Shown here: positions 1 to 64,000 of the stretch, one piece after another
Numbering within the stretch: the stretch's first letter is position 1
Layout of the letters: each line of letters starts with the position of its first letter
DNA from: Deltaproteobacteria bacterium
GTDB lineage: Bacteria > Myxococcota_A > UBA9042
Length of the DNA stretch: 64,000 bases
Assembly: GCA_020632665.1 (NCBI GenBank)
Contig: JACKFC010000008.1
Span: 71,557 to 135,556 of the forward strand
Direction of reading: 5' to 3'
The notes under the pieces: generated by a model
Databases searched by the model: none
Told to the model about the DNA's origin: nothing
The model's input: only the letters and a program-made list of their open reading frames with translations
Made by a program: the position numbers and the translations under genes

Positions 1-1
1 G

Positions 2-412
2 GTCGGCACGGGCTGCGGCCTGCACTTGGTCGGCAAGCTGGGCTTCGACATCTCGGCCGCTGCGGTGCGCCGCGCCGGGCTGGACTATTGGCAAGACGTC
101 GCGCTGCACGTCCACCCGACCGTCGAGGGCTTCCTCGCGGCGATGGCGGAGCGCCGGCTGTGGGCGTTCTCCAGCCACGGTACCCAGCGTTACGATCAGG
201 TCGGCTACGCCTCGGACGACGTCCTGGTCTTCGGCAGCGAGTCGCGGGGCCTCGCCCCGGAGCTGCGCGAGCGCTTCGCCAAGCGGCTGTGCTATTTGCC
301 GATCTCCCCGCAGATCCGCAGCCTGAACCTGGCCAATTGCGTCACCGCGGTGGTCTACGAAGCGCTGCGACAACAAGACTTCGCCGGCGTCGACCAGCGT
401 CCGGCGCTCTGA
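2..412 (+). CDS. trmL: tRNA (cytidine/uridine-34 2'-O)-methyltransferase TrmL, 5'-truncated by window edge
   Basis: SPOUT/TrmL motifs LHLVGKLGF, AGLDYW, LVFGSESRGL, IRSLNLAN; frame is open to the window start. Confidence 0.9.
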   Translation, partial: VGTGCGLHLVGKLGFDISAAAVRRAGLDYWQDVALHVHPTVEGFLAAMAERRLWAFSSHGTQRYDQVGYASDDVLVFGSESRGLAPELRERFAKRLCYLPISPQIRSLNLANCVTAVVYEALRQQDFAGVDQRPAL

Positions 413-415
413 GCC

Positions 416-1738
416 TCAGAAGGGCCCGCGACCGCTGACGAGCACCTCGTCCGGATCCCAGACCCGCGAGAGCGCGTTCAACAAGACCTTCGCCCCGGAC
501 GGCATGCGATCGCGCAGCAGCTCGCGCACCGCCCCGGTCGCGCCGACCGGCACCGCGCCGGCGTCGAGCAGGTGCTCCACGCCCTCGAGCAGCGGATGCC
601 GCCCTGCCACCGCAATCGGCTGCAGGCGGAGCCGGACCCCGTCCTGCCCCAGCGCCCAACGTCGCCGCGTCGGCGCGCCAGCAGAGAGGGCGTCGACCAC
701 GTCCTGCACCTTCGGCGCGTCCGGCCACGCCACCCGCACGTCGAGCACGCCGTCGCCGCCGGGCGCCCAGCGCGGCGGCGCCACCTCCTGACCCAAACGA
801 ACCCGCGAGGGCTCGGCGTGCAGCGCTCCGAGCGTGCAGCCCTGACGGGCGAATCGCTCGCGAACCAAACCGGCGACGGTCTGCAGATCGTCGACGTCGC
901 GCAGGCTGCACAGCCGCGCCTCGGCCCGCGGTGCCGAGCCATCACCGGCATCGTCGAGCAGCAGGCTGTCGCACAGCCCGGCGGCGAAGGCGCGGCGCCC
1001 CACCGAGAGCGCAGCGAAGACGCCGTCACGGCCGGCCGGAAGCGTGACGTCGGCCCAACCGGCGAAGGGCGCTGGGTGCAGCCGCAGCGAGACCTCGATC
1101 AAGACCCCGAGCCGACCGTCGGCGCCGACCATCAGGGCGGCCGGATTGGGCAGGCCCGGCATCGCCCAGGGCGGATGGCCGAGCAGCTCCGCGGCGCTCA
1201 TCGTCAGGACGCGGCCGCTGCCGGCCACGATCACGGCCGAGACCAGATCGACCGCCAGCTCGCCCGCACCGATGCCGAGCTCGCCGCCCTCGCCACCCGC
1301 GATCAGGGCCCCGATCGGCTGGTCGGCGTCGAGGACCGAGGTGGCCCGCAGCGCCAAGCGGGCGCGCCGGGCAGCACGGTCGATCACGTCCTGCGCCACG
1401 GCGACGCCAACGGTGACGACGCGTCGGCTGATGTCGATCGCCGGCGGGCGGTCGAGGCCGCCACAATCGAGCACGACGGTGCCACGTAGGGCTGCAGGCC
1501 GATTCGCCGGGAGGCGGGAGCGGGGCACCACGCCGAGGTGGCGGGCGCGGGCGACGCGCAGCACGGCGGAGACGTCTTGCGCATCGGCGGGGCGGACCAC
1601 CGCGATGGGTTCGTCGGCCTCGCCACCGCCGATGGCGTCGCGAGCTGCGGCGCCGACCAGGACGCGGTCGGCACCGACCCGGTCGAGCAGGTCTGCGCGA
1701 GCAGCTTGGGTGACGGCTCCGGACCGGCGGTCCAACAT
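416..1738 (-). CDS. FAD-binding oxidoreductase-like protein (GlcD/FAD-linked oxidase fold, diverged)
   Basis: N-terminal AVVRPADAQDVSAVLR and vanillyl-alcohol-oxidase-type layout; C-terminal WDPDEVL resembles the DPxxxLNPG end motif. Confidence 0.6.
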   Translation of the reverse strand: MLDRRSGAVTQAARADLLDRVGADRVLVGAAARDAIGGGEADEPIAVVRPADAQDVSAVLRVARARHLGVVPRSRLPANRPAALRGTVVLDCGGLDRPPAIDISRRVVTVGVAVAQDVIDRAARRARLALRATSVLDADQPIGALIAGGEGGELGIGAGELAVDLVSAVIVAGSGRVLTMSAAELLGHPPWAMPGLPNPAALMVGADGRLGVLIEVSLRLHPAPFAGWADVTLPAGRDGVFAALSVGRRAFAAGLCDSLLLDDAGDGSAPRAEARLCSLRDVDDLQTVAGLVRERFARQGCTLGALHAEPSRVRLGQEVAPPRWAPGGDGVLDVRVAWPDAPKVQDVVDALSAGAPTRRRWALGQDGVRLRLQPIAVAGRHPLLEGVEHLLDAGAVPVGATGAVRELLRDRMPSGAKVLLNALSRVWDPDEVLVSGRGPF

Positions 1739-1829
1739 GCCGCGAGCCTACGCCAAGCGATGGGGGTGGACAAGCCGCGGTGCCGGCCCCGCACGACAAG
1801 CTCGGAGGGCCGGCACCGACATCGGCTCG

Positions 1830-4800
1830 CTACTTCTGGCCGTAGATGACCAAGTCGTCGACGAACCAGCCCTTGCCGTTGTTGTCCTGCTGGTCGATCG
1901 AGCTGAAGCGGTAGCGCAAGTTGAACTTCTTGCCCGCGAACTTGCTCAAATCGGCGGTGACCTTGACCCACTTGCCGGCGTCGGCGCTGGTCCGCGGCGC
2001 GAGGTAGGTCGCGGTGCCGTTGGTATTGCAGATGCTCGGGTAGGTGTTGTTCGGCCCGGGCGGGTTGGGGCAGCTCGTGGTACCGGCGCAGCAGAGCGCG
2101 TAGTTGTCGGTCGTGGCCTGCAGCGAGCCCTGGTCGTAGTTCGACGAGGCGTTGTTGCTGGTCTCGTAGCCGACCCACGAGTAGTAGACCGCGGTGACCT
2201 TGCTGAAGCCGGTGGCATCGATCTGCTGGCCCCAGGCGGCTGCTCCGGCGTTGCTGTTGCCGCTCGTCCAGTTGGAGCAGTTGCCGGTGCCACAGAAGTT
2301 GGTGCCGTTGTTGAAGTTCATCGTGCATTTGCCGGAGTACGGCGCGGGCTCGACCGGCGTCGCGTCGATGGCCCACTTCACGTTGTTGCGGTTCATGTCG
2401 GTGAAGGTCCAGCCCGTGTCGCCGCAGTCGAAATTCCACTTGGCGATCTCGACCGCGCTGCAGGAGAGGAAGCTCTTGCAGTCGGGGTCGGCGCAGTCGA
2501 CCGCGTCGTCGAAGTCGTTGTCCTTGCCGTCGTCGCAGACCTCGACGCAGGCGCCCTTGCCCTTGCAGGCGACGTCGGCGCAGTCGACCTGGCCGTTGCC
2601 GTCATTGTCGACGCCGTCGTCGCAGACCTCGGCGGTGATCTGGTCGTCGACGATGAGGTTGTCGACGAAGTAGCCCTTGCCCTGGTTGCCGCACTGGCCA
2701 CTCGCGCTGGCGAGGTTGAAGCGGATGCGGAACTTCTGGCCCTTGAGCTGCGAGAAGCTGCGGGTCTCCAGGCGCCACTGCTGGCTCTGGTTGGTCTTCT
2801 GCATGATGAAGCTGGTGATCACGGTGTTGCCGGTCTCGGCCAAGATCTGCACCTGCGGCCGGTCGGTGAAGCCGTTGCTGCACATATCGAGGTCGTAGTA
2901 GACGTTGAAGCGAATCCGCGCCGCGCTCTTGAGCTGGGTGCCGTCGATCACCGGCGAGGTCGCGTTGCCGCTCGGCGTCTGGCAACCGCCGCCCTGACTG
3001 TCGCAGTAGTCGGTGCCGTCGTTGAAGTTCAGGTTGCAGCCGAACTGCGAGTTGGTGCTCGGCGAGTTGTCGACCTTCCACAGCACGTTCTTGCCCTGCG
3101 GGGTGTCGAGGCTCCAGCCCTTGCCGGCGTCGGCGCACTCGAAGGTATCCGAGAAGAGCGCGCACTTGCTGGTGTCGCCGGCGGTGCACTTGCCGGCCTT
3201 GCAGGTCTCCTTGGTGGAGCACTCGAAGGCGTCTTGACAGGGCGTATCGTCGGCGACCGGGGTGAACTTGCAGGCGCCCGTCTTCGGGTCGCAGCTGTCG
3301 GTGGTGCAGGTGGTGCCGTCGTCGCAGGACTTGGTCGTGCTGGTGACGCACTTGCCGTTCTTGCAGGTATCGCCATAGGTGCAGAGGTCGCCGCTGTCGC
3401 ACGGCCCGGTATTGGGCAGGAAGCTGCAGCCGCCAGTGTCCTTGTCGCAGCTATCGTCGGTGCAGGCGTTGCCGTCATCGCAGGCCGGCGCGCCGCCGCC
3501 CTTGCACTGACCGCCGACGCAGACGTCGTCCTTGGTGCACTTGCTGCCGTCGTCGCAGGCCTGCTTGGCGCTGTCGGCGACGTTGACGTGCTTGCAGCCG
3601 GCGGCCTTGTCGCAGCTGTCGGTGGAGCAAGCGTTGCCGTCGTCGCAGTTCAGCGCGGTACCGGCGCACTTGCCGGCGGCGCAGGCGTCCTTCTCGGTGC
3701 AGGCGTCGCCGTCGTCGCAGGCGCCGGTGTTCGCGGTCCAGGAGCAGCCGCCCGACTTCGGATCGCAGATGTCGTTGGTGCAGGCCTTGCCGTCGTCGCA
3801 GGCCTTGGTCGCCCCACCGATGCACTTGCTGTCCTTGCAGGCGTCGTTCTCGGTGCAGACGTTGCTGTCGTCGCAGGCCTTGTCGTTCGCCGCGTTGGTG
3901 CAGCCCGTCTTCGGATCGCAGGCGTCGTCGGTGCAGGGGTTGTTGTCGTTGCAGATCTTGGCCACGTCGATCGGCGCGCCGGCGCCACAGCTGCCGTTCT
4001 TGCAGGCGCTGCCGCTCGTGCACTTGTTGCCGTCGTCGCAGGGCGCGGTGTTGCCGCCCCATTTGCAGCCGATCGCGAGGTCGCAGGCGTCGTCCGTGCA
4101 GGGGTTGCCGTCGTCGCAGTCGACCTTGACCCCGGCCTCGCAGGTGCCCTTCTGGCAGGTCGACTTGCCGGTGCACTTGTCGCCGTCGCCGCAGACCGTG
4201 CTGTCGGCCACCGGCGTGAAGACGCACTTGCCGGCCTTGTCGTCGCAGGTATCGGTGGTGCAGGGGTTGCCGTCGTCGCAGCCGGTCTTGTCGCTCAGCT
4301 TGCAAGAACCGGCGTCACAGGTGCCGAGCTTGCAGGCCTCGCCGGAGCAGCTGGCCGTGTTCGGGGTGAAGGTGCAGCCCGTCTTCGGGTCGCAGGCGTC
4401 GTCGGTGCAGGCATTGTCGTCGCCGCAGGTCTTGCTGCCGCCCGCCTTGCAGGTGCCGTCCTTGCCGCAAACGTCGCCCTCGGTGCAGGCGTCGCCGTCG
4501 TCACAGGCCACGCCCTCGACCTTCGGCTTGGACTCGCACAGGCCCGTGGTCTTGACGCAGGCGTCGTCGGTGCAGGGGTTGCCGTCGTCGCAGGTCACGT
4601 TCTTCGCCGGCTTGCAGGCGCCGCCGGTGCATTTGTCGCCGGTCGTGCACTTGTCGCCATCATCGCAGTCGAGCGTATTCGGCGCGAAGATGCACTTGCC
4701 GGTGTTGCTGTCGCAGCTGTCGTCGGTGCAGGGGTTGCCGTCGTCGCAGCCGACCTTGGTGCCGGTCTCACAGCTACCGTCCTTGCACTGGCCCGCGCCG

Positions 4801-5777
4801 ACGCATTTGTCGGTGTCGCCGCAGGGCGCCTCGTTGGCCTTCACCACGCAGCCCTTGTCGGAGGCGCAGCTATCGTCGGTGCAGGGGTTGTTGTCGTCAC
4901 AGACCTTGGCCGCGCCGACGCACTTGCCTTCCTTGCAGGCGTCGTTGTCGGTGCAGAGGTCACCGTCGTCGCAGCCGTCGCCATCGGTGCCCGGGGCGAC
5001 GGTGCACTTGCCGCTGGCGTCGTCGCAGCCGTCGAGGGTGCAGGGGTTGCCGTCGTCGCAGGCGATCGCCTCACCGCCGCAGGAGCCGCCGAGGCAGGCG
5101 TCTTTGTCGGTGCAGGAGCTGCCGTCGTCGCAGGCCGTGCCGTCCGCGTCGTCGACGACCTTGCAGGTTCCGGCGTCGCAGATCGCGATCTTGCATGCCG
5201 TCAGCTTGACCACCGCGGCGCACTCGGTGTCGCTCTGGCAGCCGGTGCTGGTGTCCTCGGTGCTGGTATCCGCGGCCGCGTCGTCCGGCTGCACGGTGTC
5301 CTGACCCGCGGTGTCCTCGGTGCTGGTATCCGCCGCGGTATCCTCGGGCTGCACGGTGTCCTCGCCCGCGGTATCCTCGGGCTGCACGGTGTCCTCGCCC
5401 GCGGTATCCTCGGGCTGCACGGTGTCCTCGCCAGCCGTATCGGTCGGGCCACCCGTGTCGGTCGGGCCACCCGTGTCGGTCGGGCCACCCGTGTCGGTCG
5501 GGCTACCCGTGTCGGTCGTGCCAGCCGTGTCGGTCGTGCCGCCCGTGTCGGTCGGGCCGCCCGTGTCGGTCGTGCCGCCGGTATCGGTGCCGGCGCCGGT
5601 TCCATCGGTGCCGACCGCGCCGTCGCTCGCGTCGAGCCCGCCGAGGCTGCCGTCGTCTTGGCTGCCGGTGTCCGAGGTCAGGCTCGGCCCTCCCACCGAT
5701 TCATCAGAGCCGCAGGCGCCGAGCGCCACGCTGATGACCGACAGACAGATCGCGAATCGCAGGTTCCAGGTACGCAT
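1830..5777 (-). CDS. Large Cys-rich repeat lipoprotein (about 1315 aa) with two C-terminal beta-sandwich-like domains
   Basis: ATG at 5777 after GGAAGGAG; lipobox-like ALGAC; many CDDGNPCTxDxC repeats; two EVCDDGxDND motifs; domains ending GYFVDNLIV and GWFVDDLVI. Confidence 0.85.
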   Translation of the reverse strand: MRTWNLRFAICLSVISVALGACGSDESVGGPSLTSDTGSQDDGSLGGLDASDGAVGTDGTGAGTDTGGTTDTGGPTDTGGTTDTAGTTDTGSPTDTGGPTDTGGPTDTGGPTDTAGEDTVQPEDTAGEDTVQPEDTAGEDTVQPEDTAADTSTEDTAGQDTVQPDDAAADTSTEDTSTGCQSDTECAAVVKLTACKIAICDAGTCKVVDDADGTACDDGSSCTDKDACLGGSCGGEAIACDDGNPCTLDGCDDASGKCTVAPGTDGDGCDDGDLCTDNDACKEGKCVGAAKVCDDNNPCTDDSCASDKGCVVKANEAPCGDTDKCVGAGQCKDGSCETGTKVGCDDGNPCTDDSCDSNTGKCIFAPNTLDCDDGDKCTTGDKCTGGACKPAKNVTCDDGNPCTDDACVKTTGLCESKPKVEGVACDDGDACTEGDVCGKDGTCKAGGSKTCGDDNACTDDACDPKTGCTFTPNTASCSGEACKLGTCDAGSCKLSDKTGCDDGNPCTTDTCDDKAGKCVFTPVADSTVCGDGDKCTGKSTCQKGTCEAGVKVDCDDGNPCTDDACDLAIGCKWGGNTAPCDDGNKCTSGSACKNGSCGAGAPIDVAKICNDNNPCTDDACDPKTGCTNAANDKACDDSNVCTENDACKDSKCIGGATKACDDGKACTNDICDPKSGGCSWTANTGACDDGDACTEKDACAAGKCAGTALNCDDGNACSTDSCDKAAGCKHVNVADSAKQACDDGSKCTKDDVCVGGQCKGGGAPACDDGNACTDDSCDKDTGGCSFLPNTGPCDSGDLCTYGDTCKNGKCVTSTTKSCDDGTTCTTDSCDPKTGACKFTPVADDTPCQDAFECSTKETCKAGKCTAGDTSKCALFSDTFECADAGKGWSLDTPQGKNVLWKVDNSPSTNSQFGCNLNFNDGTDYCDSQGGGCQTPSGNATSPVIDGTQLKSAARIRFNVYYDLDMCSNGFTDRPQVQILAETGNTVITSFIMQKTNQSQQWRLETRSFSQLKGQKFRIRFNLASASGQCGNQGKGYFVDNLIVDDQITAEVCDDGVDNDGNGQVDCADVACKGKGACVEVCDDGKDNDFDDAVDCADPDCKSFLSCSAVEIAKWNFDCGDTGWTFTDMNRNNVKWAIDATPVEPAPYSGKCTMNFNNGTNFCGTGNCSNWTSGNSNAGAAAWGQQIDATGFSKVTAVYYSWVGYETSNNASSNYDQGSLQATTDNYALCCAGTTSCPNPPGPNNTYPSICNTNGTATYLAPRTSADAGKWVKVTADLSKFAGKKFNLRYRFSSIDQQDNNGKGWFVDDLVIYGQK
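5230..5590 (-). repeat. Intragenic tandem repeats: 33-bp units (TAGEDTVQPED) and 18-bp units (TDTGGP)
   Basis: 33-bp unit GCGGTATCCTCGGGCTGCACGGTGTCCTCGCCC starts at 5335, 5368 and 5401; 18-bp GTGTCGGTCGGGCCACCC-type units follow to about 5585. Confidence 0.9.
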
Positions 5778-5956
5778 GGTCACTCCTTCCACCGTGACAA
5801 GTGCCGACACTGCCGGACGCGGATGGGGGGACGCGCCTTGCCTGCTACTACGATGCACCTGCCTGGACGGCTCCGCCAGATCTCGACGGTTCAGAATTGT
5901 TTGGAATCCAGTCGAAATGTCCCATGGGACGCGGTCCTCTCCGACGACGAGGCGAC

Positions 5957-6949
5957 TCAGCCGTAGAGCCGCCCAAGACCTTGCAGTGTCACGTTCGAGA
6001 GGGCGTGGTGGAGGACGGGCGCGGCGAAGTGGCGGCTGCGTTCGGCCAGCCAGGCGAAGAGCAGCCCAGGAAAAAAGACCAAGAGGCGATGCGGCGCGGG
6101 TGTGGCGGCCAAGTGTACCAGGGCGAAGAGCGCGGCGGAGAGCACGTGGGCGGCGCCGAACGGGACGCCGAAGAGCTGCCGCGACGGGGGCATCGCGGCG
6201 CGGAGTCGGCCCAGCATCCAGCCGCGGAACAGGGCCTCTTCCGGCAGAGCGACGACGATCAGCTGATCCAAGAGCAGCAGCAGCAGCCAACCGAGGCTGG
6301 CCGGGGCCTGCACCGGATTGGCATCGGCGGCGACGCGGTAGCGTCCGCGGCGGATCTGCTCGGGCGCGACGGCACCCTCGGGTCCGCGCACCGCGAAGGA
6401 GGCTGCGGCGGGACCGAGGAGTTGGTCGGAGCCACCGGGGAGCAGCCGCCGCACCGGACATGCGGCGCAATCGGGCCGCAGCTCCAGCGCCACGCTGCCC
6501 TCGTTGCGCACGATCAGGCCACCGCGACGCTCCCAGACCGTCAGCAACGCCCCCTGCGCCGGCGGCTCGGCGGGCGCTGGCGTGCCTTGGTACTCGAGCC
6601 CCGGCGAGGGGAGGCCGACGCCGGCGAAGCGGCGCTGTCCCCAGATTTCGCGGGCGACGACGTCGTAGCCCAGCGCGAAGGGGAGCAGGACGACGACGCT
6701 GACGACCAAACCCAAGCCCAGCGAGCCGATCGCCTGGCCGGGGGTCGCGCCGTAGGGGTCACCGTCGGCGCGGCCGAGGCGGGCCATCAGCAGCGGCGCG
6801 GCGAGGAAGCCCAGGGCGACCAAGGCGCCGGCGAGGCTCGCGACCGCAGGCAGCACCGAGCCTGCCCATTCGACCACGACGATCCAGACCGCCAACGTGA
6901 CGGTGACGACGACGGATTCGAGCAGCGCACGGCGCGCCGCGGGGCTCAA
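5957..6949 (-). CDS. CPBP-family intramembrane glutamic endopeptidase, myxosortase-like
   Basis: Motifs VALPEEALFRG, LFALVH, RLLVFFPGLLFAWL, HHALSN; multiple TM segments; TTGA overlap with upstream stop. Confidence 0.8.
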   Translation of the reverse strand: MSPAARRALLESVVVTVTLAVWIVVVEWAGSVLPAVASLAGALVALGFLAAPLLMARLGRADGDPYGATPGQAIGSLGLGLVVSVVVLLPFALGYDVVAREIWGQRRFAGVGLPSPGLEYQGTPAPAEPPAQGALLTVWERRGGLIVRNEGSVALELRPDCAACPVRRLLPGGSDQLLGPAAASFAVRGPEGAVAPEQIRRGRYRVAADANPVQAPASLGWLLLLLLDQLIVVALPEEALFRGWMLGRLRAAMPPSRQLFGVPFGAAHVLSAALFALVHLAATPAPHRLLVFFPGLLFAWLAERSRHFAAPVLHHALSNVTLQGLGRLYG

Positions 6950-8571
6950 GGCTCGGCCTGCGACGCCTGGAGGAAGCGGGTGTAGGCGCCGGCGTGCTCG
7001 CCTTCCTGCACCCGCTCGATGGCCATCACGAAGGCGACGCCGGAATCACGGGGTTCCGGCGTGCGGAGCAGCTTGCCGTGCAGGTAGACGGTACGCCAAA
7101 CGCCCTCGACCTCGATCGGCACGTTGAGCGTGAAGCGGGTCTCCATCGGTGGCGCGACGCGCGCCTCGACCTCCACGGCCAGGGTCGCTGCGCTGCGCAG
7201 CTTGGCCGGGACGAAGCGGCTATCGTGCTCGAAGGTGACGGGGATATCGACTTCGGCCGGCGTGTGGACACCGCTGTGGACGCCAGACACGTCGACGCCG
7301 ATGCCGGTGTCGAGTCGACCGCCGCGGCCGAAGATCTGCGAGCGCTCGAGGAAGGGCGAATCGTGCAGGCCGGAGGACGGCCGCGCCGGAGCTGCCTGCA
7401 GCTTGCCGCTCGGCATGCGGCGGACGTCCTGGCCCTCCGACGGCATCCGACGGATATCGGAGATCGGCCGCAGATCGTCGGTTGCGTAGGCGGAAGAGTT
7501 CGCCCGCGTGCGAGCGCCGCCCACCTCGGCGTCGAAGATCCCCGATCCGCTGCGGGCAGTCGATGAGCGCGGACGGCTCGGCGGCGCCGTCGGCTCGGCA
7601 TCGAAGACGCCCGAGACCTGCGCCGGATGGTCCGGATCGAAATGCCCCGAACCCGTCTGCCGCCGCGCTGCGCGCTCGGTCAAGATGTCCGAGGTCCGGC
7701 GCCCGACCACCCGGAGATCGTCGGACATGACGACGTCGCTGGTGCGACGGCGAGGCGGCGCTGTGCCGCTGCTGCGACTGTAGGTCGACCACTCGCCCGA
7801 GCGATCGCGCTCACCGCGTGGGGCGAATTCCGGGACGGCAACCGCTTCCGGCGGCGCGACCGAGACGTGGGTCATCTCCGGCGCCGGCGCGACCCGCGTC
7901 CCATCGGGCAACATCGCGTCGAAGGTCGGCGGCGTCGTCTCTGCGAACGCGTCGATCGCGTCCCCGTCGCCGACGATGACGGCGCCCGAGCTGCTCCCAG
8001 TCGGCGTCGTCGTCACCACCGAGGCCGCGCTCCGCCGTGGCAGTCCGGCGACCCGACTCGACGAGCTCCGTGAGCGCGGGCCGACGACCTCCTCACGGAT
8101 CATCCCCTCGCGCGGCAGCCCCGACGCGTTGCTGCGCTCGACCGCGCTGGCAGTAAAATCGAAGGCTCCGCCGACCGCCGGGAAGTCGAAGCGGACGCGG
8201 CGTCCGGTGCCGAGGCGCTCGGGCGTGATCCCGACGATGTGCAGCACCTTGCGCAGGACGTGGAAGATCGGCTCGCTGCCGGCCTCGGAATAGGCCCACA
8301 GCCAACGCACCGCGAATCCAGGTGGGTACGGGCCGCCGGGCGAGACGACCCGAACGACCTCGGCCCGCAGCTTCACCGGCGCGATCTTCGAGCCGATCGG
8401 GCGGACCAAGACGTCGACCTCGCGGCCCTCCGGCGCGTGGCGGAGCCCGGCGAAGAAGGCGCCGGTCGGGCCGATATCCGTGGTCACGGCGTTGATCTCA
8501 CCGTCAGGCAAGACCACACGGAGCGTCACGGTCTCCTTGCGGCGCGGATAGCTACGTCGGTCCTCGAACAT
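6946..8571 (-). CDS. PilZ-domain protein with long disordered linker and a second C-terminal PilZ-like domain
   Basis: N-terminal RSYPR (RxxxR) and DIGPTG motifs; C-terminal beta-rich segment VYLHGKLLR...FVMAI. Confidence 0.7.
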   Translation of the reverse strand: MFEDRRSYPRRKETVTLRVVLPDGEINAVTTDIGPTGAFFAGLRHAPEGREVDVLVRPIGSKIAPVKLRAEVVRVVSPGGPYPPGFAVRWLWAYSEAGSEPIFHVLRKVLHIVGITPERLGTGRRVRFDFPAVGGAFDFTASAVERSNASGLPREGMIREEVVGPRSRSSSSRVAGLPRRSAASVVTTTPTGSSSGAVIVGDGDAIDAFAETTPPTFDAMLPDGTRVAPAPEMTHVSVAPPEAVAVPEFAPRGERDRSGEWSTYSRSSGTAPPRRRTSDVVMSDDLRVVGRRTSDILTERAARRQTGSGHFDPDHPAQVSGVFDAEPTAPPSRPRSSTARSGSGIFDAEVGGARTRANSSAYATDDLRPISDIRRMPSEGQDVRRMPSGKLQAAPARPSSGLHDSPFLERSQIFGRGGRLDTGIGVDVSGVHSGVHTPAEVDIPVTFEHDSRFVPAKLRSAATLAVEVEARVAPPMETRFTLNVPIEVEGVWRTVYLHGKLLRTPEPRDSGVAFVMAIERVQEGEHAGAYTRFLQASQAEP

Positions 8572-8652
8572 CGGCGCTCCGCCACGGCGTGACCGACGCC
8601 GCGGCTCCTACACAAATCCTCACGGCCAGCATAACCCCGGCCGCGGCCGATG

Positions 8653-9804
<1,152 letters not shown>

Positions 9805-9834
9805 GGTCTCTCTCCTCTCGTTGGTGGGTGTGGT

Positions 9835-12240
9835 CTAATTGCGGAGCGGCTTGCCGGTCTCGAGCATGTGGCGGATGCGGGCCTGCGTTTTTTCCAGGCC
9901 GCAGAGGTGCAGGAAGCCCTCACGCTCGATGTCGAGCAGGTCTTGCTCGCTGAGCAGGCCGCCCTTCTCGCCGCCGCAGAGCACCTTGGCGATCTGCGTG
10001 CCGACGATCTTGTCGTGCTCGCTCGCCAGACCCGACCAATGGAAGGCAGCCAGCGCCATCTCGAAGGCAGCGAGGCCCTCGGCGCCGGGCAGCAGCAGGT
10101 TGCTCGCCGGGCCGACGGGGCGGTAGCCGTCCTCGATCAGGCGCAGCGCGATCTTCTTCGCCTCGCCGATGCGACGGTCGGTGTCGATGCAGAACTTGTC
10201 GGTCGGCCGCAGGAAGCCCATCTCGAAGGCGTTGCCGGCGCCGGTCGCGACCTTCGCCATCGCCATCGCCTCGAACGCCTTCTGCAGCAGCGGCAGGCGG
10301 TCGACCTTGACGTCCGCCGGCACACCGGCGAGCGCGCGCACCGTCATCTCCTTGGTGCCACCGGCGCCCGGGATCAGGCCCACGCCGACCTCGACCAGGC
10401 CCATATAGGTCTCGGCGCCGACGACGGTGACGGCGCTGTGCATCGTGACTTCGCAGCCGCCGCCGAGCGCCATGCCGTGCGAGGCCGTGACGACCGGCAC
10501 TGGGCCGGTCTTGCAGCGCTGGGTGAAGCCCTGGAAGCGCTGCACCGAGGCCTCGAGCTGCTTCCACGCGCCCTGCATGATCGCGCCGCCGATCATCATC
10601 AGGTTGGCGCCGACCGAGAAGTTCGCGCCGTCGTTGGCGATGACCAGCGCGCCGTAGCGACCGGCCTCGCAGAGGTCGAGCGCCTTCTCGCCGAGCGTGA
10701 GGATATGCTCGTCGAGCGCGTTCATCTTGCTGGCGAAGGCGAGGCAGAGCACGCCATCGCCGAGGTCGAGCAGCTCGGCGCTCTCGTTGCGCTCGATCAC
10801 GCCGCCGGCGGCGCGGACGTCGGCCAGATCGATGCCGGGCAGCGGGGCGACCGGGGCCGCCTGCAGGCCGGCGGTCAGGCCGGTGCGGGCGCCGGGCGCG
10901 CCGCCGTAGAACGAGGTCTTGCCCTCGGCGAGCATGGTCTGCACCAGCTTCGGCACGGCGCGACCCTCGGCGCTGAGGCGATCGGCGACCTTCTGCACGC
11001 CGATGGCGTCCCAGATCTCGAACGGTCCGAGGGCCCAGTTGAAGCCCCAGCGCATGGCGCGGTCGACGCTGACGACGTCGTCGGCGATCTCGCCCATGCG
11101 GTTGGCAGCGTAGACCAGGCTCGACGAGGTCAGCGCCCAGGCGTAGTTGCCGGCCGCGTCGTCCGCGGCGCAGAGGTTGGCGATGCGCTGGCCGACGTCG
11201 GCGGTCTTGCGCGCCGCGCCGAGCGAGTCGGTGCGGAACTTGACCTGCTCGCGGTAATCCCCGGCGGCAGGGTCGAAGACCAGGATATTCTTGCCGACCT
11301 TCTTGTAGAAGCCGGCGCCGGCCTTGGCCCCCGTCGCGCCGGCGGCGACCAGCTTCTGGATCACCTCGGGCAGCGCGAAGACGTCGCGCTCCTCGTCGTG
11401 CGGCAGGTTGTCGTAGCAGTTGCGGGCGACGTGGCCGAAGGTGTCGAGGCCCACGACGTCGGCGGTGCGGAAGATGGCGGATTTCGGCCGGCCGAGCGCC
11501 TCACCGCAGATCGCGTCGATGGCCTCGATGCCGAGGTCGCTCTGCTGCCAGAGCTCGAGCGCCTTCATCATGCCGTGCACGCCGATGCGGTTGCCGATGA
11601 AGTTGATCGTGTCCTTGGCGATGACGACGCCCTTGCCGAGGTCGTCCTGGCAGAAGGCCGACATCTTCGCGGTCACAGCCGGATCGGTATCGGCGCCCGA
11701 GACGATCTCGAGCAGCTTCATGTAGCGCACCGGGTTGAAGAAGTGGGTGATCAGGAAGTGCTTGCGGAAGCCCTCGCTGCGCCCCTCGGCCATCGAAGCG
11801 AGCGGGATGCCGGAGGTATTGCTGCTGACGATGGTATGCGGCGCGCGGTGGGCGTCGATCTTGCTGAAGACCGCCTGCTTGATGTCGAGGCGCTCGACCA
11901 CCGCCTCGACGATCCAATCACAGGCGCCGAGTTCGGCGAGATCGTCTTCCAGGTTGCCGACGCTGATCAGCGCGAGATCCGAAGCCTTCTGGTAGATCGA
12001 GGGCTTGGACTTCGGCATCTTCCCGAGCGCACCAGCGGCGATCGCGTTGCGCCGACCACGGACGGCGGCGTACTCGGGCGCCTCGGCGTCGGCGGGCAGC
12101 GCCGGAGCGTCCTTCGGCACGATGTCGACCAGCAGGACGGGGACGCCCGCCGAGGCGAGGTGCGCGGCGATGCCGCTGCCCATCACGCCGGCGCCGATGA
12201 CGCCGACCTTGCCGATCCGCTTGTTCGGGGTGCTGCTCAT
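9835..12240 (-). CDS. 3-hydroxyacyl-CoA dehydrogenase / enoyl-CoA hydratase (FadN/FadB-type)
   Basis: GAGVMGSGIA Rossmann motif, SSNTSGIP, HFFNPVRYM, C-terminal crotonase GGGCE and GLVEVGVGLIP; adjacent to thiolase. Confidence 0.92.
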   Translation of the reverse strand: MSSTPNKRIGKVGVIGAGVMGSGIAAHLASAGVPVLLVDIVPKDAPALPADAEAPEYAAVRGRRNAIAAGALGKMPKSKPSIYQKASDLALISVGNLEDDLAELGACDWIVEAVVERLDIKQAVFSKIDAHRAPHTIVSSNTSGIPLASMAEGRSEGFRKHFLITHFFNPVRYMKLLEIVSGADTDPAVTAKMSAFCQDDLGKGVVIAKDTINFIGNRIGVHGMMKALELWQQSDLGIEAIDAICGEALGRPKSAIFRTADVVGLDTFGHVARNCYDNLPHDEERDVFALPEVIQKLVAAGATGAKAGAGFYKKVGKNILVFDPAAGDYREQVKFRTDSLGAARKTADVGQRIANLCAADDAAGNYAWALTSSSLVYAANRMGEIADDVVSVDRAMRWGFNWALGPFEIWDAIGVQKVADRLSAEGRAVPKLVQTMLAEGKTSFYGGAPGARTGLTAGLQAAPVAPLPGIDLADVRAAGGVIERNESAELLDLGDGVLCLAFASKMNALDEHILTLGEKALDLCEAGRYGALVIANDGANFSVGANLMMIGGAIMQGAWKQLEASVQRFQGFTQRCKTGPVPVVTASHGMALGGGCEVTMHSAVTVVGAETYMGLVEVGVGLIPGAGGTKEMTVRALAGVPADVKVDRLPLLQKAFEAMAMAKVATGAGNAFEMGFLRPTDKFCIDTDRRIGEAKKIALRLIEDGYRPVGPASNLLLPGAEGLAAFEMALAAFHWSGLASEHDKIVGTQIAKVLCGGEKGGLLSEQDLLDIEREGFLHLCGLEKTQARIRHMLETGKPLRN

Positions 12241-12351
12241 GCGAACTCCTGAAGCTGAGTGGGGTCGCCGACCGCTGCGGCGAGGGCGCGGAAGCTAGCG
12301 TGCGGGGCATCTGGTCGCAAGGTGGTGCAGATGCGGCGCGCGGTTGTGTCG

Positions 12352-12480
12352 ACCCCTCTCTGGCCCGCTGGGCCATCTCTCCCCGCTTAGCGGGGAGAGA
12401 GAAGCGTCTTCGATCCGCAGAGCTGTGCCGGCTTTCCCGTTCTCTCCCTGTTGGAGAGATGCCCGTAGGGCAGAGAGGGT
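12352..12480. repeat. Inverted pair of REP-like hairpin elements
   Basis: 12352-12400 ACCCCTCTCTGGCCC..GGGCCATCTCTCCCCGCTTAGCGGGGAGAGA versus reverse complement of 12441-12480 ACCCTCTCTGCCC..GGGCATCTCTCCAACAGGGAGAGA; perfect 11-bp stem at 12376-12400. Confidence 0.7.
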
Positions 12481-12549
12481 TTTACGGTACGGGAATACGG
12501 CGTGAGTCGGCGAAGGAGCGGTGATTGGCCGGATGCGCCGGGTCCATGC

Positions 12550-13119
12550 TCATTGGCAGATCTTCACCGAAAGGTGCCGATCGGGGGCATCGATCCACTC
12601 GTCTTCGGGCGCGACGAGGTCCTCGCCGCCCTGCCACTCGACGACGACCTCGATATCGTCCTTGCCGAACCTGCACCTGCCGGTCTCGGGGTCGAGATCG
12701 CAGGGGGTCGCGATGACGGTCAGCCGTCCGCGATCCCGGCAGATTCCATCCTTGAATTTTATGAGTGTCCCGGAGTGACGCCAAGCCTTGGGGTCCCACT
12801 CAGGGTAGTTGACGTAATCGCTGCGGCAGCTCATGTCAGAGCGGAAACTCCATGCTTTAGAAAGAACTCTCTTGGCCTCTGTCAAACTCTGTCCCGGGAG
12901 CGGCTCTTCGAAAATCTCGACTTCGTATCGTAGGTCAGCGATATCTCCTGGCAGATCATATGTGCTCGGACATCCACCGCAAATCTCCGCTGTCACAGTG
13001 AGATCGAGCCAGCATATTTCCGTTGGTTTCGCGTAACAGCCTTGCGCGCCTGAGACGAGGATCACGCTCGCCACTGCCAAATGCGCGGCTGCGCTACGCC
13101 ATCGTCGCGCGCTACTCAT
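12550..13119 (-). CDS. Hypothetical Cys-rich exported protein or lipoprotein (189 aa)
   Basis: Basic N-terminus plus hydrophobic stretch ending AQGC; start overlaps stop of upstream gene (ATGAGTAG); GGAGG upstream. Confidence 0.7.
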   Translation of the reverse strand: MSSARRWRSAAAHLAVASVILVSGAQGCYAKPTEICWLDLTVTAEICGGCPSTYDLPGDIADLRYEVEIFEEPLPGQSLTEAKRVLSKAWSFRSDMSCRSDYVNYPEWDPKAWRHSGTLIKFKDGICRDRGRLTVIATPCDLDPETGRCRFGKDDIEVVVEWQGGEDLVAPEDEWIDAPDRHLSVKICQ

Positions 13120-16100
13120 CGAGGCCGCCTCCCTCCGGCAAGGTGCTCATCCAGTGCGCTTTCGGCTTCGGCGGTGGCTCGGGCAGCTTCAATCCGACTG
13201 TCGACCCAGCATCCCGCGACACGCCGCCACCAACGACTTCGGTATCGTCCACCGCAGTGGGATCGGCGACGAACACGGTCTTGGTAGAAACCCTCGCGTA
13301 GCGCTCCTGCCAGCCCGCGCTCTTCGTGCTCTGGATCGGCAGTAGCAGCTCATGCAAGGGCCCCGGCCACGTTGCGGAGGAGGGTAGAGTGTATGCTGCG
13401 GTCAGTCTCTTACCGAGCAAGTCCAACCACGGTCCGAATTCTCCCCACTTGGCTGCGACGCTGGGGTCGAGCAACTCTGCCTGTGCACGGCGCACAAGAG
13501 CGAGCAGGTCACCGTAGGCGCTCACGTCCGCCGTCGTCGAAAACCATAGCAAGAGAGGCTCGGCCTGCGCTTCATCCAGGTACTGAGCAAGCTCTGAATC
13601 GCTAAGCTTCTTCCACGAACTCAACGCCTTGATGAGAGCACTCGACTCCTGCTCCGCGCGCAGCGTCGCGACGGGTGGGGACCCTCCACTCCCGGGAAGC
13701 AACTCCTTGGTCCATGCAACCTCACCGTCGGGAGGGAAGCCCGGCCACGTTGGCGCGGCGGCCATCGCAACCCGCAACGGCATCGTAGCAGGACCAGACG
13801 CTGCTCCGCGCCATGGAGGTTGCGCGATCTCCGAGGCCGCGCCGGTCCAAGAGCCGGGGATACCGCCAACTGCTGGGCCGTGGACCTCGGCGCGAATCGA
13901 TGCGAGCGCTTCGAGCCGGCGGGTTGTCACATGCACGCCGCCGGCCACGGCCTGCGACGTGACCGACACCACACCAGAAACCGGCTCGTGGACGAAATCC
14001 GAATCCGCCGACGCGTTCACCCCAACAATGACACTGCCGGCTGGTGCCGCCTTGGGCCACTTCGCCGGGGGAAGGGCGAGTTCGATCGAGAGGGCGTTGC
14101 CATCGATCGCGCGGAAGCGGGCGACGACAGGATCCAGCTCCGGCGAGACGCGTGCAACCGCTTGCAAGGAAGCCGCGATTTGCTCGTTGAGGCGTTCGGC
14201 GAGTTTCTTGGCCTCATCCTTGAGATCTTCCTCGACGAAATCGAGCACAGAGTAGCTATGTAAGTCCAGAGGAAAAGGCGCGTTCGGGCGGACACGTACG
14301 TCGGTAAAGACCACGGTAGCAAACTCGGGAGGCTTTTCGCCGTCCAACGGTCCCAGCGCCGGCTTCAACTCCGCGCATAGCGACACCTCCATCAACCCTT
14401 CGCCAGACAGCCCATCTCCAACTGGAAGCAAGACCAACTTGATGTTGATTTGGGCGCCGTCCAACCCCAGGTTCTGGACGGTCACCGCGTAGGCCCCATC
14501 TTGCACTGCCTCGCGCAGCGCGCCTTCGGATGCGAACGCATCCCGAAGCTGGCCCAGTGCTTTGGCGACTCCTGCCGCAGCGAGGATTGTGAGCGGCGGC
14601 ACCGCCAGTGCCAGTGCAATAACAACTACCAAACCGAGGGAAACACCAACGAAGAGCGCGATCGCAACCAACTCCTTCGCCGGGATATCGAGTTTAGCGA
14701 ACCACTCGCTCGCGGCGAACGTCACGTTGACGGCGAGCCACTCGAATGGGCTGTCTGCGAGCTTCTTCAAGGTCTTGTGAACGCGTTGCAGACCAGACTC
14801 TGCAGCAACCGGTTCACACACACAGTCCTTGTCGCCACCAGTCTTCTCTTCGGAAACCCCGGCCGCGGGCACTTCGGCCATGTTGCGCGGAAATTCCCAA
14901 ATCATCGTCTGCTCGATGATCGCGGCGAGATAGAAGCGACCGATGTCGACGACCAGCCCCTCCGCCATCGCCTCCGCTCCAACGGCCGGGCCACCCATGA
15001 TGGGGTCCAACTGCACGTTGTCCTGGCTCAGGCGGGCCAAGAATTCCTCCAGTTCAGCTTCGACCTCCGCTTGTCGCTCGCGCTCTGCGACGGCGCTGGC
15101 CGCGCCAAGGATGGCTTGTGCCGCTTGCGCGTTGACGCCTGGTGCCAACGTGGCGAGCGCTGTGGGATTGGCAAGCCAGCTCTGGAGTTGTGCGACGTAG
15201 GCTCCGAGTGTGGACGTTTGTGGATCTAGGGACTGCGCCCCGGTCAGCGTCTGCGCAACGGACGTCCCACCGTCGAAGACGTAGGAGAAGCCCCACCACC
15301 CAGCATCTCCTGCTGCGGTCGTCAGCCTGGAATTGCCCGTCGGAAACACCCTGAGCAACGTTCGAGCTTGGTCGTCGCTAATCCCGAGATCCGCGACGCC
15401 GAGTTCATCGACGCTCATGCCCTTGAAGCTCGGACCGATGCCTTGGAAGGCGTCGAATGCAGCGTGCCGCGTCAAACCGACCGCACGCAGCATCCCACCG
15501 GCGTTGCGGGCGGCGAAACTCTCCAGCAACGAGACGACGCCATACGCCGCAGGCAACCCCGCGGCCCGGCTGGCGAGAGCGCGCAGCGCCACCGTTCCCT
15601 CTTCCCAATCCGAAGCGGGCACGCCGCTCGGAGGTGCGGTTACCCAGCCTTCTGCGTCGGAAGCCTCTGCTTTCGCAGACGGCGTACCTCCTTGGTGGAA
15701 CAGATCGACGGCCAGTTGGCTGGTCCAAACCGACCGACAGAACGATCGCCACGTCACGGCGGGGCCGAGTTCGACGCTCCCCGGACCCACTTGGTCGATC
15801 TTGCCGATGGTGTTGGCTTTGAGTCCGCCCGTTACCTCATGCACGCCGTCCATCCCGAGCCCGATGTCAAGCACCAGCCCGCTCGGAATGAACTCATCGC
15901 TGCCAACGCTCATAAGTGCGCCCTGCGGGGACGTGATCCATGCATCGCTGGCCAACGTTTGCGCGGCGTCGAGCAAGGGTATGGATGCAAGCAAGTTCAG
16001 CATCACTTCGAGCCCCAGCGGCGCAACGGTTGCCGCTTGGAATCGAGAGCTTGCCAAAACCCTGTCTGCTCGCCAACGGGAATCGATCAACCCAGAAGCA

Positions 16101-16405
16101 GCCCACGCACGATGGCACAGCAGCTCCGAACCCTTAATCTGGAACGAGAGATCCAACGGCAAGAGCTGGAAGGTTGAGTCCCCCGGTGTCGGCAGCAGAT
16201 CGCTCGTCGGATCTGCAAGCAGCGGAGCCGCTCCAGCGAACAGCAACTGGACTACGACGCTCGGCACGCCCTGCTTGCTGAGAAGATCACTCGCGGTCGG
16301 ATCGCTCTGGGCAAGGGCGCGGGCAAGTGAGGCGAGTCCGGCCGGAGACCACCGAACCCGCAGGTCGAACCGCCGCACCATGCCGGCTTCGCCGATGAGG
16401 ATCAT
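13112..16405 (-). CDS. Hypothetical 1097-aa protein with central hydrophobic segment
   Basis: 3.3-kb open frame in lower-GC DNA; ATGA overlap with upstream ORF; no recognisable family motif. Confidence 0.8.
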   Translation of the reverse strand: MILIGEAGMVRRFDLRVRWSPAGLASLARALAQSDPTASDLLSKQGVPSVVVQLLFAGAAPLLADPTSDLLPTPGDSTFQLLPLDLSFQIKGSELLCHRAWAASGLIDSRWRADRVLASSRFQAATVAPLGLEVMLNLLASIPLLDAAQTLASDAWITSPQGALMSVGSDEFIPSGLVLDIGLGMDGVHEVTGGLKANTIGKIDQVGPGSVELGPAVTWRSFCRSVWTSQLAVDLFHQGGTPSAKAEASDAEGWVTAPPSGVPASDWEEGTVALRALASRAAGLPAAYGVVSLLESFAARNAGGMLRAVGLTRHAAFDAFQGIGPSFKGMSVDELGVADLGISDDQARTLLRVFPTGNSRLTTAAGDAGWWGFSYVFDGGTSVAQTLTGAQSLDPQTSTLGAYVAQLQSWLANPTALATLAPGVNAQAAQAILGAASAVAERERQAEVEAELEEFLARLSQDNVQLDPIMGGPAVGAEAMAEGLVVDIGRFYLAAIIEQTMIWEFPRNMAEVPAAGVSEEKTGGDKDCVCEPVAAESGLQRVHKTLKKLADSPFEWLAVNVTFAASEWFAKLDIPAKELVAIALFVGVSLGLVVVIALALAVPPLTILAAAGVAKALGQLRDAFASEGALREAVQDGAYAVTVQNLGLDGAQINIKLVLLPVGDGLSGEGLMEVSLCAELKPALGPLDGEKPPEFATVVFTDVRVRPNAPFPLDLHSYSVLDFVEEDLKDEAKKLAERLNEQIAASLQAVARVSPELDPVVARFRAIDGNALSIELALPPAKWPKAAPAGSVIVGVNASADSDFVHEPVSGVVSVTSQAVAGGVHVTTRRLEALASIRAEVHGPAVGGIPGSWTGAASEIAQPPWRGAASGPATMPLRVAMAAAPTWPGFPPDGEVAWTKELLPGSGGSPPVATLRAEQESSALIKALSSWKKLSDSELAQYLDEAQAEPLLLWFSTTADVSAYGDLLALVRRAQAELLDPSVAAKWGEFGPWLDLLGKRLTAAYTLPSSATWPGPLHELLLPIQSTKSAGWQERYARVSTKTVFVADPTAVDDTEVVGGGVSRDAGSTVGLKLPEPPPKPKAHWMSTLPEGGGLDE

Positions 16406-16707
16406 CGTGGTCCGTCGCGCCTGGGATGGGGACGACTCCTACCGTCCCACCCAACCAGCATCTTCCCGATTTGTGCAGCCCAACGATCGGGCTTCGCCCC
16501 ATCGCCGCTGATTCGTACTCCCAGCGAGGCGGGCCCAGGCGAATCTGCATGCACCCTGGCGCTATCCGTGCGGGAAGTTGGAGAGACTGAAGTCATCGGC
16601 GCTCGAGCGCTAAGAACCGACCCGAGCGAAGCAGCATCGGCCCGAACGATCTCCACTTCGGGGCTGCCGATGATGACCTGACCATCACGCCGCGGTTCCG
16701 CGCTCAT
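16402..16707 (-). CDS. Hypothetical protein (101 aa)
   Basis: ATG at 16707 overlaps the TGA of the upstream gene; its TGA (16404-16402) overlaps the ATG of the 1097-aa gene. Confidence 0.6.
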   Translation of the reverse strand: MSAEPRRDGQVIIGSPEVEIVRADAASLGSVLSARAPMTSVSPTSRTDSARVHADSPGPASLGVRISGDGAKPDRWAAQIGKMLVGWDGRSRPHPRRDGPR

Positions 16708-17207
16708 CGACGCACCGTAGCAATCCGGGGCTGCGCTTGGCGGGGAAATGAAACGACGGGTCGGCCAGCGAGGCGTTCGTACCGAGCTAACGCTACCCAC
16801 GCACGGATTTGCACCATCGCGGCATCGCCCCCCGCACTCGCAGCATTGGTCAGGGTTAAGCGACCAACGCCGCCGGCATCCAGATTCGTCGCATCTTCAC
16901 GGCCCAAGACGATCTGCGCCACTGTCACCACATCGCGCGGCAGATCGATGAGGCTGCCAAGGGCAGAGCCGAACCGATCGTCACCGGGACCGTTGATGTT
17001 CGTGCGCTCGATGTCCAAGGAAACTTCGGGTGGATTGGTCGCGTGAAGGCCGAGCACCCGCGCTTGCACGGTGATCAACGCCTGATTGTAGGCGTCGAAG
17101 TTGATGTAGTTCTCCGGCGGGCATGCCCACCAGTTGGCGTAGGCGCTGTCTGACGCATCATCCAGCGTAACCGTTACGTCCAGCCAGAGTTTGGGTGTAT
17201 TTGACAT
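16704..17207 (-). CDS. Hypothetical protein, paralog 3 of tandem trio (167 aa)
   Basis: ATG at 17207 preceded by GGAGGAG; shares motifs with the two upstream ORFs. Confidence 0.8.
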   Translation of the reverse strand: MSNTPKLWLDVTVTLDDASDSAYANWWACPPENYINFDAYNQALITVQARVLGLHATNPPEVSLDIERTNINGPGDDRFGSALGSLIDLPRDVVTVAQIVLGREDATNLDAGGVGRLTLTNAASAGGDAAMVQIRAWVALARYERLAGRPVVSFPRQAQPRIATVRR

Positions 17208-17221
17208 ATGCTCCTCCATCG

Positions 17222-17668
17222 CTAGCCTCGCACCAATGCAACCGAGCAGCGCAGCCACACGACAGCCCATTCCGTTGCCGCGCCGGCGTTTTGCGCGATC
17301 AGCCGGCCGATGCCGCGGGGCAACTTGCGGATCGTACCGGCGGCCCCTGACATGTTTTGGTCCAAGCCGTAGCTGGCAGAAACGACGCCGGCGCCAGCCG
17401 CCGTTCCGGATGGCAAGAGCCAGGACGTCGTTGCGGTTGGCTCCATCGACTCGAACGCCGCTTCGAGCTCGACGCGGGCGGCGGACCGCTGCATGCCGAC
17501 TCTGACCGAAGCTGCGCCCGGCCCGGCCAAGCTGTATTCGAGCGTCAGGTAGGCTTGGTCGGCTTCCCCGAAGTCGAGAAAGTCATGCGGGGCCATCGTC
17601 CAGACGTCCACTGCAGTATTCGAAGCTCCAACGAATACAAGGCCTTCGTACCAGACAAATGACTTCAT
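17222..17668 (-). CDS. Hypothetical protein, paralog 2 of tandem trio (148 aa)
   Basis: RBS AGGAGTGAGG before ATG; shared motifs with both neighbours. Confidence 0.8.
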   Translation of the reverse strand: MKSFVWYEGLVFVGASNTAVDVWTMAPHDFLDFGEADQAYLTLEYSLAGPGAASVRVGMQRSAARVELEAAFESMEPTATTSWLLPSGTAAGAGVVSASYGLDQNMSGAAGTIRKLPRGIGRLIAQNAGAATEWAVVWLRCSVALVRG

Positions 17669-17693
17669 GACCTCACTCCTGTCGAGGCGATTC

Positions 17694-18128
17694 CTAGTTG
17701 GTGATCACGTGCGCCCGCACTCGGATCGCAGCCCACTCACCAGCGCTAAAGCTCGCGGCACTGAGTTCCGTGCGCAAGCGCCCCAGCGGAAAACTCCATC
17801 CGTCCACGCCGAGCCCACCGCCGCTGCCCAGAACAAGGCCCTCGACGCTTTGACCACGCGTCAACGTCATCGATCCAGATCCACCCGTGGTGACGATGTC
17901 GGCCCAGAGGTCTTCGTCGGCAGAGGGAGCTGCTGTGCGCTGCACTTTCAAGCTCGTCTTGGTCGCGCCCGGTCCGACACCAGTGACCTCGAACTCGAGC
18001 GTCGCCGACTCCACTTCGTCGAATGCCAGCCAATGGCTCGGCGGCAGGGTCCACGAAGTTGCTGCTCCCTCGTAGAAGAAGACCCAGAGATCATGCCACA
18101 GCCGGCGCTGTGCTCGACGCGTAGTCAT
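17694..18128 (-). CDS. Hypothetical protein, paralog 1 of tandem trio (144 aa)
   Basis: RBS GAGGAGG before ATG; shared motifs with the downstream ORFs. Confidence 0.8.
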   Translation of the reverse strand: MTTRRAQRRLWHDLWVFFYEGAATSWTLPPSHWLAFDEVESATLEFEVTGVGPGATKTSLKVQRTAAPSADEDLWADIVTTGGSGSMTLTRGQSVEGLVLGSGGGLGVDGWSFPLGRLRTELSAASFSAGEWAAIRVRAHVITN

Positions 18129-18169
18129 GTCACCTCCTCGGCACTCAACGTTTAGTAGGTGGCAGTGAA

Positions 18170-18235
18170 GCAGATTCTACCCCCCCCGTCAACAACAATA
18201 TTTCATTTTATAATCATGTTGTTATGCAGTAAGCT
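18170..18235. promoter_or_regulatory. AT-rich upstream region of the island operon with 7-bp inverted repeat
   Basis: AACAACA (18191-18197) / TGTTGTT (18217-18223) flanking a 19-bp very AT-rich spacer; -10-like TAAAAT and TAGAAT on the minus strand. Confidence 0.5.
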
Positions 18236-18359
18236 GGGGGCGTCTGGCGAAAAAGGGAGAGATGCATCGCACCGCCCTTCGACGGAGATATCGAGAACCC
18301 ACGGCTCGCGGCCGACACCGAACTCTCAACGCATCTTTGGCAAGCCCGCTCGCTCTAGG

Positions 18360-20334
18360 CTCGACTTTAGCGGTTTTCCAGGCGGCGACCAGCCAAGGCC
18401 CTTGTGTACGGTCGGCATCGCGGCGCCGCGACGCGGACAGCGATCAACGGTGATGCTCGGGTTCGACGCCTTGCGTCGAAGCAGAGCTGTTGGGCGCCCG
18501 AGTTCGCGAGGGCGACTTGCTGCAGATCCCGACCGCTGCAGTGCGAGCTAGGGTCGTCAGCAGGCAGGCACACATCTTGAGGAGATCGTTACGTCTTGCG
18601 GGCCGCCGTCGACGGCCACGGCCGTCGACGGCGGCCGTCACCGTTGCGGCAGTGGGTTGTTTCCTGCCCGCACGACTCGGTGTTGCTGAACATGGTCGCG
18701 GGCTCAGATCGACGGCCAAAGAACTTGGAGAGGCACGGGGAAGCCCCCAAGATCGGGTTGCTAACATCGTCACCAAGGAGTTCCCCGTGCCCGACGTCCT
18801 TCTTACCGCGTCGTTCGTCGCTTTGCTATCGCAACTGCGCCCTGTCTTCACTGCGCCTTCGTTCGCCAACTTCGTCGTGCTGCTCGCCGGCATGGTCCAC
18901 GCGCTCGGCGCGCATAGGCTTACCGACGCGCTACGCGCGGCCGGTCCTGCTGCCGAGCGACACTTCACGAGCTACTATCGGTTCTTGTCGCACGCGCAGT
19001 GGTCGCTCGACGAGTTGGGCCTGGCCCTGCTCGCGTTGATCGAACAAGTGTTGTCGTTGCCGGAACTCGAGCTGATCGTCGATGACACGCTCTGCCGCCG
19101 CAGCGGCAAGAAGGTCGCGCTAGCAACGATGCACGCCGACCCTCTGCTCAAGCAAGGCGGTCGGCCTTTCCATAGCTACGGCCACGTGTTCGTCGTGCTT
19201 GCGGTTCATGTGCGGCTACCTTTGCTGGCGCCGACAGGGTGGGCGCTGCCCGTCATGTTCCGGCTGTTCGAAGGGCCGCGCCAAGGCGGGCGCAAAGACG
19301 CAGCGTCCGATGCGCGGCGTCGCAAGCTGCGCCGCGACAAGGACCTGCCCACGCGCAACCGCGTTCGCAAGACCGACCGCAAAGTCGTCGATGGTAGGGT
19401 CGAGCAATGCGCTCCCGAGCCCGATAGCGGACCGTTGCCCAAGGAGTTGCACCGCACCAAGACCCAGCTCGCCGCTGAGTTGATCCTCGCGGTCGCGCGT
19501 CGATTTCCACACTTGCGCATCCGAGTTCTGGCCGACCATCTCTACAACTGCAACGCAGTGCTGAACGAGGTGCTTCGCGAAGTCGACAACGTCAACTTCG
19601 TCACCCGCGGTCGCCCCGATGCGGCGCTGTTCGCCATGCCAGAGCCGCGCAAGCCCGGCCAACGCGGCCGACCCGCCATCAAAGGCGAGCAGCTGCCCAA
19701 CCCCAAACAGTGGGCCGACGAGCACGCCGACGACTTCGAACGGCACGTCGTGCCCATGTACGGACGCGACGTCACGGTCAGGGTGGCAAGCTACCTCGGT
19801 ATGGCCTACCGCTCGCTACCGGGGCGGTTGGTCCGCTACGTCATCGTCATCGACCCAGCCGGCATCTACCGAACCGACTACCTACTATGCACAGACCTGG
19901 AGCTATCGGTCGCAGAAGTCGTCGCCGCCTACAGCCGCCGCTGGCCGCTCGAGCAAACCTTCGAGTGCTGCAAGCAGAAGCTCGGGATGCAGGATACACA
20001 GGTCCAGATGCCGGCAGCGGTCCGACGCCACGCGCCGCTGTCGATGCTGCTCTACAGCCTCGTCGTGCTCTGGTACCTGCAGCACGGCCACCAACTCACC
20101 AACTACGCCCGGCTACCAGCCGACCCATGGTACAAGGGCAACCCGCGGCCGAGCTTCACCAACATGCTCGCGTGCTTACGGCGAGCGAGCTGGGGCGAAG
20201 CATTTGTGGATCCACCGTTGCCCGGCACGGGAGCGACTGAAAATCAGCCGCCGACGACCCGCGATCGGCGGCCGCAACTCGCCCGCTACCTGTCGCGGGT
20301 CGTCGCCGCGGGTTGAAGATGCGCTAAAGTCGAG
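18360..20334 (+). mobile_element. Insertion sequence, IS701-like, 1975 bp
   Basis: Perfect 13-bp terminal inverted repeats CTCGACTTTAGCG (18360-18372) / CGCTAAAGTCGAG (20322-20334); direct repeats TCTAGG at 18354-18359 and 20335-20340. Confidence 0.92.
18787..20316 (+). CDS. DDE transposase (IS701-like)
   Basis: GTG start after AAGGAG; DDE-type motifs LIVDDTL, VLADHLY, YSRRWPLEQTFECCKQKLG. Confidence 0.88.
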   Translation: MPDVLLTASFVALLSQLRPVFTAPSFANFVVLLAGMVHALGAHRLTDALRAAGPAAERHFTSYYRFLSHAQWSLDELGLALLALIEQVLSLPELELIVDDTLCRRSGKKVALATMHADPLLKQGGRPFHSYGHVFVVLAVHVRLPLLAPTGWALPVMFRLFEGPRQGGRKDAASDARRRKLRRDKDLPTRNRVRKTDRKVVDGRVEQCAPEPDSGPLPKELHRTKTQLAAELILAVARRFPHLRIRVLADHLYNCNAVLNEVLREVDNVNFVTRGRPDAALFAMPEPRKPGQRGRPAIKGEQLPNPKQWADEHADDFERHVVPMYGRDVTVRVASYLGMAYRSLPGRLVRYVIVIDPAGIYRTDYLLCTDLELSVAEVVAAYSRRWPLEQTFECCKQKLGMQDTQVQMPAAVRRHAPLSMLLYSLVVLWYLQHGHQLTNYARLPADPWYKGNPRPSFTNMLACLRRASWGEAFVDPPLPGTGATENQPPTTRDRRPQLARYLSRVVAAG

Positions 20335-20335
20335 T

Positions 20336-23300
20336 CTAGGGCGCCGAACCAAGCACCGTCTCGAAGCTCTTCACCGGCGAGCTGCCGTGCCCCAACCCGA
20401 GCCGGGAAGCCGTGTTCAGCCCACAGCAGCGGACCTCGCCGGTCTGGAGCACGATGCAGGTCGTATTCACTCCCATCGCGACCTGCTCGACCTTGTCGAC
20501 GCCCGTCACCTTCATCGGCACCGTCGAGTCGAAGGTGTCGCCGGTCCCCATCTGGCCGTTGGAGTTCTGCCCCCAGCAGCGCAACGTATGGTCCTGCAGC
20601 ACAGCGCAGGTGGTGTGCATCGCCGCGTCGACCTGCGCCACCTTGCTGATATCGTAGACCGCGACCGGGCTGCCCGCGTTCTTCTTGCTGCCGTCGCCGA
20701 GTTGGCCGTAGCCGTTGTAGCCCCAGCATTTCAGGTCGCCGGCCTTGTCGACGGCGCAGCAATGCGCATGACCGCAGGTGAGGTCGACCGTGTCGACCAG
20801 CCCCGCGACGAGCTGCGGCTTGATCTCGGTCACGTTGCTCTCGCTGCCCTGCCCCAACGTCGCGGCGGAATTGTTGCCCCAGCACGCCACCTTGCCGTCG
20901 ACCAGCCGGACGCAGGTGGCGTATTCGCCGACGGCGACCTGGGCGACCTTGCCCGGCATGTCGGCAACCAGCGTCGGCTCGACCACGTTGCTGCTGCCGG
21001 CTTGGCCGAGGGCGCTGTAAGTGTTGCGGCCCCAGCAGCGCACCGCGCCTTCGGTGTCGACCGCGCAGTTGCGGCTGTGGTGGACGTCGATCGACGCGGT
21101 ATTGGGTGCCTTGAGCACGAATTCCGGCACGAAATAGAGCCCCGAACTGGTGCCGAGGCCAATCTGGCCATTGCTGTTGTAGCCCCAGCACCAGGTCTTG
21201 CCGCTGGTGTCGAAGCCACAGCCGTGGTTGCCACCCACCCGTGCGTCGACCATATCCTTGATCTTCTGGGCGGTTTGCAGGGTTCCGGGCGGGTTGACAC
21301 TGCCGTTGACGCCGCAACCACCGTTGCCGCACGCGCCCCAGGCGTGGACCAGGCCGGATGTTCCGACCGCCAAGCCATTGGTATCGCCCATGCTCACACG
21401 CACGGCGAAGCGCTTGGCGCAGACCCCGGCGATGCAGGCCTTCTCGTCGCCGCACGGGGTCAGGTCGGCCAGCGCCGGGTAGACACAGCCCGCCTTGCCG
21501 TCGCAGGTGTTGGCCGTGCACGGGTTGTTGTCGTCGCAGGTGGTCTTCGGACCGGCCTTGCAGGTGCCGCCGACGCACGAGTCGCCGGTCGTGCAGGCGT
21601 CGCCGTCCTCGCAGGCCGAGGTATTGTCGATATGGGTGCAGCCGAGCTTGCCGTCGCAGCCGTCGTTGGTGCACGGGTTGCCGTCGTCGCAGGCGCCGGC
21701 GCTCTTGCCGAAGCAGATGCCGGCGCTGTCGCAGGTGTCGTGGCCGTAGGGGTCGAAGCGCCAGACCGCAACCTTGGGCGCACCGACGCCGCCGTTGCCG
21801 TCGCCGACGCCGAGCAGCGCGGGCCCATCGACGACCAGATCGATCAGCGATTCGTAGCCAGCGCCGCTGCGCTGCTGCTTCCACAGCGTCAGACCGGTCG
21901 CGTCGACCGCGATCGCCGAGAGGTCGCCGCCCAGGCTCCCGGGCGTCCCGCCCGCGAGGACCCAACCCTTGCCGTGCGGCAAGATCCGCCACGGCCGCAG
22001 CGCCTCGCTCTTGTGCACCTGCCAGAGCTCCTTGCCCGCCGCATCGAGCCGGACCAACGAGAGCAGCGGCGCCCCGCCCTCCATCCGCGTCCCGGCAGCC
22101 AACGCACCACCATCGGGGGTCGCCGCAGCGACGCGCAGCTCACGGGCCACGGCTTGGCCGACCACCAACTCGCCGAGCCAGGTCGCGGTGACGGCCTTGT
22201 TGCCGTCGAAGAAGGTCGCGGCGAAGCGGCTGCTGTTGGCCGTCGTGGTCCAGCCGCGACCGACCAGGATCGCGCCGCCCTTCGCCAACGCGGCGACGCC
22301 GTAGCCGGACCGCACCGTGCCGCCGTCATAGGCCTGCCAGCCGAGTGAGCCATTCGCCGCGATGCGGAAGAGCGCGCCGTTGTTGCCCTGGCTGCCTGCC
22401 GCGTAGACGCCGCCGACGCCGTCGGACGCGGCGTCGTTGATCCAGGTCGCCGGCGGCGAGAGCGGGCCCGGGTCGACCAGCTTCGACTTGCCGTCGGCCG
22501 AGAGCACCACGTGCCGCAGCACCCGAGCGTTGCCAATCTGCGCATGACCCGTGAGCGTGATCGTGCTGCCAGCCGAGATGTAGCGGATGAAGCCATTCGC
22601 CAGCCCGGAGAGCGCGACCTGCGGCCAGCCCGGCGCGACCGCGCCAGTCTTGGTCAGCCGCCAGACGACCCACTCCTGGCTGCCATCGCCCGCGACCCGC
22701 ACGCCGGCAACCATCGCGCCGTCGGCGATCGGCGTCACCACGTGACCCCACGTCGCCTTGTCGCCTTCGCCGAACTCGGTGTGAAAGAGCGTGTCGGCTC
22801 CGCCGCCGACGCAAGCCCCGCTCTTGCACTTCGCGCCGACCTTGCACGCCGCGCCGTCGGCGCACTCCGAGCCGTCGGGCGCCGCGACCAGCACGCAGGT
22901 AAACGTCACAGCGCCCGTGCTGACGCATTTCGGCACGTCGCAGGCTCCGCCTTCTTTATCGCACTTCGGCGCCGGCCCAGCGACGCAGGCGCCGTCTTGG
23001 CAGGTATCACCGACCGTGCAGGCGTCGTCGTCGGCGTTGCAGCTCTTGCCGACGTAGCTCGACTTATCCGCCACGCAGGTGCCGGTCTTGGCGTCGCAGA
23101 CGTCGAGCGTGCAGGCGTTGCCGTCGTCGCAGCCCTTCGTCGTGTGGCTGCAGCCGGTCTTGGGGTCGCAGGCGTCGAGCGTGCAGGCCTTGCCGTCGTC
23201 GCAGTCGAGCGCGCTGCCCTTGCAGGCGCCGCCGGCGCAGGCGTCGCTGCTGGTGCAGACCGTGCCGTCGTCACAGACGGTGCCGTCCTTGACGGGCTGC

Positions 23301-25366
23301 AGCGCGCAATCACCGGACTTCGGGTTGCACTTGGCCTTGAGGCATTGGGTGTCCTGGCTGTCGTTGCAGAAGACCACGCCGGCCGGATTCGGCTTGCACT
23401 GCGGCTTGTCGGGGTCGCTCAGGTCGCAATAGGGCAGGCCGTTGCAGAGGTCGCCGTCGTCTTTGCAATCGGCGTCCTGCTGGCAGGGGCAGACGAGCTT
23501 GCCCGGCTTGCACTCGCCGATCAGGCAGAAATCGCCGGCCGTGCAATTCGAGCCGTCCTGACAGGCAGCGCCGTCGTCGACCAGCGTCTTCTTGCATTTG
23601 CCGCTCTGCGCGATGCACAGCGTCTGCACGCACGCCGTGTCGCCGACGGTCGGGCAGGTCACCGCCGTCGCCGGGTTCTGCTTGCACAGCGGCTTGGTCG
23701 GGTCGGATTTGTCGCAGAAGGGCGTGCCGTTGCAGAGGTCGCCGTCGTCGGCGCAGTCAGCGTCGCTCTTGCAATAACAAGCGAACGTCCCGGCCTGGCA
23801 GCCGCCCTGCTTGCAGAGGTCACCGACGGTGCAGGCGTCGCCGTCGCTGCAGGCGTGCGGCCCGGTGTTGGACTCCTTCTCGGGCAGCACCTCGCGGCGG
23901 CAGGCGTTGCCAGGGAGATCGCAGGTCTGCAACGTCCGCTCGACCGCGGTCGGGGTGCACTCGCCGGTCAGCGGGACGCAGGCGTTCTTCTCGCAGGCGG
24001 TGTCGAAGACGCTCGGGCAGCCGATCATGGTCGAGGCGTTGTGCTTGCAGACGGCGTCTTTCGGGTCGCAGAAGAGCGTGCCGTTGCAGAGGTTGCCGTC
24101 GTCTTTGTCCTTGCAGTCGGCGTTGGTCTTGCAGGGGCAGGTATTGGTGGTGCCGACGCAGGAGCCACCGAGGCAGATCTCGTCACCGGTGCATTTGTCG
24201 CCGTCGTTGCAGGGGGTGCCGTTCTTCACCGGGCCCAGCACGCATTGGCCGGTCGAGGGCACGCAAGCGCTGACGGTGCACGTGGTGTTGTCGGCGGTCG
24301 GGCAGCTGATCACCGTCGCCGGGTTGATCACGCATTTGCTGCTCTTCTGGTCGCAATAGAGCGTGCCGTTGCAGAGGTCGCCGTCTTCCTGCGCGTCGCA
24401 GTCGGCGTCGACCGCGCAGCCGCAGGTGAACGCGCCGCCCGAACAGCTGCCCTCCTTGCAGACGTCGTTCTTGGTGCAGCCGTCGCCATCGTCGCATTCG
24501 ACCTTTCCGGCCGCGCCGCCGAGCGCGTAGCTGCAGCCCTTGCCGGCGACGCAGGTCTCGACCAGCAGCTCGGTCGGCTCGGGCTTGCAGCTGCCGTCCG
24601 CCGGATGGCACGCGTTCTTGCTGCAGACCGTGTCGTTCTCGCCGGAGCAGAGCACGACCGTCGCCGGGTTCACCTTGCAGCTGCCGTAGGGCTCGGTCGT
24701 ATCGCAGTAGAGCGTGCCGTTGCAGGCGTTTCCGTCGTCGAATTTGGCGCAGTCGGCGTCCTGCTGGCAGGCGCAGAGGCTCTTGCCGGAGCCCTTGCAG
24801 TTGCCGCCTTGGCAGGCGTCCTCGGCGGTGCAGAGGTCGCCGTCCTGGCAGGGCGTGCCGTCGGGCGCGGCGATGGGAGCGCAGGAGCCGGTCTTCGGAT
24901 CGCAGACGCTCTTGCTGCAGACCGTGTCCTGGCCCTTGTCGCAGACCACGGCGGTCCCGGGCTTGCCGGCGCAGCGGTAGGGCGCCTTGCTGGTATCGCA
25001 ATAGCGCTGCTCGGCGCAGAGGTCGGCCGGAGCGCAATCGGCGTCCTGCTGGCATTCGCAGAGGTCGAGGCCGCCCTGGCACGCCCCGCCGACGCAGCGA
25101 TCGCCGATGGTGCAGGCCTCGCCGTCGTCGCAGGGGGCGAAGTCGATTGGGCAGGGGCCAGCGTCCGCGGGCCCGGTGTCGAGCTTGGAGGTGTCGGGTT
25201 GGCCCGTATCGGCCCCGCCCACGTCGGCCTGGGCCGTATCCTGTAGCGCTGCGGCGTCGGCCGTGCTGTCGGCACCGCCATTGGCCGCGCCGCCGTCGCT
25301 GCCGCAGCCCGCCATCAGCAGGACCAGCACCCAGACGAAAATGCCCAACCGAGCGTTGTTCTGCAT
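20336..25366 (-). CDS. Very large Cys-rich repeat lipoprotein with central beta-propeller-like region and C-terminal RCC1-like repeats (about 1676 aa)
   Basis: Lipobox LMAGC; DDGDLCNG and CDDGNACTxDxC repeats; RCC1-type repeats (WCWGYNSNGQIG, CWGYNGYGQLGDG, CWGQNSNGQMGTG). Confidence 0.85.
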   Translation of the reverse strand: MQNNARLGIFVWVLVLLMAGCGSDGGAANGGADSTADAAALQDTAQADVGGADTGQPDTSKLDTGPADAGPCPIDFAPCDDGEACTIGDRCVGGACQGGLDLCECQQDADCAPADLCAEQRYCDTSKAPYRCAGKPGTAVVCDKGQDTVCSKSVCDPKTGSCAPIAAPDGTPCQDGDLCTAEDACQGGNCKGSGKSLCACQQDADCAKFDDGNACNGTLYCDTTEPYGSCKVNPATVVLCSGENDTVCSKNACHPADGSCKPEPTELLVETCVAGKGCSYALGGAAGKVECDDGDGCTKNDVCKEGSCSGGAFTCGCAVDADCDAQEDGDLCNGTLYCDQKSSKCVINPATVISCPTADNTTCTVSACVPSTGQCVLGPVKNGTPCNDGDKCTGDEICLGGSCVGTTNTCPCKTNADCKDKDDGNLCNGTLFCDPKDAVCKHNASTMIGCPSVFDTACEKNACVPLTGECTPTAVERTLQTCDLPGNACRREVLPEKESNTGPHACSDGDACTVGDLCKQGGCQAGTFACYCKSDADCADDGDLCNGTPFCDKSDPTKPLCKQNPATAVTCPTVGDTACVQTLCIAQSGKCKKTLVDDGAACQDGSNCTAGDFCLIGECKPGKLVCPCQQDADCKDDGDLCNGLPYCDLSDPDKPQCKPNPAGVVFCNDSQDTQCLKAKCNPKSGDCALQPVKDGTVCDDGTVCTSSDACAGGACKGSALDCDDGKACTLDACDPKTGCSHTTKGCDDGNACTLDVCDAKTGTCVADKSSYVGKSCNADDDACTVGDTCQDGACVAGPAPKCDKEGGACDVPKCVSTGAVTFTCVLVAAPDGSECADGAACKVGAKCKSGACVGGGADTLFHTEFGEGDKATWGHVVTPIADGAMVAGVRVAGDGSQEWVVWRLTKTGAVAPGWPQVALSGLANGFIRYISAGSTITLTGHAQIGNARVLRHVVLSADGKSKLVDPGPLSPPATWINDAASDGVGGVYAAGSQGNNGALFRIAANGSLGWQAYDGGTVRSGYGVAALAKGGAILVGRGWTTTANSSRFAATFFDGNKAVTATWLGELVVGQAVARELRVAAATPDGGALAAGTRMEGGAPLLSLVRLDAAGKELWQVHKSEALRPWRILPHGKGWVLAGGTPGSLGGDLSAIAVDATGLTLWKQQRSGAGYESLIDLVVDGPALLGVGDGNGGVGAPKVAVWRFDPYGHDTCDSAGICFGKSAGACDDGNPCTNDGCDGKLGCTHIDNTSACEDGDACTTGDSCVGGTCKAGPKTTCDDNNPCTANTCDGKAGCVYPALADLTPCGDEKACIAGVCAKRFAVRVSMGDTNGLAVGTSGLVHAWGACGNGGCGVNGSVNPPGTLQTAQKIKDMVDARVGGNHGCGFDTSGKTWCWGYNSNGQIGLGTSSGLYFVPEFVLKAPNTASIDVHHSRNCAVDTEGAVRCWGRNTYSALGQAGSSNVVEPTLVADMPGKVAQVAVGEYATCVRLVDGKVACWGNNSAATLGQGSESNVTEIKPQLVAGLVDTVDLTCGHAHCCAVDKAGDLKCWGYNGYGQLGDGSKKNAGSPVAVYDISKVAQVDAAMHTTCAVLQDHTLRCWGQNSNGQMGTGDTFDSTVPMKVTGVDKVEQVAMGVNTTCIVLQTGEVRCCGLNTASRLGLGHGSSPVKSFETVLGSAP

Positions 25367-25436
25367 CGAATGCTCCCGAAAACCACCAACGCAACCAGCC
25401 ACGTCGGCGGTCATCGTGGCGCATTCCCGGGTCTCG

Positions 25437-26324
25437 CTACAAGCGAGGCGCGTCGAGCAATTTCTCGCGCAGCCATTTGCGGATCGCTGGGATCTCGGCG
25501 GCCGGGATGGTGTGCGCGCCCGGGTGCTCGATCTGCTCGGTGGTGATGCCGTGGCTCTCGAGCGCCGCGATCAGCGCCCGCTGGTCCGCGATCGCGACAA
25601 CCGGATCGCTGGTCCCGGCGACGACCAGCACCGGCGGCATCCGCGCCCCATTCGGCGGCTTCGGCAAGGAGCCGACCACCGCGCCGCCGACGCAGACCGC
25701 CGCATCGAGCAGGTCCGGCGCCATCACCGAAAGGTGCGCGATCATCATGCAGCCCTGCGAAAAGCCGAAGACGGCGACCTTGCGCCCCGCCTGCTTCAGC
25801 TCGCGCAGCTCGGCGCCGACCAGCGCCATCGCCTCGTCGAGCTTCTCGGGCCGCGCCCGATCGCCGAGGAACCAGGCCTTGCCGGGGCCCCACGGGTAAG
25901 GTGCCTCGAGCCCGCGCCAAGCCAGCAGCGGGCCGTCCGGGCCCGGCTTGGCCAACCGCCCGGCGAGGCCGGCGAAGCCGGTGGCGGTGTCGCCGCGGCC
26001 GTGCAGCCCGACGATCACCGGCGTCTCCGCGCCGCCGAGGTTCGGCGGCAGATCGACCCGGACCAGCCGCGCCGGCGCCGCCTCGACCACCGCCGGAGCC
26101 GGTTCTGCGGCCTTGTCGGCCGCCACCGCCGCGGCCTTCGCTTCGGCCTCGGCCGCTGCCTGGGCCCGCGCCGCCTCGATCGCGGCCTTGGCCGCCGCGG
26201 CTTCGGCCGCAGCCTGCCCACGCGGATCTGGCCGTGGCGCCAGGCCGACGTAGAGGCCGGTCAGCGCCATCGCGGCGACCAGGGTCCAGGTGGTGATTTG
26301 CACGAGCTTGGACTTCTGTCCCAT
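25437..26324 (-). CDS. Membrane-anchored phospholipase/carboxylesterase (alpha/beta hydrolase)
   Basis: LHGRGD, nucleophile motif GFSQG, GTSDPVV, HPGAHTI; N-terminal TM and Ala-rich linker. Confidence 0.85.
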   Translation of the reverse strand: MGQKSKLVQITTWTLVAAMALTGLYVGLAPRPDPRGQAAAEAAAAKAAIEAARAQAAAEAEAKAAAVAADKAAEPAPAVVEAAPARLVRVDLPPNLGGAETPVIVGLHGRGDTATGFAGLAGRLAKPGPDGPLLAWRGLEAPYPWGPGKAWFLGDRARPEKLDEAMALVGAELRELKQAGRKVAVFGFSQGCMMIAHLSVMAPDLLDAAVCVGGAVVGSLPKPPNGARMPPVLVVAGTSDPVVAIADQRALIAALESHGITTEQIEHPGAHTIPAAEIPAIRKWLREKLLDAPRL

Positions 26325-26343
26325 CAGAGGCTCCAGAATTCGG

Positions 26344-27879
26344 TCAGTACGGCCAAAAGAGTTGCACCCCAGCAGCGGCACCCTGGGCGTCGCGGCCGCC
26401 AGCCAGCAGCAGGTGCGGTCCCGGACCGGGCAAGACCGCCGGGCGCACCCGACCCGCGCCGAGGTCCCAGGTCGAGAGCTCACCGCCGCGCCGCTCGACC
26501 GCGCCGGACGCTTTGCCGTCGCCGGCGAGCCCGCCGACCAGCCAAAGCTCGCCGTCGAAGGTGCCGACGCCGATGCACGAACGCGCCACGGCGAGCGAGG
26601 TGGTCGGGCTCCAGCTGCCGGATTGCGGCGACCACTGCAGCACTGCGTCGCTCGCCGCGCCGCCGACCACGCCGCCGATACGCAGCGCGGTGAACGGCTG
26701 CTCACTGCCGAGCCAGGCGGCGGCGCTCGCGGCAGGGGTCGGGCCGATCACCGTCGCGAGTGGCCAGAAGGCGTCGCCCTGCAGCTCGAAGACCTCGCCC
26801 TGGCCGATGCTGTTGCCGGATGCGTCGACCCCGCCGAGGACGAAGAGCAGCCGGCGCTCGCTGCCGGGCTCGCGGACCAACGCGACGGCAGGATCGCGCC
26901 GGGGCAGCGCGAGGCTGCCGGTGCTGACGGTGCCCAGGCCGAGGTCGAAGCGCTCGATGCTCGCCACCGGTGCGCCGACGGCCTCCTCGTCGCCGCCGAC
27001 CAGCACGATCTGCGCCCCGTCCGCGACCACGCCGGCCCGCGCCCGACCGCGCGCCAACTCGAAGCTCGCGCCCTCGGAGCGGCCCTGATTCGCCGCAACG
27101 ATCTCCACCCCGCGGCTCAGGCCCACACTTCCAGCCTTGTCGACGTAGCCACCGAGCAACGCGACCCGACCGCCGAGCAGCGGGACGGCGGCGTGGTCGG
27201 CCCGCGCGTCGACCAGCTGGACCTCGGCCTCGACCGTCAGCGCCAGCAGATCGACGACCTGCGCGGTGGCGGTGATCGCAGTCGGTTTGCCTGGCGCACA
27301 CGGGCTGCCGGCGTCAGTGAGCGCGCCCCCGGCGACCACGATCTTACCGTCGCCGAGCGCCGTCACGCTGGCACCGGGGCCGACCCGCGGCAGCAGCGGC
27401 GCACCCGCGGCGCTCACCGGGGTGACCAAGGTCGTCGGCGGCACGAGCAGGGCGACCATCTCGCGATCGGGCTCGTCCTCGCGCAGCACCGCGACCGCGG
27501 TCTCGGCGCGGGCGAGCATCGTCTCGCCCTTGCGCAGCTCGACGACGAAACGGGTCGGCTGCTCGCCTTCGTAGGGCTCGGCGCGCAGGGCGGCGCCACG
27601 CAGGACGACGTCGAGGTCTTCGAGGCCGCCACCGGGGACGCCGCGGCGCAGGCGCAGCGAGACCCCGCTCGCCAGCGGATCGAGGTCCTTCGCCTCGGGT
27701 GGCGCGACCAAGGTGATCAGCGCCGCGCCGGTGCTGTCCTCGACCGGATCGCCCGCGTCCTGGCTGCAGCCGGTGGCGGCGCACACGCCCAGCGCGAGCA
27801 CCCAGCCCAGCACCAACACCCTGCCCAGCGCGTACACCCTGCCCAGCGCGAACACCCTGCCCAGCGTGAATCGCCTCAT
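26344..27879 (-). CDS. Kelch-repeat lipoprotein
   Basis: Signal ending AATGC; Kelch-like repeats (VVAGG, ALLGG, LVGGD, FVLGG, WLVGG); ATGA overlap with proB stop. Confidence 0.75.
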   Translation of the reverse strand: MRRFTLGRVFALGRVYALGRVLVLGWVLALGVCAATGCSQDAGDPVEDSTGAALITLVAPPEAKDLDPLASGVSLRLRRGVPGGGLEDLDVVLRGAALRAEPYEGEQPTRFVVELRKGETMLARAETAVAVLREDEPDREMVALLVPPTTLVTPVSAAGAPLLPRVGPGASVTALGDGKIVVAGGALTDAGSPCAPGKPTAITATAQVVDLLALTVEAEVQLVDARADHAAVPLLGGRVALLGGYVDKAGSVGLSRGVEIVAANQGRSEGASFELARGRARAGVVADGAQIVLVGGDEEAVGAPVASIERFDLGLGTVSTGSLALPRRDPAVALVREPGSERRLLFVLGGVDASGNSIGQGEVFELQGDAFWPLATVIGPTPAASAAAWLGSEQPFTALRIGGVVGGAASDAVLQWSPQSGSWSPTTSLAVARSCIGVGTFDGELWLVGGLAGDGKASGAVERRGGELSTWDLGAGRVRPAVLPGPGPHLLLAGGRDAQGAAAGVQLFWPY

Positions 27880-29072
27880 GCGTCCGGCTCCTCGGCAGCC
27901 TCGGCGCTGGCGCCGCGGGCGGGGAGGAAATCGTCGCGGTGGACCAGCTCGCGCGCCGGCAGCCAGCCGAGACGTTCGGCGATCGCGGCGCTGCGCAGGC
28001 CGGCGACGGCGGCGGCGTCTTCGCTGGCGTAGCGGCACAGCCCACGGCCGAGCAGGGTGCCGTCGGGTCCGACGATGCGGACCGCGTCGCCGACACCGAA
28101 GCGACCTTCGACCCGACGCACCCCGACCGGCAGCAGCGAGCGACCTTGCAGCAGCAGGGCCCGCGCCGCGCCGGCGTCGAGGTGCAGGGTGCCGCGGGTG
28201 CGAACCGAGGTGGCGAGCCATTTGCGGCGCGCGCTGAGCCGGCTGCGGCCGGGGAGGAAGAGGGTGCCTTCGGCCTCGCCGGCGAGCACCCGCGCCAGCA
28301 CGCCCGGCCGCGTGCCGTGGGCGACGACGGTGGGGATGCCGACCGCGGCGGCCTTGCCGGCGGCGAGGACCTTGCTGCGCATGCCGCCGGTGCCGAGGTC
28401 GGAGCGTCCGCCGCTGGCGGTGTAGGCGAGCGCGTCGGGATCGTCGGCTGTGAGGGCGGTGATCTGCCGGGCGGTGGGTTCGTGGCGCGGGTCGGCGTCG
28501 TAGAGGCCGTCGACCTCGGTCAGCAGCACCAACACATCGGCGCCGATCGCCGCCGCGACCTGTGCCGCGAGCGCGTCGTTGTCGCCGAAGCGCAGCTCCT
28601 CGATCGCGATGGTGTCGTTCTCGTTGACGATCGGCAGCGCCCCGGCGGCGAGGAGTTCGGCCGTGACCCGGCGCGCGTGCAGGAAGCGACCGCGATCGCC
28701 GAGATCACCGTGGGTCAGCAGCAGCTGGGCGACCTTCAGCCCGTGCGCCGAAAAGGCGGCCCGCCAGCGGTCCATCAGCAGGGGCTGGCCGATCGCGGCG
28801 AGCGCCTGCTTGCCGAAGCGCGGCGCGGGATCGTTGGGTGGCTGGCCGGCCTCACCGCGGCCGAGGCCGACCGCGCCCGACGAGACGAGGACCACCTCGC
28901 GGCCGTCGGCGATCGCTGCGGCGATCGCCGCGGCGTGCAGCGCGAACGCCTCTTCCCGCGGCGCGTAGCCGTCGCCGCAGAGCACGGCCGAGCCGAGCTT
29001 GACCACGACGCGACGGGCGCGACGCAGGCCGGCACGGGCGTCGGCGATGGCAGCGGTGGAGGGCGCGGCCAT
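27876..29072 (-). CDS. proB: Glutamate 5-kinase with PUA domain
   Basis: VVVKLGSA, VSSGAV, IVNENDT, FGDNDALA, GTGGMRSK, C-terminal PUA domain. Confidence 0.95.
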   Translation of the reverse strand: MAAPSTAAIADARAGLRRARRVVVKLGSAVLCGDGYAPREEAFALHAAAIAAAIADGREVVLVSSGAVGLGRGEAGQPPNDPAPRFGKQALAAIGQPLLMDRWRAAFSAHGLKVAQLLLTHGDLGDRGRFLHARRVTAELLAAGALPIVNENDTIAIEELRFGDNDALAAQVAAAIGADVLVLLTEVDGLYDADPRHEPTARQITALTADDPDALAYTASGGRSDLGTGGMRSKVLAAGKAAAVGIPTVVAHGTRPGVLARVLAGEAEGTLFLPGRSRLSARRKWLATSVRTRGTLHLDAGAARALLLQGRSLLPVGVRRVEGRFGVGDAVRIVGPDGTLLGRGLCRYASEDAAAVAGLRSAAIAERLGWLPARELVHRDDFLPARGASAEAAEEPDA

Positions 29073-29074
29073 CG

Positions 29075-30355
29075 CTAGCTCTGCACGCGCTCGATGCGGG
29101 CGCCGAGCGCCCGGAGCTTCTCTTCGATGCGCTCGTAGCCGCGGTCGATCTGCCGAATATTGTAGATCTTCGACTGGCCGCGGGCGCAGAGCGCAGCGAT
29201 CAGCAAGGCCATGCCGGCGCGCACGTCGGGGCTCTCGAGGCGGCTGCCGTAGAGCGTCGAGGGGCCGACGACGACGACGCGGTGCGGATCGCAGAGGATG
29301 ATCTGCGCGCCCATGCCGATCAGCGCATCGACGAAGAACATCCGACCCTCGAACATCTTCTCGAAGAAGAGCACGGTGCCGCGGCTCTGGGTGGCGACGG
29401 TGATGGCGATGGACATCAGGTCGGTCGGGAATTGCGGCCAGGGCGCGTCGTCGATCTTCGGCACGTGGCCCGAGAGGTCGGGGCGGATCTCCAGCTTCTG
29501 CCGGCCCGGGACGTGCAGCTCGTTGCCGCGCAGCTCGCTGCGGACGCCGAGCCGCTCGAAGACCATGCGGACCATGCGCAGATCGTCGGCGACCACGTCC
29601 TCGATCACCAGCTCGCCGCCAGTGACCGCGGCCAAGCCCATGAACGAACCGATCTCGAGGTAATCCGGGCCAATCCGATGCTGCACACCGCCGAGTTGGT
29701 CGACGCCGTCGATGGTCAGCTGGTTGGTGCCGATGCCGCTGATCTGCGCGCCCATGCCGACGAGCATCTTGGCGATGCCCTGCACGTGCGGCTCGCAGGC
29801 GGCGTTGCGCAGCACGGTGCGGCCCTTCGCCAGCGCAGCGGCCATCAGCAGGTTCTCGGTGCCGGTGACCGAGGCCTCGTCGAGGAAGAGATCGGTGCCG
29901 CGCAGCCCGCCGCTGCGCAGGCGGTAGACGTCGCCCGGCTGCAGGCCGGCGCCGAGGCGCTCGAGGCCGTCGAAGTGGGTGTCGAGGCGGCGTCGGCCGA
30001 TGACGTCACCGCCGGGCGGCGGCAGGTCGACCGAGCCGGCGCGGGCGACCAACGGGCCGGCGAAGAGGATGCTGGCGCGGACGCGGCGGGCCAGCTCGAC
30101 CGGGACCAGCGTCGTCTTCAACTCCGGAGTGTGGATGCGGACGTGGTTCGGCCCGATCCAGGTCACTTCGCTGCCGAGCGCAGAACAGATCTCGAGCATC
30201 ACGCGGACGTCGACGATATCCGGGATATTGGCGAGCTCGACCGGCTCGGCCGAGAGCATCGCGGCGGCGATCGCCGGCAGCGCCTCGTTCTTGTTGCCAC
30301 TCGGCCGAATCCGGCCGGAAAGCGGTACGCCACCCTCGATCACGAACGCGTCCAC
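29075..30355 (-). CDS. murA: UDP-N-acetylglucosamine 1-carboxyvinyltransferase (Asp at the Cys115-equivalent site)
   Basis: [42 protein letters not shown]. Confidence 0.95.
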
Positions 30356-30373
30356 GCTGCCTCCTGTCCGGTC

Positions 30374-31507
30374 CTAGCCGGCGCGGGTCAGGTCCAGCGA
30401 CGGCGCGAGCCGCCCGGCGCTGACCCGCCACACCCCTCGGGGCGCGGTGAGTTGGATGTACGACGCATCGGTGGTGGTCAGGAAGACCTGGCCGCCGAAG
30501 GCGTCGAGGTGATGCATGAGCGCCGCGTTGCGGGCCCGGTCGAGCTCGCTGCTGACGTCGTCCATCAACAAGAGCGGTGGCTCACCCAGGGCGGCCTCCA
30601 GGCTGCGAATCTCGGCGATCTTGGCGGCGAGCACCAGGGCGCGGCTCTGCCCCTGGCTGGCGTGATCGCGGGCCAGCCGACCGTCCAGCAGCATCGCGAC
30701 GTCATCGCGGTGCGGCCCGACGCTGGTGGTCCCACGGCGCAGATCGAGCCGGCGCCGCTCGCCGAGCCGACGCAGCAGCGCCTGCTGTCGTTCAGCGGCA
30801 GGGCTACCGGTGGTGATGCCGGGATCGTGGGCTTCGTAGCGGAGCTCGGCCGCCAGCCCCGGCGCGGCGAAGGCGGCGAATTCCTCGGCGACGCGGCGCG
30901 AGAGTTGGGCGCAGAAGTCATCGCGGGTCGCCGAGACGCGGGCGCCGGCCTCGGCGAGCAGGGCGTCGTAAGCGTCGAGGGCACGCAGGTCGAAGCCGGG
31001 CTGATCGCTGTCGCGGAGCAAGGCGTTGCGGCTGGCCACGGCCTTGTCGTAGCGGCGCAGCTCGCCGAGGTAGCCGGCGTTGTGCTGGAAGATGGCGCGA
31101 TCGAGCCACCGCCGCCGCGCCGCCGGCTCGCCGTGCGGCAGCAGCAGGTCGGCCGAGGTGAAGATCACCGCCGCCAATGCCCCGAGCGCCTCGGAGCTGC
31201 GCCGCACCGCCTTGCCGTCGACGAAGACGCGGCTGCGGTTGCCGGCGATCTCGACGCCGAGATCGAGGTGCGCGCCGCGGCCGTAGACCCGGCAGCCGAT
31301 CTGCGCCTTCTCCTCGGCGAAGGCGACGCAATCACCGAGCTTGGCGGTGCGGAAGCTGCGCAGCGTGGCGAGCACGGCGATCGCCTCGAGGAGGTTGGTC
31401 TTGCCCTGGCCGTTGTCGCCTTCGAGGATCGTGAAACGCGGATGCGGCTCGATGCGCAGCTCCGCGAGGTTGCGGAAGCACAGAGCCGAGAGCCGCTCGA
31501 TGCGCAC
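30374..31507 (-). CDS. recF: DNA replication and repair protein RecF
   Basis: FRNL, GDNGQGKTNLLEA, GPHRDD, SQGQ, LLMDDVSSELD; follows dnaN. Confidence 0.95.
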   Translation of the reverse strand: MRIERLSALCFRNLAELRIEPHPRFTILEGDNGQGKTNLLEAIAVLATLRSFRTAKLGDCVAFAEEKAQIGCRVYGRGAHLDLGVEIAGNRSRVFVDGKAVRRSSEALGALAAVIFTSADLLLPHGEPAARRRWLDRAIFQHNAGYLGELRRYDKAVASRNALLRDSDQPGFDLRALDAYDALLAEAGARVSATRDDFCAQLSRRVAEEFAAFAAPGLAAELRYEAHDPGITTGSPAAERQQALLRRLGERRRLDLRRGTTSVGPHRDDVAMLLDGRLARDHASQGQSRALVLAAKIAEIRSLEAALGEPPLLLMDDVSSELDRARNAALMHHLDAFGGQVFLTTTDASYIQLTAPRGVWRVSAGRLAPSLDLTRAG

Positions 31508-31522
31508 GGGAGGGAGCCGGCG

Positions 31523-32650
31523 CTACAGGCGCATCGGCATGACGACGAAGACCGAACCGGGCTCCTCGTCGCTCTGCACCAGGCAGGGCGAGAACTGGTC
31601 GGAGAGCTCGAGCGTCACCGCTTCGGTGTCGAGCACGCCGAGCACGTCGAGCAGGTAGCGCGGGTTGAAGCCCACCGCGACCTTCGGCCCGTCGTAGTCG
31701 GGGACGGGCAGCTCTTCGTGCGCGTCGCCGAAGTCGGCGTGGGTCATCTCGAGCGCGAGCCGGCCCGGCTCCAGGTCGACGCGCAGCAGGGCGTGCTTGC
31801 CGCTGCCGAGGGTCGAGACGCGGCGAATCGCGCCGGTCAACGCCGTCCGCGAGAGCGTCACGTGCACGTCGCCCTTGTTCGGGATGACGCGCTGGTACTC
31901 GGGGAAGCTCTCCTCGATCTGGCGCACCTGCAGCCGCGTATTGTCGCTCTCGAAGACGATGGTGCGGCCGAGCAGCTCGATCCGAACGCCGGGATCGTCG
32001 GACTCGAAGATGCGCGAGAGCTCGCTGGCGCCGCGACGATGGACGATCGTGCGGTGCGTGCTGCCGTCGTAATCGCCGGCCTCGACGGTCCGCTCGACCC
32101 GACTCAGACGGTGACCGTCGGTCGAGACCATGCGCAGCCGCGCGCCGCTGCCGTCGGCGGGCTCGATCTCGAGCAGCACGCCGTTGAGCGCCGGCCGGCT
32201 CTCGTCGGTGGAGACCGAGAACAGGGTCCGGCGCAGCATCCCGTCGAGCTGCGATTTGTCGAGCATCAGGCTGCGACCGCCGTCCTCCTCGACCACGTCG
32301 GGGAATTCCTCCGGACCCAGGCCGTTGAGGTGGTAGTAGGCACGACCGGCCTCGACCCGCACCCGGTGGCTACCGTCGGAGGTCAGCGTCACCTCGGTGC
32401 CGTCGGGCAGCGCGCGCACCACGTCGAAGAAGGCGCGACCGTTGACCAGCACCGCGCCCGGCTCGTCGATCTCGGCCGGGACCTCGGCGGACAAGGTCAC
32501 GTCGTAGTCGGTCGCGGTGAAGACGAGCATCCCCTCGCTGGCCACCACGTGGACACAAGCGAGGACATTGGTCGCAGTCTTCCGGTCGACCACGCCCTGG
32601 GCACGGTAGAGCGGCCTGACGAGAGCGGCCTTGTCGATGCGGACGCGCAT
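31523..32650 (-). CDS. dnaN: DNA polymerase III beta sliding clamp
   Basis: ATDYDV, LNGVLLE, VSTDGHRL, FPEYQRVIP, FNPRYLLD, VVMPMRL; probable ATG at 32650. Confidence 0.96.
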   Translation of the reverse strand: MRVRIDKAALVRPLYRAQGVVDRKTATNVLACVHVVASEGMLVFTATDYDVTLSAEVPAEIDEPGAVLVNGRAFFDVVRALPDGTEVTLTSDGSHRVRVEAGRAYYHLNGLGPEEFPDVVEEDGGRSLMLDKSQLDGMLRRTLFSVSTDESRPALNGVLLEIEPADGSGARLRMVSTDGHRLSRVERTVEAGDYDGSTHRTIVHRRGASELSRIFESDDPGVRIELLGRTIVFESDNTRLQVRQIEESFPEYQRVIPNKGDVHVTLSRTALTGAIRRVSTLGSGKHALLRVDLEPGRLALEMTHADFGDAHEELPVPDYDGPKVAVGFNPRYLLDVLGVLDTEAVTLELSDQFSPCLVQSDEEPGSVFVVMPMRL

Positions 32651-32789
32651 GACTCCTCCCAACTCGCATTCGGGCGAGGCGCCCGGGTTCTACCGCCCTT
32701 CGGCCGCGATGAGAAGCCCCCGAGCCATGGCCGGGCCTCCGTCGTCGACCGCGCTTCGGTAGGCGCGTCGAAGCCTTGTCTTCTCATGG

Positions 32790-33050
32790 AGTGAAGATCG
32801 AAGCATGCAACAACAAGAGCCTGGGGACGACTGTGGACCGCTCGCTTTCGAAAGCAAGGTCCAGGTGTTGGACGAGGCTCCGCTGTGCACGGCGGTGGGC
32901 ACCGGGCGTGGACCGCTGCCGGTCCATCCCCAATCACCCGTCTCGACGCCTCTGCTCCCCACCGCCATCCGCGAATTGCTCCACAGCGGCGATCGTGACA
33001 CTGAACAGTCACGTCCACAGGGGTGTGGATGGCGCGAATTGCCCCCACGC
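32790..33050. other. Candidate oriC in the dnaA-dnaN intergenic region
   Basis: Cluster of TCCACA/TGTGGA-core motifs (32832-32840, 32977-32985, 33011-33019, 33024-33032, plus weaker ones) and CAA-CAA-CAA-GAG triplets at 32808-32819; no perfect TTATCCACA. Confidence 0.55.
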
Positions 33051-33203
33051 TGGTGAGCATGGGGCCACTCGGCGGGCGGTCAAGAAAATCGCGCGATCGC
33101 CGCGCGGCCGCTGCGGGACGAGCGTGCAACGGTCGATTGCAGGCAGATGGAGGTGGTGTGCGAGGAGCGAGGCAGGCGCCTCGCCGGCCGTGTTCCGGGG
33201 CGA

Positions 33204-34574
33204 TCAGCGCTGCAGCGCGCCCTCGATCTCGGCGACGGCCTGGGCCACGGTCGCGTCGCTGGCGATCCACTCGGCGACCCGACGGCAGGCGTTGATGGCC
33301 GTGGTGTGGTCGCGTCCGCCGAAGAGGCGGCCCAGCTCGGGATAGGACGTCTCGTTGTGCTTGCGCACCAGGTACATCGCGACCATCCGCGCTGTCGTGA
33401 CGATGCGCTGGCGGCGGTTGCCTTTGAGGTCCTGGATCTTGACGCCGTAGTGGCGTGCCGTGGCGCGCTGCACGGCTTCGGCGTCGAAGCGGTACGAGGG
33501 CGCGTCGGCCAATGGGCCGAGGATGGAGCGGGCCATCTCGAGGTCGATCTCGCCGCCGATGAAGCGCTGGTGCGCCTCGAGCTTGATGACCGCGCCTTCG
33601 AGCTCGCGCGCCGAGCTGCGCAGCCGTTGGCAGAGGTAATCGGCGACCTCGTGCGGCAGCCGCAGGCCGCGCTCTTGCGCCTTGCGGTGCAGCAGCGCGA
33701 GGCGCAGCGACTCGTCGGGCGGGGTGATCTCGGCGATGACGCCCCAATCGAAGCGGCTGCGCAGGCGATCGTCGAACGACTCGAGCAGGCTCGGGGCGCG
33801 ATCGCTGGTCAGCACGATATGCTTACCAGCCTGCTGCAGCGCGTTGAAGGTATGGAAGAATTCGACCTGCGTCTGGGTCTTGTTCTGCAGGAACTGGACG
33901 TCGTCGACCAGCAGCACGTCGACCGCACGGTAGCGATCGCGGATCGCGGCCATCCGCGTCGTGCTGCGCTGACTACGCAACGCGGCGACGACGTCGTCGA
34001 TGAAGACCGCCGCCGGGACGTAGCGCACCCGGGCGCCCGGGCGCAGCCGCGTCATCTCCAGGCCGATCGCGTGCAGCAGGTGGGTCTTGCCGTTGCCGAC
34101 GCCGCCGTGGATGAAGAGCGGGTTGAAGGTGGCGCGGTCGGCGTGGGCGACCGCCTGCGCAGTGCCGTGGGCGAGCCGGTTGGCGTCGCCGACGACGAAA
34201 CGATCGAAGGTCAGCGAGGGCAGCAGAGACGGTCCGATCGCGGCACGATCAGCGGCGATCGCCGGAGTCTCCGGTGCGCTCGCGCCGAAGAGCTCGAATT
34301 GGTCGCGCGGGCCATCGGCGGGGCGCTCGACCACGAATTCGATCGCGGCACCGACGGCGCCGACGCGATCGATCGCGGCCAAGATCTGCTCGCCGTGGTG
34401 GGAGACGACGTGGTCCTTGAAGCGCTGGTCGGGAACGGCGAGCCGGAGGCTCTCGCGGGTACCCTCGAGGAAGCGGATCGGCGCGATCCACGCATCGAAG
34501 GCGGCGCGCTCGGTGGTCGAGCGCAGCGCGTCGGTCGCCTTGGTCCAGATCTCCAACATCAGCGCGACAACCAT
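33204..34574 (-). CDS. dnaA: Chromosomal replication initiator DnaA
   Basis: TFDRFVVG, NPLFIHGGVGNGKTHLL, LLVDDVQF, RSRFDWG, GGRDHTT; start at 34574 or 34559. Confidence 0.96.
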   Translation of the reverse strand: MVVALMLEIWTKATDALRSTTERAAFDAWIAPIRFLEGTRESLRLAVPDQRFKDHVVSHHGEQILAAIDRVGAVGAAIEFVVERPADGPRDQFELFGASAPETPAIAADRAAIGPSLLPSLTFDRFVVGDANRLAHGTAQAVAHADRATFNPLFIHGGVGNGKTHLLHAIGLEMTRLRPGARVRYVPAAVFIDDVVAALRSQRSTTRMAAIRDRYRAVDVLLVDDVQFLQNKTQTQVEFFHTFNALQQAGKHIVLTSDRAPSLLESFDDRLRSRFDWGVIAEITPPDESLRLALLHRKAQERGLRLPHEVADYLCQRLRSSARELEGAVIKLEAHQRFIGGEIDLEMARSILGPLADAPSYRFDAEAVQRATARHYGVKIQDLKGNRRQRIVTTARMVAMYLVRKHNETSYPELGRLFGGRDHTTAINACRRVAEWIASDATVAQAVAEIEGALQR

Positions 34575-34788
34575 CCTCTGCAGGCCTGCTCCGAAGCCCG
34601 CTCCGCAACCCTGCGAAATCACCATAAACGCAAGACTGAGCCACTGCGCCTGCGCCGACTCGCGTCCTACTCCCCCGGTCCTAGCGGAGCGCTCGGCGGT
34701 GCGCAAGCACCCTCGGACCAACTTGTGCGTAACCCCCCGACCCTTGGTCGACGAAAGTTCGGATCGGGCCTCGATCCCGCGATCCCGG

Positions 34789-34820
34789 TTGACAGTCCTA
34801 GGGGGGTATGGCTAGCTAAC
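34789..34820 (+). promoter_or_regulatory. Possible sigma70-type promoter for the rpmH operon
   Basis: Perfect TTGACA at 34789-34794; no convincing -10 at 17-bp spacing. Confidence 0.3.
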
Positions 34821-34958
34821 TGCGCTTTTCCCGGGGGGAAAAGCCGGATCAGGCCAGTCAACTAGCCAAGATCACGATAGGTTCAGGATCGACCAGCGGG
34901 TCCTCCCGCTGGCGTGTGCCGTTCACCCTCTCGCGGTGGGCGGCGGCAGGGTCGAGCA

Positions 34959-35111
34959 GTGAAGAAGGGTCTTTCTACGCCGAGTCGCACGTCGCGTCGT
35001 CGCACCCATGGTTTCCGCAAGCGCATGGCCACCGCCAACGGCCGCAAGGTCATCTCGGCGCGCCGCGCTCGCGGCCGCAAGCGCCTCGCCGCGGTCACCC
35101 CGAGCAAGTAG
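34959..35111 (+). CDS. rpmH: 50S ribosomal protein L34
   Basis: [29 protein letters not shown]; divergent from dnaA; GTG start; N-terminus somewhat atypical. Confidence 0.95.
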
Positions 35112-35113
35112 CG

Positions 35114-35479
35114 ATGACACCGCGCGGTCGGCTGCATCGCAGCGATCGCGTGCTGTTGCGCCGCGACTTCGAGCAGATCCTCCGTCGCGGCCGTCGCCGC
35201 CGCGGAGATCACCTCGGCATCGCGGTGTTGCGTCGTGAAGACGACACGCGGCGCATCGGGCTCGCGGTGAGCCGGGGCTGTGGTCATTCACCCGCCCGGG
35301 CTCGGATGCGGCGCTTGTTGCGTGAGGCGTTCCGGGCGCTGCGAGCCGACTGGCCGGGGATCGATCTGGTGGTGACGTGTGGACGGCCTTGGCCGGATGC
35401 CCACCTGCCGGAGGTCGCCGCCGAGCTCGAGCGGTTGGTCGCGGGATCGCTGGCCCGACGTGGTCGGCGGGATGGCTGA
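35114..35479 (+). CDS. rnpA: Ribonuclease P protein component (diverged)
   Basis: Position between rpmH and yidD; RRIGLAVSR...RRLLREAFR and DLVV motifs. Confidence 0.85.
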   Translation: MTPRGRLHRSDRVLLRRDFEQILRRGRRRRGDHLGIAVLRREDDTRRIGLAVSRGCGHSPARARMRRLLREAFRALRADWPGIDLVVTCGRPWPDAHLPEVAAELERLVAGSLARRGRRDG

Positions 35480-35789
35480 ACAGCCGCTGGCGCTCGCGCC
35501 GGGCCGTCGACCGATCGCGTGGCTGCTCGACCGTCTGGTCGCGGGCTACCAGCGCGCGATCTCACCGTTGCTCCCGCCGAGTTGTCGCTTCGAGCCGAGC
35601 TGCTCGCGGTACGCGCGGCAGGCGCTGGCACGGCACCGGCTGCCGCGCGCGTTGTGGCTGATCGGACATCGGTTGGCGCGTTGCCAGCCGCTCTGCCCCG
35701 GTGGTCACGACCCCGTCCCTCCCGGCCCGTGGGATCCCCCCGCTGCCCTGCACCCGGAGCCCGGAAAGCATGCTCAGAACGCCTCCTAA
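35472..35789 (+). CDS. yidD: Membrane protein insertion efficiency factor YidD
   Basis: YQRAISP...CRFEPSCSRY...RCQPLCPGGHDPVP. Confidence 0.93.
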   Translation: MAEQPLALAPGRRPIAWLLDRLVAGYQRAISPLLPPSCRFEPSCSRYARQALARHRLPRALWLIGHRLARCQPLCPGGHDPVPPGPWDPPAALHPEPGKHAQNAS

Positions 35790-37557
35790 GAGCCTCCTCG
35801 CGCTCGCCCTGCTGACCCTGACGGTCGGTGCGTCGTCGATCGCGCTCGCCAACCCGGGCTGTCGTCCGGGCACGACTGCTGCGGTGGTCGAGACGGCCGT
35901 GGCGCGCTGGGGGATCTCCCCCTGCGGCGGCGGCGCGGAGTCGATCCGCCTGCTCGGCGCGCAATTCGACATGCCGGAGGCCCGCCCGCCGTCCGGGGCC
36001 CTGCCTGGTTGGGCCAGCGAGAAGTGGTCGATCGGCGCGCTGCAGCTGGTCGGCACCTGGGACGCGAAATGGGATCCCTTCCGCGATCGCCTGCTTGCGG
36101 ACGCCGTCGGCCCGCTCGAGGTCTCGGTCGGTCTGCCGGGCGAGGCGAGCCGCACCCGGCGCAGCTTCGCCGATCTCGACGCGATGATGGAGGCCTTGCC
36201 GCGCTGGGGCACGATCGCCGGCGGCGACGGCATCACGCTGGTGTGGCCGGATCCGGAGCGCGTGAGCAGCCCGATTTACGTGCAGAAGCGGATTCGTCAC
36301 GACGCCGAGCGCCCATCGCTGCTGGCCGTCGACCTCACCGTCTTCTGGCGCGGCGAGAAGCCCCTGACGATCGCGCTCGAGACGGTCGTCTCGACCTACC
36401 GCGACCCCAGCACCGGCGACGGCGGCCTGCTCTCTTCGCTCTCGGGACCGCCCGATATCCCCGGCGCCGGGCTCTACGCCGGTGGCGAGTGGATCCACCA
36501 CGACGCCAACGCACTCGACGAATTCCTCGGTGACGCCGAGGCCGATCCCGCCGAGACCAGCGTGCAGGGCGTGCCGAGCTGGATCGAGACCGACTCGCGC
36601 TACTTCCTGCTGGCGCTGCTGCCGGGCGAGGGCTGGGGCGAGAAGGCGTCGGCCCGCGTCTACGCCGTCGGCAACGGCGTGCTCGAAGCCGCGATGCGCA
36701 GCGCTCCGCTGAGCCTCGCCGGTGGTGCGGCCGCTTGCCTGCCTGCGAGCTTCGCCGCCAAGGTGCAGGCCAAGGCATGCCCCGAGGGCGACGCAGCGCC
36801 GGCTGGATCTGCCCGGGTCGCGATGCACTACTTCGCCGGGCCGAAGGAGATCGACCTGCTGCGCAGCGTCGGCAGCGACCTCGACCAGAGCATCGATTTC
36901 GGCTGGTTCGGCGCGATCGCGCGGCCGCTGCTCTTCGTGCTCAAGGTGGCGCACGGCTTCACCGGCAGCTGGCCGATCGCGATCCTGATCTTGACGATCT
37001 TGGTCAAGGCGCTGCTCTGGCCGATCATGGGCAAGAGCATGAAGAGCATGCGGAAGATGTCCGCGCTCAAGCCCGAGCTCGACAAGATCAAGGAAGAGCT
37101 GACCGCCGAGGCGAAGAAGCGCGGCGAGACCACGCCCGACCCGGCGGAGTTGAACCGCCGCACCTTCGCGCTCTACCAACAGCACGGCGTCAACCCGCTC
37201 GGTGGCTGCTTGCCGATGTTCCTGCAGATGCCGGTCTACATCGCGCTCTACCGGACGATCTACTCTTCGGTCGAGCTCTTCAACCAGCCGCTCTTCGGCT
37301 GGATCGGCGACCTGACCCGGCACGATCCCTTCTACGTCTTGCCGATCGTGCTCGCCGTGCTGATGTTCGCGCAGCAGCGCTTCGCCCCGATGACCACGAC
37401 GACCGACGACGCCCAGCGCAAGATGATGATGTACTTCATGCCGGCGATCTTCGGCCTGATGATGATGAGCCTGCCCTCGGGCCTGACGCTCTACATCTTG
37501 ACCAATACGGTGCTCTCGATGATTCAGACCTTCTGGTTGCAGCGCAAAGAGGCGTAG
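35770..37557 (+). CDS. yidC: Membrane protein insertase YidC
   Basis: IDFGWFG, LTILVKALLWP, VNPLGGCLPMFLQMP, WIGDL, LPSGLTLY. Confidence 0.95.
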   Translation: MLRTPPKSLLALALLTLTVGASSIALANPGCRPGTTAAVVETAVARWGISPCGGGAESIRLLGAQFDMPEARPPSGALPGWASEKWSIGALQLVGTWDAKWDPFRDRLLADAVGPLEVSVGLPGEASRTRRSFADLDAMMEALPRWGTIAGGDGITLVWPDPERVSSPIYVQKRIRHDAERPSLLAVDLTVFWRGEKPLTIALETVVSTYRDPSTGDGGLLSSLSGPPDIPGAGLYAGGEWIHHDANALDEFLGDAEADPAETSVQGVPSWIETDSRYFLLALLPGEGWGEKASARVYAVGNGVLEAAMRSAPLSLAGGAAACLPASFAAKVQAKACPEGDAAPAGSARVAMHYFAGPKEIDLLRSVGSDLDQSIDFGWFGAIARPLLFVLKVAHGFTGSWPIAILILTILVKALLWPIMGKSMKSMRKMSALKPELDKIKEELTAEAKKRGETTPDPAELNRRTFALYQQHGVNPLGGCLPMFLQMPVYIALYRTIYSSVELFNQPLFGWIGDLTRHDPFYVLPIVLAVLMFAQQRFAPMTTTTDDAQRKMMMYFMPAIFGLMMMSLPSGLTLYILTNTVLSMIQTFWLQRKEA

Positions 37558-37611
37558 CCCACAGCCGCACCAGCCCGGATGCAAGCGGGCTCGGACCCGC
37601 AGAGGACCTCC

Positions 37612-38193
37612 ATGACCGAATCAGTCAACGTCGTGTCGGAAGAGCAACAGCAGCCCGAGGCCGCGGGCGCCGGCCCCGACAGCCTCGAGGCCCGCGCCGC
37701 GCTCGGTGCCGAGATCGCCAGCAACCTCTGCCAGATGATGGGTCTGCCCATCGACGCGGTACAGGGCTCGGTCGACGGCGACGCGATCGTGGTGCGCATC
37801 GACGGCGACCTCGGTGACGCCGAGAACCTCGACGGCCGCGCCTGGGAGTCGATGCAATTCCTGCTCAACAAGGCCGTGCATCGCTCGGGTGGTCGGCGCT
37901 GCCGGTTGCACCTGCGGGTCGAGGGCTTCCGCAGCCGCCGGCGCGATCCGCTCGACGCCGTGGCCATGGCGCTCGCCGACAAAGCCGCGAAGCTGCAGCG
38001 CGTGATCACGCTCGGTCCGCTCGACGACGAAGATCTCAAGGCCTGGTCGGGTTCGCTGCAGCGCCACCGCGGCACCAACCTCGGTCAGACCGGAAGCGAC
38101 GAGGCGCGCCGTCTCGTGATCGCGCCCGAAGGCCACGAGGCCGATGGTGGTGGCCGCAACCGTCGTCGCCGTCGTCGCAAGCGCCGCAACTAG
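37612..38193 (+). CDS. Jag/KhpB(EloR)-like protein, degenerate
   Basis: Position after yidC; KH-like (SMQFLLNKAV, VEGFRSRR) and R3H-like layout (GSDEARRLVI). Confidence 0.65.
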   Translation: MTESVNVVSEEQQQPEAAGAGPDSLEARAALGAEIASNLCQMMGLPIDAVQGSVDGDAIVVRIDGDLGDAENLDGRAWESMQFLLNKAVHRSGGRRCRLHLRVEGFRSRRRDPLDAVAMALADKAAKLQRVITLGPLDDEDLKAWSGSLQRHRGTNLGQTGSDEARRLVIAPEGHEADGGGRNRRRRRRKRRN

Positions 38194-38200
38194 CGACGGG

Positions 38201-38704
38201 TCAGCGCTTGGTCTGCTCGTCGAGGTAGCGGGTCAACTGCTCGACCAGCTTGGCCATATCGGCGCCGAACTTCTGGTCCGCTTCGCCCCAGGCCACCAGT
38301 GCAGCCTCGCGATCGCGGTCGTCCTTGGCCGCGCCGAGCCGATCGACGAGCTTGGTCGTCTGCTCGTTGTAGTCGCTCAGCACCTTCTTCAGCGTGGTGT
38401 GGATCTCCGCGAGCTGGGTGGTCCCTGGCGTCGGATGATCGCTCGCCAACTTCGAGAGTCGGGCCACCTCGGGCAGCAGATCGGTCTTGAACTTCGCCAG
38501 CATCTCCGAGGGCTCGGCGACGTGGAAGAGGTCGACACGAACGCGGTTCATCTTCGTCAGGCTGGGCTTGGCCTCCTCGAGGAAGCCCTTGTAGCCACGG
38601 ATGGCCTCGAAATCGGGGCCGCCACAAGCGGGCAAAGCGAAGAGGAGGGTCGCGGCGAGTAGGCTGCGCAGCGCGAAGCGACGAGCGACGAGCGAACGGT
38701 GCAT
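38201..38704 (-). CDS. Hypothetical helical lipoprotein
   Basis: Signal with lipobox LPAC followed by amphipathic helical sequence. Confidence 0.7.
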   Translation of the reverse strand: MHRSLVARRFALRSLLAATLLFALPACGGPDFEAIRGYKGFLEEAKPSLTKMNRVRVDLFHVAEPSEMLAKFKTDLLPEVARLSKLASDHPTPGTTQLAEIHTTLKKVLSDYNEQTTKLVDRLGAAKDDRDREAALVAWGEADQKFGADMAKLVEQLTRYLDEQTKR

Positions 38705-38973
38705 TCTCTTGCAGTCTCCCGTTTGGCGTTGGAGCGCCCTGCGACGCGCCGCGACTCTAGCCCAGCGTTTGCGACCTGTCGACTGCGCACCCCCCCGGCA
38801 GACCCTTGCGATCGTGTAAACGTCGGGACGATCTCGCCGCCACCGGCCAAGCAAGCCCTCGCGGCGGGTTGCCGCTGCCCCCCCGGCGATCTATCCTCGC
38901 CTCCCCAATTTCGCGCTTGGCCGGGGGCTCGCAACAGAGTCCCACGCGGGTCGCGACCGATGGATGGCTGCAG

Positions 38974-41900
38974 ATGTCCCAGACTCGCATCGCTGACCGC
39001 TTTACCGTCATCAGCACCCTCGAAGAGGGCAAGCTCGGGACGCTCTACCAAGTCGACGACAACGGCACCCCCGCGCTGCTGTTGGTCCTCGACGCGGCGG
39101 CGACCCAGGATGACGCGACCCTCGAGGCGATCATCGCCGACAACCGCGCCCTGGCATCGAGCCATGACGCGCTGCTGACCAACGCCTGGGGCATCGCCGG
39201 CGACCAGCGCTGGCTGCGCACCGAGGCGACCGGGGGGCGACTGCTCTCCGAGCACCTCGCGGCGCGCGCACGGGTCGGTCACGACGAGGTCCTGCGCCTG
39301 GGTCGGTCGCTCGGCAAGGCGCTCGAAGAAGCCGAGGCCCACGGCACCCGCCACCTCGACCTCGGCCCGCATCGCGTGCTGGTCGAAGGCGACGGCCTCT
39401 CCGGTGCGCCGCGGGTCTTCGGCTTCGGTTGGTGGCGCCTGCTCCCGGCGTGGGCCGGCAACGGCGACGACGCGTTCTATGGCGAGCCCGAGTTCATGCC
39501 CGCCGAGCTCTGTCGGGCGGAAGCGGCTGCCTCGACCTCGGACGTTTACTCCGCCGCGCTCGTGCTCTGGGCAACCGCGGCCGGCAAGCCGCCGTTCCGC
39601 TCGAGCCAGCCGCTGATGACGCTCAAGCGCCAAGCGATCGAGAAGCCGCTCCGGCTGGACCTGGTCAAGCCGACGCTCAAGGGCGTCAAGGAGATCGCTG
39701 CAGCGCTCGCGCCTGCCCTCGACAAGGCCCCGGAAGCCCGGCCGGTCGCCGCCGCCTTCCTCGGCGCGATCAGCGGGCTGGCCGAGAAATACGCGCCGGC
39801 GGTGCTGAGCGAAGAGCCCAGCGCGCCCGCCGGTCGTGCCGAGGCCTTCTCCGGCACGCTCGATCTCCCCAGCGCGGCACAGGTCGGCGCAGGCAATACG
39901 ATGCAGCTCGGCAGCGCGACGGTCGCCGCTCTGCGCGCCGCGATCGCAGACGTGCGAGACGGTGAAGGCGCCGGAGCCGACACCACGCTCAAGCTCTCTG
40001 CCGCCGAGGTCGCCGCAGCGCTCGGTGACCGCGAGCAGGCCGCCGGCGATCGCGCCACCGTCAAGACCGAGGCCGCGGACGATAAGGCCGCCGCCGAGAA
40101 GCAGGCCGCGGACGACAAGGCCGCCGCCGAGAAGGCTGCTGCCGACAAGGCCGCCGCCGAGAAGCAGGCCGCGGACGACAAGGCCGCCGCCGAGAAGGCT
40201 GCTGCCGACAAGGCCGCCGCCGACAAGGCCGCCGCCGAGAAGCAGGCCGCGGATGACAAGGCCGCCGCCGAGAAGCAGGCCGCGGATGACAAGGCCGCCG
40301 CCGAGAAGGCTGCCGCCGAGAAGGCTGCTGCCGACAAGGCCGCCGCCGAGGAGAAGGCCGCTGCCGAGAAAGCCGCCGCCGAGAAGCGGGCCGCGGACGA
40401 TAAGGCTGCCGCCGAAAAAGCCGCAGCCGCGCAGGCGACCGACGATTCTGACAGTGACGACGACGGCGACGACGGCGACGATTCCGACGATTCCGACGAT
40501 CGTCGTGGTCGCCGTGGCAAGCGCGGTCGCCGGCGCGGCAAGCGCGGTCGCGACAAGAACGACACTGCCGAGAGCAAGGCGGACGAGAAGAAGGCCGACG
40601 ACAGCAAGGCCGTCGTCGCCGCCGCCGCCGACGCAAAGAAGGCGGACGAGAAGAAGGCCGACGATAGCAAGGCGGACGAGAAGAAGGCCGACGATAGCAA
40701 GGCCGCCCTCGCCGCCGACCAGAAGAAGGCCGACGAGAAGAAGGCCGACGAGAAGAAGGCCGACGAGAAGAAGGCCGGTGGCGGTGGCGCCCGCCCCGCG
40801 ACCGGCAAGCTGCGCGTGGTCGCCGCCGAGAGCGCGTTCTTCACCGCGGACAGCGGCACGCAGCCCGCGGTCAGCGACCCGGCGCTCGAGAGCCCTGCCC
40901 TGCCGGAGCAGAAAGCAGGCCGTGGCGTGTTGCTCGCCATCCTGGTGCTCGGCTTCTTGATGGTGGCCTCGATCGCCTGGATGTATCTCAATGCGCAGAA
41001 GGCGCCGGTGCGGGCCGAGCAGAAGCCAGTGGAGCCCGCTGCAGCCGAGCCCGAGGCGGCTCCGGCTCCGGCCGCGGCGGCAGCAGCGCCCGACGAGGGG
41101 CTGCAGCGCGTCAACGCGTTGGTCGAAGAGGGCAACAAGGCGCTCTCCTCCGGTGACGCGGCCACCGCGTTGGCCAAGGCCAAAGAGGCGCTCGCGCTGC
41201 GCGCGGGCCACCCGCCGGCCGCCATGCTCGAGCGAATGGCCGAGGCCGATCTGCAGAAGGCCGCCGCTGCCCAGGTACCCGATGCCGGTGTGGCCGGTGC
41301 CGCTGTCGACGCCAGCGAGCCGGCCGAAGCTGCCGCCGACGCTGCCGCCGGCGCCGCTGCCGCTGCGGAGGCCGCTGCCGCAGAGAAAGCTGCTGCCGAC
41401 AAGGCCGCCGCCGAGGCTGCAGCTGCCGAGGCCGCTGCCGCAGAGAAGGCCGGAGCGGACAAGGCTGCCGCCGAGGCGGCCGCAGCGGACAAGGCTGCGG
41501 CTGACAAGGCTGCGGCTGACAAGGCTGCGGCTGACAAGGCTGCCGCCGACAAGGCTGCGGCTGACAAGGCTGCCGCTGACAAGGCTGCCGCTGACAAGGC
41601 TGCTGCGGACAAGGCTGCTGCGGACAAGGCTGCTGCGGACAAGGCTGCCGCCGACAAGGCTGCCGCTGACAAGGCTGCTGCGGCGAACAAGGCTGCTGCG
41701 GCGAACAAGGCTGCTGCAGCGAAAGCCGCCGCTGACAAGGCTGCTGCGGCGAACAAGGCTGCTGCAGCGAAGGCCGCCGCGGACAAGGCCGCTGCTTCCG
41801 CCAAGGCTGCTGCCGACAAGGCCGCTGCCGACAAGGCCGCTGCCGAGAAGGCCGCCGCTGCGAAGGCCGCCGCTGCGAAGGCTGCTGCGGACAAGGCTGC

Positions 41901-42105
41901 CGCGGCGAAGAAGCCGAGCGGGACGCAGAAGGTCAGCGCCAAGGAAGAGCAGGCCAGCAAGATGGCGAGCTTGGCGCAGAAGGCGAGCAACCCGAAGCTG
42001 AAGGTGCTCTACCTCGAGAAGGCCGTGAAGCTCGATCCGAGCAACGCGAAGTATCAGAACCTGCTGAAGATCGCGAAGGCCGAGCTGGCCGCCGAGCAGC
42101 AATAG
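38974..42105 (+). CDS. Membrane-anchored Ser/Thr pseudokinase with Ala/Lys/Asp-rich stalks and TPR-like segments
   Basis: Kinase-fold remnants (HLDLGPHR, VFGFG, FMPAE, SDVYSAALVLW, GKPPF); TM near 40927-40990; long KAAAD repeats. Confidence 0.8.
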   Translation: MSQTRIADRFTVISTLEEGKLGTLYQVDDNGTPALLLVLDAAATQDDATLEAIIADNRALASSHDALLTNAWGIAGDQRWLRTEATGGRLLSEHLAARARVGHDEVLRLGRSLGKALEEAEAHGTRHLDLGPHRVLVEGDGLSGAPRVFGFGWWRLLPAWAGNGDDAFYGEPEFMPAELCRAEAAASTSDVYSAALVLWATAAGKPPFRSSQPLMTLKRQAIEKPLRLDLVKPTLKGVKEIAAALAPALDKAPEARPVAAAFLGAISGLAEKYAPAVLSEEPSAPAGRAEAFSGTLDLPSAAQVGAGNTMQLGSATVAALRAAIADVRDGEGAGADTTLKLSAAEVAAALGDREQAAGDRATVKTEAADDKAAAEKQAADDKAAAEKAAADKAAAEKQAADDKAAAEKAAADKAAADKAAAEKQAADDKAAAEKQAADDKAAAEKAAAEKAAADKAAAEEKAAAEKAAAEKRAADDKAAAEKAAAAQATDDSDSDDDGDDGDDSDDSDDRRGRRGKRGRRRGKRGRDKNDTAESKADEKKADDSKAVVAAAADAKKADEKKADDSKADEKKADDSKAALAADQKKADEKKADEKKADEKKAGGGGARPATGKLRVVAAESAFFTADSGTQPAVSDPALESPALPEQKAGRGVLLAILVLGFLMVASIAWMYLNAQKAPVRAEQKPVEPAAAEPEAAPAPAAAAAAPDEGLQRVNALVEEGNKALSSGDAATALAKAKEALALRAGHPPAAMLERMAEADLQKAAAAQVPDAGVAGAAVDASEPAEAAADAAAGAAAAAEAAAAEKAAADKAAAEAAAAEAAAAEKAGADKAAAEAAAADKAAADKAAADKAAADKAAADKAAADKAAADKAAADKAAADKAAADKAAADKAAADKAAADKAAAANKAAAANKAAAAKAAADKAAAANKAAAAKAAADKAAASAKAAADKAAADKAAAEKAAAAKAAAAKAAADKAAAAKKPSGTQKVSAKEEQASKMASLAQKASNPKLKVLYLEKAVKLDPSNAKYQNLLKIAKAELAAEQQ
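41480..41900 (+). repeat. Intragenic 15-bp tandem repeats encoding DKAAA
   Basis: GACAAGGCTGCGGCT-type units repeated many times; a related AAAEKQAADDK block lies at about 40070-40430. Confidence 0.9.
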
Positions 42106-42224
42106 CCTGATCGCTGCGTCATGGCGCGTTGCCGCTTTCTGACAGCGATGTCATGATCGGGGCAGCTTGGCGATCGCCGCGTCAACGCGCCAAGGTTCTG
42201 AAAAGTCTGACGTTTGGGGGGGGA

Positions 42225-42788
42225 ATGACGGAACGGGGCACGGTTCTTGCGTCCCGTTCCAGGTGGTCCGTCCGTCGCCCGCGATCGATCGCGGCGCTGC
42301 GCGTCGTGACCGCCATGGTGTCGTCGTGCGTGTGGATGAGTCTCCTCGCCGGTTGTGTGGTCCCGCCTTCGGTCATCGAGCCGGAGCCCGAGGGGGCGCC
42401 GCTGCTGTGGATCGACACCAAGGACGTCGACCCGCCGCTGGTCGGCGATCTGACCCTGATCGGCAACGAGTCGACGCGGGAATTCCGGGTCCGCAGCGTG
42501 CAGACGACGTCCACGGTCAAGCAGCCGCTGCGCTACTATTGGTATTTCGACCTGGACCTGCGGGACGAGGTCGTCCCGGTGGCGACGTACACGCTCTGCC
42601 CGTCGAGTGCGGTCTGCATCACCAACGTCTGCGCCAAGATCAACGACAGCGATCGGCACACGGTGCTGCTGGTGGTCTCGGATCAACCGCTGCGCGACGC
42701 GGCGGCGACCGACCCCTTCGATTTTCCCGAGGGTACGGCCTACGACTGGGTGCAGTGGGGCGTCTACTCGAAGGTGGTGTGTCCATGA
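42225..42788 (+). CDS. Hypothetical lipoprotein
   Basis: Lipobox LAGC; ATGA overlap with next gene; exact start uncertain. Confidence 0.65.
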   Translation: MTERGTVLASRSRWSVRRPRSIAALRVVTAMVSSCVWMSLLAGCVVPPSVIEPEPEGAPLLWIDTKDVDPPLVGDLTLIGNESTREFRVRSVQTTSTVKQPLRYYWYFDLDLRDEVVPVATYTLCPSSAVCITNVCAKINDSDRHTVLLVVSDQPLRDAAATDPFDFPEGTAYDWVQWGVYSKVVCP

Positions 42789-44614
42789 ACCGCCGCCTGC
42801 TCACCCTGCTCATGTTGCTCGTGGCGATCGTGGGCTGTGGCGACCCCGTCGCGAGTGACGGCGGCGCGTGCCGGACCGACAACGACTGCGCCGCGGGCTT
42901 GCAGTGCTACGGCGAGCGCTGGTGCGTCAGCACGCCCGCCGAGGCGCGCGACATCGTCTTGCGCATGGCGCCGCCGCCCGGCAGCGACGCGGTGCTGGAG
43001 TATTTCGACGGCGCGGTCGGCGGCGGTAGCGCGATCGGTCAGGCTTGGCAGCTGACCCGACCGGCGGTGGTCCGTGGCACCGTGCTCCGCGCCGGCGACG
43101 CGCTCTCCGCCTCGATTCCGGGCCGCCTGCTGGCGACGGCGCCGAGCAAGGTCCTCGGCGCGAACCTGCGCTACGAGGCGCAGAGTCAGAACGCGTTGAC
43201 CTTCTTCGAGGGCGCGACGGTCCCGCACGGCTTCGAGCTGCGGCTGCAGGCCGGGCCGACCTACGACGTCGTCTTCTGGCCCGACAGCGCAGAGATCCCA
43301 CCCTACTACACCACCTGGACGGTCAGCGGCGACGCCGAGGGCTGGACCGTGCAGCTGACCGCCGAGGTCGACCTGATCAAGGTCCGCGGCCGCCTGCGCC
43401 GCGGATCGGCAGCGCCGCTCGCCTGCGACAAGGCCGGCGTCGGCGCGCACACCGCCTGCGCAGAGGATTGCACCGGCCTCGCCGGCCTGGTCGTGCAGCT
43501 GCAGGACGACGCCGGCCGGGTCCGCAGCAGTCGTTCGGTCACCGATGCCGAGGGTGCGTTCGAGGTCGCGGTCGACGCGGCCGCGGGCACCATGCGGCTC
43601 GCGATCTTGCCCGGACCCGACGCTTTGACCCCGATCCGTGGCCAGCTCGCCGCCGCGCTGGAGCTCGAGCCGCTGCGCAAGCTGGACCAGAAGGTCGTCG
43701 AGCTCGGCGACTTGCTCGCCGCCGGTCCGATCAGCGACGAGAGCCTCGGCTTCACCGTGGTCGACGCCGACGGCGAAATGATCCCCGGCGCCCACGTCCG
43801 CGTCCAGGCCGCGCTGCCGGTGGGGCAGAGTTGCGTCGCCGGGCAGGACGGCAAGGGTGTCACCACCCAGTCGCTCTTCTCCGACCTGCGGATGGAGCGC
43901 AAGGGCGTCACCGGCGCCGACGGATCGGTCGCCTTCGTCTTGCCGGCCGGCCAGGTCGAGGTCGACGCGGTGCCGCCGATGCAGCATCCGGCCGGGGCCG
44001 TGCACGCCGGCGTCGCGGTGACGGCAGCGTCGCCGGCGCAGATCGCGTGTCCGAGCCGGCGCGTGCTCAGTGGAACGCTGGTCGATATTCGCCAGGCCGC
44101 CGTCGCCGACGCCGGGATCCACCTCGAGCGGATCGACGCCGAGCCCGGCAAAGGCGGGGCGCAGCAGCCGCTGGTCTACGTGCAGACCGATCCGCAGGGC
44201 AATTTCGCGCTCCTCGTCGATCCCGGCCGCTACGCCGTGGTCGCGGTGCCACCGGAGGGTTCCGGCCTCGCCCGCGCGGTGGTCAAGGTCGTCGAGGTCA
44301 CCGCCGCCCACGACCCGCTGCCCCTCGCGCTGGTCTTGCCCGCTCCCTCGGTGTTGGTCGGCCGCGTCCTCGACGCCGACGGCAACCCGGCGCAGCAGAT
44401 CTTGGTCGACGTCTTCGCCCAGCAGGTCAGCAGCCTCGTCGTCCCCGACACGGGCGAAGGCGGGCAGAAGAACCCCGGCGGTGGCAGCGGTGAGCAATCG
44501 TTCGGCGACGCCGCCGTGCTCACCTTCGAGACCCATCGGCTCGGCAGCGTCACCACCGATATCGACGGCCGCTTCGAGTTGCTGGTGACCGCCGGACAGC
44601 TCGCCGCCCCTTGA
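42785..44614 (+). CDS. Lipoprotein with carboxypeptidase-regulatory-like (prealbumin-fold) repeats
   Basis: Lipobox IVGC; repeated G-x-V/L...TDxxGxFxL modules (VTDAEGAF, QTDPQGNF, TTDIDGRF). Confidence 0.7.
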   Translation: MNRRLLTLLMLLVAIVGCGDPVASDGGACRTDNDCAAGLQCYGERWCVSTPAEARDIVLRMAPPPGSDAVLEYFDGAVGGGSAIGQAWQLTRPAVVRGTVLRAGDALSASIPGRLLATAPSKVLGANLRYEAQSQNALTFFEGATVPHGFELRLQAGPTYDVVFWPDSAEIPPYYTTWTVSGDAEGWTVQLTAEVDLIKVRGRLRRGSAAPLACDKAGVGAHTACAEDCTGLAGLVVQLQDDAGRVRSSRSVTDAEGAFEVAVDAAAGTMRLAILPGPDALTPIRGQLAAALELEPLRKLDQKVVELGDLLAAGPISDESLGFTVVDADGEMIPGAHVRVQAALPVGQSCVAGQDGKGVTTQSLFSDLRMERKGVTGADGSVAFVLPAGQVEVDAVPPMQHPAGAVHAGVAVTAASPAQIACPSRRVLSGTLVDIRQAAVADAGIHLERIDAEPGKGGAQQPLVYVQTDPQGNFALLVDPGRYAVVAVPPEGSGLARAVVKVVEVTAAHDPLPLALVLPAPSVLVGRVLDADGNPAQQILVDVFAQQVSSLVVPDTGEGGQKNPGGGSGEQSFGDAAVLTFETHRLGSVTTDIDGRFELLVTAGQLAAP

Positions 44615-44683
44615 CGGGACGCCCCCGCAGGCCTTCTCTTCAGCCCCGCGTCGCGCTCCGGCGGCGCCAGCACGGAGATCGTC

Positions 44684-45646
44684 ATGCACAAGGTCGTCAT
44701 CATCGGCAGCGGCCCCGCCGGCCTCACCGCCGCCATCTACGCCGCCCGCGCCAACCTCGAGCCCATCGTCCTCGAGGGCGGCTTCCTCCCCTCCGGCGAC
44801 CTGATGACTCCCGGCGGTCAGCTCATGATCACCAGCGAGGTCGAGAACTTCCCGGGCTTCCCCGAGGGCGTCACCGGCCCCGAGCTGGTCGAGCGATGCC
44901 GCCAGCAGGCGCAGCGCTTCGGCAGCAAGCACCTCGACGCGGTCTGCGAGGACGTCGATTTCTCCGGCTTCCCGCTCAAGCTGCAGGTCGAGGGCGAGTG
45001 GATGGAGGCGGCGACCGTCATCATCGCGACCGGCGCGAACGCCCGCTGGCTCGGCTTGGAGTCGGAGACCCAGTACCAGAACCGCGGCGTCTCGGCCTGC
45101 GCGACCTGCGACGGCGCCTTCTTCAAGGACCAGGAGCTGATCGTGGTCGGCGGCGGTGATTCGGCGATGGAAGAGGCCGTCTTCCTGACCCGCTACGCCA
45201 GCAAGGTCACCCTGGTGCACCGTCGCGACGAGTTCCGCGCCTCGAAGATCATGGCCGAGCGCGCCATCAACCACCCCAAGATCACGGTCGAGTGGAACCG
45301 CGAAGTGGCCGAGGTCCTCGGCGACGGCAAGCGTGTGACGGGCGTCCGCCTCGCCTCGACCACCGGTGAGCCCGACAAGGAACTCGCCTGCGGTGGCGTC
45401 TTCGTCGCCATCGGCCACACGCCCAATACCAAGGTCTTCGAGGGCCACCTCGACCTGCGCTCGGACGGCTACCTCGAGGTGCAGGGCATGACCGGCACCC
45501 GCGCCAAGGGCGTCTTCGTCGCCGGCGATTGCGTCGATTCGCGCTACCGCCAGGCGATCACCGCCGCCGGCATGGGCTGCATGGCCGCGCTCGACGCCGA
45601 GAAGCTGCTCGAGGGCTACGAGGCCGACGGCCTGCTCGGCGACTGA
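44684..45646 (+). CDS. trxB: Thioredoxin-disulfide reductase
   Basis: IIGSGPAG, PGGQLMITSEVENFPGF, CATCDG, GGGDSAMEEA, FVAGD. Confidence 0.96.
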   Translation: MHKVVIIGSGPAGLTAAIYAARANLEPIVLEGGFLPSGDLMTPGGQLMITSEVENFPGFPEGVTGPELVERCRQQAQRFGSKHLDAVCEDVDFSGFPLKLQVEGEWMEAATVIIATGANARWLGLESETQYQNRGVSACATCDGAFFKDQELIVVGGGDSAMEEAVFLTRYASKVTLVHRRDEFRASKIMAERAINHPKITVEWNREVAEVLGDGKRVTGVRLASTTGEPDKELACGGVFVAIGHTPNTKVFEGHLDLRSDGYLEVQGMTGTRAKGVFVAGDCVDSRYRQAITAAGMGCMAALDAEKLLEGYEADGLLGD

Positions 45647-45676
45647 GCCACGCAGCCGAGGCGCTGCGGCAGGCGG

Positions 45677-46495
45677 CTACAGGTCGACCAGCCGCAGCGC
45701 CGCGCCCTGCATCGGGAAGAAGCCGCTGCCGACCCGACGGAAGCGCTCGAGTCCATCGGTGGCCAGCAATTCGGTCGCGCCGCTGCCCGTGGTGGCGCTC
45801 GGGAAGCGGGTCGCCAGCTCGTCGGCGATCGCTTCGGCCGAATCGATCAGCGCGACCTCGCGGCCCAGTCGGCGACCGAGCCACGCGGCGAGCGCCTCTT
45901 TGAACACAGGGTAATGGGTGCAGCCGAGGACCAGCGCGTCGATCGCGCCGGGGCCACGGCGCTCGAGCCACGGCCCGAGGTAGGCGTCGAGCGCGGCGTC
46001 GACCAGCGGCCCGGAGAAGAAGCCCTCTTCGGCCAACCCGACCAGCAACGGCGTCGCCTTGCCGTGGACCGACGCGCCTTGCCGCAACGCTTCGATCGCG
46101 AAGGTATAGGCGCCGGAGGCGACGGTGCGCTCGGTGCCGATCACGCCGATCTGGCCGGTCGGGCTCGCGGCCACCGCGCGCCGCGCACCCGGCGCGATCA
46201 CGCCCAGCACCGGCAGGCCACACTCGGCCTCCAGGGCCGGGAGCGCGCACGAGCTCGCCGTATTGCAGGCGACCACCAGCGCGTCGGCGCCGTCCTCGCC
46301 GAGCAGGGCCCGGGCGGCTTGCAGCGCGTAGCGGGTGACGGTCTCGGCGGTCTTGGTGCCGTAGGGCAGCCGGGCGGTGTCGCCGAGGTAGCGGAGATCT
46401 GCGCCGGGCAGCCGGTCGCGCACCGCCCGGGCCACGGTCAGGCCGCCGATGCCGGAGTCGAAGATGGCGATGCGGGGTCGGTGCGCGCTCTGCAT
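45677..46495 (-). CDS. murI: Glutamate racemase
   Basis: IFDSGIGGLTV, DTARLPYG, VACNTAS, LGCTHYP. Confidence 0.95.
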   Translation of the reverse strand: MQSAHRPRIAIFDSGIGGLTVARAVRDRLPGADLRYLGDTARLPYGTKTAETVTRYALQAARALLGEDGADALVVACNTASSCALPALEAECGLPVLGVIAPGARRAVAASPTGQIGVIGTERTVASGAYTFAIEALRQGASVHGKATPLLVGLAEEGFFSGPLVDAALDAYLGPWLERRGPGAIDALVLGCTHYPVFKEALAAWLGRRLGREVALIDSAEAIADELATRFPSATTGSGATELLATDGLERFRRVGSGFFPMQGAALRLVDL

Positions 46496-46601
46496 CGGCG
46501 GAGCATCGGGACGGCGTCGGTCGCGGTCAAGGGGCGCTGGCCGGGGGCAGGCGGGGTCGCTATGCTCTGACGTCGCTCGAAGTCGGCGACGGAGGCCGAA
46601 G

Positions 46602-48290
46602 ATGACGATCGCCCGCGCACTGCTGCTCCTCACGCTGGTGGCGATCGCCGTGCCGGCGCACGCCTTCACCCTGCTCACGACCAAATCCGGCGTGCCCAAG
46701 GTCTGGCACAAGAACACGCTGCAATACCGCACGGTCTTCGACGTCGCGGCGCCCGAGCCGGCTGCGAGCGAAGGCTCGCCGATCGGCGATCGCATCCACG
46801 AGTCGATGCAGCCGTGGTCCGAGACGACCTGCGACAAGGGCGGCGACAAGGTCAGCGTCGCCATCGGCTTCGAGAAGACCGCCGCCGCCGAAGTCGCGAC
46901 CTGCCCCGAGAAGGACGATATGATGGTCTGCGCCGGCGGCGACGGCGTGGTCCGCGTCATCTCCGACGAAGCCAAGTGGCCAATCACCGACCTGACCGTC
47001 GGCTACACCCTGCTCTCGAGCAGCGGCGAGACCGGCCAGAATTCGCGCTTCGTATTGCTGCTCAACGACGCCAACTACGACTTCTGCGACACCAGCTGTG
47101 ACGGCACCGCCTTCGATCTGCGCACCGTCGTCTTGCACGAGGCGGGGCACGTCCTCGGCCTCGACCACAGCTCGTTCTCCTCGGCGGTGATGGCGGCGGG
47201 CCGGACCCCGGCAGAGATCTTGCGCAGCCCGCAAGCCGACGACCTCGCCGGCCTGTGCACCGTCTACCCGACCGGCGCCGAGCCCGAAGAGGACGGCGGC
47301 ATCTGCAGCGCCGGTCGCACCGGTCGGCCTGGGACGCTGCTGCTGCCCCTGCTCCTCGCCGCGGTCGCCCTGCTCCTGCGTCGGCGGATGGTGAGCGGCG
47401 GGGCCGGCGTCGCGCTGCTGCTGCTGCTGATCGTCACGCTGCCCGAGCCGGCGTCGGCCTATACGCTCGCCCGCAGCGCTTCGGGTGCGCACCAACGCTG
47501 GGCGGTCGCCAATATCGCTTGGGATATCGACGATCGCGGGCTGCGCGCCCAAGGCGTCGACGACGCCAGCACCGAGCAGGCGCTGCGGCAGAGCTTCGCG
47601 GCGTGGGAAGCCGTGCAATGCGAGCTCTGCCACGACCCGAAGAGCCCGGCCTGTGCGCCGGTGGCGTGCGGCGCGAACGGGCTCGGCGTCGCATTCGCGT
47701 TCGACGGCTGGAAGGCGGCCCGCGCGCCCGGTCTCGGCTGCGCGGTGCGCTGGGGCGGCGCGCCGTGCAGCGGTGTGCCCGACGGCAATCAGGTGCTCTT
47801 CGTCTACGACAAGGCAGCGTGGCCGGTGGCGAGCCACGTGATCGCGCTGACGCTGGTGGCCGCCGACAAGGCCAGCGGGCAGATCGGCGACGCCGATATC
47901 CTGGTCAACACCGCGCACAAGACCTTCTGCATCGCGCCGGCCTGCGAGCTGGGCCAGTACGACCTGCAGAATACGGTGACCCACGAGGTCGGCCACTTGC
48001 TCGGTCTGGATCACAGCGAAGACAGCAGCGCGACGATGTACGGTGGCTCACCGCCGCAGGAGGTCAGCAAGCGTGCGCTCGCCGCGGACGATATCCTCGG
48101 CGTCTGCACCGCGTACCGCACGGTCTACGATGGCGAAGGCTGCCCCGCGGTGGAGCCGGACGGCTGCTGCGCGGCGCACGGCACCGGTGGCAACGTCGCG
48201 GCCGGCGCCGGCCTCGGAACTTCGGCGCTGGCGGCGGTCTCGATCCTGGCGATCGCTTTGCGCCGCAGCACGTCGCGGGACGCGGCTTGA
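46602..48290 (+). CDS. Tandem matrixin-type (metzincin) metalloprotease with internal and C-terminal MYXO-CTERM-like signals
   Basis: Two HExxHxxGxxH motifs (HEAGHVLGLDH, HEVGHLLGLDH), each domain followed by a Cys, hydrophobic and Arg-rich tail. Confidence 0.8.
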   Translation: MTIARALLLLTLVAIAVPAHAFTLLTTKSGVPKVWHKNTLQYRTVFDVAAPEPAASEGSPIGDRIHESMQPWSETTCDKGGDKVSVAIGFEKTAAAEVATCPEKDDMMVCAGGDGVVRVISDEAKWPITDLTVGYTLLSSSGETGQNSRFVLLLNDANYDFCDTSCDGTAFDLRTVVLHEAGHVLGLDHSSFSSAVMAAGRTPAEILRSPQADDLAGLCTVYPTGAEPEEDGGICSAGRTGRPGTLLLPLLLAAVALLLRRRMVSGGAGVALLLLLIVTLPEPASAYTLARSASGAHQRWAVANIAWDIDDRGLRAQGVDDASTEQALRQSFAAWEAVQCELCHDPKSPACAPVACGANGLGVAFAFDGWKAARAPGLGCAVRWGGAPCSGVPDGNQVLFVYDKAAWPVASHVIALTLVAADKASGQIGDADILVNTAHKTFCIAPACELGQYDLQNTVTHEVGHLLGLDHSEDSSATMYGGSPPQEVSKRALAADDILGVCTAYRTVYDGEGCPAVEPDGCCAAHGTGGNVAAGAGLGTSALAAVSILAIALRRSTSRDAA

Positions 48291-48309
48291 GCGTGGTCGG
48301 CTCGTCGGC

Positions 48310-48341
48310 TGGCACGGCGTCTGATTGGCACGGCGTCTGAT
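48310..48341 (+). repeat. Direct 16-bp duplication upstream of aroQ
   Basis: TGGCACGGCGTCTGAT at 48310-48325 and 48326-48341, running into TTGACA at 48341-48346. Confidence 0.85.
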
Positions 48342-48376
48342 TGACAAAGGCGAGCCGTCTGGCGGACAAGCGCGGC

Positions 48377-48841
48377 ATGCGGATCGACGTCGTCCAGGGC
48401 CCGAATCTCAACCTCCTCGGAGCCCGGCAGCCCGAGCACTACGGCGCGGCGACGCTCGACGCGATCCACGCCGCGATGCGCCGCCTCGCCGAGGAGCTCT
48501 CGACGGCGGAAGACTGCGTCGAATTGACGTTCTTTCAGTCGAACCACGAGGGCGAGTTGATCGACCGACTGCAGGCGATGGCGTCGGAGGTGGACGCTTT
48601 CATCCTCAACGCAGCCGGGTATACTCATACCAGCGTCGCGTTGCGTGACGCGCTGATCGCATCGGGGCGACCTGCGGTGGAAGTCCACCTCAGCAACGTC
48701 CACGCGCGCGAGCCGTTCCGGCACCGCTCGCTCCTCGCCGACGTGGCGAAGGGCAGCATCGTCGGACTGGGAGCGCGCGGCTATTTGCTCGCATTGCGAG
48801 CCTTGGTCGAAGAGCTGCGCGGGGTGCAGCTCCTGTCTTGA
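48377..48841 (+). CDS. aroQ: Type II 3-dehydroquinate dehydratase
   Basis: GPNLNLLG.R.P..YG, QSNHEGELID, NAAGYTHTSVAL, EVHLSNVHAREPFR. Confidence 0.96.
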   Translation: MRIDVVQGPNLNLLGARQPEHYGAATLDAIHAAMRRLAEELSTAEDCVELTFFQSNHEGELIDRLQAMASEVDAFILNAAGYTHTSVALRDALIASGRPAVEVHLSNVHAREPFRHRSLLADVAKGSIVGLGARGYLLALRALVEELRGVQLLS

Positions 48842-48872
48842 CGTCTGCACAGACCGCGTTTTCGAGGATTCG

Positions 48873-49436
48873 ATGTACGATACCAGTCAGTTCCGCAAGA
48901 GCCTCAAGATCGAGATCGACGATGTGCCGTGGCTCATGGTCGACTTCCAGCACGTCAAGCCCGGCAAGGGCTCGGCGATTGTGCGCACCCGCCTGAAGAA
49001 CATGATCACCGGCCAGGTCGTCGACAAGACCTTCCGCTCCGGTGACAAGGTCGGCGTGCCGGATCTGGAGGAGTTCGAGGCGACGTTCCTCTACCACGAC
49101 GGCGAGATGTTCCACTTCATGAACCAGAGCTCCTTCGAGCAGATCGCGCTCGACGAAGGTGCGGTGGGTGACGCGAAGAACTTCCTCGTCGAGCAGCTGC
49201 CGGTCAGCTTGCTGATGTTCCGCGGTCGGGCGATTGGCATCGACCTGCCGAACTTCATCGTCGCCGACATCACCTATTGCGAGCCCGCGGTGGCCGGCAA
49301 TACGGCGCAGGGCGCGACCAAGGGTGTCGAGATCACCACGGGCTACACGGTCCAGGTGCCGCTCTACATCACCGAGAGCGACCGGCTGAAGATCGACACC
49401 CGCACCGGCGAGTACGTCGAGCGCGTCAAGGAGTAG
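48873..49436 (+). CDS. efp: Translation elongation factor P
   Basis: HVKPGKGSA, TFRSGDK, VQVPLYI, IDTRTGEYVER. Confidence 0.97.
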   Translation: MYDTSQFRKSLKIEIDDVPWLMVDFQHVKPGKGSAIVRTRLKNMITGQVVDKTFRSGDKVGVPDLEEFEATFLYHDGEMFHFMNQSSFEQIALDEGAVGDAKNFLVEQLPVSLLMFRGRAIGIDLPNFIVADITYCEPAVAGNTAQGATKGVEITTGYTVQVPLYITESDRLKIDTRTGEYVERVKE

Positions 49437-49467
49437 GCTCGCCGATGCGGGGCTGCGAGGGGTCGCC

Positions 49468-51312
49468 GTGACCAGTCAGGTGGTCCAAAATCCGGCGAAC
49501 AGCCGAGCCGAGCGGCGGAAGAAATTCGCCGCGACGGTCGCGATTATCAAGGAGGACCCGCACGACGTGCGGGCCCGCCTTTCGGTGATCGAGCTGTTGC
49601 AGGAAGAGGGCCGCACCGACGAGGCCGTCCAAGAGATGATGCGCGTCGCCGCCGTCTATGCGCGGCGTGGCGTGCCGATCAAGGCGGTCGCGGTGATGCG
49701 CACCGCGGTCAAGCTGCGGCCCGAGCGCGCCGACGTCCGCATGGCGTACGGTGAGGTCTTCGAGAAGCTCAAGATGGTCGACGACGCGGCGCGCGAATTC
49801 CGCGCTGCGTGGGACCTCTTCCTGCAGCAGAACAACCTCGGCGGCGGGCTCGATGCGCTCGGCCACCTGCTGCAGCTCGACCCGGCTTTCGTTCCCGGCC
49901 ACGTCGTCTATGGCGAGGCCCTGGGACGCGCCGGGCGGGTCGAGCAGGCGGCCGAGGTCTTTCGCCGTTTGGCCGACCATTTGCTCTCGCTCGGCGCCAC
50001 CGCCGATTGGGAGAAGGTCGCCGAGCGCGCGGTCTTCTTCGATCCGTCCGATGTGACCTTGGCCCACGACCTGGCGCTGCACTACGTCCGCACCGGGCGT
50101 CACGCGGCGGCGTTGGCGAAGTTGATCGTCTGCTTCGAGGCGGAGCCGAACGACGGCGAGCTGACCGAGCTCATCGTCGAGGTACTCGAGGCGCTCGGCC
50201 AGCCCGAGCGCGCCGCGGCCTTGTTGCGCGTGCAGGTGGGTCGCTACCGCCGCGGTGGGTTGGAGAGGGAGGCCCAGACCGCGCTCGAGCGGCTGGCCGG
50301 CCTCGACCCCGACGACCCCGAGGCGCGCGCCGCCGTCGGCGCCGACGCCGGCGCGGTCGCTGCGGGCGCGGTGATCGCGTTGGCGCAGGAATCCGGCATC
50401 TATCCGGCGGTTCAGGTCGAAGAGGACGACGAGCCGGGCTTCGGCTCGGGGCCAGCTCCGAGCCGCCCCGCCGCGTCGCGGCCGCCGCCCGTGCCGGTCG
50501 CGGACGAGGCGCCGCCGCTGCCGGTCGCTGCGCTCGAGCCCGACTTCGGCTCGCGTGGTGGCGCGGCCTTCGAATCGCAGTCGTTCCCGATCGACTCCGA
50601 GGACTTCGGCAACGGCTTGCCGCTGCCCGTGGCGCGGGCCCCGGAGCCCGCTCCGGTCCGCAAGCGCGCAGAGTTCTCGGCCACCGCGCCGGAGCGGCCG
50701 AGTATGCGCCGCACAGTCTCGCGGCCGACGCTGACCCGGGTCGGCCAAGCCTCCGGCGGTCGCCCCGTCAGTGGCGCGTCGGCGACTGAGGCGCTCGATG
50801 CGACCGCGCCGTTGATCCCGATCCCCGAGCGCGCCGCTCCGCGCCTGCCGACCCGGCAGCGCGCGCCTTCGAGCGGCGTGGTGGTCGGCCGCGCCGACGA
50901 TGACGAGGCAGGGTTCGACGGGCCCGAGTCGGATCGGACCATCATCGACCCCTCGGTGCTCGCCGCGGTCCGCACGCTGGGCGAGGCGCCGTCGCTGGCG
51001 ATGCCGGCGTCGCGTCCGACCGAGCCGCAGCTCGAGCCACCCGCCGACCCGCGCGCGTCGCGCCCGCTGCTCAACGCGCGCCGCCGCAGCAACAACCTGC
51101 CCAGGCCCAAGCTCGTCCGCAGCAGCGCGACCAGTGGCGCCGAGCCGGCGGGCCGCAGCGTCAGCAACGACCTCAAGACGCTCGATTTCTTCATCGAGCG
51201 CGGCTTCTACGAGTCTGCCGTCGCGCTCTTTGCCGAACTGGAGCGCCGCCATCCGAACAGCGAGGAGCTGCGCGTGCGGTCCGCCCGCATCGCTGCGATG
51301 GCGAGGCGATGA
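49468..51312 (+). CDS. TPR-repeat protein with Pro-rich linker (possibly SgmX-like)
   Basis: N-terminal TPR-like helices (DPHDVRARL, KAVAVMRTAVKLRP), disordered middle, C-terminal TPR-like LDFFIERGFYESA. Confidence 0.7.
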   Translation: MTSQVVQNPANSRAERRKKFAATVAIIKEDPHDVRARLSVIELLQEEGRTDEAVQEMMRVAAVYARRGVPIKAVAVMRTAVKLRPERADVRMAYGEVFEKLKMVDDAAREFRAAWDLFLQQNNLGGGLDALGHLLQLDPAFVPGHVVYGEALGRAGRVEQAAEVFRRLADHLLSLGATADWEKVAERAVFFDPSDVTLAHDLALHYVRTGRHAAALAKLIVCFEAEPNDGELTELIVEVLEALGQPERAAALLRVQVGRYRRGGLEREAQTALERLAGLDPDDPEARAAVGADAGAVAAGAVIALAQESGIYPAVQVEEDDEPGFGSGPAPSRPAASRPPPVPVADEAPPLPVAALEPDFGSRGGAAFESQSFPIDSEDFGNGLPLPVARAPEPAPVRKRAEFSATAPERPSMRRTVSRPTLTRVGQASGGRPVSGASATEALDATAPLIPIPERAAPRLPTRQRAPSSGVVVGRADDDEAGFDGPESDRTIIDPSVLAAVRTLGEAPSLAMPASRPTEPQLEPPADPRASRPLLNARRRSNNLPRPKLVRSSATSGAEPAGRSVSNDLKTLDFFIERGFYESAVALFAELERRHPNSEELRVRSARIAAMARR

Positions 51313-52304
51313 AGCGCGATTTTGCGGCGTTGACGCCGCCGCCGATCGAGGCTGGCAGCACGACCGAGTTGACCCGCCGGGAAGAGGCGCTGGCGGAATC
51401 CGAACTCGAAGCAGCGCTCATCGACGCACGTCTGCGCGGCCGCGAGGCCGGCCTGGAGGCGCAGCGGCAGGCGCTCGAAGCGCGCGCCGGCTGGATCGAG
51501 GGTGTGGCCTCGACGTTGGAGCGTTTTCGCGCCGATCACGACGCCAACACGCGGAGCGAGCACTTGCACGGGTTGGGTGCGGGCCAGGCCAGGCAGGAGG
51601 CCGACCTGGACGCCTACGTCCGCCGCTCGTCGACGTTGATGCTGGCCCGTGCGGCGATGATCGCGACCCGCGAAGAGCTCCTCGCCCGCCGTCGGGCGCA
51701 GCAGCAGGGCCGTGGCCGCGAGATCGACGAGCTCGAGGCGGCGCTGGTCCGGGTCGAGGTTCGCCTGGCTGCGCGGGAGCGCTTGCTCCTCGCGGCGGTG
51801 CGCGAGCAAGAGGCGCTGGCCGCCCAGTTGGGGACCGACACGCCGCCGCTGCCGCCGCGTCCGGCTGCGGCGATCGAGGCCTCGCATCGGCACGCTCCGA
51901 CCGAGCCGATGACCGCCGCCGAGTCGCTGCAGCTCGACGCCAGCGCGATCCGCGTCGCCCGTCGCGCGTCGGGGGCCCACCGCGCGCCCCCGGTCCTCGA
52001 CATCCAGCCCGTGGTGGCGCCGCCAGCGAGCCTCTTCATCGGCCGCGAGGCGCTGGTCCGCGGCGATCTCGAGATCGATCCCAAGGGCCGCACCGTCCTC
52101 GCCTCCCTCTTCGCCCCGCCGTCGATCGGCGCGACCTTGGAGCTGCGCGGGCAAGATCCGAGCGCCGGCCCGCTGGCCCTGCCGGCCGTCGTGCGTCGGG
52201 TCATCCCCGGCGGCGACGGTGGCCCGTCGGCGGTGATCTTGGCGCCCACTGGTTGGGGGCAGGCCGATTGGCAGCGGCTCGACGCCCTGCTGCGGCAGCT
52301 CTGA
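51309..52304 (+). CDS. Hypothetical coiled-coil protein with C-terminal PilZ-like beta domain
   Basis: Glu/Arg/Ala/Leu-rich helical N-half; C-terminal PPSIGATLEL...LPAVVRRV; ATGA overlap. Confidence 0.55.
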   Translation: MKRDFAALTPPPIEAGSTTELTRREEALAESELEAALIDARLRGREAGLEAQRQALEARAGWIEGVASTLERFRADHDANTRSEHLHGLGAGQARQEADLDAYVRRSSTLMLARAAMIATREELLARRRAQQQGRGREIDELEAALVRVEVRLAARERLLLAAVREQEALAAQLGTDTPPLPPRPAAAIEASHRHAPTEPMTAAESLQLDASAIRVARRASGAHRAPPVLDIQPVVAPPASLFIGREALVRGDLEIDPKGRTVLASLFAPPSIGATLELRGQDPSAGPLALPAVVRRVIPGGDGGPSAVILAPTGWGQADWQRLDALLRQL

Positions 52305-52329
52305 TCTGCTGCATCGACCTGGATTGGGG

Positions 52330-53343
52330 CTAGAGCGTGTGCTCGAGGCTCGGCAGCGCCGCTGCGTCGGCGCCGAAGAGCGACTGCACCAGCGCGGCCA
52401 TATCGTCCGGCATCGCAGCGTGAAAGCGCATCATCTCGCCGCTGCTCGGGTGGTGGAAGCCGAGCGCGTAGGCGTGCAGGGCCTGGCGCTCGATCCGGCC
52501 GATCGCGGCGATCTCGGGGATGGTCGCCGGCGTCCGCGGGTGGTTGCGGACCCCGCCGTAGAGGACGTCGCCGACGATCGGGTGGCCGCGCTCGGCCAGG
52601 TGCATGCGGATCTGATGCGTCCGGCCGGTCTCGAGCGTGACCACGACCAAGCTCGCCATCGCCGAGCGGGCGCGGACGTAGACGTGCGACACCGCGCGCC
52701 GCTCGCTGCCCTCGCGCGTCTTGCCGCTGAAGCGCCGGCGGTCGCGCGGATGGCGGCCGTGCCCGCTCTCGACCGTGAAGCGCTCGGCCGCGATCTTGCC
52801 CAGCGCGACGGCGACGTAGCGGCGCTCGATGGTGTGCTTGGCGAAATCCGCGGCGAGCCGCGCGTGGGCGACCGGCGTCTTGCTCACCACCAACAGGCCG
52901 GAGGTATCTTTGTCGATCCGGTGCACCAACCCAGGGCGCTCCGGCGCGCCGACCTCGTCGAGCTCCGGCAGGTGCGCCAACAACGCGTTGACCAACGTCT
53001 CGTCCGGGTGTCCGGCACCCGGGTGGACCACCAATCCGGCCGGCTTGTCGATGACCAACAGGTCGTCGTCCTCGTAGACGATGGTCAGCTCGGCGTCGTG
53101 CCAAGGCTCGAGCTCCGAAGGCGGCGGCGGCTCGAGCCGAACCGTCACCTGCCAGCCTTCTTGCACCCGCAGCGCCGGCTTGAGCCGTCGCGCGGCGACC
53201 CCTTCGACCTGCACCCGCCCGGCGGCGATATGTTGCGCCGCACGGGCGCGGCTCAAGGCGTCGACCCGGGTCTGCAGCAGCGCGTCGAGGCGCATCCCGG
53301 CGGCGTCGGCGTCCACCGTGAGGTTGAAGATCTCCTCGTTCAT
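52330..53343 (-). CDS. rluD: RluA-family pseudouridine synthase (RluD-type)
   Basis: S4-like N-terminus, IDKPAGLVVHPGAGH, GLVHRIDKDTSG, ETGRTHQIR, QALHA. Confidence 0.92.
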   Translation of the reverse strand: MNEEIFNLTVDADAAGMRLDALLQTRVDALSRARAAQHIAAGRVQVEGVAARRLKPALRVQEGWQVTVRLEPPPPSELEPWHDAELTIVYEDDDLLVIDKPAGLVVHPGAGHPDETLVNALLAHLPELDEVGAPERPGLVHRIDKDTSGLLVVSKTPVAHARLAADFAKHTIERRYVAVALGKIAAERFTVESGHGRHPRDRRRFSGKTREGSERRAVSHVYVRARSAMASLVVVTLETGRTHQIRMHLAERGHPIVGDVLYGGVRNHPRTPATIPEIAAIGRIERQALHAYALGFHHPSSGEMMRFHAAMPDDMAALVQSLFGADAAALPSLEHTL

Positions 53344-56000
53344 TTGCCCGCTTTCTTCGCCTTGGCCATCCGGTGCACGCGCTGGATCAGGTTCTCGATC
53401 TTCTGCTTGCTCGCGTCGTCCTGCGCCGAGAGCTTGAGCTTGCCAAGCGTCTGCAGCAGCGGGCCCTCCTGGCTCGGATCGACGTCCATCGTGACGCCGG
53501 TCTCGTGCCACGCCTTCTTCCAATCGCCGGCCTGGGCGAGCGCCAGGGCGTAGGCGCGCTTGAGCGAGCCGTCGCCGCTGCCGGCCAGCGCTGCCGCCTG
53601 ACCGTAGGCCTTGGCCGCCTCGGCATGGTTGCCGGCCCGGGTCCAGGCCTCTCCGACCGACTTCCACCCGGCCAGCCGCGCCTTGTGCACGCGCTCGCCG
53701 TCACGCGCCCGCCGCTGCCGGGCGCCGGGCTGGCGATCGTCGATCTTGGCCGCCTGCACGTTGCGTACGCCGAAGGCGCGCACCTTGGCGACGTCGGCCC
53801 AGCGGCCCTTGGCTTCGTAGGCGCTCTCGAGGTTGTCGAGGAATTGCTTGTTCTGCCGGTGCCGCTCGAGGAAGGGCTCGAGCGCGGCGATCGTCTCGTC
53901 GAAGCGACGGGCCCGGTTCAGCCAGCGTGCGCGGGTGTTGAGCGCGTAGGCCTCGTCGGGCTTGAGCGCCAGCGCCGCGTCGAGCGCTTTCTGCATCTTC
54001 ACCTCGTCGCCGGCCTTCTGCGCGAAGAGCGCGAGGTTGACCCAGGCGTTGAGCAGGTTGGGGTAGAGCCGGAGCGAGCGCTCGATGGCGTCGATCGCCT
54101 TGGGCATATTGCCGAGCGAGTTGTGGCAGAGCCCCTCGATGAAGTGGTTCTGGAAGTCGTCGCCGTTGAGGGCGACCGCACGCTCGATCTCGATCAACGC
54201 CGCGCCGGCCTGGCCGCGCTTCTGCTTGCTGCGGGCGAATGTGAAGCCTTTCTCTGCTTCGAGTAGGCGGTCGTTCTCCCAGTGGACGAAGCCGACGCTC
54301 AGCACCGCCGCGACCAGCAGCGCGAGCAGCGCCCCGCCCTGCAGCGGCTGCGGCTGCGGCATCCGCGCCGACGCCGCTGTGCCGTCGTCATCGGCCTCGA
54401 AGACCTCGGGGTAGGCGTCCTCGTGCCGGCGCCGGACGAAGGCATACGCCGCGCCGATCACGCCGATGTGGACCAGGAAGAAGAAGGTCGGCGCCGGCAG
54501 CTGGAAGGGGAACGAGAGCAGCGCGTCGCCGCAGATCGCGATCAAGCCGGCGACCGAGGAGAGCGAGCCCAGCGCCATCCAGGCGACGTCGTCGCGCTGG
54601 CGCAGCCTTGGCCGACGCGAGAGCGCCAGCGTCCGCATCGAGAGCCACATCGAGACCAAGATCAGCGCCATGAAGCTGGCGAAGCCCTGGATGCCGTATT
54701 CGCTCCACAGCTGCAGGAAGTCGTTGTGCGCGCGGGTCGGCTGCTTGGCGATCGAGAAGTGGTCGTTGTCTTCGCGCTGGGTGACGTATTGCGGGAAGAG
54801 GACGCGCCAGTTGCCGGCGCCGCCGCCGAGCGGCTTGGCCTTGATCGCCTCCCAGGTCGAGGCCCACATCATCCGGCGCATCGCCCAATGCGAGTCTTCG
54901 GTGTCGCCGACGGTGCTGACCAAATCGACCATGCTCATCTTGCGCTTGCGGTCGCCGACGCCCTCGTCGAAGCGGGCCGAGAATCCGGCGTCGACCAGCA
55001 GCGCGCTGGCCAGCGCGATCGCGACCACGCCGCTCGCTCCCAGGCCGAGCACCAGCGGCGCGACCTTGCGGCCACCGCCGTCGCCGAGCTCGGCCTCTTC
55101 CGCGCCGTCGGATTTGTCGACGCTGCGGTGGCGCAACACGCCGATGGCGTACAGGCCCACCGCGATCATCAGGCCGAGCGCCGCGCCACCCCAGGCCGAG
55201 CGCGTGACCGAGAGGCGGAGGTAGTAGAGGAGCAGGAAGAGCAGGATATTGCCGGCGCTGCCGATGAGCAGCGCGCGCTGCACGCGATTCTCCCGCCACC
55301 AGCGCAGGCTCATCGCCAGCAGGACGTAGGCGCCCGGCATCACGCTCACGATCAGCTGCGCCGCCATGTTGCGGTTGCCGAAGGTCGAGCCGGGCGCGTT
55401 GATGCCGACCCAGCGGCGGGCGTCTTCCGGCAGCAGGCCGTCGATATTGTGGTGCTGCGCGATGCCGAAGATCGCGACCTGCACGCCGCCGAGCAGCATG
55501 CCGCCGACGACGTAGAGCAGCTGCCGCGGGGTGCGCACCGTGGAGATCGTCAGCAGGCCGATCAGCAGCGCCGCTGCCCAGCGGTAGGCGTCCATCTTGG
55601 CGAAGATCGAGAGCACGCCGCCGGTCTCGTCCGGGGCGAAGGCGACGCCCAGCGCGACCGAGGCGGCGAGGCCGACGATCGGCCACTTCAGCGGCGTGTT
55701 CTGCAGCCCCAGCGGCCGCTTGAGGAAGCCCATCGCCGCGACCGCGGCCAGCATCCACGCGGCGCAGACCGTCATCGCGAAGGTCTTGGGCAGCTGATAG
55801 AGGTCGCGGATTCCGACTTCGACCAACCGCGGCAGCAGCATCGCCGTCAGGCCGAGCACGATCGCCGGCAGGTCGTCGACGATCGATTGGTTCTGGATCG
55901 TCGGCGCCGCTGCGGTCTGTACCGGAGGCGCGGGCCGAATCGGCGTGCTCGGCGCGCTCGGCGCGTCGAAGGTCGGCTTGATGCGGTTCTTCTTGGCCAC
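53340..56000 (-). CDS. O-antigen ligase (Wzy_C)-family membrane protein with C-terminal TPR repeats
   Basis: Multiple TMs, STFGNRN, TRSAWGG, PLGGGAGNW, AHNDFLQLWSEYG; TPR-like C-terminus; probable GTG start at 56000. Confidence 0.82.
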   Translation of the reverse strand: MAKKNRIKPTFDAPSAPSTPIRPAPPVQTAAAPTIQNQSIVDDLPAIVLGLTAMLLPRLVEVGIRDLYQLPKTFAMTVCAAWMLAAVAAMGFLKRPLGLQNTPLKWPIVGLAASVALGVAFAPDETGGVLSIFAKMDAYRWAAALLIGLLTISTVRTPRQLLYVVGGMLLGGVQVAIFGIAQHHNIDGLLPEDARRWVGINAPGSTFGNRNMAAQLIVSVMPGAYVLLAMSLRWWRENRVQRALLIGSAGNILLFLLLYYLRLSVTRSAWGGAALGLMIAVGLYAIGVLRHRSVDKSDGAEEAELGDGGGRKVAPLVLGLGASGVVAIALASALLVDAGFSARFDEGVGDRKRKMSMVDLVSTVGDTEDSHWAMRRMMWASTWEAIKAKPLGGGAGNWRVLFPQYVTQREDNDHFSIAKQPTRAHNDFLQLWSEYGIQGFASFMALILVSMWLSMRTLALSRRPRLRQRDDVAWMALGSLSSVAGLIAICGDALLSFPFQLPAPTFFFLVHIGVIGAAYAFVRRRHEDAYPEVFEADDDGTAASARMPQPQPLQGGALLALLVAAVLSVGFVHWENDRLLEAEKGFTFARSKQKRGQAGAALIEIERAVALNGDDFQNHFIEGLCHNSLGNMPKAIDAIERSLRLYPNLLNAWVNLALFAQKAGDEVKMQKALDAALALKPDEAYALNTRARWLNRARRFDETIAALEPFLERHRQNKQFLDNLESAYEAKGRWADVAKVRAFGVRNVQAAKIDDRQPGARQRRARDGERVHKARLAGWKSVGEAWTRAGNHAEAAKAYGQAAALAGSGDGSLKRAYALALAQAGDWKKAWHETGVTMDVDPSQEGPLLQTLGKLKLSAQDDASKQKIENLIQRVHRMAKAKKAGK

Positions 56001-56124
56001 GATGGAACTCCGGCTGGGAGAGATCTCGACTTCGAGGGCCGAGAGGATACGCGCTGCGACGCATTTTCCGAAAGGGGCCGATAAGAGGGAAGGGAGCAAG
56101 GAGAGGGGAGCCGAAGGAGCCAGC

Positions 56125-56526
56125 ATGCACGTCGAATCGACCACCACCGCCGTGGCCCGCGCGCCCGTCGCGGTGCCCACCCTACTCGACCGCCTCGACG
56201 CCGCCGCCGCCAGCGCGCTGCGGTCCGAGCCCATCGCCTCGGGCCAAGTCGGCGCCGGTCTGCAGCTCTGCGAGGACCTTCTCGCGTTGCGCCAGGCGGA
56301 CCGGGCCGCCTACGAGACGGTGATCGCCGCGCGGCGGCCGTTGCTCGGCGTCTGGCTCTGGCGCCTGGCGCTCGCCGTCGCGGCGGCAGGCTGGCCCTCC
56401 GCCGGGCTGGAGCTGCTCGACGCGCTGCCCGGCGTCTTGGTCGACGGCGCCTGCCGCGAGGTGGTCGCGGCCGCCTTTCGGGAGCCTGCTGTGGCGCCGC
56501 TGCGGGCGGTCGGGGGTGGCCGATGA
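56125..56526 (+). CDS. Hypothetical protein (133 aa)
   Basis: AAGGAG RBS before ATG; ATGA overlap with downstream regulator. Confidence 0.55.
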   Translation: MHVESTTTAVARAPVAVPTLLDRLDAAAASALRSEPIASGQVGAGLQLCEDLLALRQADRAAYETVIAARRPLLGVWLWRLALAVAAAGWPSAGLELLDALPGVLVDGACREVVAAAFREPAVAPLRAVGGGR

Positions 56527-57776
56527 ATCGTCACGAATGGGCCGTGTTGCTGCGCGATCGCAGCGGTTGGCGCACCGTCCTGCCGCAGGGCCGGCTGACC
56601 CTCTGCGCGCCGGACGCCGTGGCCGACGCCGCCGACTGCCCGGACGTCGTCGTCTCCGCCGACGTGCCGATCGGTCGCTGGCTCCGCTTCCGGGCCCAGG
56701 GCGAGGGGGTGCTCGTGGTCGGCGAGGGCGCGGTCGACGCCAGCGGCGCCGCGATCACCGGCCGCCCCCGCAGTGTGCGCCCGGGCGAGGTGATCCGCCT
56801 GGGGCCGGTCGCGATCGTGCTGCTGCAAGCGGTGCCGGTGGCCGGCGGCGGTCGTGGGCCGGTGCTGCTGCGCGCGGCGGACGCGCTGAGCGCCTGCCCT
56901 TCGGTGCACCGCGCGTGGGGGGAGCTGTTGCTCGCGGCCAGCACGGATTGGCCGATCTTGCTGCACGGCGCGTCGGGCACCGGCAAGGAGCTCGCGGCGC
57001 GCTTGGCGCATCAGGCCTCACCGCGGCACGCGCAGCCGATGGTGGCGATCTCCGCAGCGGCGCTGCCGGCCGGCACGATGCACGCCGAGCTCTTCGGCGC
57101 GCGTCGCGGCGCCTATACCGGCAGCGTCGCCGACCGCGAGGGCGCCTTCGGCCGGGCCGACGGCGGCACGCTGCTGATCGACGAGGTCGGCGAACTCGAC
57201 GCCGGGGCGCAGGCGGCGCTGTTGCGGGTGCTCGAGACCGGAGAGATCACCCCGCTCGGCGACCGCCCGCGGCAGGTCGACGTCCGCGTCCTCGCCGCCA
57301 CCCACCGCGACCTCGGCGCGATGGTGCAGGCCGGGCATTTTCGGCTCGACCTCTACCACCGCCTATTGGTCACCGCCGTGACCCTGCCACCGCTCGCCGC
57401 GCGGGCCGACGACGCCGCGCGGGTCCTCGCCGAGCTGCTCGGTCGGCCGCTCGACGCCGCGACGCGGGCCGTCGTGCAAGGCTACGACTGGCCTGGCAAC
57501 CTGCGCGAGCTGCGCAACGTCGCGCGGCGGGTCCGGCTCTCGATCGCCGACGGTGAGCCGACCGCGGCCGACGTGCGGGCCGCGATCGCTGCCGGCGCGC
57601 CGCGGCAACGCGCCCTGGCCCGGGTCGATCCCATCGCCCGCCGCGCCGAACGTCGCCGCCGGGTCGCCGCGGCCGTCGCCGATCACGCCTCGACCGCCGC
57701 CGCGTGCCGCGCGAGCGGGTTGCCACGGGCGAGCTTCTACCGCGCGCTGCGCGAGCTGCGGGCCGATGCGGCCTGA
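56523..57776 (+). CDS. Sigma54 enhancer-binding-type AAA+ transcriptional regulator without receiver domain
   Basis: GASGTGKELAAR, ELFGARRGAYTGS, GGTLLIDEVGEL, FRLDLYHRL, WPGNLREL, C-terminal HTH-like segment. Confidence 0.88.
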   Translation: MNRHEWAVLLRDRSGWRTVLPQGRLTLCAPDAVADAADCPDVVVSADVPIGRWLRFRAQGEGVLVVGEGAVDASGAAITGRPRSVRPGEVIRLGPVAIVLLQAVPVAGGGRGPVLLRAADALSACPSVHRAWGELLLAASTDWPILLHGASGTGKELAARLAHQASPRHAQPMVAISAAALPAGTMHAELFGARRGAYTGSVADREGAFGRADGGTLLIDEVGELDAGAQAALLRVLETGEITPLGDRPRQVDVRVLAATHRDLGAMVQAGHFRLDLYHRLLVTAVTLPPLAARADDAARVLAELLGRPLDAATRAVVQGYDWPGNLRELRNVARRVRLSIADGEPTAADVRAAIAAGAPRQRALARVDPIARRAERRRRVAAAVADHASTAAACRASGLPRASFYRALRELRADAA

Positions 57777-57887
57777 TGCGACGGTCGCGACGGCGCGGGG
57801 GTGCGCGCAAATCTTGACGGCCCCCCGCGCCGCGCGAGCATCGGAGGCAGCGCGCCCACGGCAGCCGGGGGTGCCGAGGAGTCCCCG

Positions 57888-58613
57888 ATGTCCCGTACCG
57901 TCCGCAGCCTGCTCCGCACCTCGACCGCCCTATTCGGCCTGCTCGCCGGGCTGATGGCGGGCTCCCCGGCGTTCGCGCAGGGCGCGCTCGTCACCGGCGC
58001 GGACGCAGCCTTCGCGGCTCCGGCGGTCTCGGTGGTCGGCGCCGAGACGCTGGCTCCCGGAGAGCGCGCGCTCGTGGTCTCGGCCGGCTTGCCCGACGTC
58101 GAGGTCGGCATGCTCTGGGGCACCAGCTCGATGACGGACGTGCTCGCGCGACTGCGCTTTCAATACGGCCGCGGGGTGCGGATCGCGGGCGGCGGCATCA
58201 CGCTCGGCACGACGCTGCGCATGCGCCTCGCCAGCTTCTCGGGCTGGAACCTGGCGTTGACCAGCGACCCCGAGCTGACGCTGCACATCCTCGGCAGCGA
58301 TCACCCACCGACCAGCAAGACCGGCCCGGTCGCCTTCGGCGTCACGCCGTTGGCCGGCGGCGTGGTCCTGGATCGGATGCTGCTGCCGGAAGTGCGCCTC
58401 GCCCTGGCGGTGCAGACCGGCGTCGGTTTCTTCATCGCGCCCGATACCGTCGTCTCCGTCCCCATCAGCGTCGGGATCGCGGTCGAGAGCAAGCTGGCGG
58501 AGTCGATGTGGCTCTTCGCGCGGATCGACACCGGCTACGACCTCTATGGCCCCGGTGGCATCCCCGGCTCGGACGTCCTGCTCCGCGCGCGCCTCGGCCT
58601 CTCGTTCCTGTAG
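57888..58613 (+). CDS. Hypothetical exported beta-rich protein (possible outer-membrane barrel)
   Basis: Signal peptide ending PAFA; alternating beta-strand pattern; C-terminal Phe-Leu. Confidence 0.6.
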   Translation: MSRTVRSLLRTSTALFGLLAGLMAGSPAFAQGALVTGADAAFAAPAVSVVGAETLAPGERALVVSAGLPDVEVGMLWGTSSMTDVLARLRFQYGRGVRIAGGGITLGTTLRMRLASFSGWNLALTSDPELTLHILGSDHPPTSKTGPVAFGVTPLAGGVVLDRMLLPEVRLALAVQTGVGFFIAPDTVVSVPISVGIAVESKLAESMWLFARIDTGYDLYGPGGIPGSDVLLRARLGLSFL

Positions 58614-58927
58614 CGAATCGACGCAGTCTGCTCGACCGCAGCCAATCCTCCAGATCCCGTTCAGGTTCACGGTTCTCCGGCCGGCCGCCGCAGGCGTTGG
58701 CGGGTCCGACCGCCACTCTGCGTCACTCTGCCGCAGGGCGACATCGATGTCGTCCGTGAAAAAATAGTTTGAAATCGGAACATTCAGGATCGTCTGCGGA
58801 TCAAGTGCGCAAGACTTGCGCGGTAAGCGACAACCATGTCCGGCCCTCTCGATCCGACGATCGCCTCGATCACGGAGATCCCGCGAGATCTCGGCAGAAG
58901 ATCTGACATCATGATCAGGGTCGAGGT

Positions 58928-58943
58928 TGGCACGGCCTGTGCA
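58928..58943 (+). promoter_or_regulatory. Sigma54 -24/-12 promoter
   Basis: TGGCACG-GCCT-GTGCA matches consensus TGGCACG-N4-TTGCW with one mismatch. Confidence 0.65.
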
Positions 58944-58953
58944 TCATGAAGAG

Positions 58954-59052
58954 GCACGACGGATCGCTCGATCCCTCCAGTTGCTTGCGTACATGATCGG
59001 GTTGGAAGACGCGCGGGGCTCCGGTGCCAAAGGAGCCCCGCGCGTCGCTTTT
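58954..59052 (+). ncRNA. Candidate sigma54-dependent small RNA
   Basis: Bounded by a sigma54 promoter and an intrinsic terminator; no usable ORF inside; potential stem-loops and a CCCTCC motif. Confidence 0.45.
59008..59052 (+). terminator. Rho-independent terminator
   Basis: Perfect 15-bp stem GACGCGCGGGGCTCC / GGAGCCCCGCGCGTC with 9-nt loop, followed by GCTTTT. Confidence 0.75.
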
Positions 59053-59062
59053 GGGCCCTGCG

Positions 59063-59091
59063 TTGACTTGCAACCTCGGGGTGGTATGACT
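59063..59091 (+). promoter_or_regulatory. Possible sigma70-type promoter for the ArnT-like gene
   Basis: TTGACT (59063-59068), 16-bp spacer, TATGAC (59085-59090), immediately after the terminator. Confidence 0.4.
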
Positions 59092-59120
59092 CGCGCCCCC
59101 CGAGGGGGCCGGAGATCGTT

Positions 59121-61562
59121 GTGCAGCGACACCCACTTGCCATCCTCGCGGACCCGGAGTCCCTCGACCGCTTCGAGCCGACGCAGGCCGACCGGCGCTG
59201 GCGCTGGGGCACGATCTTCGCGTTCTTCGCGCTCTACGTCTGGAATTGCGGCAGCTTCGGCCTCTGGGACCCGTGGGAGACCCACTACGGTGAGGTCGCC
59301 CGCAACATGCTCGAGAGCTACGATTGGGTGAACCCGTGGTGGGGCTACCGGGAGAAGATCGGCACCGAGCCGGTCGCCGGCAGCTGGTTCTACTCCAAGC
59401 CGATCTGGATCTTCTGGTCCGAGGTGACCTTCCTCAAGCTGATCGGCCTTTCGGATTGGGCGTTTCGCCTGCCGATGGCGCTGATCGGCGCCTCGGCGGT
59501 GAGCGCGCTCTACCTCGCGGTCGAGCGGGCCCTCTCGCGCCGCCACGCCTTCTGGGCCGCGGTGGTCGTCGGCCTCTCGCCCTTCATCTACATGGTCAGC
59601 CGCCAGGCGCAGACCGATATGCCCTTCGTCGCGACGATGACGATCGGCCTCTCGTTCTTCATCGCCGCGGTCTTCGGCCGCCGCGAGCCGCTGAGCGACG
59701 CCGCTTTCGCCCGCCGCATCGCGGCATTTCTCGCCTTCTTCGCAGCGAATCTCGGCCCACAGCTCGCGATCGTCGCCACCGACCTGGTCGATCCGAACGC
59801 CGGCGCCGGGCTCTCGGGTGGTGCGGCGATCGCGGCGCAGATCCAACAGAACGGCGTCTGGCACTTGCTCTTCTACGTGCCGCCGGCGATCGCCGTCCTG
59901 GCTTCGGTGCTGCTGCCGATCTGGCGCGCCCGCGGCGCCTGGGACGACGCCTTCAAGGACCGGACGCTGCGGCGGATGCTGTTGCTCTGCTTCTACATGA
60001 TGCTGGCGCAGGCGACCTACGCCAAAGGTCTGCTCGGCTTCATGCTGCCCGGCGCGATCTTGTTCATCTGGCTGCTGGTGACGACGCATTGGCGCGTCCT
60101 CGGCCGGGTCGAGCTGCTCCGCGGCATCCCGCTCTTCCTGATCACGGCGCTGCCCTGGTACGTCGCGATGTTCTGCCGCCACGGCCGCGCCTACTACGAC
60201 CGCTTCTTCATCCATGACCACTTCAACCGGGTCGGCTCGGGTGTGCACCAGATCGACCACGGCACGTTCGAGCACTTCATCGAGTGGCTCGGCTACGGCC
60301 TCTTCCCATGGACCGCGCTGGTGCCGATGGCGCTGGTCGCGGTGGCGCGGCCGCGTCGCGCCGAGGCCAGCGGCACCGATTCGGTGCACGGCCAGGCGAT
60401 GCGGGCGTTCATCTTCGTCTGGTTCGCGGTCGCCTTCGCCGTCTTCACCATCAGCTCGACGAAGTTCCACCACTACATCTTGCCCGCGGCGCCGGCGCTC
60501 GGCCTGCTCGTCGCCTTCTACCTGGTCGAGCTCGAGCGCCTGCCCGACGCGACCCGCCGGCTGCACCTGCTGCTCGCCGTGGGCGTCGGCGCGGTCCTGC
60601 TCGTCGATCTGTGGATCGAGCCGCAGAGCCTGCGGCAGATGTTCACGTACAAATACGACCGCCCGCTGCCAGACTTCCTGCCCTACGATTGGAACGACGT
60701 GCTCGATTGGCGCTCGGACGGCAAGCCGGCGCTGCGCTGGGGCGAGACCGACTTCGCGCGGCACGTCGGCGCCACCACTGCCGCGCTGCTGCAGGTGCCC
60801 GCCTTCCGCTACGAGCGCTTCGTGCCATGGGTCGGTGGCCTCGCCGTCGCGCTGCTCTTGGTCGGCCTGCTGCGACGCGGGATCTCGGCGATGCGGATCG
60901 GCGTCGCGGCGAGTGCGGCGCTCATCGCCTTCTGGGCGTTGAACGTCTACATGCCGCTGCTGACGCCTTCGTGGAGCCAGCGCTACAACTTCGAGGCGTA
61001 CTACGGCGACTGCACCCCGCTCGAGCAACCGGTCGAGATCACCGAGGCCTATACACCGCTGGTGCGCCGCGCCGGATTGGACTTCGTCGCCGACTTCTTC
61101 GACAGCAAGCCCAAGCGCGTCTGCCGCGAAGACATCATCTCCTGGCTGATCACCTGGCGCGGCGAGACCTTCTACTCGAACAACGAGATCCGCCCGATCA
61201 ACAAGGAAGCGACGCAATTCGAGCCCTACCTGCGCGACTCGAACCACGGCAAGACCTTCTACGTCCTCATGGAGCGCGGCCGCAACGGCGGCTTCCTCGG
61301 CAAGCTCCGCTCGGAGAGCCGCAAGCTGAAGGACCGCGGCGAAGAAGGCTGGAAAGAGATCCGCGACTGGGACTGCACCTTGATCAACAACGACTCGGCG
61401 TTCTTCGTCGTCTCCAAGTGTGTGCCGAAGTACGAAGGGCAGTCTACGCCCGAGCCGACGACCCGGCCCGGTAAGGCGATCCCGACCGGGCGCGACGCGC
61501 AGAAGCTCCTCGAAGGCCTGCGCCGCGGCGCGCGTCCGGCACCCGCCGCGCCGGGACGTTGA
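59121..61562 (+). CDS. ArnT/PMT-family (GT-C) membrane glycosyltransferase
   Basis: LWDPWETHYGEVARNML, FYSKP, RLPMAL, TDMPFVA, YAKGLLG, LPWYVAM, TKFHHYILP; many TMs. Confidence 0.85.
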   Translation: MQRHPLAILADPESLDRFEPTQADRRWRWGTIFAFFALYVWNCGSFGLWDPWETHYGEVARNMLESYDWVNPWWGYREKIGTEPVAGSWFYSKPIWIFWSEVTFLKLIGLSDWAFRLPMALIGASAVSALYLAVERALSRRHAFWAAVVVGLSPFIYMVSRQAQTDMPFVATMTIGLSFFIAAVFGRREPLSDAAFARRIAAFLAFFAANLGPQLAIVATDLVDPNAGAGLSGGAAIAAQIQQNGVWHLLFYVPPAIAVLASVLLPIWRARGAWDDAFKDRTLRRMLLLCFYMMLAQATYAKGLLGFMLPGAILFIWLLVTTHWRVLGRVELLRGIPLFLITALPWYVAMFCRHGRAYYDRFFIHDHFNRVGSGVHQIDHGTFEHFIEWLGYGLFPWTALVPMALVAVARPRRAEASGTDSVHGQAMRAFIFVWFAVAFAVFTISSTKFHHYILPAAPALGLLVAFYLVELERLPDATRRLHLLLAVGVGAVLLVDLWIEPQSLRQMFTYKYDRPLPDFLPYDWNDVLDWRSDGKPALRWGETDFARHVGATTAALLQVPAFRYERFVPWVGGLAVALLLVGLLRRGISAMRIGVAASAALIAFWALNVYMPLLTPSWSQRYNFEAYYGDCTPLEQPVEITEAYTPLVRRAGLDFVADFFDSKPKRVCREDIISWLITWRGETFYSNNEIRPINKEATQFEPYLRDSNHGKTFYVLMERGRNGGFLGKLRSESRKLKDRGEEGWKEIRDWDCTLINNDSAFFVVSKCVPKYEGQSTPEPTTRPGKAIPTGRDAQKLLEGLRRGARPAPAAPGR

Positions 61563-61649
61563 GGCCCTCGCGTTGTCACCGCGACAGGACGCGGCTACCC
61601 TCGGAAACCCGCGCCCAAGCTACGACCCATCGGGCGCTTCGGTGGTGAT

Positions 61650-63038
61650 GTGAGCAGCTCGGACAAGGATCAACACGGCCTTCCTGCCGCCCCGCCACCC
61701 GGGGAACGCGCCGCGCTGCCGTCTCGCCTACGTGGCGACGCCCGGCGCGCTCGCGACAAGACGCAATTCGGCGTCACCACGCACGACGCGCAGCCGAGCG
61801 AACCACCTCACGGCGAACATCGGCCAACGGTGCAGCAGTTCGGCGCCACGATGTCTGGCCATCGGCACCAGGAGACCGTGCTCTACGAGGCCGACGCCGC
61901 CGAGCCGGCGCAGCCTCCGCTGCCGGGTGTCGGCCTGGACGAGCTGCTCGAGCGCGGCCCACGCGACGCCGACGACGCGATCGTCCGCATCCGCGACGTC
62001 GCCAAGGCGCTCGAGGCGCGCCACGCCAAGGGCATGGGTCACGGTGGCCTGACGACGCGCCACATTCGCTACGTTCCCGACGAGAAGGGCGAGTTGGTCC
62101 TGCTCGATATGCCCGACGCCAAGGTGGACGAGCTCTTCGAGGCCCGCTTCGAGGCGCCGGAGCTCTCGGGTGCGCTGCAGACCCGCACCGTGCAGCCGAC
62201 CCGCGCCGACGTGTACGCGCTCGGCGCGATCTTCTTCGAGATGGTCTGCGGTCGACCACTCTACCAAGCGCCGACACCGAAAGACCTGCGCAACAAGCAC
62301 GCCCGCGCCGCCGTTCCCGGCGCGCGCCAAGCCAACCCCGACGCAGACCTACCGCCGTCGGTCGAATTGGTGATGCAGAAGGCGCTGAAGAAGCGCCCCG
62401 GCGATCGCCATGCCGACGCGGCCGCCTTCATTGCCGACCTCGTCTCGGCCAATTCCGACGACGACCGCGGCACCGTTCACCTCTCCGCCGAGGAAGCCAG
62501 CTTCCTCAAGGATATCCTCGAGGCCAAGACGCAGTCCGAGCGGACCAAGCAAGAGGTCGAAGAGGAGAAGAAGCGGGTCGAAGAGGAGAAGCGTCGCGCT
62601 GCCGCCGAGGCCGCGGCCGCGGAAGCAGCCCGAGACGCGGCACGGCAAGCGGAAGAGGCCGCCAATCTCGCCGCACAGGGCGCAGAGACGCGCAAGAAGA
62701 CGATGCGCAAGCTCAGCATCGTGGCCGTCCTGGTGGTGATCGCCGCCGGTGGCGCCGCTGCGTGGTTCCTGACCCGCGACCCCGAGATCGTGACCAAGAC
62801 CGAGACCGTGACCAAGACGGTGACCAAGACGGTGACCAAGACCGAGGTCAAGCTGGTCGAGGTGCCGGTCGTCATCGAGGCGGGCCCGACCCAGCCGGTC
62901 GACGCCGGCTCGACCGAAGAACCCGAGAAGAAGGTCCGGCGGCCCAAGCCCCGGCCCAAGCCCCGGCCCGAGCCCGAGGCAGAGCCCAAGCCCAAGCCCA
63001 AGCCCGCGACGGACCCGAACGCGCTGCCGGTCTGGTGA
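61650..63038 (+). CDS. Membrane-anchored kinase C-lobe-like (pseudokinase) protein
   Basis: FEAPE, ADVYALGAIFFEMVCGRP, KALKKRPGDR; coiled coil, TM, Thr/Lys and Pro/Lys-rich tail; no catalytic HRD or DFG. Confidence 0.7.
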   Translation: MSSSDKDQHGLPAAPPPGERAALPSRLRGDARRARDKTQFGVTTHDAQPSEPPHGEHRPTVQQFGATMSGHRHQETVLYEADAAEPAQPPLPGVGLDELLERGPRDADDAIVRIRDVAKALEARHAKGMGHGGLTTRHIRYVPDEKGELVLLDMPDAKVDELFEARFEAPELSGALQTRTVQPTRADVYALGAIFFEMVCGRPLYQAPTPKDLRNKHARAAVPGARQANPDADLPPSVELVMQKALKKRPGDRHADAAAFIADLVSANSDDDRGTVHLSAEEASFLKDILEAKTQSERTKQEVEEEKKRVEEEKRRAAAEAAAAEAARDAARQAEEAANLAAQGAETRKKTMRKLSIVAVLVVIAAGGAAAWFLTRDPEIVTKTETVTKTVTKTVTKTEVKLVEVPVVIEAGPTQPVDAGSTEEPEKKVRRPKPRPKPRPEPEAEPKPKPKPATDPNALPVW

Positions 63039-63072
63039 GGCCGAGGCAAACGACAGTGGCAGGAGCGCGCGC

Positions 63073-63696
63073 ATGAACGCAGCGGAATTTTGGGATCTCC
63101 CGCGGGGGACGCGGCCATCGGCGCTGATGATGGAGATCGTGCCGGCCTCGCCGGTGAAGCTCCCGGCGGCGTCGATCTCGCTGCCGAGCACGATCGTCGT
63201 TCGCGGCACCGGCGGCGGCACCTGGTCCGGTCGCTTGGTCGATGGGAAGATCGCGATGGCCGAGGGGGCGCAGCATCCAGCGCTCTGCGCGGTCACGGTC
63301 GAGCGCAACACCTTGCGTGAGCTCGTCGCCGGCGCGTTGCGTGACCGTGGCCTGAAGATCATGGAGCGGCTCGGCCGGCCCATGGCCATCCCCGACCTCT
63401 CGCGCCTGCCGGTGCGTGAGGACCGCGCCCTGGCCTTGGCGAAATTGCAGGGCAGCATCGCGATCGAGATCGTCGACCGAGATTTCGGTGAGACCCACCG
63501 GATCGTGGTGACCTTCGGCGACGCCGCGCCCGCCTTCGAGACCGCGACCACGACGGTGCGCATCGACGCCGACGAGGCCGTCGAATGGATCGCGACCCGC
63601 GCCGACCCGCGCGCCATCCTCAAGGGCGGCCGGGTTCGCGTCGAGGGCGACCTCGCGCTGCCGACCCGCGCCCTGGCTCTTGTCCTCGACCCGTAG
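63073..63696 (+). CDS. SCP2 sterol-binding-like domain protein
   Basis: C-terminal ADPRAILKGGRVRVEGDLAL resembles the SCP2 signature. Confidence 0.65.
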   Translation: MNAAEFWDLPRGTRPSALMMEIVPASPVKLPAASISLPSTIVVRGTGGGTWSGRLVDGKIAMAEGAQHPALCAVTVERNTLRELVAGALRDRGLKIMERLGRPMAIPDLSRLPVREDRALALAKLQGSIAIEIVDRDFGETHRIVVTFGDAAPAFETATTTVRIDADEAVEWIATRADPRAILKGGRVRVEGDLALPTRALALVLDP

Positions 63697-63717
63697 CCGA
63701 GATCTCTAGGAGAGACC

Positions 63718-64000
63718 ATGAGTGACGCAGATCGCCTGCGCCGCGCCCTGCGCTCGCGCGCCCGGCGCGCCCCCCGCGACGCCGAAGCCGAAGCCGAGCG
63801 CGTGCGCCGCAACGAAGAGCTCGCGCGGGCCCAGGCCGAAGCAGACCCCGGACCGCGCGCGCCGAGCCCGGCCGTGGCTGCCAGCACCGCGCTGGCGCAC
63901 GCCGCCGACGCCGGCTCGCAGCTCGCCTTGGCCCGGCTCGACCAGGACGCGCCGTTGCGGCTGCACGGCGACCCGGACAACGGGCTCGACGACGACGAAG
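63718..64000 (+). CDS. Hypothetical protein, 3'-truncated by window edge
   Basis: AGGAGA RBS before ATG at 63718; frame open to the window end. Confidence 0.5.
   Translation, partial: MSDADRLRRALRSRARRAPRDAEAEAERVRRNEELARAQAEADPGPRAPSPAVAASTALAHAADAGSQLALARLDQDAPLRLHGDPDNGLDDDE

Follow-up and report, generated by a model that had tools for sequence, protein, structure and literature searches.

Positions 58928–59052 of the 64,000-nucleotide stretch of myxobacterial DNA analysed here (referred to below as the window) are very probably occupied by a genuine non-coding RNA gene, to judge from comparison with related genomes, and we consider it likely that its product is a trans-acting, base-pairing small RNA (sRNA) whose expression would depend on sigma-54. 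An earlier note on this DNA had proposed an unannotated sigma-54-dependent sRNA at this location. That proposal is supported by the finding that the promoter, the palindromes, the single-stranded segment and the terminator are conserved across six genera. The element is, as far as its sequence can tell, a previously undescribed family among the base-pairing sRNAs that depend on enhancer-binding proteins (EBPs) and sigma-54.

An invariant predicted sigma-54 promoter preceded by conserved palindromes

The predicted sigma-54 promoter is located on the forward strand at 58928–58943 (TGGCACGGCCTGTGCA, matching TGGCACG-N5-TGCA), with the −24 GG at 58929–30 and the −12 GC at 58941–42. The near-consensus promoter noticed earlier, with a start of transcription near 58954, is thus present where it had been placed, and its spacing is correct. 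By itself, the promoter motif is not beyond chance and its weight comes from conservation. TGGCAC-N5-KTGCH has 18 matches in the assembly compared with approximately 19 estimated from the base composition of this 70% GC genome, and 2 matches in the 64-kb window compared with 0.2 expected. Since the motif occurs at chance frequency genome-wide, the case rests on comparison with relatives, and sequence comparison reveals that TGGCACG-N5-TGCA is invariant in all members of the module. The gene for sigma-54 itself, rpoN, is encoded both in the source genome (G000) and in its congener G001 (PF04552 above cut-off).

Palindromes upstream of a −24/−12 site are a layout typical of EBP-dependent promoters, and several are present here. 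A perfect palindrome, GACATCGATGTC, at 58740–58751 forms a putative distal UAS (enhancer); it occurs in 3 copies in the assembly compared with 0.8 expected, and relatives from genus g12 contain related distal copies at approximately −190, which read GACGTCGATGTC in G012 and are imperfect in G024 and G019. The second palindrome, TGCGCAAGACTTGCGCG (58806–58822), is conserved as TGCGCAA-N-TTGCGCA and is situated just 5′ of a proximal UAS palindrome at 58829–58840. The latter is degenerate in both genomes of the source genus, g1 (GACAACCATGTC in G000, the genome studied here, and GACAAGCATGTC in G001), and reads GACATSSATGTC in other genera, where one copy is found approximately 90 bp upstream of the promoter in each of the 8 sRNA-positive loci outside the source genus. 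The UAS palindrome is absent from all 10 sRNA-negative loci scanned and occurs nowhere else within the EBP locus, hence it provides no tie to the adjacent EBP gene.

The DNA between the UAS and the promoter contains seven GATC sites in 66 bp (58851–58916), spaced at intervals of 8–13 bp, which constitute the densest such cluster in the 4.79-Mb assembly. Included in this cluster are GAGATC-N6-GATCTC (58875–58892) and TGACATCATGATCA (58904–58917). The second of these boxes reads ATGATCA-N-ATGATCA in relatives and, adjoining the −24 element, is kept in all members.

The predicted RNA carries a conserved putative pairing segment and a covarying terminator

The predicted sRNA transcript spans 58954–59052 on the forward strand and is approximately 99 nt in length, its 5′ end being set by the promoter and its 3′ end by the terminator. 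In agreement with the initial observation of about 100 nt with no usable ORF, no conserved ORF was detected in the sRNA across relatives. One short frame (LLAY/LLTY...) crosses the seed, but relatives share only its first four residues, in some of them it stops after 6 or 14 codons, and the sequence ahead of it is an anti-Shine–Dalgarno (anti-SD) and not an SD; on these grounds a small-protein reading was rejected.

The fold of the whole RNA is only moderately better than that of shuffled sequences (z = −2.3). The 5′-most hairpin, SL1 (58961–58974, forward strand), is the GGAUC-GCUC-GAUCC structure recognised earlier and appears in both the MFE and the centroid folds. Complementary sequences that could form SL1 are present in g1, g12, part of g11 and the metagenomic lineage L164; in g12 and part of g11 the sequences differ and still pair (GGAC/GUCC, GGAUCG/CGAUCC and GGGACGAC/GUCGUUCC). 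SL1 is not evident in g6 or g7 and so is not universal among members. A possible second, wobble-paired stem suggested in the earlier note also appears in the MFE fold, but on inspection both of its sides turn out to be conserved in sequence, without covariation.

Overlapping SL1 is a CU-rich, anti-SD-like box at 58973–58978 on the forward strand, which reads CCCUCC here and CCUUCC or UCACCU in relatives. The note had drawn attention to this CCCTCC; it is present but makes up just the 5′ portion of a more extended conserved segment, proposed to pair, that continues into a conserved 13-nt seed at 58980–58992 (GUUGCUUGCGUAC; forward strand) with the family consensus GUUGYYURCGUAC. In most members the seed varies at only three positions, always by transition, to give the variants GCUUG, GUCUG, GCUUA and GUCUA, and it is degenerate in G011 and G052 (both g11). 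On average, the seed is predicted to be unpaired with a probability of 0.39–0.71. A second motif, CGGGUUG (58998–59004, forward strand), is conserved as sequence in nearly all members and, by inspection, is fully complementary to CAACCCG in RNA-B, the putative partner RNA described below. Sequence conservation also extends to a motif in the terminator loop of g1 and g12, GGUGCCAA.

The 3′ end of the unit is a predicted intrinsic terminator (59008–59052, forward strand) that consists of a perfect 15-bp inverted repeat (59008–59022 with 59032–59046), a 9-nt loop, GGUGCCAAA, and a following GC-UUUU, with TTTT at 59049–59052. The 15-bp stem and U-tract described previously are therefore present, and the pairing is kept in relatives. 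Covariation in relatives had been put forward as a check, and comparison shows that the sequences of the terminator stem covary strongly: 10 of the 15 pairs have changed on both sides, 89% of the cells pair compared with 33–51% when the 3′ partner is slid, and the covariation score was reached by 0 of 500 shuffles. Most members share a GCGGGG/CCCCGC core. The U-tract comprises 4 U here; most relatives have 5–6 U, and the tracts of G006 and L168 are poor. A simple scanner called neither this terminator, which has only 4 T, nor the sigma-70 site that follows it. The latter, TTGACT-N16-TATGAC at 59063–59090 on the forward strand, lies outside the RNA and forms part of its context. It corresponds to the separate sigma-70-like promoter that had been assigned to the next gene, whose GTG start codon is at 59121, and this promoter-like site is kept in the sRNA-positive genera.

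Gene neighbourhood

All of the features discussed above lie between a gene for a secreted protein and a glycosyltransferase gene, close to an EBP gene. The EBP (417 aa; 56523–57776, forward strand) contains an AAA+ Sigma54_activat domain (PF00158, E 1e-50) and a 127-aa N-terminal domain that has no Pfam match; its NCBIfam matches are to generic EBP models only, all under equivalog cut-offs. A divergent Wzy_C/TPR gene flanks the EBP gene on its other side. Directly upstream of the module, a gene at 57888–58613 (forward strand) encodes a 241-aa secreted protein with a signal peptide and with no match in Pfam or NCBIfam, homologues of which are found in 27 of the 37 genomes of the family. On the basis of the signal peptide and the C-terminal ...GLSFL we read this protein as resembling an outer-membrane barrel. 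Downstream, a PMT_2/ArnT-like glycosyltransferase is encoded at 59121–61562 on the forward strand, and is followed by a kinase-like gene. The EBP gene is syntenic in genera with and without the sRNA.

The module is found in one family of the genomes searched and was probably gained once

BLAST searches of relatives recovered the region at 89% identity within the source genus and at 68–76% identity in genus g12, and short matches to the promoter region alone added two further genera. At the 5′ end, the shared layout comprises the upstream palindromes, an ATGATCA-N-ATGATCA-like box, TGGCACG-N5-TGCA and a variable 5′ part; at the 3′ end, the CU-rich box and GUUGYYURCGUAC are followed, in most cases after CGGGUUG, by a GC-rich hairpin and its T-tract. 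A search with a sequence-only covariance model over 37 genomes of one uncultured Myxococcota family gave strong matches in 11 genomes (G000, G001, G012, G019, G024, G023, G018, G011, G009, G006 and G007) that belong to six genera (g1, g12, g11, g9, g6 and g7), with a weak twelfth match in G052. A scan of metagenomes contributed four more distinct lineages (L162, L163, L164 and L168); a fifth candidate, L167, was rejected as a chance match. The comparison thus shows, within the sampled sequences, that the unit is conserved.

When the covariance-model search was extended to the class (107 genomes), no member was detected in the 70 genomes outside the family; the GTDB order comprises the same genomes as the family. 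A scan of all GTDB species genomes with a strict pattern returned only the six species already known together with L014, a chance match to coding sequence that we discarded. All members derive from uncultured MAGs. At the gathering score, the window has no match in Rfam, and at E values of up to 10 only sub-threshold chance matches appear. The Rfam search proposed as a further check thus finds that the sRNA matches no Rfam family.

The gene order Wzy/TPR, EBP, 241-aa gene, sRNA, PMT_2 and kinase is kept wherever the contig reaches, with the single exception of G009, in which the assembly is broken and the EBP and 241-aa genes are on another contig. Genera g5, g3 and g10 retain the EBP gene, the 241-aa gene and PMT_2 but have an empty sRNA site, which contains neither the sigma-54 motif nor the UAS palindrome; in these genera the conserved PMT_2 promoter, TTGACTT-N17-GGTATGA, is found no more than a few tens of bases past the stop codon of the 241-aa gene. 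In a maximum-likelihood tree of the PMT_2 N-terminus, a single branch with support of 100/99 separates the 11 carriers from the 7 non-carriers. A one-branch split of this kind implies a single gain or a single loss of the module, and the comparison as a whole points to one acquisition of the module, within a group of uncultured myxobacteria.

A second predicted RNA contains a covarying complement of the seed

Scanning the source genome for the complement of the seed identified GTACGCAGGCAACCCGAGGGATCC at position 121180 of contig C6. A second copy of the sRNA at this locus was considered and rejected: that strand has no promoter and the terminator is on the opposite strand, and the locus was assigned to a second unannotated RNA, which we designate RNA-B. 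RNA-B is located outside the window, at approximately 121140–121390 of contig C6, as an intergenic unit of about 200 nt between a divergent nadE gene and a gene for an aldehyde dehydrogenase. Its parts are a 5′ hairpin, the complementary segment, UCCCCC repeats, the motif GGACAACUUGGGAUUGCA and a called terminator on the same strand, so that, from its sequence, RNA-B looks like a transcription unit of its own. RNA-B folds well (z = −3.1), and in the predicted fold its 3′ motif forms a long-range helix with the complementary segment. Rfam searches with RNA-B gave no meaningful match, either at the gathering score or at E values of up to 10.

With a 25-nt query, the RNA-B site provides the best non-self duplex in the genome, at −38.7 kcal/mol compared with −35.2 kcal/mol for the next site; the margin is small, given that the best matches of 10 shuffled queries ranged from −31.3 to −37.0 kcal/mol. 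The predicted pairing with this 5′ segment of RNA-B consists of 13 bp, a 2-nt internal loop and then 7–8 bp, so that the CU box and seed together face an interrupted complement of 21 bp. In this duplex sRNA positions 58970–58992 would contact GUACGCAGGCAAC..GAGGGAUC, the CU box pairing with GAGGGAUC.

Copies of RNA-B were identified in G000, G001, G006 and G007, which represent genera g1, g6 and g7 and hence 3 of the 6 sRNA-positive genera. Across the family, the site occurs only in genomes that contain the sRNA. The 5′ hairpins of these copies differ in sequence yet still pair, through compensatory changes, and the UCCCCC repeats number 2 in the source genome and approximately 12 in G007. Comparison between genera also shows a compensatory change in the seed and its complement, as judged from the aligned sequences: in g1, GCGUAC in the sRNA faces GUACGC in RNA-B, and in g6 and g7 ACGUAC faces GUACGU. 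Native sRNA/RNA-B pairs score better than cross-genus swaps. The four RNA-B copies are homologous, and the covariation therefore counts as one evolutionary event. The A:U state is that of g6 and g7, and on the PMT_2 tree the A in the sRNA is also found in g9 and g11; since the A is shared in this way, the g1 state looks derived on both RNAs. On balance, we are inclined to regard RNA-B as a direct partner of the sRNA.

RNA-B was not found in g12, g11 or g9. None was detected near nadE in other genera, and a conserved box at that location in other genera was dismissed as a nadE operator-like site unrelated to RNA-B. A search by means of the UCCCCC repeats and the 3′ motif yielded, beyond the known RNA-B copies, only chance or coding matches.

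Search for mRNA targets

A scan of approximately 8,900 crudely defined translation-start regions of the source genome revealed nothing beyond shuffled controls, and no conserved site for the sRNA was detected in the neighbouring genes. When the entire 57-nt 5′ part was used as the query, duplex scans gave no useful information in a genome this rich in GC. The best-scoring candidate leads were C13:23155, C31:3246 and C32:26525, none of which exceeds shuffled controls. C13:23155 and C31:3246 correspond to the SD regions of two Cys-rich secreted proteins that are paralogues, and the second of these sites, C31:3246, carries GUACGCAAG-U-GGAGGGA, a bipartite layout as in RNA-B. The remaining lead is the start codon of a gene for an NHL-repeat lipoprotein. 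Since the seed is conserved also where RNA-B is not found, SD-proximal mRNA targets would be expected as well.

Proposed mechanism and alternative explanations

Transcription of the sRNA, its dependence on sigma-54 and an EBP, the identity of the activator and the direction and outcome of regulation are what we infer in the following model. Sigma-54 RNA polymerase would bind TGGCACG-N5-TGCA and would be activated by an EBP, most simply the one encoded one gene upstream, from GACATSSATGTC and TGCGCAA-N-TTGCGCA at approximately 90–190 bp upstream. We give even odds that the sRNA promoter is activated by this neighbouring EBP, adjacency being the sole link between the two, and the EBP gene is also present in genera without the sRNA. 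Transcription would end at the covarying terminator to give an RNA of roughly 100 nt, which would act in trans, pairing via one exposed segment made up of the CU-rich anti-SD-like box and GUUGYYURCGUAC. Because the predicted fold of RNA-B places the complementary segment in a long-range helix, pairing would lead either to remodelling of RNA-B by the sRNA or to titration of the sRNA by RNA-B. A more elaborate two-RNA switch, which we put forward tentatively and with rather low expectations, would treat RNA-B as a sponge whose UCCCCC repeats titrate a G-rich partner, which could be an RNA-binding protein or SD regions; the sRNA, once induced by the EBP, would open the RNA-B helix via GUACGYARGCAACCCGAGGGAUCC, so that the sponge is turned on or off. 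Genus g11 may follow a like logic by means of an extra UUGGGGGAGG loop within its sRNA.

A different role is conceivable for a module that in every case immediately precedes PMT_2 in the same orientation and whose U-tract is short (four T), is not called by the scanner and is poor in G006 and L168. The element could be a cis-acting leader, in which case the sigma-54 promoter would drive PMT_2 conditionally, the hairpin would be an attenuator and the sRNA would be the terminated leader. We consider this unlikely, because PMT_2 keeps its own promoter-like site past the terminator and the sRNA-less genera use the same site. Moreover, the stem is long and GC-rich and covaries as a terminator, we found no conserved alternative anti-terminator pairing, and a complement that covaries with the seed is present at another locus. 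The empty sites and the one-branch split of the PMT_2 tree likewise argue against the element being a native PMT_2 leader. The seed also bears on the possibility that the RNA binds or titrates a protein, the conserved segment being a protein site and the complementarity to RNA-B either incidental or the mark of a shared partner. Such a role would accord with the lack of any mRNA target beyond shuffled controls, with the UCCCCC repeats of RNA-B (some 12 in G007), which resemble those of protein-sponge RNAs, and with the conservation as sequence of CGGGUUG and of the g1/g12 loop motif GGUGCCAA; however, the seed varies only by transitions and the compensatory change between seed and RNA-B points to selection on pairing, and we accordingly regard protein binding as a distinctly improbable explanation.

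That the region might function as regulatory DNA only, giving rise to no stable RNA and comprising protein sites or a promoter/terminator remnant for the envelope genes, strikes us as very improbable even though the upstream 200 bp are dense in palindromes and GATC sites, because conservation continues downstream of the promoter. The hairpin pairing, kept through changes on both sides, indicates selection for RNA or single-stranded DNA structure; on the promoter strand, the hairpin is followed by a T-tract in most members and by a poor one in two. The earlier note had named as its refuting case a hairpin that only terminates read-through from 57888–58613, and this is the first strong same-strand hairpin downstream of 58613. 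It stands, however, 395 nt past the stop codon and behind a conserved promoter, and the empty sites contradict this case: sister genera keep the 241-aa gene without the hairpin or the rest of the module. Since the module is absent as a block where the flanking genes remain, we exclude the hairpin as the terminator of the 241-aa gene with scarcely any residual doubt. Our preferred reading thus remains that of a sigma-54-dependent sRNA that would act in trans by base pairing.

Relation to known sRNAs and significance

To our knowledge, only a small number of sRNAs that depend on sigma-54 and an EBP have been described: Qrr, GlmY/Z, Pxr and some from pseudomonads. Of these, Pxr is the sole example that we know to have been studied in myxobacteria, and debate about its targets continues. 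In the Qrr system, qrr1 is encoded next to its activator gene.

Pxr is a 108-nt RNA with three stem-loops that is expressed from a sigma-54 promoter with an enhancer region; it lies between pxrR/nla19 and Mxan_1079/1080, and is restricted to the Cystobacterineae (PMC5568312; PMC5684412). The RNA predicted here resembles that of Myxococcus xanthus and other Cystobacterineae in being a multi-hairpin RNA of roughly 100 nt with a predicted sigma-54 promoter, an upstream enhancer region, an NtrC-type activator gene nearby and a terminator stem with compensatory changes, and in its lineage-restricted distribution and recent origin. The Pxr-like arrangement described in the earlier note is consequently borne out with respect to the sigma-54 promoter and the nearby EBP gene, but not in full: Pxr is located directly between pxrR/nla19 and Mxan_1079, whereas here the gene for the outer-membrane-protein-like (OMP-like) product stands between the EBP gene and the RNA, which is then followed by PMT_2. 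Pxr contains SL1–SL3 with a conserved 8-bp SL3 core; the RNA described here has SL1 in some genera, an SL2-like stem without covariation and, in most members, a GCGGGG/CCCCGC terminator core whose sequence is not that of Pxr. The conserved seed, the upstream palindromes and the host lineage all differ. No sequence similarity to Pxr was detected in a comparison with 85 of its 111 ancestral positions, recovered from published primers. The layout is thus analogous without sequence similarity, in line with the note, which had not claimed homology. Given this lack of similarity and the different neighbours, we conclude that the element is not a member of the Pxr family.

The Qrr sRNAs of Vibrio (PMC10162802) provide a parallel in that they are trans-acting, are activated by an EBP (LuxO) with sigma-54 and pair through a conserved single-stranded segment, whereas the element described here has no Rfam match, is single-copy and differs in sequence and phylum. 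GlmY and GlmZ of Enterobacteria (PMC4152352; PMC7073468) similarly combine sigma-54 and an EBP (GlrR) with a link to the envelope and with two RNAs, one of which influences the fate of the other. However, GlmY and GlmZ are homologues, and GlmY serves as a protein decoy and does not act by pairing to GlmZ, whereas the two RNAs considered here are unrelated, complementary and without an Rfam match. RoxS–RosA of Bacillus subtilis (bioRxiv 10.1101/814905) resembles the present pair in matching a C-rich RNA with an extended complementary RNA for sequestration or remodelling; the sequences are unrelated, the interaction here is predicted, and either of the two RNAs may be the sponge.

The module would represent a second, independent myxobacterial example of an sRNA of this kind, with a single gain, intact empty sites and a conserved enhancer layout. 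The family offers a defined seed, a covarying RNA partner and concrete pairing predictions. The neighbouring genes are envelope-related, encoding a Wzy-like ligase, an OMP-like protein and an ArnT-like glycosyltransferase, which suggests that the signal may also be related to the envelope. More generally, the locus appears to be a case of a complete regulatory RNA module, with enhancer, promoter, RNA and terminator, arising between two existing genes.

Regulatory region and neighbours of the predicted sRNA gene

Between the enhancer palindrome (a putative UAS) and the sigma-54 promoter of the predicted sRNA lies a 66-bp stretch with seven GATC sites at a spacing of 8-13 bp (window 58851-58916). 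Nowhere else in the 4.79-Mb assembly are GATC sites packed so densely, and the cluster is kept in part in genera g12 and g11. Phased protein binding, methylation and bending are possible roles for it. Another region of repeated dense GATC clusters, with several 72-bp windows of six sites each, is present on contig C34 of the same genome (87804-87930).

Further upstream, a 193-aa ORF without a Pfam match (55945-56526, plus strand) precedes the gene encoding the sigma-54 enhancer-binding protein (EBP). Its terminal ATGA overlaps the EBP start codon, which suggests that the two genes are translationally coupled. This ORF also overlaps the 5' end of a mechanically called Wzy_C/TPR ORF on the opposite strand, and it is therefore likely that one of these starts has been miscalled. 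The gene order differs in genome G009 (L006/L049), where a 16-nt tandem repeat array (CCGTCTGCTCGGCYC) on contig C836 replaces the usual OMP-like 241-aa gene upstream of the sRNA regulatory region, and the 241-aa and EBP genes are found on a separate contig, C507, followed by a different gene. Either the locus has been rearranged in G009 or the assembly is broken at this point.

Candidate partners of the sRNA

Among the start regions of the genome, the best sRNA duplexes were those with the Shine-Dalgarno regions (GGAGGGA and GGAGGGAUC) of two paralogous giant Cys-rich secreted proteins of 1082 and 1499 aa (C31:3246, minus strand, and C13:23155, plus strand); the C31 gene reads GUACGCAAG-U-GGAGGGA. 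Duplex scores at both regions were not above those of shuffled controls.

RNA-B, a second, unannotated RNA of ~200 nt or more with a segment complementary to the CU box and seed of the sRNA, is predicted outside the window on the plus strand of contig C6 (121140-121390; L082, L083, L091), with divergently oriented nadE on one side and a gene for an aldehyde dehydrogenase on the other, and has relatives in G001 (L098), G006 (L089) and G007 (L090). Upstream of nadE (~121070-121095), the box ACGTCTGATAATAGGTATTATGTMAACT, which contains an ATAAT-N4-ATTAT palindrome, is kept in nine or more of the family's genera (L104-L122) and looks like the operator of a regulator of NAD metabolism.

The sRNA versions of genus g11 (L023 in G018, L025 in G011, L035 in G052 and L007 in G023) are ~165 nt long with two additional hairpins, and the 13-nt seed is degenerate in G011 and G052. 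RNA-B was not found in g11, even though one loop of these versions, UUGGGGGAGG, is complementary to RNA-B-type UCCCCCAA repeats.

RNA-B itself has no Rfam match. Its 5' hairpin shows compensatory changes, GUACGYARGCAACCCGAGGGAUCC is invariant, and GGACAACUUGGGAUUGCA and a terminator are also present, while the number of (G)GUCCCCC repeats varies from two in G000, the genome of the window, to ~12 in G007. RNA-B may itself be an RNA of the sponge type.
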